Assembly: GCF_044647545.1 (NCBI RefSeq)
Contig: NZ_CP172818.1
Origin: Escherichia coli
GTDB lineage: Bacteria > Pseudomonadota > Gammaproteobacteria > Enterobacterales > Enterobacteriaceae
Length of the DNA: 64,000 bases
Direction: 5' to 3' (one strand)
Shown: piece after piece, positions 1 through 64,000 of the stretch
Numbering within the stretch: position 1 is the first letter of the stretch
Layout of the letters: every line of letters begins with the position of its first letter
Position numbers and translations under genes: made by a program
The notes under the pieces: model-generated
Told to the model about the DNA's origin: nothing
The model's input: the letters and a program-made list of their open reading frames with translations, nothing else
Database searches by the model: none

Positions 1-452
1 GCGGTTTAATGCTACGCCAACTCATGCGCCAGGCGCGTCAGCGTATCGCCAAAGGCGGGAGTGTGATCCGCACCTCGGTCTCCACATTTATGGAGTTCAT
101 CGGTAATAATCCTAACGCCTTCCGGTTATTATTGCGGGAACGCTCCGGCACCTCCGCTGCGTTTCGTGCCGCCGTTGCGCGTGAAATTCAGCACTTCATT
201 GCGGAACTTGCGGACTATCTGGAACTCGAAAACCATATGCCGCGTGCGTTTACTGAAGCGCAAGCCGAAGCCATGGTGACGATTGTCTTCAGTGCGGGTG
301 CCGAGGCGTTGGACGTCGGCGTTGAACAACGTCGGCAATTAGAAGAGCGACTGGTACTGCAACTGCGAATGATTTCGAAAGGGGCTTATTACTGGTATCG
401 CCGTGAACAAGAGAAAACCGCAATTATTCCGGGAAATGTGAAGGACGAGTAA
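1..452 (+). CDS. fabR: Fatty-acid biosynthesis transcriptional repressor FabR (TetR family), 3' portion; 5' end lies upstream of the window
   Basis: ORF 9..452 is open in-frame to the window start; translated tail recognised as FabR; stop TAA 450-452 overlaps yijD ATG (TAATG). Confidence 0.85.
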
Positions 453-811
453 TGAAACAAGCAAATCAAGATAGAGGTACGCTGCTGCTGGCGCTGGTGG
501 CTGGCTTATCGATTAATGGTACTTTCGCAGCGCTGTTTAGCTCCATTGTGCCATTTTCTGTATTCCCGATTATTTCCCTGGTGCTGACAGTTTACTGCCT
601 GCATCAACGTTATCTTAATCGCACTATGCCGGTAGGCTTGCCGGGTCTGGCTGCTGCTTGTTTTATTCTCGGCGTACTGCTGTACAGCACGGTAGTTCGT
701 GCGGAATATCCGGATATCGGCTCTAACTTCTTCCCGGCAGTACTGTCCGTCATTATGGTGTTCTGGATTGGCGCGAAGATGCGTAACCGTAAGCAGGAAG
801 TTGCTGAGTAA
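452..811 (+). CDS. yijD: Inner-membrane protein YijD (DUF1422), 119 aa
   Basis: ORF track 452..811; hydrophobic multi-TM protein; conserved position downstream of fabR. Confidence 0.85.
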
Positions 812-820
812 TCGGTATCA

Positions 821-845
821 TGCCGGATGCTGGCGCATCCGGCAT
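821..845. terminator. REP-like GC-rich palindrome between convergent yijD and trmA; probable bidirectional terminator
   Basis: tGCCGGATGC-tgg-CGCATCCGGCa perfect inverted repeat directly after yijD stop and before trmA stop. Confidence 0.5.
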
Positions 846-850
846 AGGTT

Positions 851-1951
851 TTACTTCGCGGTCAGTAATACGCCGCACTCCATATGGTGCGTGTAGGGGA
901 ACTGATCAAACAGAGCCAGACGTTCAACCTTGTGCGTCTGGCTTAATGTTTCCAGATTCTTGCATAACGTTTCCGGATTGCAGGAGATATACAGAATACG
1001 TGGATACGCCTGCACCATTTTCTCGGTTTCACTGTCCAGACCGCTGCGCGGTGGGTCGACAAAAATGGTTTCGCACTGATAACTCTTCAAGTCGATCCCT
1101 TGCAGGCGATGAAACTCGCGCACACCATTCATCGCCTGAGTAAATTCTTCTGCCGCCATACGAATAATTTGGACGTTATCAATATGGTTAGCGGCAATGT
1201 TGTATTGCGCGGCAGCGACCGAAGGCTTGGCGATTTCGGTGGCTAATACCCGATCAAAATTGCGCGCCAGGGCTAATGAGAAGTTACCGTTGCCGCAGTA
1301 CAGCTCCAGTAAATCGCCTTTTGAGCCTTTGGTGACGTCCAGCGCCCATTCCAGCATCTGAATATTCATCGCCGCGTTCGGTTGGGTAAAGCTGTTTTCT
1401 ACCTGACGGTAGATCATCTCTTTCCCTGCGACCGGCAGACGTTCATCGATGTAATCTTGGTCCAGCTCGATTTTGGTTTTCGTTGCCCGACCAATCAGAT
1501 GCACATTCAGATTCTGCGCGCGCAGTGCATCGCGCAGGGCTTCCGCTTCCTGACGCCACTCATCATCCAGCTTCTTATGGTACAGCAGGGAAACCACCGC
1601 CTGATTACTCAGCGTGGTGAGGTAATCAATCTGGAACAACTTGTGGCGCAGAACGGGATTATTACGCACACCCGCAATCATCGCCGTCATCAACTGGTTG
1701 ATAAGTTCACTGGCGGCGGGGAAGCTATCCACGCGGATGCGGCTTTTGGTTTGTTGATCGAAAATGATGTGGTACAGGTCATCGCCATCGTGCCAGATGC
1801 GGAACTCCGCACGCATCCGGTAATGACTGACCGGCGAGCGAAACACTTCCGGAACCAGGTCAGAAAACGGTGCCATCATACTTTGCAAACGTACCACTTT
1901 TTCGGCTAACTGCGCTTCATACTGTTCTGTTGGAAGGTGTTCGGGGGTCAT
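851..1951 (-). CDS. trmA: tRNA (uracil54-C5)-methyltransferase TrmA, 366 aa
   Basis: ORF track 851..1951 (-); full-length match to TrmA including SAM-methyltransferase region. Confidence 0.95.
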
Positions 1952-2079
1952 GATGTATCCTGAAAAATTAAAGTACGCGGCGATTGTAGGGATTGCTCAT
2001 CAGATGTCCAGATCTTGATGAATTCCTATTTGTGAGCTACGTCTGGACAGTAACTTGTTACAACCTGTAGCATCCACTT

Positions 2080-2300
2080 GCCGGTCCTGTGAGTTAATAG
2101 GGAATCCAGTGCGAATCTGGAGCTGACGCGCAGCGGTAAGGAAAGGTGCGATGATTGCGTTATGCGGACACTGCCATCCGGTGGGAAGTCATCATCTCTT
2201 AGTATCTTAGATACCCCTCCAAGCCCGAAGACCTGCCGGCTAACGTCGCATCTGGTTCTCATCATCGCGTAATATTGATGAAACCTGCGGCATCCTTCTT
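2080..2300 (+). promoter_or_regulatory. Adenosylcobalamin (B12) riboswitch in the btuB 5' leader
   Basis: ~240-nt untranslated leader upstream of btuB ATG containing the conserved btuB leader sequence (GCCGGTCCTGTGAGTTAATAGGGAATCCAGTGCGAATCTGGAGCTGACGCGCAGCGGTAAGGAAAGGTGCGATGATTGCGTTATGCGGACACTGCCA...), recognised from the classical E. coli btuB riboswitch. Confidence 0.8.
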
Positions 2301-2319
2301 CTATTGTGGATGCTTTACA

Positions 2320-4164
2320 ATGATTAAAAAAGCTTCGCTGCTGACGGCGTGTTCTGTCACAGCCTTTTCTGCTTGGGCACAGGATACCAGCCCGGATACT
2401 CTCGTCGTTACTGCTAACCGTTTTGAACAGCCGCGCAGCACTGTGCTTGCACCAACCACCGTTGTGACCCGTCAGGATATTGACCGCTGGCAGTCGACCT
2501 CGGTCAATGATGTGCTGCGCCGTCTTCCGGGTGTCGATATCACCCAAAACGGCGGTTCAGGTCAGCTCTCATCTATTTTTATTCGCGGTACAAATGCCAG
2601 TCATGTGCTGGTGTTAATTGATGGCGTCCGCCTGAATCTGGCGGGAGTGAGTGGTTCTGCCGACCTTAGCCAGTTCCCTATTGCGCTTGTCCAGCGTATT
2701 GAATATATCCGTGGACCGCGCTCCGCTGTTTATGGTTCCGATGCAATAGGCGGGGTGGTGAATATCATCACGACGCGCGATGAACCCGGAACGGAAATTT
2801 CAGCAGGGTGGGGAAGCAATAGTTATCAGAACTATGATGTCTCCACGCAGCAACAACTGGGGGATAAGACACGGGTAACGCTGTTGGGCGATTATGCCCA
2901 TACTCATGGTTATGATGTTGTTGCCTATGGTAATACCGGAACGCAAGCGCAGACAGATAACGATGGTTTTTTAAGTAAAACGCTTTATGGCGCGCTGGAG
3001 CATAACTTTACTGATGCCTGGAGCGGCTTTGTGCGCGGCTATGGCTATGATAACCGTACCAATTATGACGCGTATTATTCTCCCGGCTCACCGTTGCTCG
3101 ATACCCGTAAACTCTATAGCCAAAGTTGGGACGCCGGGCTGCGCTATAACGGCGAACTGATTAAATCACAACTCATTACCAGCTATAGCCATAGCAAAGA
3201 TTACAACTACGATCCCCATTATGGTCGTTATGATTCGTCCGCGACGCTGGATGAGATGAAGCAATACACCGTCCAGTGGGCAAACAATGTCATCGTTGGT
3301 CACGGTAGTATTGGTGCGGGTGTCGACTGGCAGAAACAGACTACGACGCCGGGTACAGGTTATGTTGAGGATGGATATGATCAACGTAATACCGGCATCT
3401 ATCTGACCGGGCTGCAACAAGTCGGCGATTTTACCTTTGAAGGCGCAGCACGCAGCGACGATAACTCACAGTTTGGTCGTCATGGAACCTGGCAAACGAG
3501 TGCCGGTTGGGAATTCATCGAAGGCTATCGTTTTATCGCTTCTTATGGCACGTCGTACAAGGCACCTAATCTTGGGCAACTGTATGGTTTCTACGGAAAT
3601 CCGAATCTGAATCCTGAGAAAAGCAAACAGTGGGAAGGCGCGTTTGAAGGCTTAACCGCTGGGGTGAACTGGCGTATTTCCGGATATCGTAACGATGTCA
3701 GTGATTTGATCGATTATGATGATCACACCCTGAAATATTACAACGAAGGGAAAGCGCGGATTAAGGGGGTCGAGGCGACCGCCAATTTTGATACCGGACC
3801 ACTGACGCATACTGTGAGTTATGATTATGTCGATGCGCGTAATGCGATTACCGACGTGCCGTTGTTACGCCGTGCTAAACAGCAGGTGAAATACCAGCTC
3901 GACTGGCAATTGTATGACTTCGACTGGGGTATTACTTATCAGTATTTAGGCACTCGCTATGATAAGGATTACTCATCTTATCCTTATCAAACCGTTAAAA
4001 TGGGCGGTGTGAGCTTGTGGGATCTTGCGGTTGCGTATCCGGTCACCTCTCATCTGACAGTTCGTGGTAAAATAGCCAACCTGTTCGACAAAGATTATGA
4101 GACAGTCTATGGCTACCAAACTGCAGGACGGGAATACACCTTGTCTGGCAGCTACACCTTCTGA
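2320..4164 (+). CDS. btuB: TonB-dependent outer-membrane vitamin B12 receptor BtuB, 614 aa
   Basis: ORF track 2275..4164; true start taken at ATG 2320 ([20 protein letters not shown] signal peptide, TonB box DTLVVTANR); C-terminal aromatic residue typical of beta-barrel. Confidence 0.95.
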
Positions 4165-4966
4165 ACCACGTCCCACCGTGCTGGTGTTTGACTCCGGCGT
4201 CGGTGGGTTGTCGGTCTATGACGAGATCCGGCATCTCTTACCGGATCTCCATTACATTTATGCTTTCGATAACGTCGCTTTCCCGTATGGCGAAAAAAGC
4301 GAAGCGTTTATTGTTGAGCGAGTGGTGGCAATTGTCACCGCAGTGCAAAAACGTTATCCCCTTGCGCTGGCTGTGGTCGCTTGCAACACTGCCAGTACCG
4401 TTTCACTTCCTGCATTACGCGAAAAGTTCGACTTCCCGGTTGTTGGTGTCGTGCCGGCGATTAAACCTGCTGCACGTCTGACGGCAAATGGCATTGTCGG
4501 ATTACTGGCAACCCGCGGAACAGTTAAACGTTCTTATACTCATGAGCTGATCGCGCGTTTCGCTAATGAATGCCAGATAGAAATGCTGGGCTCGGCAGAG
4601 ATGGTTGAGTTGGCTGAAGCGAAGCTGCATGGCGAAGATGTTTCTCTGGATGCGCTAAAACGTATCTTGCGTCCGTGGTTAAGAATGAAAGAGCCGCCAG
4701 ATACCGTTGTATTGGGTTGCACCCATTTCCCTCTACTACAAGAAGAACTCTTACAGGTGCTGCCAGAGGGAACCCGGCTGGTGGATTCTGGCGCAGCGAT
4801 TGCTCGCCGAACGGCCTGGCTGTTAGAACATGAAGCCCCGGATGCAAAATCTGCCGATGCGAATATTGCCTTTTGTATGGCAATGACGCCAGAAGCTGAA
4901 CAATTATTGCCCGTTTTACAGCGTTACGGCTTCGAAACGCTCGAAAAACTGGCAGTTTTAGGCTGA
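4109..4966 (+). CDS. murI: Glutamate racemase MurI, 285 aa
   Basis: ORF track 4097..4966; start taken at ATG 4109 ([11 protein letters not shown]...); overlaps 3' end of btuB by 56 nt in another frame. Confidence 0.93.
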
Positions 4967-4984
4967 TTTGGTTGAATGTTGCGC

Positions 4985-5215
4985 GGTCAGAAAATTATTT
5001 TAAATTTCCTCTTGTCAGGCCGGAATAACTCCCTATAATGCGCCACCACTGACACGGAACAACGGCAAACACGCCGCCGGGTCAGCGGGGTTCTCCTGAG
5101 AATCTCAACAGAGAAAAGCAAAAAAATGCTTGACTCTGTAGCGGGAAAGCGTATTATGCACACCCCGCACCGCTGAGAAAAAGCGAAGCGGCACTGCTCT
5201 TTAACAATTTATCAG
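4985..5215 (+). promoter_or_regulatory. rrnB control region: UP element + P1 (-35 TTGTCA 5012-5017, -10 TATAAT 5034-5039), P2 (-35 TTGACT 5130-5135, -10 TATTAT 5152-5157), boxA antiterminator (TGCTCTTTAACAA 5195-5207)
   Basis: Hexamers with 16-nt spacing read directly; AT-rich UP element upstream of P1; boxA motif in leader. Confidence 0.85.
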
Positions 5216-5338
5216 ACAATCTGTGTGGGCACTCGAAGATACGGATTCTTAACGTCGCAAGACGAAAAATGAATACCAAGTCTCAAGAGTGAACACGTAA
5301 TTCATTACGAAGTTTAATTCTTTGAGCATCAAACTTTT

Positions 5339-6880
<1,542 letters not shown>

Positions 6881-6958
6881 CCTTAAAGAAGCGTACTTTG
6901 AAGTGCTCACACAGATTGTCTGATAGAAAGTGAAAAGCAAGGCGTAAGCAGACGATAC

Positions 6959-7034
6959 GTCCCCTTCGTCTAGAGGCCCAGGACACCGCCCTTTCACGGC
7001 GGTAACAGGGGTTCGAATCCCCTAGGGGACGCCA
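6959..7034 (+). tRNA. gltT: tRNA-Glu (UUC) in 16S-23S spacer
   Basis: GTCCCCTTCGTCTAGAGGCCCAGGACACCGCCCTTTCACGGCGGTAACAGGGGTTCGAATCCCCTAGGGGACGCCA, 76 nt. Confidence 0.97.
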
Positions 7035-7229
7035 CTTGCTGGTTTGTGAGTGAAAGTCACCTGCCTTAATATCTCAAAACTCATCTTCGGGTGACGTTTG
7101 AGATATTTGCTCTTTAAAAATCTGGATCAAGCTGAAAATTGAAACACTGAATAGTCGAAAGATTATTCGTGAGTCTCTCAAATTTTCGCAACACGATGAT
7201 GAATCGAAAGAAACATCTTCGGGTTGTGA

Positions 7230-10134
<2,905 letters not shown>

Positions 10135-10225
10135 ACAACGCCGAAGATGTTTTGGCGGATGAGAGAAGATTTTCAGCCTGATACAGATTAAATCAGAACG
10201 CAGAAGCGGTCTGATAAACAGAATT

Positions 10226-10345
10226 TGCCTGGCGGCCTTAGCGCGGTGGTCCCACCTGACCCCATGCCGAACTCAGAAGTGAAACGCCGTAGCGCCGATG
10301 GTAGTGTGGGGTCTCCCCATGCGAGAGTAGGGAACTGCCAGGCAT
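10226..10345 (+). rRNA. rrfB: 5S ribosomal RNA (rrnB operon), 120 nt
   Basis: TGCCTGGCGGCC...GGGAACTGCCAGGCAT. Confidence 0.97.
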
Positions 10346-10359
10346 CAAATTTAGCAGAA

Positions 10360-10387
10360 GGCCCAGTCGGAAGACTGGGCCTTTTTG
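10360..10387 (+). terminator. rrnB intrinsic terminator (single hairpin + T-tract)
   Basis: GGCCCAGTC-GGAA-GACTGGGCC followed by TTTTTGCG immediately after 5S. Confidence 0.8.
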
Positions 10388-10479
10388 CGTTTCTACAAAC
10401 ACTCCCTGTCGTCATAACTACAAGCCATCCCCCCACAGATACGGTAAACTAGCCTCGTTTTTGCATCAGGAAAGCAGCT

Positions 10480-11508
10480 ATGAACCACTCCTTAAAACCC
10501 TGGAACACATTTGGCATTGATCATAATGCTCAGCACATTGTATGTGCCGAAGACGAACAACAACTACTCAATGCCTGGCAGCATGCAACCGCAAAAGGAC
10601 AATCCGTTCTTATTCTGGGTGAAGGAAGTAATGTACTTTTTCTGGAAGACTATCGCGGTACGGTGATCATCAACCGGATCAAAGGTATCGAAATTCATGA
10701 TGAACCTGATGCGTGGTATTTACATGTAGGAGCCGGAGAAAACTGGCATCGCCTGGTAAAATACACTTTGCAGGAAGGTATGCCTGGTCTGGAAAATCTG
10801 GCATTAATTCCTGGTTGTGTCGGCTCATCACCTATCCAGAATATTGGTGCTTATGGCGTAGAATTACAGCGAGTTTGCGCTTATGTTGACTGTGTTGAAC
10901 TGGCGACAGGCAAGCAAGTGCGCTTAACTGCCAAAGAGTGCCGTTTTGGCTATCGCGACAGTGTTTTTAAACATGAATACCAGGACCGCTTCGCCATTGT
11001 AGCCGTAGGTCTGCGTCTGCCAAAAGAGTGGCAACCTGTACTAACGTATGGTGACTTAACTCGTCTGGATCCTACAACCGTAACGCCACAGCAAGTATTT
11101 AATGCGGTGTGTCATATGCGCACCACCAAACTCCCTGATCCAAAAGTGAATGGCAATGCCGGTAGTTTCTTCAAAAACCCTGTTGTATCTGCCGAAACGG
11201 CTAAAGCATTACTGGCACAATTTCCAACAGCACCAAATTATCCCCAGGCGGATGGTTCAGTAAAACTGGCAGCAGGTTGGCTTATCGATCAGTGCCAGCT
11301 AAAAGGGATGCAAATGGGTGGGGCTGCGGTGCACCGTCAACAGGCGTTAGTCCTCATTAATGAAGACAATGCAAAAAGCGAAGATGTGGTGCAACTGGCA
11401 CATCATGTAAGACAAAAAGTGGGTGAAAAATTTAATGTCTGGCTTGAGCCTGAAGTTCGCTTTATTGGTGCATCAGGTGAAGTTAGCGCAGTGGAGACGA
11501 TTTCATGA
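10480..11508 (+). CDS. murB: UDP-N-acetylenolpyruvoylglucosamine reductase MurB, 342 aa
   Basis: ORF track; full-length MurB. Confidence 0.95.
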
Positions 11509-12470
11509 AGGATAATACCGTTCCGCTGAAATTAATCGCGCTGTTAGCGAATGGCGAATTTCACTCTGGTGAGCAGTTGGGTGAAACGTTAGGAATGAGC
11601 CGGGCGGCTATTAATAAACACATTCAGACACTGCGTGACTGGGGCGTTGATGTCTTTACCGTTCCGGGTAAAGGATACAGCCTGCCTGAGCCTATCCAGT
11701 TACTTAATGCTGAACAGATATTGGGTCAGCTGGATGGCGGTAGTGTAACTGTGCTACCCGTTATTGACTCCACGAATCAGTACCTTCTTGATCGTATCGG
11801 AGAGCTTAAATCGGGCGATGCCTGTGTTGCAGAATACCAGCAGGCTGGCCGTGGTCGCCGGGGTCGGAAATGGTTTTCGCCTTTTGGCGCAAACTTATAT
11901 TTGTCGATGTTCTGGCGTCTGGAACAAGGCCCGGCGGCGGCGATTGGTTTAAGTCTGGTTATCGGTATCGTGATGGCGGAAGTATTACGCAAGCTGGGTG
12001 CAGATAAAGTTCGTGTTAAATGGCCTAATGACCTCTATCTGCAGGATCGCAAGCTGGCAGGCATTCTTGTGGAGCTGACTGGTAAAACCGGCGATGCGGC
12101 GCAAATAGTCATTGGAGCCGGGATCAACATGGCAATGCGTCGTGTTGAAGAGAGTGTCGTTAATCAGGGGTGGATCACGCTGCAGGAAGCGGGGATCAAT
12201 CTCGATCGTAATACGTTGGCGGCCATGCTAATACGTGAATTACGCGCGGCGCTGGAACTCTTCGAACAAGAAGGATTGGCACCTTATCTTTCGCGCTGGG
12301 AAAAGCTGGATAATTTTATTAATCGCCCAGTGAAACTTATCATTGGTGATAAAGAAATATTTGGCATTTCACGCGGAATAGACAAACAGGGCGCTTTATT
12401 GCTTGAGCAGGATGGAATAATAAAACCCTGGATGGGCGGTGAAATATCCCTGCGTAGTGCAGAAAAATAA
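11505..12470 (+). CDS. birA: Biotin-protein ligase / bio operon repressor BirA, 321 aa
   Basis: ORF track; N-terminal HTH plus ligase core (GRGRRGR motif); 4-nt overlap with murB stop. Confidence 0.95.
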
Positions 12471-12473
12471 GAA

Positions 12474-12493
12474 AGGGGAGCATTAGCTCCCCT
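12474..12493. terminator. Bidirectional hairpin terminator between convergent birA and coaA
   Basis: AGGGGAGC-ATTA-GCTCCCCT stem-loop with flanking A/T tracts on both sides. Confidence 0.65.
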
Positions 12494-12498
12494 GCAAA

Positions 12499-13449
12499 TT
12501 ATTTGCGTAGTCTGACCTCTTCTACCGCATGATTAGCACTTTTCGTCAGGATTAAACTGGCGCGCTCACGAGTAGGTAGAATATTTTGCTTTAAGTTCAG
12601 CCAGTTGATCTCTTTCCACAACGTCATGGCAGTCTTAATAGCTTCTTCTTTAGTTAATTTCGCGTAGTTATGAAAATAGGAATCCGGGTCTGTAAAAGCC
12701 CCTTCGCGGAATTTCAGAAAACGGTTGATATACCATGTCTGAAGTAAGTCTTCCGGAGCATCAACATATATCGAAAAATCGACAAAATCAGAAACAAATA
12801 CATGATGTGGATCGTGTGGATAATCCATCCCGCTCTGTAAGACATTTAACCCTTCAAGAATTAAAATATCAGGCTGAACAACCGTTTTATCTCCATCCGG
12901 GATCACATCATAAATAAGATGCGAGTAAACAGGGGCTGTAACGTTTGGCACGCCGGACTTGAGATCGGAAACAAACTTCACCAGGCGATGCATATCATAC
13001 GATTCCGGGAAGCCTTTCTTCTTCATCAGACCTCGTTCTTTCAGAACCTGATTAGGGTGAAGGAAGCCATCTGTAGTGATCAGTTCAACACGACGATGTT
13101 CCGGCCAACGGCTTAATAGCGCCTGCAATACACGGGCGGTTGTACTTTTCCCCACCGCGACACTACCAGCAATACTGATAATGTAAGGAATGCGTTGCCC
13201 GTTGGTACCAAGAAACTGTTCCAGAACTGCCTGACGGCGCAGATTCGAGCTTATATAGAAGTTCAGCAAACGTGACAGAGGTAAATAGATCTCGGCAACT
13301 TCTTCTAACGAGAGATCTTCATTAATACCTTTGAGACGGGCGATCTCATCTTCCGATAACGTCATAGGTACGGAATCACGCAGAGCTGCCCACTGGTTGC
13401 GGTCAAACTGTAGGTAAGGCGTCATTAACGTTTGCTCTTTTATACTCAT
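12499..13449 (-). CDS. coaA: Pantothenate kinase CoaA, 316 aa
   Basis: ORF track 12499..13605; start set to ATG at 13449 ([14 protein letters not shown]...), Walker-[10 protein letters not shown] present. Confidence 0.93.
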
Positions 13450-13767
13450 AAGCATGTTTCTGGCGGTCATAGCTCTATCGGCAAAGCGATATTTGCCATG
13501 GCGCGTCACAGTTCTGTTGAATGGGTTAATGGGCAGGAGGGTAACACCAGATGGGGAGGAATAATAAGAAAAAATCTCTCCCAGGAAGCTATCGTTGAAA
13601 AGCAATGTGACAGATATTCCATCTGATAAAAAGAATTATGGTTTAGCAGGAGCGCATTGTTGAGCACAATGATGTTGAAAAAGTGTGCTAATCTGCCCTC
13701 CATTCGGCTGTTTCTTCATCGTGTCGCATAAAATGTGACCAATAAAACAAATTATGCAATTTTTTAG

Positions 13768-13796
13768 TTGCATGAACTCGCATGTCTCCATAGAAT
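13768..13796 (+). promoter_or_regulatory. Promoter of thrU-tyrU-glyT-thrT-tufB operon (-35 TTGCAT, -10 TAGAAT, 17-nt spacer) with upstream AT-rich UP-like element
   Basis: Hexamers read at 13768-13773 and 13791-13796, about 15 nt upstream of thrU. Confidence 0.6.
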
Positions 13797-13810
13797 GCGC
13801 GCTACTTGAT

Positions 13811-13886
<76 letters not shown>

Positions 13887-13894
13887 TCAAGTCC

Positions 13895-13979
<85 letters not shown>

Positions 13980-14095
13980 ATTTCGGCCACGCGATGGCGT
14001 AGCCCGAGACGATAAGTTCGCTTACCGGCTCGAATAAAGAGAGCTTCTCTCGATATTCAGTGCAGAATGAAAATCAGGTAGCCGAGTTCCAGGAT

Positions 14096-14170
<75 letters not shown>

Positions 14171-14176
14171 AGATGT

Positions 14177-14252
14177 GCTGATATAGCTCAGTTGGTAGAG
14201 CGCACCCTTGGTAAGGGTGAGGTCGGCAGTTCGAATCTGCCTATCAGCACCA
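14177..14252 (+). tRNA. thrT: tRNA-Thr (GGU)
   Basis: GCTGATATAGCTCAGTTGGTAGAGCGCACCCTTGGTAAGGGTGAGGTCGGCAGTTCGAATCTGCCTATCAGCACCA. Confidence 0.96.
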
Positions 14253-14330
14253 CTTCTTTTCTCCTCCCTGTTTTTTCCTTCTGTTTATTGCATTCAACAA
14301 GTCGGGCATGTTGCCTGGTTGATGTGGTGA

Positions 14331-15551
<1,221 letters not shown>

Positions 15552-15583
15552 TTGCCGATAACATTTGACGCAATGCGCACTAA

Positions 15584-15609
15584 AAGGGCATCATTTGATG
15601 CCCTTTTTG
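15584..15609 (+). terminator. tufB intrinsic terminator
   Basis: AGGGCATCA-TTTG-ATGCCCT followed by TTTTGC. Confidence 0.75.
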
Positions 15610-15780
15610 CACGCTTTCGTACCAGAACCTGGCTCATCAGTGATTTTCTTTGTCATAATCATTGCTGAGACAGGCTCTGTTGAGGGCGTATAATCCGAAA
15701 AGCTAATACGCGTTTCGATTTGGTTTGCCTCGCGATCGCGGGGTGAAAATGTTTGTAGAAAACTTCTGACAGGTTGGTTT

Positions 15781-16164
15781 ATGAGTGCGAATACCGAAGC
15801 TCAAGGAAGCGGGCGCGGCCTGGAAGCGATGAAGTGGGTCGTTGTGGTGGCATTGCTCCTGGTGGCGATTGTCGGCAACTATCTTTATCGCGACATTATG
15901 CTGCCGCTGCGTGCGCTGGCCGTAGTAATTCTGATTGCTGCAGCGGGTGGTGTCGCGCTGTTAACGACAAAAGGTAAAGCTACCGTTGCTTTTGCCCGTG
16001 AAGCGCGTACCGAAGTCCGTAAGGTCATTTGGCCGACTCGCCAGGAAACATTGCACACCACGCTGATTGTGGCTGCGGTTACCGCAGTAATGTCACTGAT
16101 CCTGTGGGGACTGGATGGTATTCTGGTTCGCCTGGTATCCTTTATCACTGGCCTGAGGTTCTGA
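15781..16164 (+). CDS. secE: Protein translocase subunit SecE, 127 aa
   Basis: ORF track; three-TM protein; immediately upstream of nusG. Confidence 0.95.
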
Positions 16165-16165
16165 G

Positions 16166-16711
16166 ATGTCTGAAGCTCCTAAAAAGCGCTGGTACGTCGT
16201 TCAGGCGTTTTCCGGTTTTGAAGGCCGCGTAGCAACGTCGCTGCGTGAGCATATCAAATTACACAACATGGAAGATTTGTTTGGTGAAGTCATGGTACCA
16301 ACCGAAGAAGTGGTTGAAATCCGTGGCGGTCAGCGTCGCAAAAGCGAACGTAAATTCTTCCCTGGCTACGTCCTCGTTCAGATGGTGATGAACGACGCGA
16401 GCTGGCACCTGGTGCGCAGCGTACCGCGTGTGATGGGCTTCATCGGCGGTACTTCCGATCGTCCTGCACCAATCAGCGATAAAGAAGTCGATGCGATTAT
16501 GAACCGCCTGCAGCAGGTTGGTGATAAGCCGCGTCCGAAAACGCTGTTTGAACCGGGTGAAATGGTCCGTGTTAATGATGGTCCGTTCGCTGACTTCAAC
16601 GGTGTTGTTGAAGAAGTGGATTACGAGAAATCTCGTCTGAAAGTGTCTGTTTCTATCTTCGGTCGTGCGACCCCGGTAGAGCTGGACTTCAGCCAGGTTG
16701 AAAAAGCCTAA
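16166..16711 (+). CDS. nusG: Transcription termination/antitermination factor NusG, 181 aa
   Basis: ORF track; NGN and KOW domains. Confidence 0.96.
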
Positions 16712-16750
16712 CCCAGCGATCAAAAAAGCGGCGATTTAATCGTTGCACAA

Positions 16751-16790
16751 GGCGCGAGATTGGAATACAATTTCGCGCCTTTTGTTTTTA
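16751..16790 (+). terminator. Hairpin + T-tract after nusG (partial terminator preceding rplK promoter)
   Basis: GGCGCGA...TCGCGCC stem followed by TTTTGTTTTTA. Confidence 0.5.
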
Positions 16791-16806
16791 TGGGCCTTGC
16801 CCGTAA

Positions 16807-18006
<1,200 letters not shown>

Positions 18007-18297
18007 TGCCTTTACGTGGGCGGTGATTTTGTCTACAATCTTACCCCCACGTATGCTAACGAAAGTTAGCAGCTAAAAAGATTTGTTCGTTGGAGCCTGG
18101 CCTATCCAGGCCTCCGTCGAAGACCGCAGGAGTTTCGCAAGAAACTTAATCCCCTGCGTAGACGGTGACAGAACGCTAAGATTATTCTTTTATATTCTGG
18201 CTTGTTTCTGCTCACCGTAATTAAGACGCTCTCTCCGTTTGGAGGAGTGAAGTGAGTTCCAGAGATTTTCTCTGGCAAACATCCAGGAGCAAAGCTA
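18007..18297 (+). promoter_or_regulatory. rplJL leader region (PL10 promoter and long structured leader targeted by L10-(L12)4 autoregulation)
   Basis: ~290-nt untranslated region between rplA and rplJ; function assigned from established knowledge of the operon, boundaries approximate. Confidence 0.5.
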
Positions 18298-18795
18298 ATG
18301 GCTTTAAATCTTCAAGACAAACAAGCGATTGTTGCTGAAGTCAGCGAAGTAGCCAAAGGCGCGCTGTCTGCAGTAGTTGCGGATTCCCGTGGCGTAACTG
18401 TAGATAAAATGACTGAACTGCGTAAAGCAGGTCGCGAAGCTGGCGTATACATGCGTGTTGTTCGTAACACCCTGCTGCGCCGTGCTGTTGAAGGTACTCC
18501 GTTCGAGTGCCTGAAAGACGCGTTTGTTGGTCCGACCCTGATTGCATACTCTATGGAACACCCGGGCGCTGCTGCTCGTCTGTTCAAAGAGTTCGCGAAA
18601 GCGAATGCAAAATTTGAGGTCAAAGCCGCTGCCTTTGAAGGTGAGCTGATCCCGGCGTCTCAGATCGACCGCCTGGCAACTCTGCCGACCTACGAAGAAG
18701 CAATTGCACGCCTGATGGCAACCATGAAAGAAGCTTCGGCTGGCAAACTGGTTCGTACTCTGGCTGCTGTACGCGATGCGAAAGAAGCTGCTTAA
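18298..18795 (+). CDS. rplJ: 50S ribosomal protein L10, 165 aa
   Basis: ORF track. Confidence 0.97.
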
Positions 18796-18861
18796 TCGCA
18801 GTTATCTTTTTAACGCATTCGCTTACGTATAAACTTATTCTGATATTCAGGAACAATTTAA

Positions 18862-19227
<366 letters not shown>

Positions 19228-19245
19228 GCCAACCCTTCCGGTTGC

Positions 19246-19298
19246 AGCCTGAGAAATCAGGCTGATGGCTGGTGACTTTTTAGTCACCAGCCTTTTTG
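19246..19298 (+). terminator. rplL-rpoB intercistronic attenuator (partial terminator)
   Basis: Two hairpins CAGCCTGA-GAAA-TCAGGCTG and GGCTGGTGAC-TTTTTA-GTCACCAGCC followed by TTTTTG. Confidence 0.8.
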
Positions 19299-19546
19299 CG
19301 CTGTAAGGCGCCAGTAGCGTTTCACACTGTTTGACTACTGCTGTGCCTTTCAATGCTTGTTTCTATCGACGACTTAATATACTGCGACAGGACGTCCGTT
19401 CTGTGTAAATCGCAATGAAATGGTTTAAGCGTGATAGCAACAGGCATTGCGGAAAGTGTTCCATTTTCCGGTCAACAAAATAGTGTTGCACAAACTGTCC
19501 GCTCAATGGACAGATGGGTCGACTTGTCAGCGAGCTGAGGAACCCT

Positions 19547-22500
19547 ATGGTTTACTCCTATACCGAGAAAAAACGTATTCGTAAGGATTTTGGTAAACGT
19601 CCACAAGTTCTGGATGTACCTTATCTCCTTTCTATCCAGCTTGACTCGTTTCAGAAATTTATCGAGCAAGATCCTGAAGGGCAGTATGGTCTGGAAGCTG
19701 CTTTCCGTTCCGTATTCCCGATTCAGAGCTACAGCGGTAATTCCGAGCTGCAATACGTCAGCTACCGCCTTGGCGAACCGGTGTTTGACGTCCAGGAATG
19801 TCAAATCCGTGGCGTGACCTATTCCGCACCGCTGCGCGTTAAACTGCGTCTGGTGATCTATGAGCGCGAAGCGCCGGAAGGCACCGTAAAAGACATTAAA
19901 GAACAAGAAGTCTACATGGGCGAAATTCCGCTCATGACAGACAACGGTACCTTTGTTATCAACGGTACTGAGCGTGTTATCGTTTCCCAGCTGCACCGTA
20001 GTCCGGGCGTCTTCTTTGACTCCGACAAAGGTAAAACCCACTCTTCGGGTAAAGTGCTGTATAACGCGCGCATTATCCCTTACCGTGGTTCCTGGCTGGA
20101 CTTCGAATTCGATCCGAAGGACAACCTGTTCGTACGTATCGACCGTCGCCGTAAACTGCCTGCGACCATCATTCTGCGCGCCCTGAACTACACCACAGAG
20201 CAGATCCTCGACCTGTTCTTTGAAAAAGTTATCTTTGAAATCCGTGATAACAAGCTGCAGATGGAACTGGTGCCGGAACGCCTGCGTGGTGAAACCGCAT
20301 CTTTTGACATCGAAGCTAACGGTAAAGTGTACGTAGAAAAAGGCCGCCGTATCACTGCGCGCCACATTCGCCAGCTGGAAAAAGACGACGTCAAACTGAT
20401 CGAAGTCCCGGTTGAGTACATCGCAGGTAAAGTGGTTGCTAAAGACTATATTGATGAGTCTACCGGCGAGCTGATCTGCGCAGCGAACATGGAGCTGAGC
20501 CTGGATCTGCTGGCTAAGCTGAGCCAGTCTGGTCACAAGCGTATCGAAACGCTGTTCACCAACGATCTGGATCACGGCCCATATATCTCTGAAACCTTAC
20601 GTGTCGACCCAACTAACGACCGTCTGAGCGCACTGGTAGAAATCTACCGTATGATGCGCCCTGGCGAGCCGCCGACTCGTGAAGCAGCTGAAAGCCTGTT
20701 CGAGAACCTGTTCTTCTCCGAAGACCGTTATGACTTGTCTGCGGTTGGTCGTATGAAGTTCAACCGTTCTCTGCTGCGCGAAGAAATCGAAGGTTCCGGT
20801 ATCCTGAGCAAAGACGACATCATTGATGTTATGAAAAAGCTCATTGATATCCGTAACGGTAAAGGCGAAGTCGATGATATCGACCACCTCGGCAACCGTC
20901 GTATCCGTTCCGTTGGCGAAATGGCGGAAAACCAGTTCCGCGTTGGCCTGGTACGTGTAGAGCGTGCGGTGAAAGAGCGTCTGTCTCTGGGCGATCTGGA
21001 TACCCTGATGCCTCAGGATATGATCAACGCCAAGCCGATTTCTGCAGCAGTGAAAGAGTTCTTCGGTTCCAGCCAGCTGTCTCAGTTTATGGACCAGAAC
21101 AACCCGCTGTCTGAGATTACGCACAAACGTCGTATCTCCGCACTCGGCCCAGGTGGTCTGACCCGTGAACGTGCAGGCTTCGAAGTTCGAGACGTACACC
21201 CGACTCACTACGGTCGCGTATGTCCAATCGAAACCCCTGAAGGTCCGAACATCGGTCTGATCAACTCTCTGTCCGTGTACGCACAGACTAACGAATACGG
21301 CTTCCTTGAGACTCCGTATCGTAAAGTGACCGACGGTGTTGTAACTGACGAAATTCACTACCTGTCTGCTATCGAAGAAGGCAACTACGTTATCGCCCAG
21401 GCGAACTCCAACCTGGATGAAGAAGGCCACTTCGTAGAAGACCTGGTAACTTGCCGTAGCAAAGGCGAATCCAGCTTGTTCAGCCGCGACCAGGTTGACT
21501 ACATGGACGTATCCACCCAGCAGGTGGTATCCGTCGGTGCGTCCCTGATCCCGTTCCTGGAACACGATGACGCCAACCGTGCATTGATGGGTGCGAACAT
21601 GCAACGTCAGGCCGTTCCGACTCTGCGTGCTGATAAGCCGCTGGTTGGTACGGGTATGGAACGTGCTGTTGCCGTTGACTCCGGTGTAACTGCGGTTGCT
21701 AAACGTGGTGGTGTCGTTCAGTACGTGGATGCTTCCCGTATCGTTATCAAAGTTAACGAAGATGAGATGTATCCGGGTGAAGCAGGTATCGACATCTACA
21801 ACCTGACCAAGTACACCCGTTCTAACCAGAACACCTGTATCAACCAGATGCCGTGTGTGTCTCTGGGTGAACCGGTTGAACGTGGCGACGTGCTGGCAGA
21901 CGGTCCGTCCACCGACCTCGGTGAACTGGCGCTTGGTCAGAACATGCGCGTAGCGTTCATGCCGTGGAATGGTTACAACTTCGAAGACTCCATCCTCGTA
22001 TCCGAGCGTGTTGTTCAGGAAGACCGTTTCACCACCATCCACATTCAGGAACTGGCGTGTGTGTCCCGTGACACCAAGCTGGGGCCGGAAGAGATCACCG
22101 CTGACATCCCGAACGTGGGTGAAGCTGCTCTCTCCAAACTGGATGAATCCGGTATCGTTTACATTGGTGCGGAAGTGACCGGTGGCGACATTCTGGTTGG
22201 TAAGGTAACGCCGAAAGGTGAAACTCAGCTGACCCCAGAAGAAAAACTGCTGCGTGCGATCTTCGGTGAGAAAGCGTCTGACGTTAAAGACTCTTCTCTG
22301 CGCGTACCAAACGGTGTATCCGGTACGGTTATCGACGTTCAGGTCTTTACTCGCGATGGCGTAGAAAAAGACAAACGTGCGCTGGAAATCGAAGAAATGC
22401 AGCTCAAACAGGCGAAGAAAGACCTGTCTGAAGAACTGCAAATCCTCGAAGCGGGTCTGTTCAGCCGTATCCGTGCTGTGCTGGTAGCTGGTGGCGTTGA

Positions 22501-23575
22501 AGCTGAGAAGCTCGACAAACTGCCGCGCGATCGCTGGCTGGAGCTGGGCCTGACCGACGAAGAGAAACAAAATCAGCTGGAACAGCTGGCTGAGCAGTAT
22601 GACGAACTGAAACACGAGTTCGAGAAGAAACTCGAAGCGAAACGCCGCAAAATCACCCAGGGCGACGATCTGGCACCGGGCGTGCTGAAGATTGTTAAGG
22701 TATATCTGGCGGTTAAACGCCGTATCCAGCCTGGTGACAAGATGGCAGGTCGTCATGGTAACAAGGGTGTAATTTCTAAGATCAACCCGATCGAAGATAT
22801 GCCTTACGATGAAAACGGTACGCCGGTAGACATCGTACTGAACCCGCTGGGCGTACCGTCTCGTATGAACATTGGTCAGATCCTCGAAACCCACCTGGGT
22901 ATGGCTGCGAAAGGTATCGGCGACAAGATCAACGCCATGCTGAAACAGCAGCAAGAAGTCGCGAAACTGCGCGAATTCATCCAGCGTGCGTACGATCTGG
23001 GCGCTGATGTTCGTCAGAAAGTTGACCTGAGTACCTTCAGCGATGAAGAAGTTATGCGTCTGGCTGAAAACCTGCGCAAAGGTATGCCAATCGCAACGCC
23101 GGTGTTCGACGGTGCGAAAGAAGCAGAAATTAAAGAGCTGCTGAAACTTGGCGACCTGCCGACTTCTGGTCAGATCCGCCTGTACGACGGTCGCACTGGT
23201 GAACAGTTCGAGCGTCCGGTAACCGTTGGTTACATGTACATGCTGAAACTGAACCACCTGGTCGACGACAAGATGCACGCGCGTTCCACCGGTTCTTACA
23301 GCCTGGTTACTCAGCAGCCGCTGGGTGGTAAGGCACAGTTCGGTGGTCAGCGTTTCGGGGAGATGGAAGTGTGGGCGCTGGAAGCATACGGCGCAGCATA
23401 CACCCTGCAGGAAATGCTCACCGTTAAGTCTGATGACGTGAACGGTCGTACTAAGATGTATAAAAACATCGTGGACGGCAACCATCAGATGGAGCCGGGC
23501 ATGCCAGAATCCTTCAACGTATTGTTGAAAGAGATTCGTTCGCTGGGTATCAACATCGAACTGGAAGACGAGTAA
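19547..23575 (+). CDS. rpoB: DNA-directed RNA polymerase beta subunit RpoB, 1342 aa
   Basis: ORF track 19514..23575; start set at ATG 19547 ([16 protein letters not shown]...). Confidence 0.97.
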
Positions 23576-23651
23576 TTCTCGCTCAAACAGGTCACTGCTG
23601 TCGGGGTAAAACCCGGCAGCGGATTGTGCTAACTCCGACGGGAGCAAATCC

Positions 23652-26600
23652 GTGAAAGATTTATTAAAGTTTCTGAAAGCGCAGACTAAAACCGAAGAGT
23701 TTGATGCGATCAAAATTGCTCTGGCTTCGCCAGACATGATCCGTTCATGGTCTTTCGGTGAAGTTAAAAAGCCGGAAACCATCAACTACCGTACGTTCAA
23801 ACCAGAACGTGACGGCCTTTTCTGCGCCCGTATCTTTGGGCCGGTAAAAGATTACGAGTGCCTGTGCGGTAAGTACAAGCGCCTGAAACACCGTGGCGTC
23901 ATCTGTGAGAAGTGCGGCGTTGAAGTGACCCAGACTAAAGTACGCCGTGAGCGTATGGGCCACATCGAACTGGCTTCCCCGACTGCGCACATCTGGTTCC
24001 TGAAATCGCTGCCGTCCCGTATCGGCCTGCTGCTCGATATGCCGCTGCGCGATATCGAACGCGTACTGTACTTCGAATCCTATGTGGTTATCGAAGGCGG
24101 TATGACCAACCTGGAACGTCAGCAGATCCTGACTGAAGAGCAGTATCTGGACGCGCTGGAAGAGTTCGGTGACGAATTCGACGCGAAGATGGGTGCGGAA
24201 GCAATCCAGGCTCTACTGAAGAGCATGGATCTGGAGCAAGAGTGCGAACAGCTGCGTGAAGAGCTGAACGAAACCAACTCCGAAACCAAGCGTAAAAAGC
24301 TGACCAAGCGTATCAAACTGCTGGAAGCGTTCGTTCAGTCTGGTAACAAACCAGAGTGGATGATCCTGACCGTTCTGCCGGTACTGCCGCCAGATCTGCG
24401 TCCGCTGGTTCCGCTGGATGGTGGTCGTTTCGCGACTTCTGACCTGAACGATCTGTATCGTCGCGTCATTAACCGTAACAACCGTCTGAAACGTCTGCTG
24501 GATCTGGCTGCGCCGGACATCATCGTACGTAACGAAAAACGTATGCTGCAGGAAGCGGTAGACGCCCTGCTGGATAACGGTCGTCGCGGTCGTGCAATCA
24601 CCGGTTCTAACAAGCGTCCTCTGAAATCTTTGGCCGACATGATCAAAGGTAAACAGGGTCGTTTCCGTCAGAACCTGCTCGGTAAGCGTGTTGACTACTC
24701 CGGTCGTTCTGTAATCACCGTAGGTCCATACCTGCGTCTGCATCAGTGCGGTCTGCCGAAGAAAATGGCGCTGGAGCTGTTCAAACCGTTCATCTACGGC
24801 AAGCTGGAACTGCGTGGTCTTGCTACCACCATCAAAGCTGCGAAGAAAATGGTTGAGCGCGAAGAAGCTGTCGTTTGGGATATCCTGGACGAAGTTATCC
24901 GCGAACACCCGGTACTGCTGAACCGTGCACCGACTCTGCACCGTCTGGGTATCCAGGCATTTGAACCGGTACTGATCGAAGGTAAAGCTATCCAGCTGCA
25001 CCCGCTGGTTTGTGCGGCATATAACGCCGACTTCGATGGTGACCAGATGGCTGTTCACGTACCGCTGACGCTGGAAGCCCAGCTCGAAGCGCGTGCGCTG
25101 ATGATGTCTACCAACAACATCCTGTCCCCGGCGAACGGCGAACCAATCATCGTTCCGTCTCAGGACGTTGTACTGGGTCTGTACTACATGACCCGCGACT
25201 GTGTTAACGCCAAAGGCGAAGGCATGGTGCTGACTGGCCCGAAAGAAGCAGAACGTCTGTATCGCTCTGGTCTGGCTTCTCTGCATGCGCGCGTTAAAGT
25301 GCGTATCACCGAGTATGAAAAAGATGCTAACGGTGAATTAGTGGCGAAAACCAGCCTGAAAGACACGACTGTTGGCCGTGCCATTCTGTGGATGATTGTA
25401 CCGAAAGGTCTGCCTTACACCATCGTCAACCAGGCGCTGGGTAAAAAAGCAATCTCCAAAATGCTGAACACCTGCTACCGCATTCTCGGTCTGAAACCGA
25501 CCGTTATTTTTGCGGACCAGATCATGTATACCGGCTTTGCATATGCAGCGCGTTCTGGTGCATCTGTTGGTATCGATGACATGGTCATCCCGGAGAAGAA
25601 ACACGAAATCATCTCCGAGGCAGAAGCAGAAGTTGCTGAAATTCAGGAGCAGTTCCAGTCTGGTCTGGTAACTGCGGGCGAACGCTACAACAAAGTTATC
25701 GATATCTGGGCTGCGGCGAACGATCGTGTATCCAAAGCGATGATGGATAACCTGCAAACTGAAACCGTTATTAACCGTGACGGTCAGGAAGAGAAGCAGG
25801 TTTCCTTCAACAGCATCTACATGATGGCCGACTCCGGTGCGCGTGGTTCTGCGGCACAGATTCGTCAGCTTGCTGGTATGCGTGGTCTGATGGCGAAGCC
25901 GGATGGCTCCATCATCGAAACGCCAATCACCGCGAACTTCCGTGAAGGTCTGAACGTACTCCAGTACTTCATCTCCACCCACGGTGCTCGTAAAGGTCTG
26001 GCGGATACCGCACTGAAAACTGCGAACTCCGGTTACCTGACTCGTCGTCTGGTTGACGTGGCGCAGGACCTGGTGGTTACCGAAGACGATTGTGGTACCC
26101 ATGAAGGTATCATGATGACTCCGGTTATCGAAGGTGGTGACGTTAAAGAGCCGCTGCGCGATCGCGTACTGGGTCGTGTAACTGCTGAAGACGTTCTGAA
26201 GCCGGGTACTGCTGATATCCTCGTTCCGCGCAACACGCTGCTGCACGAACAGTGGTGTGACCTGCTGGAAGAGAACTCTGTCGACGCGGTTAAAGTACGT
26301 TCTGTTGTATCTTGTGACACCGACTTTGGTGTATGTGCGCACTGCTACGGTCGTGACCTGGCGCGTGGCCACCTCATCAACAAAGGTGAAGCAATCGGTG
26401 TTATCGCGGCACAGTCCATCGGTGAACCGGGTACACAGCTGACCATGCGTACGTTCCACATCGGTGGTGCGGCATCTCGTGCGGCTGCTGAATCCAGCAT
26501 CCAGGTGAAAAACAAAGGTAGCATCAAGCTCAGCAACGTGAAGTCGGTTGTGAACTCCAGCGGTAAACTGGTTATCACTTCCCGTAACACCGAACTGAAA

Positions 26601-27875
26601 CTGATCGACGAATTCGGTCGTACCAAAGAAAGCTACAAAGTACCTTACGGTGCGGTACTGGCGAAAGGCGATGGCGAACAGGTTGCTGGCGGCGAAACCG
26701 TTGCAAACTGGGACCCGCACACCATGCCGGTTATCACCGAAGTAAGCGGTTTTGTACGCTTTACTGACATGATCGACGGCCAGACCATTACTCGTCAGAC
26801 CGACGAATTGACCGGTCTGTCTTCGCTGGTGGTTCTGGATTCCGCAGAACGTACCGCAGGTGGTAAAGATCTGCGTCCGGCACTGAAAATCGTTGATGCT
26901 CAGGGTAACGACGTTCTGATCCCGGGTACCGATATGCCTGCGCAGTACTTCCTGCCGGGTAAAGCGATTGTTCAGCTGGAAGATGGCGTACAGATCAGCT
27001 CTGGTGACACCCTGGCGCGTATTCCGCAGGAATCCGGCGGTACCAAGGACATCACCGGTGGTCTGCCGCGCGTTGCGGACCTGTTCGAAGCACGTCGTCC
27101 GAAAGAGCCGGCAATCCTGGCTGAAATCAGCGGTATCGTTTCCTTCGGTAAAGAAACCAAAGGTAAACGTCGTCTGGTTATCACCCCGGTAGACGGTAGC
27201 GATCCGTACGAAGAGATGATTCCGAAATGGCGTCAGCTCAACGTGTTCGAAGGTGAACGTGTAGAACGTGGTGACGTAATTTCCGACGGTCCGGAAGCGC
27301 CGCACGACATTCTGCGTCTGCGTGGTGTTCATGCTGTTACTCGTTACATCGTTAACGAAGTACAGGACGTATACCGTCTGCAGGGCGTTAAGATTAACGA
27401 TAAACACATCGAAGTTATCGTTCGTCAGATGCTGCGTAAAGCTACCATCGTTAATGCGGGCAGCTCCGACTTCCTGGAAGGCGAACAGGTTGAATACTCT
27501 CGCGTCAAGATCGCAAACCGCGAACTGGAAGCGAACGGCAAAGTGGGTGCAACTTACTCCCGCGATCTGCTGGGTATCACCAAAGCGTCTCTGGCAACCG
27601 AGTCCTTCATCTCCGCGGCATCGTTCCAGGAGACCACTCGCGTGCTGACCGAAGCAGCCGTTGCGGGCAAACGCGACGAATTGCGCGGCCTGAAAGAGAA
27701 CGTTATCGTGGGTCGTCTGATCCCGGCAGGTACCGGTTACGCGTACCACCAGGATCGTATGCGTCGCCGTGCTGCGGGTGAAGCTCCGGCTGCACCGCAG
27801 GTGACTGCAGAAGACGCATCTGCCAGCCTGGCAGAACTGCTGAACGCAGGTCTGGGCGGTTCTGATAACGAGTAA
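23652..27875 (+). CDS. rpoC: DNA-directed RNA polymerase beta' subunit RpoC, 1407 aa
   Basis: ORF track; NADFDGD catalytic motif present. Confidence 0.97.
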
Positions 27876-27896
27876 TCGTTAATCCGCAAATAACGT

Positions 27897-27922
27897 AAAA
27901 ACCCGCTTCGGCGGTTTTTTTA
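27897..27922 (+). terminator. rpoC intrinsic terminator
   Basis: AAAAACCCGC-TTCG-GCGGTTTTTTT. Confidence 0.8.
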
Positions 27923-28108
27923 AACAAATCCAGACTTTGCTTCACGGGAAATATTAAGAAAGGCAGGGCGAAACGAGGAAGAAGCTTTTCGCCCTGGACA
28001 ACATTCCTGCTGACGGCACTACCATAAAAAAACACAACGCTTTCAACAACCTTGCGTTTTTCATCTTCCGTAGCGGCTCGGAATAAATTTACGTTGTTAC
28101 ATTCTGTT

Positions 28109-29242
28109 TCATGGCCTTTGCGAGGCGCGTCCCAGATAGCTGTCCCAGTCTTTCCATACCGGCTGCAAACCCTGAGCAGTTAACGCGGCAGCAACCGCTT
28201 CCGGTCTGCGATCGTCGTGCGGTGAGAACTGTTCCAGCTCGGGGTGATTGTCGGCATAGCCACCTGGCTGCGTTTTCGAAAAAGCGCTGACGTTATTAAT
28301 TGCCAGCGGAATCACGCGATCGCGAAACCACGGTGATTCCCGCGTGGAGAGTGACAGTTCAATCTCCGGTGCAAGCAGTCGGAAGGCGCAGATGGTTTGC
28401 ACTAACTGGCGTTCATCCATAATCGACGCAGGCTCAATGCCGCCAGTACATGGACGCAGGCGTGGGAAGGAGACAGAGTAGCGGCTTTGCCAGTAATGCT
28501 GTTGCAGCCATAGCAAATGTTCTGCAACCATATAGCAGTCAACGCGCCAGCTGTCGGAAAGGCCAATTAGCGCGCCGAGGCCTATCTTATCAATCCCCGC
28601 ACGGCCCAGCCGATCCGGCGTTTCCAGCCGCCAGAAGAAGTCCTGTTTTTTGCCTTTCAGATGATGGCGGGCATAAGTCGCCTCGTGATATGTCTCCTGA
28701 TAAACCATCACGCCATCGAGACCCAGCTGTTTTAGCTCGGCATATTCCGCCTCCGCCAGCGGTTGCACTTCCATCTGTAGTGAAGAGAACTGTTCACGCA
28801 GGGCAGGGAGATGACGACGAAAGTAATCCATCCCCACTTTCGCCTGATGTTCACCAGTGACTAAAAGCAGATGTTCAAAGCCCATCTCCCGTATAGCGGC
28901 GCTTTCCCTGGCAATATCCGCTTCATCCAGTGTTTTGCGCTTGATGCGATTGCTCATGGAAAATCCGCAGTACGTGCAGTCGTTAGCGCAAAGATTGGAA
29001 AGATAAAGCGGGACGTAGAAACTAACTGTGTTGCCAAATCGCTGACGGGTCAGACGCTGCGCTCGCTGGGCCAGTGGTTCCAGATAGCCACTGGCGGCGG
29101 GTGATAGCAATGCCATCATGTCGTCGCGGGTGAGTTGCGAGGCATTTAGCGCCCGCTCTACGTCAGCAGCCGTTTTGCCGTTGATACGCAGGCGGATGTC
29201 GTCCCAGTCCAGTTGTCGCCAGCGATCGCTGAAGGTTTTCAT
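28109..29242 (-). CDS. thiH: 2-iminoacetate synthase ThiH (radical SAM), 377 aa
   Basis: ORF track; CxxxCxxC radical-SAM cysteine cluster (CANDCTYC). Confidence 0.95.
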
Positions 29243-30009
29243 GCAGATGCCTCCAGAAATCCAGTCAGCGGGCTGGTGGCATGAGCAAAATGACTGCGGC
29301 TGCCCGGTCCGGACTGACGTGCCAGCAGGCCTGCTTCTACCGCCAGACGAAATGCCTTCGCCATGTTGACGGGATCGTCCGCGACGGCAATCGCCGTATT
29401 CACTAACACCGCGTCGGCCCCCATTTCCAGCGCCTGCGCGGCATGGCTGGGAACGCCGATGCCAGCATCGACAACCACCGGAACCGTGGCCTGCTGGATA
29501 ATAATCTCCAGCATGGCGCGGGTTTCCAGTCCCTGATTCGAGCCAATCGGCGCGCCGAGCGGCATCACCGCTGCACAGCCGACTTCTTCCAGACGTTTAC
29601 ACAATACCGGATCGGCCCCGCAGTAAGGCAGCACGACAAATCCCTGTTGTACCAGCGTTTCGGCGGCTTTCAGGGTTTCGATGGGATCGGGCAACAGCCA
29701 GCGGGCGTCAGGGTGAATCTCCAATTTTAGCCAGTTTGCGCCTAACGCTTCACGTGCCAGATGGGCAGCAAAGATCGCTTCTTCCGCAGTTTTCGCTCCG
29801 GAAGTATTCGGCAGCAGTGTTACACCCGCCGCGATAAGTGGTTCGAGGATAGCGTCGTTGTGCTGGCGCAAGTCGACACGTTTCATCGCCAGCGTCACCA
29901 GTTGGCTGCCGGAAGCGCGAATAGACTCCACCATCAGTTGTGAAGAGGCGAATTTTCCGGTGCCAGTAAACAGATGTGAATCAAACGTTTTGTCCGCAAT
30001 ATGTAACAT
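29239..30009 (-). CDS. thiG: Thiazole synthase ThiG, 256 aa
   Basis: ORF track 29239..30267; start set at ATG 30009 ([20 protein letters not shown]...). Confidence 0.93.
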
Positions 30010-30010
30010 C

Positions 30011-30211
30011 TCAACCCCCTGCAATAACCTGAAAAAGCAGGATCTGGTCGCCATCCTGCACGATATGTTGCGCCCACTGCTCACGCGGGACGATTTGCTG
30101 ATTAATCGCCAGAGCCGCGCCCGCTTGTCGTTGGTCGAGTTGCTCCAGCAGTTCGTGAACCGTTTGCCCGGCGGCGCACTGCATCGGTTGATCGTTAAAC
30201 AGGATCTGCAT
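30011..30211 (-). CDS. thiS: Sulfur-carrier protein ThiS, 66 aa
   Basis: ORF track 30011..30238; start at ATG 30211 ([11 protein letters not shown]...), C-terminal GG. Confidence 0.92.
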
Positions 30212-30950
30212 TGCTTCCTCCGCATACCGGGCAACCACTGGCGCGGCGCAAAGCCAGGCTGCGCCACTGGCTCGACTTACCGTCGAACAGTCGGAGTTCT
30301 CCCGCAGGCGTCTCTATACCGCTTAATAACTTAATGGCTTCCAGGGCCTGCAAAGTGCCCATAACCCCGACCACCGGGCCAACCACGCCCGCCGTGCGGC
30401 AGTTGCGTTCAGGCTCCTGGTTATCTGGCCACAGGCAGCGGTAACACCCCTGCTCCCAGGGCGGCGTCAGTACCATCAACTGACCGCCAAATCCGACCGC
30501 GCTGGCGGTGATAAGCGGTGTGTTGAGTGCCACGCAGGCGGCATTAATCTCCTGGCGAGTCGCCATATTGTCGGTACAGTCGAGCACCACATCGGCTTGT
30601 GCAACCGCATCTTTTAACGTCTCACCCGTTAATCGTTGTTGTAATGCCATCAGTTGAATGTCGGGATTCAACTGTGTCAGTCGCTGATGGCTGACCTGTG
30701 ATTTCGGGCGATCGATATCTTCAGTGGTAAAGAGGATTTGTCGTTGCAGATTGCTTAAATGCACATCGTCGTCATCTGCCAGTACCAGCGTCCCGACGCC
30801 AGCCCCCGCCAGGTATAGCGCAGCAGGTGTACCCAGCCCGCCAAGACCAATAATCAGCACCTGGCTGTCGAGCAGTTTTTGCTGCCCGTCCAGAGCGATA
30901 TCGTCGAGCAGGATTTGGCGGCTATAACGCATAAAGTCACGGTCATTCAT
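30195..30950 (-). CDS. thiF: ThiS adenylyltransferase ThiF, 251 aa
   Basis: ORF track 30195..31043; start at ATG 30950 ([15 protein letters not shown]...), GxGxxG nucleotide loop. Confidence 0.93.
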
Positions 30951-31577
30951 CGCCAGCTCCTGCAATTTCCAGCAACTGTGCCGTTGCCAAACGCCAGTCT
31001 GCGGCTTGAGTAATGGCGCTGACGACGGCGATACTGCCGACACCCGTTGCTATCACCTCAGGCGCGCGCGCCAGACTGATACCGCCAATCGCCACGGTGG
31101 GATAATCCACCAGGCGCTCAACATGCCGTGCCAGCTGTTCCAGCCCCTGCGGTGCGGAAGGCATCTGTTTGGTTTGTGTCGGAAACACATGTCCCAGCGC
31201 GATATAAGAAGGATGTGCCGCCAGCGCGACGTCGATTTCCATATCATCATGTGTCGAAACGCCCAGTCGCAGACCTGCCGCGCGGATGGCGCTGAGATCG
31301 GTGGCTTGCAAATCTTCCTGCCCCAAATGGACGCCGTATGCTTGATGCTTGATCGCCAGCCGCCAGTAATCATTAATAAACAATCGCGCGTTATAGCGGC
31401 GGCCCAGCGCAATTGCCGCCACCACATCGGCTTCTACCTCTTCATCGCGCCGATCTTTGATGCGTAGCTGGAGAGTACGTACGCCTGCATCCAACAGACG
31501 TTCGATCCACTGTACGCTGTCAACCACCGGGTACAGCCCTAAACGAAAGGGTACAGGAGGAAACTCAGGCTGATACA

Positions 31578-31578
<1 letters not shown>
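30943..31578 (-). CDS. thiE: Thiamine-phosphate synthase ThiE, 211 aa
   Basis: ORF track 30943..31581 (GTG); ATG at 31578 preferred ([20 protein letters not shown]...). Confidence 0.93.
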
Positions 31579-33476
<1,898 letters not shown>

Positions 33477-33539
33477 TCATTCCAAAAAGTTAAGGACGTG
33501 GCTTGTCAGACGACGGATGAAGCAAGAGACGATCGCCGC

Positions 33540-33650
33540 AAAGGCGATGCGATAGCAGATTAACTCTTGTTCCCTTCGCAGGTATTAGCCTGATCAGGTT
33601 CCGCGGATCCCGAATAAACGGTCTCAGCCAGTTAAGGCACTCCGACAAGA
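33540..33650 (-). promoter_or_regulatory. TPP riboswitch (thi box) in thiC leader
   Basis: Reverse complement reads ...GGCTGAGACCG...GGGATCCGCGGAACCTGATCAGGCTAATACCTGCGAAGGGAACAAG..., the conserved THI-element core, ~100 nt upstream of thiC start. Confidence 0.8.
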
Positions 33651-33705
33651 AATTAGCCCCGCAAACGGGGCGTTGAATGTAAATTACGCGTTAACAGCGC
33701 AGAAC

Positions 33706-34182
33706 TCAAGCAGGATGTTTGACGCGGGCGGCGTCAAGCACCAGCAGAATCAGCTTATCTTCCAGCACAAAGCGCGCTTCCAGGGCCTCGCCGATGTCAG
33801 ATAAAACCTGTTGAAACTCAAGGTAATTATCATGATCGATAGCGGTTTCCAGGCTGGAATCGTAGTAATCCATAATCTGTTGGGTATTGGCTTCGAGTTG
33901 TGGCCAAATCTTCGCGGCGCGTGCGAGTTGCCCATTGCCTTCCAGTTTATGAAGAATGCGCTCATAAATACTGAAATGTCCGGCAGACAAGTAATCGACC
34001 AGGCTCTGACAAAAATCATCAAGGGCTTTTTCGTTTAGCCTCATGTACGATTCTTTGCCAGGCTTAATGCCAACCAGATTGTAGTAAGCCACGAGCAGAT
34101 GCTTACGTACATGTAGCCAGCGATCAACCAGTTTGTTACTTCCTCTGACGCGCTCCGTCAGGTTATCGAGCTGGTTAAGCAT
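33706..34182 (-). CDS. rsd: Regulator of sigma D (anti-sigma70) Rsd, 158 aa
   Basis: ORF track. Confidence 0.93.
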   Translation of the reverse strand: MLNQLDNLTERVRGSNKLVDRWLHVRKHLLVAYYNLVGIKPGKESYMRLNEKALDDFCQSLVDYLSAGHFSIYERILHKLEGNGQLARAAKIWPQLEANTQQIMDYYDSSLETAIDHDNYLEFQQVLSDIGEALEARFVLEDKLILLVLDAARVKHPA

Positions 34183-34276
34183 GATTGACTCCGCAAGTTT
34201 GTATTCAAAAACTGCTCAGTGAGAAATGTAAAAACCATGTTAAACATGCCAGTGATGCAAAGGTAGTGCAAGAGTT

Positions 34277-35050
34277 ATGGATCGTATAATTGAAAAATTA
34301 GATCACGGCTGGTGGGTCGTCAGCCATGAACAAAAATTATGGTTGCCGAAGGGAGAATTGCCATATGGCGAAGCGGCAAATTTCGATCTTGTGGGTCAGC
34401 GCGCACTACAAATCGGCGAATGGCAGGGGGAACCTGTTTGGTTAGTACAACAGCAGCGGCGTCACGATATGGGGTCGGTACGTCAGGTCATTGATCTCGA
34501 TGTTGGGCTGTTTCAACTGGCCGGACGAGGCGTACAACTGGCGGAGTTTTACCGATCGCATAAATACTGTGGTTACTGCGGGCATGAAATGTATCCAAGC
34601 AAAACCGAATGGGCGATGCTGTGCAACCATTGCCGTGAGCGTTACTACCCGCAAATCGCCCCCTGCATTATTGTTGCCATCCGTCGCGATGATTCGATCC
34701 TCCTCGCCCAGCATACCCGCCATCGTAACGGTGTCCATACGGTACTTGCCGGATTCGTCGAAGTGGGCGAAACCCTCGAGCAGGCTGTCGCGCGGGAAGT
34801 GATGGAAGAGAGCGGAATTAAAGTTAAAAACTTGCGTTACGTGACTTCCCAGCCGTGGCCGTTTCCTCAGTCTTTAATGACCGCGTTTATGGCGGAATAT
34901 GACAGCGGCGAGATCGTGATCGACCCGAAAGAATTGCTTGAGGCGAACTGGTATCGCTATGACGATTTGCCGTTACTCCCGCCGCCCGGCACCGTAGCGC
35001 GCCGTCTGATAGAAGATACAGTGGCGATGTGTCGGGCAGAGTATGAGTGA
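34277..35050 (+). CDS. nudC: NADH pyrophosphatase (Nudix) NudC, 257 aa
   Basis: ORF track; zinc-ribbon cysteines and Nudix box. Confidence 0.94.
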
Positions 35051-35089
35051 TGATACACTGACCGCCTGACGCACTAAGGAACAGCCAAA

Positions 35090-36154
35090 ATGACCGAACT
35101 TAAAAACGATCGTTATCTGCGGGCGCTGCTGCGCCAGCCCGTTGATGTCACTCCAGTATGGATGATGCGCCAGGCGGGTCGCTATCTACCGGAATATAAA
35201 GCCACGCGCGCCCAGGCGGGCGATTTTATGTCGCTGTGCAAAAATGCCGAGCTGGCGTGCGAAGTGACTTTGCAACCGCTGCGTCGCTATCCGCTGGATG
35301 CGGCGATCCTCTTTTCCGATATCCTCACCGTGCCAGACGCGATGGGTTTAGGGCTCTATTTTGAAGCCGGAGAAGGTCCGCGTTTTACCTCGCCAGTCAC
35401 CTGCAAAGCCGACGTCGATAAACTGCCAATTCCGGACCCGGAAGATGAGCTGGGTTACGTGATGAACGCGGTGCGTACCATTCGTCGCGAACTGAAAGGC
35501 GAAGTGCCGCTGATTGGTTTTTCCGGCAGCCCGTGGACGCTGGCGACCTACATGGTGGAAGGCGGCAGCAGCAAAGCGTTCACCGTGATCAAAAAAATGA
35601 TGTATGCCGATCCACAGGCGCTGCACGCGCTACTCGATAAACTGGCGAAAAGCGTCACTTTGTATCTGAATGCGCAGATTAAAGCCGGTGCTCAGGCAGT
35701 GATGATTTTCGACACCTGGGGCGGCGTGCTTACCGGGCGCGATTATCAACAGTTCTCGCTCTATTACATGCATAAAATTGTTGATGGTTTACTGCGTGAA
35801 AACGACGGTCGCCGCGTGCCAGTCACGCTGTTTACCAAAGGTGGCGGACAGTGGCTGGAAGCGATGGCAGAAACCGGTTGCGATGCGCTGGGCCTCGACT
35901 GGACAACGGACATCGCCGATGCGCGCCGCCGCGTCGGCAATAAAGTCGCGTTGCAGGGCAATATGGATCCGTCGATGCTGTATGCGCCGCCTGCCCGCAT
36001 TGAAGAAGAAGTGGCGTCTATACTTGCCGGTTTCGGTCACGGCGAAGGTCATGTCTTTAACCTTGGTCACGGCATTCATCAGGATGTGCCGCCAGAACAT
36101 GCTGGCGTGTTTGTGGAGGCAGTGCATCGCCTGTCTGCGCCTTATCATCTGTAA
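35090..36154 (+). CDS. hemE: Uroporphyrinogen decarboxylase HemE, 354 aa
   Basis: ORF track. Confidence 0.96.
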
Positions 36155-36163
36155 GGAGTGGTT

Positions 36164-36835
36164 ATGGATCTCGCGTCATTACGCGCTCAACAAATCGAAC
36201 TGGCTTCTTCTGTGATCCGCGAGGATCGACTCGATAAAGATCCACCGGATCTGATCGCCGGAGCCGATGTCGGATTTGAGCAGGGCGGAGAAGTGACGCG
36301 AGCGGCGATGGTGCTGCTGAAATACCCCTCGCTTGAGCTGGTGGAGTATAAAGTGGCCCGCATCGCCACCACCATGCCTTACATTCCAGGTTTTCTCTCC
36401 TTCCGCGAATATCCTGCGCTGCTGGCAGCGTGGGAGATGCTGTCACAAAAGCCGGATTTAGTGTTTGTCGATGGTCACGGGATCTCGCATCCTCGCCGTC
36501 TTGGTGTCGCCAGCCATTTTGGCTTATTGGTGGATGTGCCAACGATAGGCGTGGCGAAAAAACGGCTCTGCGGTAAATTCGAACCGCTCTCCAGCGAACC
36601 GGGCGCGCTGGCCCCACTGATGGATAAAGGCGAGCAGCTGGCCTGGGTCTGGCGCAGCAAAGCGCGCTGTAACCCATTGTTTATCGCTACCGGCCATCGG
36701 GTCAGCGTGGACAGCGCGCTGGCGTGGGTACAACGCTGCATGAAAGGCTATCGTCTGCCGGAGCCAACGCGCTGGGCGGACGCGGTGGCCTCGGAACGTC
36801 CGGCGTTCGTGCGCTATACAGCAAATCAGCCCTAA
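36164..36835 (+). CDS. nfi: Endonuclease V (deoxyinosine 3' endonuclease), 223 aa
   Basis: ORF track 36158..36835 (GTG); ATG 36164 preferred, 5 nt after AAGGAG SD. Confidence 0.93.
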
Positions 36836-36877
36836 TTCAGGTAAACTGCGGATAATTTCCGTATTTGAGAACTCAAC

Positions 36878-37468
36878 ATGTTACAAAACCCAATTCATCT
36901 GCGTCTGGAGCGCCTGGAAAGCTGGCAGCACGTCACTTTCATGGCTTGCTTATGCGAACGCATGTACCCCAATTACGCCATGTTCTGCCAGCAAACCGGT
37001 TTTGGTGATGGGCAGATTTACCGCCGCATTCTCGATCTCATCTGGGAAACGCTGACCGTCAAAGACGCAAAAGTAAATTTCGACAGCCAACTGGAGAAAT
37101 TTGAAGAAGCGATTCCTTCAGCCGACGATTTCGATCTGTACGGCGTTTATCCGGCAATCGATGCCTGCGTGGCGTTAAGTGAACTGGTCCATTCGCGTTT
37201 GAGTGGTGAAACGCTCGAACACGCGGTGGAAGTGAGTAAGACCTCCATCACGACCGTTGCGATGCTGGAAATGACTCAGGCTGGTCGCGAAATGAGCGAT
37301 GAAGAGCTCAAAGAAAACCCAGCTGTAGAGCAAGAATGGGACATTCAGTGGGAAATATTCCGACTTTTAGCTGAGTGCGAAGAACGCGATATCGAGCTGA
37401 TAAAAGGCCTTAGGGCAGACCTGCGTGAGGCGGGTGAGAGCAATATTGGTATAATTTTTCAGCAATAA
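36878..37468 (+). CDS. yjaG: DUF416 protein YjaG, 196 aa
   Basis: ORF track. Confidence 0.9.
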   Translation: MLQNPIHLRLERLESWQHVTFMACLCERMYPNYAMFCQQTGFGDGQIYRRILDLIWETLTVKDAKVNFDSQLEKFEEAIPSADDFDLYGVYPAIDACVALSELVHSRLSGETLEHAVEVSKTSITTVAMLEMTQAGREMSDEELKENPAVEQEWDIQWEIFRLLAECEERDIELIKGLRADLREAGESNIGIIFQQ

Positions 37469-37654
37469 GACCAGAAAACGTGATTTAACGCCTGATTTGT
37501 CGTACCTGGAGTCTTCCCTTTCGCCCCCCGTCTGGTCTACATTTGGGGGGCGAAAAAAAGTGGCTATCGGTGCGTGTATGCAGGAGAGTGCTATTCTGGC
37601 ATTTCCGTCGCACTCGATGCTTAGCAAGCGATAAACACATTGTAAGGATAACTT

Positions 37655-37927
37655 ATGAACAAGACTCAACTGATTGATGTAATTGCAGAGAAAGCAGAAC
37701 TGTCCAAAACCCAGGCTAAAGCTGCTCTGGAGTCCACTCTGGCTGCAATTACTGAGTCTCTGAAAGAAGGCGATGCTGTACAACTGGTTGGTTTCGGTAC
37801 CTTCAAAGTGAACCACCGCGCTGAGCGTACTGGCCGCAACCCGCAGACCGGTAAAGAAATCAAAATTGCCGCAGCTAACGTACCGGCATTTGTTTCTGGC
37901 AAGGCACTGAAAGACGCAGTTAAGTAA
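37655..37927 (+). CDS. hupA: DNA-binding protein HU-alpha, 90 aa
   Basis: ORF track. Confidence 0.97.
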
Positions 37928-37933
37928 GATTGC

Positions 37934-38635
37934 GTGGCAGTGAACAGTTTTAACGAAGGGGTGGTTTCACCCCTTTTGTCTTTCTGGCGTCGATCATTGA
38001 TGCTGGCAGGCGCTCTGTTTCTCACTGCCTGTAGTCACAACTCTTCACTTCCTCCCTTTACCGCCAGTGGATTTGCTGAAGACCAGGGCGCGGTACGCAT
38101 CTGGCGAAAAGACAGCGGCGATAATGTGCATCTGCTTGCCGTGTTTAGCCCGTGGCGCAGTGGCGATACCACCACGCGAGAGTATCGCTGGCAGGGCGAT
38201 AACCTCACGCTCATCAATATCAATGTTTACAGCAAACCGCCGGTGAATATTCGCGCGCGTTTTGACGATCGCGGCGATCTGAGCTTTATGCAACGTGAAT
38301 CCGATGGGGAAAAGCAGCAGCTTTCTAACGACCAAATCGATTTATACCGTTATCGTGCTGATCAGATCCGCCAGATTAGCGATGCCTTACGTCAGGGGAG
38401 AGTCGTGCTGCGCCAGGGGCGCTGGCATGCGATGGAACAGACCGTGACCACCTGCGAAGGGCAAACCATTAAACCTGATTTAGATTCGCAGGCGATAGCG
38501 CATATCGAGCGCCGCCAGAGCCGCTCTTCTGTTGATGTCAGCGTGGCATGGCTGGAAGCGCCCGAAGGTTCGCAATTACTGTTGGTGGCAAACTCTGATT
38601 TCTGTCGCTGGCAACCCAACGAGAAAACGTTCTGA
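37934..38635 (+). CDS. yjaH: DUF1481 putative lipoprotein YjaH (start uncertain; ORF track GTG 37934, alternative TTG 37976 or ATG 38000)
   Basis: ORF track 37934..38635; N-terminus has signal-peptide-like RRSLMLAGALFLTAC with lipobox LTAC. Confidence 0.8.
   Translation: MAVNSFNEGVVSPLLSFWRRSLMLAGALFLTACSHNSSLPPFTASGFAEDQGAVRIWRKDSGDNVHLLAVFSPWRSGDTTTREYRWQGDNLTLININVYSKPPVNIRARFDDRGDLSFMQRESDGEKQQLSNDQIDLYRYRADQIRQISDALRQGRVVLRQGRWHAMEQTVTTCEGQTIKPDLDSQAIAHIERRQSRSSVDVSVAWLEAPEGSQLLLVANSDFCRWQPNEKTF
37956..37984 (+). terminator. hupA intrinsic terminator
   Basis: AAGGGGTG-GTTT-CACCCCTT followed by TTGTCTTTC. Confidence 0.8.
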
Positions 38636-38636
38636 T

Positions 38637-39062
38637 TTACCAGTGGCCCATACCCATATGACCGCCACCACCGCAGCCGCCGTAGCCCATGCCCATTCCG
38701 GCTCCGCGCGGAATACCCGCTTCAGCCATCGCAATATCTCGTTTCACCCGTAACTCATCTAACGACTGACGCAAATTCTCCATCTCTTTGGCGACCGCGT
38801 TAATTTTGCTGCTATCCGGTGGGTTCGCGGCTAACAGGGCATTGTATTCATAACGCTTCGTCACCAGTTGCTGTTGCAGTGCGCTGCTTTGAGCGTAAAA
38901 GTCATTATGGATTTTCTGCCACGCTGTCTGTTGTTCGCTGGTCAAAGGCGCGGCATTTTGCTGCCACATACCATGTCCGCCGTGAGCAAATGCCGATGTC
39001 GATCCCATCGCCATTGCTGAAAGCGCCATCATTACCAGGGCAATTTTCGTGTTCCGTTTCAT
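38637..39062 (-). CDS. zraP: Zinc-resistance-associated periplasmic protein ZraP, 141 aa
   Basis: ORF track 38637..39203; start set to ATG 39062 (MKRNTKIALVMMALSAMAMGSTSAFA signal peptide); Gly/His/Met-rich C-terminus. Confidence 0.92.
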   Translation of the reverse strand: MKRNTKIALVMMALSAMAMGSTSAFAHGGHGMWQQNAAPLTSEQQTAWQKIHNDFYAQSSALQQQLVTKRYEYNALLAANPPDSSKINAVAKEMENLRQSLDELRVKRDIAMAEAGIPRGAGMGMGYGGCGGGGHMGMGHW

Positions 39063-39096
39063 GGTTAATCCTCCAGTGGTTGTCTTACTTCGGGTA

Positions 39097-39113
39097 TTGC
39101 ATCTTCCGTGCCA
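39097..39113 (-). promoter_or_regulatory. sigma54 (-24/-12) promoter of zraP
   Basis: Reverse complement TGGCACGGAAGATGCAA matches TGGCAC-N5-TTGCA. Confidence 0.75.
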
Positions 39114-39155
39114 ACGGCGAAACGCTGATATGACGGGTAATCTGGCATGATAAAC

Positions 39156-39201
39156 GAGTAAAAATGACTCGCCTGCTGCGGGTAGCGAGTCATTTTTACT
39201 C
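39156..39201. promoter_or_regulatory. ZraR enhancer sites: two 17-bp inverted repeats in the zraP-zraS divergent region
   Basis: GAGTAAAAATGACTCGC (39156-39172) and its exact reverse complement GCGAGTCATTTTTACTC (39185-39201). Confidence 0.75.
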
Positions 39202-39252
39202 ATTGAAACTTAAGCCTTTGTGTTACAGCGCAGGGTAAGCGCTGATAAAAGA

Positions 39253-39268
39253 TGGCATGATTTCTGCC
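39253..39268 (+). promoter_or_regulatory. sigma54 (-24/-12) promoter of zraSR
   Basis: TGGCATGATTTCTGCC with GG and GC separated by 10 nt, ~30 nt upstream of zraS ATG. Confidence 0.65.
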
Positions 39269-39299
39269 GTCAGAAAGGGATGAGCAGGCAAAGAAGAAG

Positions 39300-40676
39300 A
39301 TGCGTTTTATGCAACGTTCTAAAGATTCCTTAGCTAAATGGTTAAGCGCGATCCTCCCCGTGGTCATTGTTGGGCTGGTGGGGCTGTTTGCGGTGACAGT
39401 GATTCGCGATTATGGGCGCGAGACTGCCGCCGCCAGACAAACGCTGCTGGAAAAAGGCAGTGTACTTATTCGCGCTCTTGAATCCGGCTCGCGCGTCGGT
39501 ATGGGGATGCGCATGCATCATGCGCAGCAGCAGGCCTTACTGGAAGAAATGGCCGGGCAGCCTGGAGTACGTTGGTTTGCGGTCACGGATGAACAAGGAA
39601 CAATCGTGATGCATAGCAACTCCGGCATGGTGGGAAAACAGCTTTATTCCCCGCAGGAAATGCAGCAGTTACATCCGGGAGATGAAGAAGCGTGGCGGCG
39701 GATCGATAGCGCAGACGGCGAGCCTGTTCTGGAAATTTATCGCCAGTTTCAACCGATGTTTGCTGCTGGAATGCACCGGATGCGCCATATGCAGCAATAT
39801 GCCGCGACACCACAAGCAATTTTCATTGCTTTCGACGCCAGTAACATTGTGAGTGCCGAAGATCGTGAGCAGAGAAATACCCTGATTATCCTCTTCGCCC
39901 TGGCGACGGTCTTGCTGGCAAGCGTGTTGTCATTCTTCTGGTATCGTCGCTATCTGCGCTCGCGCCAGTTGTTGCAGGATGAAATGAAGCGCAAAGAGAA
40001 GCTGGTGGCGCTGGGGCATCTTGCGGCAGGTGTTGCCCACGAAATCCGTAACCCACTTTCCTCGATTAAAGGACTGGCGAAATACTTTGCCGAACGCGCG
40101 CCAGCAGGGGGAGAAGCGCATCAACTGGCGCAGGTGATGGCGAAAGAAGCCGACCGTTTAAACCGCGTGGTAAGCGAGTTGCTGGAACTGGTTAAGCCAA
40201 CGCATCTGGCTTTGCAGGCGGTGGATCTCAACACGCTGATTAACCACTCATTACAGCTGGTAAGCCAGGATGCAAACAGCCGGGAGATCCAGTTACGCTT
40301 TACCGCCAACGACACATTACCGGAAATTCAGGCCGATCCGGACAGGCTGACTCAGGTCCTGTTGAATCTCTATCTCAATGCCATTCAGGCTATTGGTCAG
40401 CATGGCGTGATTAGCGTTGTGGCAAATGAAAGCGGAGCGGGCGTGAAAATCAGCGTTACCGACAGCGGTAAGGGAATTGCGGCAGATCAGCTTGAAGCCA
40501 TCTTCACCCCGTACTTCACCACCAAAGCCGAAGGTACCGGACTGGGGCTGGCGGTCGTGCATAATATTGTTGAACAACACGGTGGTACAATTCAGGTCGC
40601 AAGCCAGGAGGGAAAAGGCGCAACGTTCACCCTTTGGCTTCCGGTCAATATTACGCGTAAGGACCCACAAGGATGA
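39300..40676 (+). CDS. zraS: Sensor histidine kinase ZraS, 458 aa
   Basis: ORF track; HEIRNPL H-box and ATPase G-boxes. Confidence 0.94.
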   Translation: MRFMQRSKDSLAKWLSAILPVVIVGLVGLFAVTVIRDYGRETAAARQTLLEKGSVLIRALESGSRVGMGMRMHHAQQQALLEEMAGQPGVRWFAVTDEQGTIVMHSNSGMVGKQLYSPQEMQQLHPGDEEAWRRIDSADGEPVLEIYRQFQPMFAAGMHRMRHMQQYAATPQAIFIAFDASNIVSAEDREQRNTLIILFALATVLLASVLSFFWYRRYLRSRQLLQDEMKRKEKLVALGHLAAGVAHEIRNPLSSIKGLAKYFAERAPAGGEAHQLAQVMAKEADRLNRVVSELLELVKPTHLALQAVDLNTLINHSLQLVSQDANSREIQLRFTANDTLPEIQADPDRLTQVLLNLYLNAIQAIGQHGVISVVANESGAGVKISVTDSGKGIAADQLEAIFTPYFTTKAEGTGLGLAVVHNIVEQHGGTIQVASQEGKGATFTLWLPVNITRKDPQG

Positions 40677-41998
40677 CGCACGATAATATCGATATTCTGG
40701 TGGTGGATGATGACATTAGCCACTGCACTATTTTGCAGGCTTTGCTGCGCGGCTGGGGCTATAACGTGGCGCTTGCGAACAGCGGGCGACAGGCGCTGGA
40801 GCAGGTGCGGGAACAGGTTTTTGATCTTGTGCTTTGCGATGTGCGAATGGCAGAGATGGACGGCATCGCCACGCTCAAAGAGATCAAAGCGTTAAATCCG
40901 GCAATTCCGGTACTGATTATGACCGCGTACTCCAGCGTCGAGACGGCGGTAGAGGCGTTGAAAACCGGGGCGCTGGATTATCTCATCAAGCCGCTGGATT
41001 TCGATAACCTGCAGGCGACGCTGGAAAAGGCGCTCGCACATACGCACAGTGTTGACGCTGAAACGCCTGCGGTGTCTGCCAGCCAGTTCAGTATGGTCGG
41101 TAAAAGCCCGGCGATGCAACACCTGCTCAGTGAAATCGCCCTCGTCGCGCCATCGGAAGCCACGGTGCTGATCCACGGCGATTCCGGCACCGGTAAAGAG
41201 CTGGTCGCCAGGGCGATTCACGCCAGTAGCGCACGTAGCGAAAAACCGCTGGTAACGCTCAACTGCGCGGCGCTCAACGAATCCTTGCTGGAGTCTGAAT
41301 TGTTCGGTCACGAAAAAGGGGCGTTTACCGGGGCCGACAAACGCCGGGAAGGGCGCTTTGTTGAGGCGGACGGCGGCACGTTGTTTCTCGATGAAATTGG
41401 CGATATCTCGCCGATGATGCAGGTGCGTCTGCTACGTGCGATTCAGGAGCGCGAAGTTCAGCGTGTCGGTAGCAACCAGACTATTTCGGTTGATGTCCGG
41501 CTGATTGCGGCGACCCATCGCGATCTTGCCGCAGAGGTGAATGCCGGGCGTTTTCGCCAGGATCTCTACTATCGCCTGAACGTGGTGGCGATTGAAGTAC
41601 CATCGCTGCGTCAGCGGCGGGAAGATATTCCTCTGCTGGCAAACCATTTTCTTCAGCGCTTTGCCGAGCGTAATCGCAAGGCGGTAAAAGGTTTTACGCC
41701 CCAGGCGATGGATCTGCTGATTCACTACGACTGGCCGGGAAATATTCGTGAACTGGAAAACGCGGTGGAACGGGCGGTGGTGCTGCTGACCGGGGAATAT
41801 ATTTCCGAACGCGAGCTGCCGCTGGCGATTGCGAGTACGCCGATCCCGCTGGTACAAAGTCAGGATATTCAGCCGCTGGTGGAAGTCGAAAAAGAGGTGA
41901 TTCTTGCGGCACTGGAGAAAACGGGCGGCAACAAAACCGAAGCCGCCCGTCAGTTAGGGATCACGCGCAAAACGCTCTTGGCAAAACTGTCGCGTTAG
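40673..41998 (+). CDS. zraR: sigma54-dependent response regulator ZraR (NtrC family), 441 aa
   Basis: ORF track; receiver domain, AAA+ Walker [15 protein letters not shown] motif, C-terminal HTH. Confidence 0.95.
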
Positions 41999-43284
41999 TT
42001 CTGCTCGCGTTCGATAGCGCGCCAGCCGATATCTTTCCGGCAGAAGCAGTCGTCCCAATGGATATCGGTCATTAAGGCATAAGCGCGTTTCTGCGCTTCT
42101 GCCACGGTATGACCCAGCGCGGTGACGCACAGTACGCGCCCGCCGCTGGTCACTACCTGCTCGTCATCCGCCAGTTTCGTGCCAGCGTGGAACACTTTGC
42201 CGTCAGACACTTCTTCCAGCGGCAGGCCGTGGATCACATCGCCGGTGCGGTAATCGCCCGGATATCCACCCGCAGCCATCACCACGCCGAGAGAAGCGCG
42301 TTCATCCCACTCGGACGTTTTCTCGTCCAGCTTGCCTTCACAGGCCGCCAGGCAAAGCTCAACCAGATCGGACTTCATGCGCAGCATAATCGGCTGGGTT
42401 TCTGGATCGCCAAAGCGGCAGTTAAATTCAATAACCTTCGGATTGCCCTGTTTGTCGATCATCAGGCCCGCGTAGAGAAAACCAGTGTAGGTGTTGCCTT
42501 CTGCCGCCATGCCTTTCACGGTTGGCCAGATGATTCGTTCCATCGTGCGCTGATGAACCTCATCGGTCACTACTGGCGCAGGGGAGTAAGCGCCCATCCC
42601 GCCGGTGTTCGGCCCGGTATCTTTATCGCCTACGCGTTTGTGATCCTGGCTGGTGGCCATCGGCAGCACATGCTCGCCGTCTACCATCACGATAAAGCTC
42701 GCTTCTTCGCCGTCGAGGAACTCTTCGATAACAATGCGATGCCCCGCGTCGCCAAACGCGTTGCCCGCCAGCATATCGTGAACAGCCGCTTCCGCTTCTT
42801 CCAGCGTCATCGCTACGATAACGCCTTTCCCGGCAGCCAGACCGTCAGCTTTAATGACGATTGGCGCGCCTTTCTCACGCAGATACGCCAGCGCAGGTTC
42901 TACCTCGGTGAAGTTCTGGTATTCCGCCGTAGGGATCTTATGGCGGGCCAGGAAATCTTTGGTAAACGCTTTTGAGCCTTCCAGTTGGGCCGCACCTGCG
43001 GTTGGGCCGAAGATTTTCAGCCCGGCGGCGCGGAAGGTATCAACCACGCCTTTCACCAGCGGCGCTTCCGGGCCGACGATGGTTAGATCTACCTTTTCGT
43101 TTTGTGCGAAATCCAGCAGCGCCGGGATATCGGTTACGCCGATATCGACGTTTTGCAGTGCAGGTTCCAGCGCAGTGCCTGCGTTACCCGGAGCAACAAA
43201 AACAGTTTCAACCAGCGGCGACTGCGCCGCTTTCCAGGCCAGCGCGTGCTCGCGCCCGCCATTACCGATCACTAATACTTTCAT
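41995..43284 (-). CDS. purD: Phosphoribosylamine-glycine ligase PurD, 429 aa
   Basis: ORF track 41995..43296; start set at ATG 43284 (MKVLVIGNGGREHALAWK...). Confidence 0.95.
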   Translation of the reverse strand: MKVLVIGNGGREHALAWKAAQSPLVETVFVAPGNAGTALEPALQNVDIGVTDIPALLDFAQNEKVDLTIVGPEAPLVKGVVDTFRAAGLKIFGPTAGAAQLEGSKAFTKDFLARHKIPTAEYQNFTEVEPALAYLREKGAPIVIKADGLAAGKGVIVAMTLEEAEAAVHDMLAGNAFGDAGHRIVIEEFLDGEEASFIVMVDGEHVLPMATSQDHKRVGDKDTGPNTGGMGAYSPAPVVTDEVHQRTMERIIWPTVKGMAAEGNTYTGFLYAGLMIDKQGNPKVIEFNCRFGDPETQPIMLRMKSDLVELCLAACEGKLDEKTSEWDERASLGVVMAAGGYPGDYRTGDVIHGLPLEEVSDGKVFHAGTKLADDEQVVTSGGRVLCVTALGHTVAEAQKRAYALMTDIHWDDCFCRKDIGWRAIEREQN

Positions 43285-43295
43285 CTGTCGCTCCA

Positions 43296-44885
43296 TTAAT
43301 GGCGGAAGTGGCGCATGTCGGTGAAGAGCATCGCAATACCGTGCTCGTCGGCGGCGGCAATTACTTCGTCATCACGGATAGAACCGCCAGGCTGGATTAC
43401 ACAGGTCACACCCGCAGCGGCGGCGGCATCAATACCGTCGCGGAACGGGAAGAATGCGTCAGAAGCCATCGAGGAACCTTTCACTTCCAGGCCTTCATCG
43501 GCCGCTTTAATACCGGCGATTTTCGCGGAGTACACACGGCTCATCTGGCCTGCGCCAATACCGATGGTCATATTGTTTTTGGCATAGACGATAGCATTGG
43601 ATTTCACGAACTTCGCCACTTTCCAGCAGAACAGCGCATCACGCAGTTCCTGTTCGCTCGGCTGACGTTTGGTGACGACGCGCAGTTCTTCTGCACCGAC
43701 CATCCCCAGGTCTCGATCCTGAACCAGCAGACCGCCGTTCACGCGTTTGAAATCAAGACCCGGAACACGCTCGCCCCACTGACCGCAGGTCAGGACGCGT
43801 ACGTTCTGTTTGGCGGCGGTGATTTTCAGGGCTTCTTCGCTGGCGGACGGCGCAATAATCACTTCAACAAACTGACGAGAAATGATGGCCTGCGCGGTTT
43901 CCGCATCCAGCTCGCGGTTAAAGGCGATAATGCCGCCGAATGCGGAGGTCGGGTCGGTTTTGTACGCGCGATCGTAAGCATCAAGAATGGAATTGCCGAT
44001 AGCCACGCCGCAAGGGTTGGCGTGCTTCACAATCACACATGCCGGCTCGGCGAACTCTTTCACGCACTCCAGCGCCGCATCGGTATCGGCGATGTTGTTA
44101 TAAGAGAGGGCTTTACCCTGAACCTGGGTTGCGGTAGCAACGGAGGCTTCTTTGACATTCTCTTCTATATAGAAGGCAGCCTGCTGGTGGCTGTTCTCGC
44201 CGTAACGCATATCCTGCTTCTTAATGAAGTTCAGGTTCAGCGTGCGTGGGAAGCGACCGGCGGCTTCTTTGCTTTCACCGTGGTAAGCCGGAACCATGCT
44301 GCCGAAGTAGTTGGCAATCATGCTGTCGTAGGCGGCGGTGTGTTCGAAGGCTTTGATGGCAAGGTCAAAGCGAGTTTCCAGAGTCAGGGAGCCTTCATTG
44401 GCATCTATCTCTTTAATAATGGCGTCGTAGTCGCTGCTCTTCACCACGATGGCGACATCTTTATGGTTCTTGGCGGCAGAGCGCACCATCGTTGGGCCGC
44501 CGATATCGATGTTCTCAACCGCATCTTCCAGCGAGCAACCTTCACGGGCAACGGTCTGGGCGAACGGATACAGGTTAACAACCACCATATCGATAGGCTG
44601 GATCTGATGTTCTTCCATAATGGCATCGTCCTGGCCGCGACGGCCCAGAATGCCACCATGTACTTTCGGATGCAGGGTCTTCACGCGTCCATCCATCATC
44701 TCCGGGAAACCGGTGTAATCGGAAACTTCGGTTACCGGCAGACCTTTTTCTGCTAACAGACGGGCTGTGCCCCCTGTAGACAGCAGCTCCACACCGCGTG
44801 CGGAAAGTGCCTGGGCGAATTCGACGATACCGGCTTTGTCAGAAACACTGAGCAGAGCGCGGCGGACTGGACGACGTTGTTGCAT
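43296..44885 (-). CDS. purH: Bifunctional AICAR transformylase / IMP cyclohydrolase PurH, 529 aa
   Basis: ORF track. Confidence 0.96.
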
Positions 44886-44992
44886 GGTAAATCCCCTGGA
44901 TTTGACTATTACAGAGAGCGTTAGCTGAATTTTTCGCGAAAAACTCAGCTAACGCCCCTAACGGGGCATCCTTATTTTTCGCCCGCATTGTA

Positions 44993-45008
44993 ACGAAAAC
45001 GTTTGCGC
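44993..45008. promoter_or_regulatory. PurR operator (PUR box) upstream of purHD
   Basis: ACGAAAACGTTTGCGC, palindromic around AAACGTTT, close to consensus ACGCAAACGTTTTCGT. Confidence 0.6.
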
Positions 45009-45169
45009 AACGCTCGCGAATTTTTCTCTTTCAATGGTGATCAAAATTTTGACAGTGGTTACCGTGGGAAAAATACAGAAATTACATTGATGATTGTGGA
45101 TAACTCTGTGCGTAAAAAGGTATAAAGCGGGGTTTTGCTGGGGAATGCAGCAGTCAGTCATTTTTCTGC

Positions 45170-45370
45170 AATTTTTCTATTGCGGCCTGCGGAGAACTCC
45201 CTATAATGCGCCTCCATTGACACGGCGGATGTGAATCACTTCACACAAACAGCCGGTTCGGTTGAAGAGAAAAATCCTGAAATTCAGGGTTGACTCTGAA
45301 AGAGGAAAGCGTAATATACGCCACCTCGCGACAGTGAGCTGAAAGCCGCGTCGCAACTGCTCTTTAACAA
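45170..45370 (+). promoter_or_regulatory. rrnE control region: P1 (-35 TTGCGG 45180-45185, -10 TATAAT 45202-45207), P2 (-35 TTGACT 45290-45295, -10 TAATAT 45312-45317), boxA (TGCTCTTTAACAA)
   Basis: Hexamers with 16-nt spacing; boxA antiterminator in leader. Confidence 0.8.
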
Positions 45371-45501
45371 TTTATCAGACAATCTGTGTGGGCACTCGAA
45401 GATACGGATTCTTAACGTCGCAAGACGAAAAATGAATACCAAGTCTCAAGAGTGAACACGTAATTCATTACGAAGTTTAATTCTTTGAGCATCAAACTTT
45501 T

Positions 45502-47043
<1,542 letters not shown>

Positions 47044-47128
47044 CCTTAAAGAAGCGTACTTTGAAGTGCTCACACAGATTGTCTGATAGAAAGTGAAAAG
47101 CAAGGCGTCTTGCGAAGCAGACTGATAC

Positions 47129-47204
47129 GTCCCCTTCGTCTAGAGGCCCAGGACACCGCCCTTTCACGGCGGTAACAGGGGTTCGAATCCCCTAGGGGAC
47201 GCCA
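47129..47204 (+). tRNA. gltV: tRNA-Glu (UUC) in 16S-23S spacer
   Basis: Identical 76-nt sequence to gltT. Confidence 0.97.
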
Positions 47205-47399
47205 CTTGCTGGTTTGTGAGTGAAAGTCACCTGCCTTAATATCTCAAAACTCATCTTCGGGTGACGTTTGAGATATTTGCTCTTTAAAAATCTGGATCAA
47301 GCTGAAAATTGAAACACTGAATAGTCGAAAGATTATTCGTGAGTCTCTCAAATTTTCGCAACACGATGATGAATCGAAAGAAACATCTTCGGGTTGTGA

Positions 47400-50303
<2,904 letters not shown>

Positions 50304-50395
50304 ACAACGCCGAAGGTGTTTTGGCGGATTGAGAGAAGATTTTCAGCCTGATACAGATTAAATCAGAACGCAGAAGCGGTCTGATAAACAGAATT

Positions 50396-50515
50396 TGCCT
50401 GGCGGCCTTAGCGCGGTGGTCCCACCTGACCCCATGCCGAACTCAGAAGTGAAACGCCGTAGCGCCGATGGTAGTGTGGGGTCTCCCCATGCGAGAGTAG
50501 GGAACTGCCAGGCAT
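50396..50515 (+). rRNA. rrfE: 5S ribosomal RNA (rrnE operon), 120 nt
   Basis: Identical to rrfB copy. Confidence 0.97.
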
Positions 50516-50602
50516 CAAATTTAGCAGAAGCCCTGCGCTGGCGCACGCTCCAGCTTCACCGCGCGATAGCACTCGATAGGCGGTCGCACTTACCAGGCCA
50601 GC

Positions 50603-51046
50603 TTATTCCCCCACATATGCCAGATTCAGCAATGGATACGGTTTCCCCAAATCGTCCACCTCAGAGCGTCCCGTAACCTTAAAACCCATCTTCTTATAGA
50701 ACCCAACAGCCTGCTTATTTTGCTCATTAACATTGGTTGTCAGTTCCGGTGCCATCGAGAGCGCATGTTCCACCAGCATCCGGCCCACGCCACAACCGCG
50801 CGCATCAGGATCGACAAAAAGCGCATCCATATGCTGCCCACTTAACAACATAAACCCAACCAGCCGATCCCGCTCATTAACCGCGACCCACAACGGCGCT
50901 TCCGGCAAGAAGGAACGAACTAGCTCCTCCAGCTCGGCCCGATACTCTGCTGATAAAAAATCGTGAGTGGCATCGACAGAACGACACCAAATCGCAACGA
51001 GTTCCTCCCCTTCCTCATGCCGTGAGCGGCGAATACTAATAACCAT
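50603..51046 (-). CDS. yjaB: GNAT-family N-acetyltransferase YjaB, 147 aa
   Basis: ORF track; GNAT acetyl-CoA motif (R/Q-x-x-G-x-G/A: RGCGVGRML). Confidence 0.92.
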   Translation of the reverse strand: MVISIRRSRHEEGEELVAIWCRSVDATHDFLSAEYRAELEELVRSFLPEAPLWVAVNERDRLVGFMLLSGQHMDALFVDPDARGCGVGRMLVEHALSMAPELTTNVNEQNKQAVGFYKKMGFKVTGRSEVDDLGKPYPLLNLAYVGE

Positions 51047-51150
51047 TTTCTCTCCTTTTCGTCATTCTTATATTCTAACGTAGCCTTTTCCTTGAAACTT
51101 TCTCACCTTCAACATGCAGACTCGACATTGGCAAATTTTCTGGTTATCTT

Positions 51151-51182
51151 CAGCTATCTGGATGTCTAAACGTATAAGCGTA
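51151..51182 (+). promoter_or_regulatory. Probable MetJ operator (tandem degenerate met boxes) upstream of metA
   Basis: Four tandem 8-mers AGCTATCT-GGATGTCT-AAACGTAT-AAGCGTAT, each 5-6/8 to AGACGTCT, 20-50 nt upstream of metA ATG. Confidence 0.45.
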
Positions 51183-51202
51183 TGTAGTGAGGTAATCAGG
51201 TT

Positions 51203-52132
51203 ATGCCGATTCGTGTGCCGGACGAGCTACCCGCCGTCAATTTCTTGCGTGAAGAAAACGTCTTTGTGATGACAACTTCTCGTGCGTCTGGTCAGGAAAT
51301 TCGTCCGCTAAAGGTACTTATCCTTAACCTGATGCCGAAGAAGATCGAAACTGAAAATCAGTTTCTGCGCCTGCTTTCAAACTCACCTTTGCAGGTCGAT
51401 ATTCAGCTGTTGCGCATTGATTCCCGTGAATCGCGCAACACGCCCGCAGAGCATCTGAATAACTTCTACTGTAACTTTGAAGATATTCAGGAACAAAACT
51501 TTGACGGTCTGATAGTTACCGGCGCGCCGCTGGGCCTGGTGGAGTTTAATGATGTCGCTTACTGGCCGCAGATCAAACAGGTGCTGGAGTGGTCGAAAGA
51601 TCACGTCACCTCGACGCTGTTTGTCTGCTGGGCGGTACAGGCCGCGCTAAATATCCTCTACGGCATTCCTAAGCAAACTCGCACCGACAAACTCTCTGGC
51701 GTTTACGAGCATCATATTCTCCATCCTCATGCGCTTCTGACGCGTGGCTTTGATGATTCATTCCTGGCACCGCATTCGCGCTATGCTGACTTTCCGGCAG
51801 CGTTGATTCGTGATTACACCGATCTGGAAATTCTGGCAGAGACGGAAGAAGGGGATGCATATCTGTTTGCCAGCAAAGATAAGCGCATTGCCTTTGTGAC
51901 GGGCCATCCCGAATATGATGCGCAAACGCTGGCGCAGGAATATTTCCGCGATGTGGAAGCCGGACTAGACCCGGAAGTACCGTATAACTATTTCCCGCAC
52001 AATGATCCGCAAAACAAACCGCGAGCGAGCTGGCGTAGTCACGGTAATTTGCTGTTTACCAACTGGCTCAACTATTACGTCTACCAGATCACGCCATACG
52101 ATCTACGGCACATGAATCCAACGCTGGATTAA
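51203..52132 (+). CDS. metA: Homoserine O-succinyltransferase MetA, 309 aa
   Basis: ORF track. Confidence 0.96.
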
Positions 52133-52176
52133 TCTTCTGTGATAGTCGATCGTTAAGCGATTCAGCACCTTACCTC

Positions 52177-52200
52177 AGGCACCTTCGGGTGCCTTTTTTA
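52177..52200 (+). terminator. metA intrinsic terminator
   Basis: AGGCACC-TTCG-GGTGCCT followed by TTTTTTA. Confidence 0.85.
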
Positions 52201-52276
52201 TTTCCGAAACGCACCTCAGTAGGTGAATAAAATTTATTCATATTGTTATCAATAAGTTATCAAGTATTTTTAATTA

Positions 52277-52313
52277 AAATGGAAATTGTTTTTGATTTTG
52301 CATTTTAAATGAG
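52277..52313 (+). promoter_or_regulatory. aceBAK promoter region with putative IclR operator
   Basis: AAAATGGAAATTGTTTTTGATTTTGCATTTTAAATGAG contains TGGAAAT half-site; ~90 nt upstream of aceB ATG. Confidence 0.45.
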
Positions 52314-52400
52314 TAGTCTTAGTTGTGCTGAACGAAAAGCGCACAACAATCCTTCGTTCACAGTGGGGAAGTTTTCGGATCCATGACGAGGAGCTGCACG

Positions 52401-54002
52401 ATGACTGAACAGGCAACAACAACCGATGAACTGGCTTTCATAAGGCCGTATGGCGAGCAGGAGAAGCAAATTCTTACTGCCGAAGCGGTAGAATTTCTGA
52501 CTGAGCTGGTGACGCATTTTACGCCACAACGCAATAAACTTCTGGCAGCGCGCATTCAGCAGCAGCAGGATATCGATAACGGAACGTTGCCTGATTTTAT
52601 TTCGGAAACAGCTTCCATTCGTGATGCTGACTGGAAAATTCGTGGTATTCCCGCGGACTTACAAGATCGTCGGGTAGAGATTACCGGCCCGGTTGAGCGC
52701 AAGATGGTGATCAACGCGCTCAACGCCAATGTGAAAGTCTTTATGGCCGATTTCGAAGATTCACTGGCCCCGGACTGGAACAAAGTGATCGATGGGCAAA
52801 TTAACCTGCGCGATGCGGTTAACGGCACCATCAGCTATAGCAATGAAGCAGGCAAAATTTATCAGCTCAAGCCCAATCCAGCGGTTTTGATTTGTCGGGT
52901 ACGCGGTCTGCACTTGCCGGAAAAACATGTCACCTGGCGTGGTGAGGCAATCCCCGGTAGCCTGTTTGATTTTGCGCTCTATTTCTTCCACAACTATCAG
53001 GCACTGTTGGCAAAGGGCAGCGGTCCCTATTTCTATCTGCCGAAAACCCAGTCCTGGCAGGAAGCGGCCTGGTGGAGCGAAGTCTTCAGCTATGCAGAAG
53101 ATCGCTTTAATCTGCCGCGCGGCACCATCAAGGCGACGTTGCTGATTGAAACGCTGCCCGCCGTGTTCCAGATGGATGAAATCCTTCACGCGCTGCGTGA
53201 CCATATTGTTGGTCTGAACTGCGGTCGTTGGGATTACATCTTCAGTTATATCAAAACGCTGAAAAACTATCCCGATCGCGTCCTGCCAGATAGACAGGCA
53301 GTGACGATGGATAAACCCTTCCTGAATGCTTACTCACGCCTGTTGATTAAAACCTGCCATAAACGCGGTGCTTTTGCGATGGGCGGTATGGCGGCATTTA
53401 TTCCGAGCAAAGATGAAGAGCGCAATAACCAGGTGCTCAACAAAGTAAAAGCGGATAAATCGCTGGAAGCTAATAACGGTCACGATGGCACATGGATTGC
53501 CCACCCAGGCCTTGCGGATACGGCAATGGCGGTATTCAACGACATTCTCGGCTCCCGTAAAAATCAGCTTGAAGTGATGCGCGAACAAGACGCGCCGATT
53601 ACTGCCGATCAGCTGCTGGCACCTTGTGATGGTGAACGCACCGAAGAAGGTATGCGCGCCAACATTCGCGTGGCTGTGCAGTACATCGAAGCGTGGATCT
53701 CTGGCAATGGCTGTGTGCCGATTTATGGCCTGATGGAAGATGCGGCGACGGCTGAAATTTCCCGTACCTCAATCTGGCAGTGGATCCATCATCAAAAAAC
53801 GTTGAGCAATGGCAAACCGGTGACTAAAGCCTTGTTCCGCCAGATGCTGGGCGAAGAGATGAAAGTCATTGCCAGCGAACTGGGCGAAGAACGTTTCTCC
53901 CAGGGGCGTTTTGACGATGCCGCACGCTTGATGGAACAGATCACCACTTCCGATGAGTTAATTGATTTCCTGACCCTGCCAGGCTACCGCCTGTTAGCGT
54001 AA
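52401..54002 (+). CDS. aceB: Malate synthase A, 533 aa
   Basis: ORF track 52383..54002; start set at ATG 52401 ([13 protein letters not shown]...). Confidence 0.95.
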
Positions 54003-54031
54003 ACCACCACATAACTATGGAGCATCTGCAC

Positions 54032-55336
54032 ATGAAAACCCGTACACAACAAATTGAAGAATTACAGAAAGAGTGGACTCAACCGCGTTGGGAAGGCATT
54101 ACTCGCCCGTACAGCGCGGAAGATGTGGTGAAATTACGCGGTTCAGTCAATCCTGAATGCACGCTGGCGCAACTGGGTGCGGCGAAAATGTGGCGTCTGC
54201 TGCACGGCGAGTCGAAAAAAGGCTACATCAACAGCCTCGGTGCACTGACTGGCGGTCAGGCGCTGCAACAGGCGAAAGCGGGTATTGAAGCAGTCTATCT
54301 GTCGGGATGGCAGGTAGCGGCGGACGCTAACCTGGCGGCCAGCATGTATCCGGATCAGTCGCTCTATCCGGCAAACTCGGTGCCAGCTGTGGTGGAGCGG
54401 ATCAACAACACCTTCCGCCGTGCGGATCAGATCCAATGGTCCGCAGGCATTGAGCCGGGCGATCCGCGCTATGTCGATTACTTCCTGCCGATCGTTGCCG
54501 ATGCGGAAGCCGGTTTTGGCGGTGTCCTGAATGCCTTTGAACTGATGAAAGCGATGATTGAAGCCGGTGCAGCGGCAGTTCACTTCGAAGATCAGCTGGC
54601 ATCAGTGAAGAAATGCGGTCACATGGGCGGCAAAGTTTTAGTGCCAACTCAGGAAGCTATTCAGAAACTGGTCGCGGCGCGTCTGGCAGCTGACGTGACG
54701 GGCGTTCCAACCCTGCTGGTTGCTCGTACCGATGCCGATGCGGCGGATCTGATTACCTCCGATTGCGACCCATATGACAGCGAATTTATTACCGGCGAGC
54801 GTACCAGCGAAGGCTTCTTCCGTACTCATGCAGGTATTGAACAAGCGATCAGCCGTGGCCTGGCGTATGCGCCATATGCTGACCTGGTATGGTGTGAAAC
54901 CTCCACGCCGGATCTGGAACTGGCGCGTCGCTTTGCACAAGCCATCCACGCGAAATATCCGGGCAAACTGCTGGCTTATAACTGCTCGCCGTCGTTCAAC
55001 TGGCAGAAAAACCTCGACGACAAAACTATTGCCAGCTTCCAGCAGCAGCTGTCGGATATGGGCTACAAGTTCCAGTTCATCACCCTGGCAGGCATCCACA
55101 GCATGTGGTTTAACATGTTCGATCTGGCAAACGCCTATGCCCAGGGCGAAGGTATGAAGCACTACGTTGAGAAAGTGCAGCAGCCGGAATTTGCCGCCGC
55201 GAAAGATGGCTATACCTTCGTATCTCACCAGCAGGAAGTGGGTACAGGTTACTTCGATAAAGTGACGACCATTATTCAGGGCGGCACGTCTTCAGTCACC
55301 GCGCTGACCGGCTCCACTGAAGAATCGCAGTTCTAA
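54032..55336 (+). CDS. aceA: Isocitrate lyase, 434 aa
   Basis: ORF track 54017..55336; start at ATG 54032 ([15 protein letters not shown]...); KKCGH active-site motif. Confidence 0.96.
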
Positions 55337-55357
55337 GCAACCTACAAACGTTGCTGA

Positions 55358-55397
55358 CTGTAGGCCACGGATAAGGCATTTACGCCGCATCCGGCAA
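55358..55397. repeat. REP (repetitive extragenic palindromic) element between aceA and aceK
   Basis: CTGTAGGCCACGGATAAGGCATTTACGCCGCATCCGGCAA, canonical REP-like palindrome. Confidence 0.7.
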
Positions 55398-55423
55398 TTC
55401 TCTGCTCCTGATGAGGGCGCTAA

Positions 55424-57968
<2,545 letters not shown>

Positions 57969-57991
57969 GACAGTCTCCTTTTTCTGTATCG

Positions 57992-58006
57992 TGGAAATCA
58001 TTTTCA
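57992..58006. promoter_or_regulatory. Putative IclR autoregulatory operator upstream of iclR
   Basis: TGGAAATCATTTTCA, near-palindromic match to IclR box TGGAAAT-N-ATTTCCA, 24-38 nt upstream of iclR start. Confidence 0.45.
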
Positions 58007-58167
58007 TTTTTATTGTTAGCTAATGCAATAGTTGCTGAACTGATCCGATGAGTTAATGTTGAACAAATCTCATGTTGCGTGGTGGTCGCTTTTACCACAG
58101 ATGCGTTTATGCCAGTATGGTTTGTTGAATTTTTATTAAATCTGGGTTGAGCGTGTCGGGAGCAAGT

Positions 58168-61851
<3,684 letters not shown>

Positions 61852-61883
61852 TTCACAAATCTGTCACTTTTCCTTACAACAAA

Positions 61884-61917
61884 CAGGGCGCTCAATGAGT
61901 GCCCTGTCTCTTTATTA
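61884..61917 (+). terminator. Probable metH terminator
   Basis: CAGGGC-GCTCAATGAGT-GCCCTG hairpin followed by TCTCTTTATT. Confidence 0.45.
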
Positions 61918-62070
61918 ATATGAAACACTTATACTGGAAACAGGCTGGAATAATCTTAGCCGGAAAAACGAATGTCAAAAGGCACAGTAAAGATGCCAGT
62001 CAGCGTGTTTCCGGTCCTTTGGTCATTCAATTGCTTCAGGAACATATAACGATAAGGAGAACCTGAACTC

Positions 62071-63702
62071 GTGTTAACGCTGCTTCACCTGCTTTCTGCC
62101 GTCGCCCTGCTGGTCTGGGGGACTCATATTGTTCGAACCGGCGTAATGCGCGTCTTCGGCGCGCGTCTGCGTACTGTTCTTAGCCGAAGCGTCGAAAAGA
62201 AGCCGCTCGCCTTTTGCGCGGGGATAGGCGTTACCGCACTGGTGCAGAGCAGTAATGCCACCACCATGCTGGTGACCTCGTTTGTCGCTCAGGATCTGGT
62301 AGCCCTCGCACCGGCTCTGGTGATTGTGCTGGGTGCAGATGTCGGGACGGCGCTAATGGCGCGTATTCTCACCTTCGACTTATCCTGGCTGTCACCGTTA
62401 CTTATTTTTATCGGCGTGATTTTTTTCCTCGGACGCAAACAGTCACGCGCCGGGCAACTGGGCCGCGTCGGTATTGGTCTTGGGCTGATTTTGCTGGCGC
62501 TGGAGTTGATTGTGCAGGCCGTAACGCCGATCACCCAGGCAAACGGCGTTCAGGTGATCTTTGCCTCGCTGACCGGCGATATTCTGCTGGATGCGCTGAT
62601 TGGCGCGATGTTCGCCATTATCAGCTACTCCAGCCTTGCTGCTGTACTGCTGACCGCGACTCTGACCGCCGCAGGCATTATCTCCTTCCCCGTGGCGCTC
62701 TGTCTGGTGATTGGTGCTAACCTCGGTTCCGGTCTGCTGGCGATGCTCAACAACAGTGCCGCCAATGCCGCAGCCCGCCGTGTCGCGCTGGGTAGCCTGC
62801 TGTTTAAGCTGGTGGGTAGCCTGATTATCCTGCCGTTTGTTCATTTGCTGGCAGAGACAATGGGGAAGTTGCCATTGCCAAAAGCGGAACTGGTGATCTA
62901 TTTCCACGTCTTCTACAACCTTGTACGCTGCCTGGTCATGTTGCCATTCGTTGACCCGATGGCACGGTTTTGCAAAACGATTATTCGCGATGAACCGGAA
63001 CTGGATACCCAGCTACGGCCTAAACATCTGGATGTCAGCGCGCTGGATACGCCCACGCTTGCTCTGGCGAACGCTGCCCGCGAAACCCTGCGCATTGGCG
63101 ACGCCATGGAACAGATGATGGAAGGGTTGAATAAAGTGATGCACGGCGAGCCACGGCAGGAGAAAGAGCTGCGTAAGCTGGCTGATGATATCAACGTTCT
63201 CTATACCGCCATTAAGCTGTATCTGGCGCGGATGCCAAAAGAAGAGCTGGCGGAGGAAGAGTCGCGCCGCTGGGCGGAGATCATCGAAATGTCGCTCAAC
63301 CTTGAACAGGCCTCCGATATCGTCGAGCGCATGGGGAGCGAAATTGCCGATAAATCGCTGGCAGCACGGCGGGCATTTTCGCTTGATGGCTTGAAGGAAC
63401 TGGATGCGCTCTATGAGCAATTGCTCAGTAATTTAAAACTGGCAATGTCGGTTTTCTTCTCTGGCGATGTTACCAGCGCCCGTCGTTTGCGCCGCAGCAA
63501 GCATCGCTTTCGCATTCTTAATCGCCGTTATTCCCATGCTCACGTCGATCGCCTGCATCAGCAAAACGTGCAAAGCATTGAAACCAGTTCGCTACATTTA
63601 GGCTTACTGGGAGATATGCAGCGTCTGAACTCGCTGTTTTGTTCGGTGGCTTACAGTGTGCTGGAACAGCCGGATGAAGACGAAGGACGGGACGAGTATT
63701 AA
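62071..63702 (+). CDS. yjbB: Na+/phosphate cotransporter family (PNaS) membrane protein YjbB, 543 aa
   Basis: ORF track (GTG start); polytopic N-terminal domain plus PhoU-like C-terminal domain. Confidence 0.92.
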   Translation: MLTLLHLLSAVALLVWGTHIVRTGVMRVFGARLRTVLSRSVEKKPLAFCAGIGVTALVQSSNATTMLVTSFVAQDLVALAPALVIVLGADVGTALMARILTFDLSWLSPLLIFIGVIFFLGRKQSRAGQLGRVGIGLGLILLALELIVQAVTPITQANGVQVIFASLTGDILLDALIGAMFAIISYSSLAAVLLTATLTAAGIISFPVALCLVIGANLGSGLLAMLNNSAANAAARRVALGSLLFKLVGSLIILPFVHLLAETMGKLPLPKAELVIYFHVFYNLVRCLVMLPFVDPMARFCKTIIRDEPELDTQLRPKHLDVSALDTPTLALANAARETLRIGDAMEQMMEGLNKVMHGEPRQEKELRKLADDINVLYTAIKLYLARMPKEELAEEESRRWAEIIEMSLNLEQASDIVERMGSEIADKSLAARRAFSLDGLKELDALYEQLLSNLKLAMSVFFSGDVTSARRLRRSKHRFRILNRRYSHAHVDRLHQQNVQSIETSSLHLGLLGDMQRLNSLFCSVAYSVLEQPDEDEGRDEY

Positions 63703-63712
63703 TACCGTGACC

Positions 63713-63788
63713 CTGTAGGCCTGATAAGACGCGTAAAGCGTCGCATCAGGCACGATGAACAAGATGCCGGATCATGCATCCGGCAATT
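63713..63788. repeat. Two REP-like palindromes between yjbB and pepE
   Basis: CTGTAGGCCTGATAAGACGCGTAAAGCGTCGCATCAGGCA and ATGCCGGATCATGCATCCGGCAAT. Confidence 0.7.
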
Positions 63789-63791
63789 CAT

Positions 63792-64000
63792 TTAAAAACG
63801 GTGACCCGCTTCCAGCGGCACCGCTTCTTCACCAGCCTTAAACACATAAGTGGTGTTCGGGCCACCCAGCGTAGCGTGACCTTTACTCACCGTGATCCAG
63901 TTACCTTCCGGTAGACCAATAATTGTGAGTTCTGGCGCGACGACCAGCAGTTCGCGAATACGCTGCTCACGCGTTTCACCTTTATGGCCTTCCGGCAGCG
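63792..64000 (-). CDS. pepE: Peptidase E (alpha-aspartyl dipeptidase) PepE, 3' portion; 5' end beyond window end
   Basis: Reverse strand reads ...PLEAGHRF-stop with stop codon at 63792-63794; conserved position after yjbB; too short for ORF track. Confidence 0.7.

What the first reader, a model, noticed from the sequence alone, without database searches (positions are those of the whole stretch)
50516..50602. yjaA absent between rrfE and yjaB (second Clermont marker missing)
Only 87 nt separate the 3' end of the rrnE 5S gene (50515) from the stop codon of convergent yjaB (50603-50605). In K-12 this interval holds yjaA (b4011, ~127 aa), another Clermont phylotyping marker. With arpA also absent, the window implies an arpA-negative, yjaA-negative genotype, which is typical of phylogroup F, an atypical B2, or a non-K-12-like Escherichia lineage. 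chuA and TspE4.C2 are not in this window.
Basis: partly seen in the sequence, partly recalled or inferred. Interest (0 to 1): 0.4.

Follow-up and report, generated by a model that had tools for sequence, protein, structure and literature searches.

The report
Ordinary yjaA-negative E. coli locus
This E. coli stretch really does lack the small gene yjaA next to a ribosomal RNA operon, but about half of all sequenced E. coli lack it too and it simply marks the strain as a phylogroup F (ST648-type) isolate, so the finding is correct and ordinary.

Summary
The 5S gene of rrnE ends at 50515, the stop codon of convergent yjaB is at 50603-50605, and 87 nt lie between them. K-12 carries yjaA (384 nt, 127 aa) in that interval. 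The 64-kb window holds no trace of yjaA or arpA by tblastn, blastn or in-silico Clermont primers.

The absence is unremarkable. Only 2594 of 5426 complete E. coli genomes carry yjaA. The window matches ST648 genomes (phylogroup F): outside the rRNA operons it has no isolated base substitutions against strain MS6198.

YjaA homologues sit in the same rrn-5S, yjaA, (yjaB), metA position in 16 other Enterobacterales species. Absence is therefore most likely a derived loss.

One oddity remains. Relatives have a 124-nt spacer with the rrnE terminator hairpin and a REP-like palindrome. The window's 87-nt version lacks both and matches none of the 5426 complete E. coli genomes searched (blastn, E <= 1e-3). 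It is one of five private, clustered changes, most at or beside predicted hairpins, in an otherwise identical background. I read that pattern as sequence or assembly error rather than biology, but this cannot be proven without reads.

Already known; low interest.

The parts
45502..50515 (+). rrnE operon: 16S (45502-47043), a tRNA (47129-47201; annotated tRNA-Glu at this position in K-12 and MS6198), 23S (47400-50303), 5S (50398-50515)
   Evidence: Rfam matches at gathering score. purD and purH lie upstream as in K-12 rrnE.
50516..50602 (.). 87-nt rrfE-yjaB spacer. It holds no yjaA, no terminator hairpin with a T-run, and only a disrupted REP-like palindrome. It is a private allele.
   Evidence: Sequence. 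No terminator-like site in the spacer. The fold is no better than shuffles, z = +0.14, against z = -3.86 for the 124-nt allele of relatives. No blastn match in 5426 E. coli genomes. It is collinear with the relatives' allele but carries two deletions, one insertion and small changes.
50603..51046 (-). yjaB, a GNAT lysine acetyltransferase, intact and convergent with rrnE
   Evidence: ORF. 93.8% identical to K-12 YjaB. NCBIfam PRK10514 at E 3.7e-82 and Pfam GNAT domains. The exact protein is widespread in public assemblies.
51203..52132 (+). metA, the conserved right-hand anchor of the locus
   Evidence: ORF. Annotated metA in all relatives. Downstream of yjaA homologues in 16 other species.
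55424..58007 (.). aceK and convergent iclR directly abutting, with no arpA between them (first Clermont marker absent). The aceK 3' end carries a private 21-nt deletion plus substitutions at 57119-57134.
   Evidence: ORFs. K-12 has arpA between aceK and iclR. No ArpA hit and no ArpA1.r primer site. Patch details.

Best explanation
The window comes from an Escherichia coli of the ST648 clone (phylogroup F). In this lineage, as in about half of sequenced E. coli, the interval between the 5S gene of rrnE and the convergent acetyltransferase gene yjaB holds only a short non-coding spacer, not the 127-aa stress-response gene yjaA.

Nothing 'works' here beyond transcription termination. In relatives the spacer supplies the rrnE terminator hairpin with its U tract, followed by a REP-like palindrome. 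The yjaA-negative, arpA-negative state is a lineage marker, not a functional device.

YjaA homologues occupy the same rrn-5S, yjaA, (yjaB), metA position in distant Enterobacterales. The empty site is therefore most likely an old loss or replacement of an ancestral gene, inherited by the lineage (inference).

The extra shortening from 124 to 87 nt, which removes the terminator, is private to this sequence. It is most likely a sequence or assembly error at a hairpin-rich spot (inference).
For: Shown:
- Coordinates and gene identities.
- K-12 has yjaA at this site.
- No yjaA or arpA trace in the window.
- yjaA is present in 2594 of 5426 complete genomes.
- The nearest genomes are ST648 strains at 99.8% with the same gene order. 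ST648 is phylogroup F (PMC12736214, PMC8339308).
- yjaA-negative spacers of O157:H7, a pig isolate and the ST648 strains align as one allele family, mean column identity 84% with the window's aberrant allele included.
- 16 species from Escherichia whittamii to Pectobacterium, Brenneria and Samsonia have a YjaA homologue directly upstream of metA. yjaB lies between in 6 of them, and 5S is upstream wherever the contig reaches.

For the error reading of the 87-nt form:
- Against MS6198 over 64 kb, every difference outside the rRNA operons falls in four clustered patches: 27915-27939, 50531-50598, 55366-55367 and 57119-57134. A fifth, a 7-nt deletion, lies in the rrnB spacer. There are no isolated substitutions in the roughly 53 kb outside the rRNA operons.
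- The three patches searched are private among 5426 genomes: the spacer has no match, and the aceK-iclR and rpoC-downstream patches reach 82.8% and 87.1% at best. The other two were compared with only one or two ST648 genomes.
- All five lower the predicted local folding energy.
- Five genomes encoding the identical YjaB all have the 124-nt spacer.
Against: - chuA and TspE4.C2 lie outside the window, so the full quadruplex genotype was not determined here. The phylogroup rests on nearest-neighbour identity plus the literature.
- The direction of the event (loss rather than gain) is inferred from synteny in other genera. The scan did not return E. fergusonii, E. albertii or even E. coli's own representative genome, so its recall is imperfect.
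- The claim that the 87-nt form is an error cannot be tested without reads. Part of it, the ~30-nt deletion between CGCTGG.GC direct repeats, could be natural replication slippage.
Confidence: 0.9

Rival explanations
1. The 87-nt spacer is a real, strain-private rearrangement that removed the rrnE terminator. rrnE transcription would then read through antisense into yjaB until stopped by Rho or by downstream structure. It would be one of several hairpin-targeted rearrangements in this strain.
For: The spacer is collinear with the relatives' allele, and one deletion lies between short direct repeats, as replication slippage would produce. All five private patches lower the predicted local structure, and most sit at or beside hairpins, which are known hot spots for slippage and template switching (the hot-spot point is established knowledge).
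Against: - Five complex multi-event patches against no isolated substitutions in about 53 kb is not a natural mutation spectrum.
- The three patches searched are absent from 5426 genomes.
- The changes would damage conserved elements: a G to T change in the rpoC terminator stem, loss of the rrnE terminator, and loss of the aceK stop codon, giving a 588-aa product found nowhere in a 153-billion-gene index.
Confidence: 0.12
2. Absence of yjaA is the ancestral state of E. coli, and yjaA-positive lineages (B2, part of A) gained the gene by insertion next to rrnE.
For: The yjaA-positive and yjaA-negative alleles share no similarity between the 5S end and the last codon of yjaB, as expected for a cassette-like replacement. 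The scan returned no E. fergusonii or E. albertii locus. The E. whittamii YjaA is 100% identical to K-12's, which hints at exchange between lineages.
Against: Homologues at 41-72% identity occupy exactly this site, 5S then yjaA then (yjaB) then metA, in Kosakonia, Phytobacter, Franconibacter, Pectobacterium, Brenneria and Samsonia. An independent insertion at the same spot is unlikely.
Confidence: 0.12
3. yjaA is present but has moved elsewhere in the same genome, so the strain would still type yjaA-positive.
For: None found. The window covers only 64 kb.
Against: No trace in the window. Genomes that have yjaA carry a median of one copy. ST648, the clone the window belongs to, is assigned to phylogroup F (PMC12736214), whose quadruplex profile is yjaA-negative (from memory, not re-read here).
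Confidence: 0.02

Closest known systems
yjaA-negative allele of the rrfE-yjaB interval, as scored in Clermont triplex and quadruplex phylotyping (phylogroups B1, D, E, F and part of A)
   Same: No yjaA ORF and no primer sites. The short non-coding spacer is collinear with the 116-127-nt spacers of O157:H7, a pig isolate and the ST648 strains. yjaB and metA are intact.
   Different: The window's spacer is 87 nt instead of 116-127. It lacks the terminator hairpin with its T-run, and the REP-like palindrome is disrupted.
E. coli ST648 / phylogroup F genomes (MS6198 NZ_CP015834.1, strain ST648 NZ_CP008697.1, FDAARGOS_497 NZ_CP033850.1)
   Same: Identical sequence over the roughly 53 kb outside the rRNA operons apart from four clustered patches. 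Same gene order, arpA and yjaA both absent, and identical YjaB protein.
   Different: Five clustered patches differ: 6945-6953, 27915-27939, 50531-50598, 55366-55367 and 57119-57134.
K-12 MG1655 rrfE-yjaA-yjaB locus (b4010-b4012)
   Same: Same flanking genes and orientation. yjaB is 93.8% identical at protein level.
   Different: K-12 has a 520-nt interval with its own terminator hairpin and the 127-aa YjaA-family stress-response gene (NCBIfam NF041448). K-12 also has arpA between aceK and iclR.

Membership tests
Clermont yjaA-negative genotype | No 211-bp yjaA.1b/yjaA.2b amplicon | tested here: met
   No site for either primer at up to 4 mismatches in the window. The K-12 control gives 211 bp (primers from PMC10132334 Table 1). 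This applies to the 64-kb window only.
Clermont yjaA-negative genotype | No YjaA-family coding sequence at the rrfE-yjaB site | tested here: met
   tblastn best E = 1.3 anywhere in the window, blastn word 7 gives chance hits only, and the spacer is 87 nt.
E. coli phylogroup F (quadruplex profile arpA-, chuA+, yjaA-, TspE4.C2-; the profile is recalled from Clermont et al. 2013, not re-read here) | arpA absent between aceK and iclR | tested here: met
   aceK and iclR abut. No ArpA tblastn hit and no ArpA1.r site, while AceK.f is present.
E. coli phylogroup F | chuA present | not testable with these tools
   The chuA locus lies outside the 64-kb window.
E. coli phylogroup F | TspE4.C2 fragment absent (and the phylogroup G marker absent) | not testable with these tools
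   These loci lie outside the window. The primers have no site in the window, which is uninformative.
E. coli phylogroup F | Whole-sequence nearest neighbours belong to a phylogroup F clone | tested here: met
   99.8% identity to ST648 genomes, with no isolated substitutions outside the rRNA operons against MS6198. ST648 is phylogroup F (PMC12736214, PMC8339308).
Intrinsic (Rho-independent) terminator downstream of rrnE | G+C-rich hairpin followed by a T-run just after the 5S gene | tested here: not met
   Relatives have GGCCATCC-GTCA-GGATGGCC followed by TTTTT. The window lacks it, its fold is no better than shuffles (z = +0.14), and no terminator-like site lies in the spacer.
REP-like palindrome in the yjaA-less spacer | Imperfect palindrome GCCGGCTGCGACGCTGGCGCGTCTGCTCCAGC able to fold | tested here: not met
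   The 5' half is deleted in the window. The relatives' hairpin appears in the minimum-energy fold, and the window's does not.

The most novel reading that the evidence does not exclude
The ST648-type source strain truly carries a terminator-less rrnE 3' end, together with four other hairpin-centred rearrangements. These include a weakened rpoC terminator and an AceK with a new 14-residue-longer tail. That would point to a hairpin-specific mutational process acting without ordinary point mutation, and to rRNA operon read-through antisense to yjaB.
Probability: 0.08. Interest if true: 0.5.

Novelty: already known. Interest (0 to 1): 0.08.

Why it matters
It matters little. Presence or absence of yjaA has been a standard phylotyping character of E. 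coli since the triplex PCR of 2000, and absence is the commoner state among complete genomes. The practical value is that the window can be placed confidently in the ST648 / phylogroup F clone, a globally spread multidrug-resistant extraintestinal lineage.

Two by-products are mildly useful:
- The synteny data indicate that the marker records loss of an old Enterobacterales gene, not gain of an accessory one.
- The 87-nt spacer and four other private patches flag probable local sequence errors. Anyone using this assembly for terminator, REP or aceK analysis should know about them.

Tried and rejected
- **Hidden or degraded yjaA.** tblastn and blastn (word 7) of K-12 yjaA with its flanks against the window gave only chance hits. 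Rejected.
- **Spacer borrowed from elsewhere in E. coli.** blastn (word 11) of the 95 nt against 5426 genomes gave no match at E <= 1e-3. Rejected.
- **Spacer as a local inversion of the relatives' allele.** k-mer comparison with the reverse complement gave only scattered 6-mers, whereas the direct comparison is collinear. Rejected.
- **RNA gene or small ORF in the spacer.** No Rfam match at gathering score. ORFs crossing it are antisense or overlap the 5S gene and are spurious.
- **Search for the private allele in JGI metagenome contigs.** No hit. The control pattern from the adjacent, unaltered yjaB end also gave no hit, so both scans are uninformative.
- **Look-up of the window's 588-aa AceK in the public gene index.** Not on record. 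I also looked up a 287-aa IclR, thinking its stop had changed. That was my mistake: it is only the longer upstream-start ORF, iclR is intact, and the hits were ordinary arpA-positive genomes.
- **Simple terminator scan.** It also missed the obvious hairpin in the relatives, probably because the stem absorbs part of the T-run. I relied on folding instead.

Full report
**1. The observation**

Rfam finds a complete rRNA operon in the window: 16S at 45502-47043, a tRNA at 47129-47201, 23S at 47400-50303 and 5S at 50398-50513. K-12 and the ST648 relatives annotate tRNA-Glu at that position. The mature 5S 3' end (...CCAGGCAT) runs to 50515 in the sequence.

The next real gene is a 147-aa ORF on the minus strand at 50603-51046. 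It is 93.8% identical to K-12 YjaB and matches NCBIfam PRK10514 at E 3.7e-82 and the Pfam GNAT domains. metA, aceB, aceA, aceK, iclR and metH follow. purD and purH precede the operon, which makes it rrnE in K-12 terms.

**2. The comparison with K-12**

MG1655 has a 520-nt interval between rrfE and yjaB that holds yjaA (b4011, + strand, 384 nt, 127 aa). It also has arpA between aceK and iclR.

- K-12 YjaA and ArpA give only chance-level tblastn hits anywhere in the window (best E 1.3 and 0.098). blastn with word size 7 finds nothing.
- I took the Clermont quadruplex primers from Table 1 of PMC10132334. The window has a perfect AceK.f site (56750) but no site for ArpA1.r, yjaA.1b or yjaA.2b at up to four mismatches.
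- The K-12 control gives the expected 400-bp and 211-bp products.

The window is arpA-negative and yjaA-negative.

**3. How unusual this is**

It is not unusual. K-12 yjaA finds a match in 2594 of 5426 complete E. coli genomes, while the yjaB-metA flank is present in 5425. About 52% of complete genomes therefore lack the gene.

Among yjaA-negative genomes the interval between the annotated 5S gene and yjaB is 116-127 nt (O157:H7, a pig isolate, FDAARGOS_497) or 282 nt in one variant. These spacers align with each other as one allele family; mean column identity is 84% even with the window's aberrant allele in the alignment. They share nothing with the yjaA-positive allele between the 5S end and the last codon of yjaB.

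**4. Which lineage**

The 11.4 kb from yjaB to metH is 99.8% identical, in one piece, to strain 'ST648', MS6198, FDAARGOS_497, ECONIH1 and others. ST648 is described as a lineage of phylogroup F (PMC12736214) and as a dominant phylogroup F sequence type (PMC8339308). Those genomes have the same yjaA-less and arpA-less arrangement.

chuA and TspE4.C2 are outside the window, so the full genotype was not determined here.

**5. Gain or loss**

A scan of one genome per species for YjaA relatives returned 16 loci. They come from Escherichia whittamii, Phytobacter, Superficieibacter, Kosakonia, Franconibacter, an Enterobacter sp., Entomohabitans, Samsonia, Pectobacterium, Brenneria and two unnamed Enterobacteriaceae genomes assembled from metagenomes.

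- In all 16 loci metA lies just downstream, and in six yjaB lies between.
- Wherever the contig extends upstream, 5S or 23S rRNA is found there. Elsewhere the contig simply ends within a few hundred bases, as assemblies do at rRNA operons.

The arrangement 5S, yjaA, (yjaB), metA therefore predates Escherichia, and the empty site is most likely a derived loss or replacement. This is an inference. The scan works from exact peptide words and did not even return E. coli's own representative genome, so absence from its list proves little.

**6. The unexpected part**

The window's 87-nt spacer is not the lineage's spacer.

- Five public genomes encoding the identical YjaB protein, plus strain ST648 and MS6198, all have the same spacer, 124 nt between the annotated 5S gene and yjaB. 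It contains GGCCATCC-GTCA-GGATGGCC followed by TTTTT, then a REP-like palindrome.
- That allele folds at -55.9 kcal/mol (z = -3.86, 0 of 200 shuffles as good). The window's spacer folds at -24.8 kcal/mol (z = +0.14).
- The window's version is collinear with the 124-nt allele. It lacks 20 nt of the terminator hairpin and about 30 nt of the palindrome, the latter between CGCTGG.GC direct repeats. It has 13-15 extra nucleotides near yjaB and several small changes.
- It has no blastn match in any of the 5426 genomes.

**7. Context for that oddity**

I aligned the whole 64 kb to MS6198. Inside the two rRNA operons there are differences of the kind expected between operon copies. Outside them there is not one isolated substitution in about 53 kb.

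All remaining differences fall in four tight patches:

- 27915-27939, just after the rpoC terminator, including a G to T change in its stem.
- 50531-50598, the spacer itself.
- 55366-55367, a CA insertion in the stem of the REP between aceA and aceK.
- 57119-57134, a 21-nt deletion plus substitutions that remove the aceK stop codon.

A fifth patch is a 7-nt deletion in the rrnB 16S-tRNA spacer (6945-6953).

The aceK-iclR and rpoC-downstream patches, like the spacer, are private among the 5426 genomes (best full-length identities 82.8% and 87.1%). The other two patches were compared only with one or two ST648 genomes. The resulting 588-aa AceK is not on record in a 153-billion-gene index. Each of the five patches lowers the predicted local folding energy.

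Five complex events against no isolated point mutations is not what divergence or recombination produces, and most of them sit at or beside hairpins. I therefore read them as sequence or assembly errors, or some other non-biological alteration of the record. I give roughly 10% to the alternative that they are real.

This cannot be settled without reads. Two metagenome scans were uninformative, because the control pattern from the unaltered yjaB end also found nothing.

**8. Verdict**

The finding is correct and its interpretation is supported, but it describes a textbook typing polymorphism in a well-known clone.

- The only thing here not already known is the private 87-nt form of the spacer, which is more likely an error than a discovery.
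- YjaA itself is a small protein with no Pfam family. It matches NCBIfam NF041448, 'YjaA family stress response protein'.
- I tested nothing about its function. The reports of peroxide, cadmium and acid sensitivity in mutants are from my memory of the literature.

Noticed in passing
window 27915-27939: Private clustered change just downstream of rpoC: a G to T change in the terminator stem (CGGCGGG to CGGCGGT), plus about 20 substituted or deleted bases. The best full-length match in 5426 E. coli genomes is 87%.
   Followed up: partly
window 57119-57134 (aceK 3' end, 55424-57190): A 21-nt deletion plus about 10 substitutions remove the normal aceK stop codon. The ORF becomes 588 aa (574 in ST648 relatives, 578 in K-12) and overlaps iclR by 47 nt. 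The product is not on record in the public gene index. iclR itself is intact.
   Followed up: partly
window 55366-55367: A 2-nt 'CA' insertion in the stem of the REP element between aceA and aceK (GCCGGAT becomes GCCACGGAT). It weakens the predicted hairpin by about 5 kcal/mol and is absent from the two ST648 genomes compared (strain ST648 and MS6198).
   Followed up: partly
window 6945-6953 (rrnB 16S-tRNA-Glu spacer): A 7-nt deletion (CTTGCG plus T) just upstream of tRNA-Glu in the rrnB copy only. The rrnE copy in the same window has the standard sequence.
   Followed up: no
L014/L015 (NZ_CP008697.1, strain ST648, 276082-281658): In this public assembly the rRNA operon next to yjaB is preceded by btuB-murI, the rrnB upstream flank, rather than purH. 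The ~41-kb rrnB-rrnE interval (murB ... rpoBC ... purH) is therefore missing at this place. This is either a rearrangement between the two operons or a misassembly.
   Followed up: no
L003 (NZ_AP022478.1, strain STN0717-11), locus 715-996: A third length class of yjaA-negative spacer, 282 nt. It contains a second copy of the 5S 3' end followed by a different rrn-type terminator region, then the usual spacer.
   Followed up: no
L024 (Escherichia whittamii Sa2BVA5, NZ_JACSQI010000001.1) 145-525: The YjaA of this cryptic-clade species representative is 100% identical in protein sequence to K-12 YjaA. That is unexpectedly close for a different species and suggests exchange across lineages or a classification issue.
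   Followed up: no
window 46508-46523 and 6345-6360: Both 16S copies in the window carry the same 8-base variant (TCCGGATT against CGTACGAG in MS6198) at one site. This is consistent with a variant spread between the operon copies by gene conversion.
   Followed up: no

What the first reader, a model, noticed from the sequence alone, without database searches (positions are those of the whole stretch)
50516..50610. rrnE has no recognisable intrinsic terminator before the convergent yjaB
After rrfB the sequence CAAATTTAGCAGAAG is followed by a strong hairpin plus T-tract. After rrfE the same CAAATTTAGCAGAAG is followed by unrelated sequence (CCCTGCGCTGGCGCACGCTCCAGCTTCACC...) with only a weak 5-bp stem and no U-tract, running directly into the 3' end of yjaB on the opposite strand. 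Divergence begins exactly where the terminator hairpin would start, consistent with a deletion that removed terminator and yjaA together. Highly transcribed rrnE could read through antisense into yjaB unless Rho terminates it.
Basis: seen in the sequence. Interest (0 to 1): 0.35.

Follow-up and report, generated by a model that had tools for sequence, protein, structure and literature searches.

The report
Missing rrnE terminator: probably a sequence artefact
The ribosomal RNA operon rrnE in this E. coli sequence really does lack its usual stop signal, but the gap sits in a scrambled 68-base patch found in no other E. coli genome, one of five such patches here, so it is most likely an error in the sequence record and not biology.

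Summary
rrfB and rrfE are both followed by CAAATTTAGCAGAAG. After rrfB comes a strong hairpin plus T5. After rrfE come 72 nt with no hairpin or T-tract, running into the stop codon of the convergent yjaB.

The window is an ST648-like (phylogroup F) E. coli. It has zero substitutions in about 54 kb of non-rRNA DNA relative to FDAARGOS_497 and other ST648 genomes. Those genomes also lack yjaA, yet they keep a canonical rrnE terminator followed by a decayed REP. So yjaA and the terminator were not lost in one deletion.

The window's spacer is a multi-lesion derivative of the ST648 spacer:
- a roughly 46-nt block including the hairpin is missing;
- there are at least six small indels, a 17-nt insertion and three substitutions.

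It occurs in none of 5,426 complete E. coli genomes, GTDB representatives or JGI metagenomes. Four more private lesions lie in the same window, each at a predicted hairpin: the rpoC terminator, the aceK 3' end, a REP and the rrnB spacer. Natural rrn-copy variants, used as controls, are found elsewhere at 100% identity.

The best reading is a record-level artefact (about 0.6). The rival is a real, strain-private lesion (about 0.3), which would send Rho-resistant rrnE transcription antisense through yjaB and on through metA to the terminator at 52177. Interest is low.

The parts
50398..50513 (+). rrfE, the 5S rRNA gene at the end of rrnE
   Evidence: Rfam RF00001, 93.2 bits
50516..50530 (+). 15-mer CAAATTTAGCAGAAG, shared with the rrnB distal end
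   Evidence: Exact matches at only two places in the window
50531..50598 (.). Private, garbled spacer. It is a degenerate derivative of the ST648 'terminator + decayed REP' spacer. The hairpin and T-tract are missing.
   Evidence: Alignment to FDAARGOS_497. No structure beyond shuffles on either strand. No match in 5,426 E. coli genomes. No exact 25-/28-mer hit in metagenome or GTDB contigs.
50603..51046 (-). yjaB (acetyltransferase), convergent with rrnE
   Evidence: ORF. 100% identical to the annotated yjaB of FDAARGOS_497.
51203..52132 (+). metA, co-directional with rrnE. It would be transcribed by any read-through.
   Evidence: ORF. Annotation of the identical sequence.
52177..52204 (+). 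First canonical + strand intrinsic terminator downstream of rrfE: AGGCACC-TTCG-GGTGCCT + TTTTTATTTC, after metA
   Evidence: Terminator scan
10228..10343 (+). rrfB, the 5S rRNA gene (comparison copy)
   Evidence: Rfam RF00001
10360..10386 (+). Intact rrnB terminator: hairpin GGCCCAGTC-GGAA-GACTGGGCC plus T5
   Evidence: Sequence. Fold z = -4.08. Hairpin dG -18.8 to -21.3 kcal/mol. 100% identical in other ST648-like genomes.
27913..27941 (+). Second private garbled patch. The rpoC terminator loses one G from its 3' arm, and about 25 nt downstream are replaced.
57118..57136 (+). Third private garbled patch. Eight separate deletions within 40 nt at the aceK 3' end and the aceK-iclR spacer.
6946..6954 (+). 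Private 7-nt loss in the rrnB 16S-tRNA-Glu spacer
55366..55367 (+). Private CA insertion in the REP between aceA and aceK

Best explanation
The missing rrnE terminator is most likely not a biological feature. It is a local corruption of the sequence record, such as a sequencing, gap-filling or consensus error at structured DNA, or some other non-biological edit. The organism is an ST648-like, phylogroup F E. coli. In that clone the real locus reads rrfE, then CAAATTAAGCAGAAG, then the hairpin GGCCCAGTCGGAAGACTGGGC with T6, then a decayed REP, then the yjaB stop codon. The window holds a scrambled and shortened version of that spacer (89 nt in place of 127 nt between rrfE and the stop codon), and the scrambling removes the hairpin. 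Four more patches of the same kind lie in the same 64 kb.

Shown: the patch is unique, it carries several lesions, the background is clonal, and the lesions are not randomly placed. Inferred: the cause is technical and not mutational.
For: 1. Clonal background. Against FDAARGOS_497 the window has no difference in about 54 kb of non-rRNA DNA apart from five small patches. At least 12 ST648-like genomes give the same scores.
2. Those relatives carry a canonical terminator after rrfE, and their spacer folds with z = -3.25.
3. The window patch aligns to the relatives' spacer better than shuffles do (score 16 against -3.4 +/- 6.0). The alignment needs a 46-nt block loss, at least six small indels, a 17-nt insertion and three substitutions. 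That is not the signature of a single mutational event.
4. The patch is private. It has no blastn match in 5,426 complete E. coli genomes. Its 25-mer and 28-mer have no exact hit in JGI metagenomes or in 100,044 GTDB species representatives.
5. The other four patches are also private. One of them gives AceK an aberrant C-terminus that runs into iclR, and that protein is absent from a 153-billion-gene index.
6. Positive controls. The rRNA and ITS differences at 7152-7165 and 8399-8439 are found at 100% identity in other genomes. The search therefore does recover natural variants.
7. Position is not random. Only 9.7% of the stretch lies outside annotated genes, yet four lesions lie wholly there and the fifth straddles a gene end (P about 9e-5). 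Every lesion lowers the local folding stability. This fits failures that depend on DNA structure.
Against: I have no reads, quality values or assembly metadata, so the artefact is inferred and not demonstrated. The window's rRNA genes look clean, with normal lengths and Rfam scores, and there are no scattered single-base errors in coding DNA. The source is therefore not a generally poor assembly. Purifying selection could also explain why lesions avoid coding DNA. Three patches coincide with known gene presence/absence junctions of E. coli, which I cannot explain under either view. The public collections searched do not hold every E. coli isolate.
Confidence: 0.6

Rival explanations
1. The lesion is real and private to this strain. 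This isolate has truly lost the rrnE terminator. RNA polymerase leaving rrfE still carries the rrn antitermination complex, which resists Rho. It would therefore cross the C-rich, untranslated antisense strand of yjaB and the yjaB/metA promoter region, then transcribe metA. It would stop at the metA terminator (52177-52204), about 1.66 kb downstream. The expected effects are antisense interference and head-on collisions that lower yjaB expression, and metA expression that escapes its normal control. yjaB would also lose the hairpin that probably serves it in the reverse direction.
For: The sequence as given has no + strand terminator before 52177. The + strand RNA across 50516-51115 is C-rich and G-poor, with C/G of 1.3-5.8, so Rho could load on it. 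However, rrn antitermination complexes resist Rho-dependent termination and even reduce intrinsic termination (PMC6614801). The window's coding and rRNA sequence is otherwise of high quality.
Against: It would require five independent, messy lesions at predicted hairpins and no point substitutions in a clonal background. No second genome carries any of them. One lesion damages AceK and another weakens the rpoC terminator. All 12 sampled E. coli keep a strong terminator here, which suggests selection against its loss.
Confidence: 0.3
2. A single deletion removed yjaA together with the rrnE terminator, joining the rrfE tail directly to DNA near the end of yjaB.
For: yjaA is absent and the terminator is absent. 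K-12-like genomes carry yjaA between rrfE and yjaB.
Against: Relatives without yjaA and with identical flanks keep the terminator. yjaA-less genomes of several architectures all have it. The window's spacer is homologous to the REP remnant of the yjaA-less ST648 allele. It is not homologous to the K-12 yjaA-yjaB spacer (local alignment score 41 against 17). Lack of yjaA is the normal state of phylogroup F in the Clermont typing scheme (own knowledge; the scheme is named in PMC9686695).
Confidence: 0.03
3. The spacer is a natural divergent allele brought in by homologous recombination from another Escherichia lineage. One crossover would lie inside the conserved rrn operon and the other just before the yjaB stop codon.
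For: The rrnE-distal region is highly polymorphic in E. coli, with at least four architectures. The rrfE tail carries the rrnB-type T (CAAATTTAG) where ST648 rrnE has A, so some exchange among rrn copies is plausible.
Against: No donor-like sequence exists in 5,426 E. coli genomes, GTDB species representatives or JGI metagenomes. The right-hand boundary would have to fall within 5 nt of the yjaB stop codon and bring in no SNP in yjaB. It does not explain the other four private patches.
Confidence: 0.05

Closest known systems
E. coli rrn operon distal terminators (rrnB T1/T2 and the rrnE terminator of K-12 and ST648)
   Same: Same genomic position, immediately 3' of the 5S gene, with the same leader 15-mer. 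The window's own rrnB has the canonical form. All 12 sampled E. coli rrnE copies have one or two such hairpins.
   Different: The window's rrnE copy has no hairpin and no T-tract.
REP (repetitive extragenic palindromic) element remnant between the rrnE terminator and yjaB in yjaA-less E. coli
   Same: Bases 50531-50598 align to the decayed REP GCCGGCTGCGACGCTGGCGCGTCTGCTCCAGC... of ST648.
   Different: The window copy has further indels that destroy most of the palindrome. Its fold is no better than shuffles, whereas the ST648 spacer has z = -3.25.
yjaA presence/absence polymorphism used in Clermont phylotyping
   Same: The window lacks yjaA between rrfE and yjaB. It also lacks arpA between aceK and iclR. 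Both are expected for phylogroup F (own knowledge; the scheme is named in PMC9686695).
   Different: That polymorphism does not involve the terminator. Genomes with and without yjaA both keep one.
Rho-dependent termination of untranslated or antisense transcripts
   Same: The read-through RNA would be untranslated, C-rich and G-poor. That is the composition Rho prefers.
   Different: The polymerase arriving here would carry the rrn antitermination complex, which resists Rho (PMC6614801). No experimental 3' ends are available.

Membership tests
Intrinsic (Rho-independent) terminator | Stable G+C-rich RNA hairpin just downstream of the transcript's functional end | tested here: not met
   The best local stem in 50516-50610 is a 5-bp GCUGG/CCAGC. 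The fold has z = -0.17. No hit in the scans.
Intrinsic (Rho-independent) terminator | U-tract (at least 5 T in 8) directly after the hairpin | tested here: not met
   The scans found no hairpin followed by at least 5 T in 8 between rrfE and yjaB, and no such T-run is visible in 50516-50602.
Intrinsic (Rho-independent) terminator | Conserved at the same position in relatives | tested here: not met
   Relatives have one there and the window does not. All 12 of 12 sampled genomes have a hairpin+T-tract starting 10-16 nt after rrfE.
Rho-dependent terminator | C-rich, G-poor, unstructured and untranslated RNA of about 80 nt (rut-like) | tested here: inconclusive
   C/G is 1.3-5.8 in all 80-nt windows from 50516 to 51115. 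Composition alone does not show function, and rrn complexes resist Rho.
Rho-dependent terminator | Rho- and bicyclomycin-sensitive 3' ends in vivo | not testable with these tools
   This needs Term-seq or RNA-seq with and without bicyclomycin.
REP element | Imperfect palindrome of about 35 nt matching the GCC(G/T)GATGCG...CTTATC(C/A)GGCCTAC consensus (recalled from memory) | tested here: not met
   Only partial similarity to the already decayed ST648 copy, and the palindrome is lost. I made no formal comparison with the REP consensus.
Sequence-record artefact | The variant is absent from all independent sequences of the same clone and species | tested here: met
Sequence-record artefact | Multiple clustered lesions that one mutational event cannot explain, set in an otherwise identical background | tested here: met
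Sequence-record artefact | Similar unexplained patches elsewhere in the same record, while natural variants are recovered in other genomes (control) | tested here: met
   Four more private patches. Controls found at 100% identity.
Sequence-record artefact | The raw reads disagree with the consensus at the patch | not testable with these tools
   The source assembly and its reads are unknown. The aberrant AceK is not on record.

The most novel reading that the evidence does not exclude
A natural ST648-like E. coli isolate has truly lost the intrinsic terminator of one of its seven rRNA operons. It tolerates antitermination-modified, very high-flux transcription running antisense through yjaB and into metA. 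Such a strain would be a natural test of whether Rho, collisions with the yjaB promoter or the metA terminator can contain rrn read-through. Its genome would also carry an unusual process that destroys predicted hairpins.
Probability: 0.25. Interest if true: 0.4.

Novelty: not a real feature. Interest (0 to 1): 0.1.

Why it matters
If the lesion were real, a terminator-less rRNA operon would be a useful natural experiment. rrn transcription complexes resist Rho, so read-through could silence yjaB, deregulate metA and cause head-on conflicts. The fact that all 12 sampled E. coli genomes keep one or two strong terminators here suggests the loss is costly.

As things stand, the main value is a caution. 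This window contains five private, hairpin-destroying patches in an otherwise clonal sequence. Findings based on a 'missing' or 'odd' terminator, REP or gene end in this record (rrnE, rpoC, aceK) should not be taken as biology until they are checked against reads.

Tried and rejected
1. I looked for a cryptic terminator in 50516-50610 on both strands by folding and by two scans. None was found.

2. I tested whether the patch is the reverse complement of the relatives' spacer. The reverse score (17) is about the same as the forward score (16). That only reflects the palindromic REP, so there is no evidence for an inversion.

3. I looked for the source of the 17-nt insertion and of the new rpoC-downstream sequence elsewhere in the window. 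There is no second copy.

4. I compared the patch with the K-12 yjaA-yjaB spacer. They are not related, which rules out a simple excision of yjaA.

5. I tried to identify the source assembly or a second carrier:
- blastn of the patch against 5,426 E. coli genomes;
- exact 25-/28-mers in JGI metagenomes and in GTDB representatives;
- an exact look-up of the aberrant AceK protein.
All were negative.

6. A first script printed an oversized alignment because its left anchor matched the rrnB copy. I redid it correctly.

7. I did not run a protein-based scan of other species for the rrnE-yjaB junction.

Full report
**What the window is.** Rfam finds two complete rRNA operons: 16S at 5339-6880 and 45502-47043, 23S at 7230-10134 and 47400-50303, and 5S at 10228-10343 and 50398-50513. 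The gene order is btuB-murI-rrnB-murB ... rpoBC-thi ... purHD-rrnE-yjaB-metA-aceBAK-iclR-metH. It comes from the RefSeq annotation of the near-identical genome FDAARGOS_497. The segment 50603-53000 is 100% identical to more than 20 E. coli genomes, including the one named 'strain ST648'. Segments of 25 kb and 13 kb are 99.8-99.9% identical to the same set. The window therefore comes from an ST648-like E. coli. From my own knowledge ST648 belongs to phylogroup F. The absence of yjaA, and of arpA between aceK and iclR, fits that group in the Clermont scheme, which is named in PMC9686695.

**Checking the observation.** The 15-mer CAAATTTAGCAGAAG occurs exactly twice, directly after each 5S gene. 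After rrfB it runs into the hairpin GGCCCAGTC-GGAA-GACTGGGCC and T5 at 10360-10386. That fold has z = -4.08. After rrfE the sequence differs from base 50531 onward. The 95 nt named in the finding fold no better than shuffles (z = -0.17). The same holds for the opposite strand (z = +0.47). Neither the tool's terminator scan nor my own hairpin+T-tract scan finds anything between rrfE and the yjaB stop codon at 50603-50605.

**What relatives have at this place.** I took 12 E. coli genomes spread across the ranking of a population-wide search (loci). All 12 have a strong hairpin plus T-tract starting 10-16 nt after rrfE, with dG of -15 to -24 kcal/mol for the longer stems. At least four natural architectures exist:
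- a single GGCCCAGTC...GACTGGGCC hairpin, then a decayed REP, then yjaB (FDAARGOS_497, EC0880B, strain 4);
- a T2-type hairpin GGCCATCC...GGATGGCC (O157:H7);
- a T1 hairpin, a partial 5S remnant and a T2 hairpin, without yjaA (TOE51, ETEC1738, MS 198-1, ETEC1749);
- a hairpin followed by yjaA (K-12-like AML002, P4, 4/0, EC42405).

A terminator is present whether or not yjaA is present. In the nearest relatives, which also lack yjaA, the spacer reads CAAATTAAGCAGAAG-GCCCAGTCGGAAGACTGGGC-TTTTTT-GCGTTGGTGCGGAATAAAT-GCCGGCTGCGACGCTGGCGCGTCTGCTCCAGCTTACGCAGGCACGATAGCACGATAGGGGGCAGC-TTA. It folds with z = -3.25.

**What the window's spacer is.** Bases 50531-50598 are not unrelated sequence. They align to the part of the ST648 spacer that lies downstream of the terminator, with a score of 16 against -3.4 +/- 6.0 for shuffles. 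The alignment needs many changes:
- loss of a roughly 46-nt block holding the hairpin, the T-tract and about 20 more bases;
- at least six further 1-3-nt indels;
- a 17-nt insertion (CGGTCGCACTTACCAGG) that has no second copy in the window;
- three substitutions.

The patch bears no relation to the K-12 yjaA-yjaB spacer.

**The decisive context.** A base-by-base comparison with FDAARGOS_497 shows no difference at all in about 54 kb of non-rRNA DNA, apart from small patches:
- 27913-27941, just after rpoC;
- 50522-50598, the finding;
- 55366-55367, a CA insertion in the aceA-aceK REP;
- 57118-57136, at the aceK 3' end.

Within rrnB there is also a 7-nt loss at 6946-6954, and there are several rRNA and ITS micro-differences. 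Details of the patches are as follows.
- The rpoC patch removes one G from the 3' arm of the rpoC terminator and replaces the next 25 nt or so.
- The aceK patch consists of eight separate deletions within 40 nt and no substitution. It gives a 588-aa AceK with the C-terminus ...[28 protein letters not shown], which runs into iclR. No gene with that product is on record.
- Each patch is private. None of 5,426 complete E. coli genomes has the window's version of the rpoC patch (best full-length identity 85.9%) or of the aceK patch (best match split in two pieces). The same is true of the rrnB spacer (best full-length identity 92.9% among about 21,600 copies), the REP insertion (best 97.8%) and the rrnE patch (no blastn match).
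- Exact 25- and 28-mers of the rrnE patch are absent from JGI metagenome contigs and from 100,044 GTDB species representatives.

As positive controls, the rRNA and ITS differences at 8399-8439 and 7152-7165 are found at 100% identity in other genomes. They are ordinary allele shuffling among rrn copies, so the searches do recover natural variation.

**Non-randomness.** Only 9.7% of the homologous stretch lies outside annotated genes. Four lesions lie wholly there and the fifth straddles the end of aceK. If lesions fell uniformly, the chance of four out of four would be about 9e-5. Every lesion lowers the local folding stability:

| Site | Reference (kcal/mol) | Window (kcal/mol) |
|---|---|---|
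| rpoC terminator | -22.8 | -9.3 |
| rrnE spacer | -68.2 | -34.5 |
| aceA-aceK REP | -26.0 | -20.8 |
| aceK-iclR | -26.9 | -22.3 |
| rrnB spacer | -22.0 | -15.1 |

**Interpretation.** The background shows no point substitution, yet it carries five messy lesions at predicted hairpins that occur in no other genome. That is not what mutation and descent normally produce. It is what one expects from sequencing, gap-filling or consensus failures that depend on DNA structure, or from some other non-biological alteration of the record. I put this at about 0.6. I cannot prove it without reads. The clean coding and rRNA sequence shows that the source is not a generally poor assembly. Three patches also coincide with known gene presence/absence junctions of E. 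coli: yjaA, arpA and, from memory, yjaZ/htrC after rpoC. I cannot explain that coincidence.

**If the sequence is real (about 0.3).** The mechanism would be as follows.
- RNA polymerase leaving rrfE carries the rrn antitermination complex (NusA, NusB, NusE, NusG, S4, SuhB). That complex resists Rho-dependent termination and even reduces intrinsic termination (PMC6614801; its components are also listed in PMC12360218).
- The next canonical + strand terminator is AGGCACC-TTCG-GGTGCCT-TTTTT at 52177-52204, after metA.
- The RNA in between is antisense to yjaB. It is C-rich and G-poor, with C/G of 1.3-5.8. Rho could load on it but would be expected to work poorly on these complexes.
- The predicted results are antisense transcription and head-on collisions over yjaB, and co-transcription of metA. 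These steps are inferred, not shown.
- In relatives the hairpin is followed on the minus strand by CUUCUGCUUAAUUUG. It may therefore also terminate yjaB, and yjaB would lose that terminator too. This is also an inference.

**Comparison with known systems and novelty.** The closest known things are the rrn distal terminators (rrnB T1/T2 and their rrnE counterparts), the REP remnant next to them, and the yjaA polymorphism used in phylotyping. The window's spacer fails both defining features of an intrinsic terminator. It meets only the compositional feature of a Rho site. It meets every testable criterion for a record-level artefact.

I classify the finding as 'not a real feature' and give it low interest (0.1). 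The most novel reading that remains open is a natural, tolerated, terminator-less rRNA operon. I give that a probability of about 0.25 and moderate interest if true.

Noticed in passing
window 27913-27941: The rpoC terminator (AAAAACCCGC-TTCG-GCGGG-T7 in relatives) has lost one G from its 3' arm, and the following 25 nt or so are replaced by sequence found in no other E. coli genome. Local folding falls from -22.8 to -9.3 kcal/mol.
   Followed up: partly
window 57118-57190 (aceK 55424-57190, iclR 57144-58007 minus strand): There are eight separate small deletions within 40 nt at the aceK 3' end. They give a 588-aa AceK whose last 24 residues are aberrant and whose ORF overlaps iclR by 47 nt. 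The variant occurs in no other genome, and the protein is not on record.
   Followed up: partly
window 6946-6954: The rrnB 16S-tRNA-Glu spacer lacks CTTGCG and a T, which removes the 3' arm of a small GCAAG/CTTGC hairpin. The window's own rrnE spacer is normal. No full-length identical copy exists among about 21,600 spacer copies in E. coli genomes.
   Followed up: partly
window 55366-55367: A private CA insertion lies in the 5' arm of the REP element between aceA and aceK.
   Followed up: partly
window 10346-10400: In this lineage rrnB ends with a single hairpin that looks like a hybrid of K-12 rrnB T1 (stem) and T2 (leader and tail). K-12 has the T1-5S remnant-T2 tandem here. The single-hairpin form is natural: 198 genomes are at least 99% identical over this stretch. 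The comparison with K-12 T1/T2 is from memory.
   Followed up: partly
loci L001-L004, L007-L014 (rrfE-yjaB region of 12 E. coli genomes): The distal end of rrnE is strongly polymorphic in E. coli. There are at least four architectures: a single hairpin of two sequence types, a T1+5S-remnant+T2 tandem, and forms with or without yjaA. All have at least one strong terminator.
   Followed up: yes
window 27878-28120, 50514-50602, 57137-57143: The three larger private patches all sit where E. coli lineages differ by gene presence or absence: yjaA after rrnE, arpA between aceK and iclR, and (from memory, not tested) yjaZ/htrC after rpoC. The coincidence is unexplained.
   Followed up: no
window 8399, 8649, 9870, 46167, 47805, 48728, 48818: The window has single extra G residues in 16S and 23S relative to FDAARGOS_497. 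The window's 23S copies span 2904-2905 nt, while the reference's annotated 23S copies span 2901-2902 nt. The errors here are therefore probably in the reference and not in the window.
   Followed up: no
window 7112-7222, 47282-47392, 19232-19293, 2065-2254, 33554-33654: Other Rfam hits are in their expected places: StyR-44 in both 16S-23S spacers, P26 between rplL and rpoB, the cobalamin riboswitch before btuB, and the TPP riboswitch before thiC.
   Followed up: no
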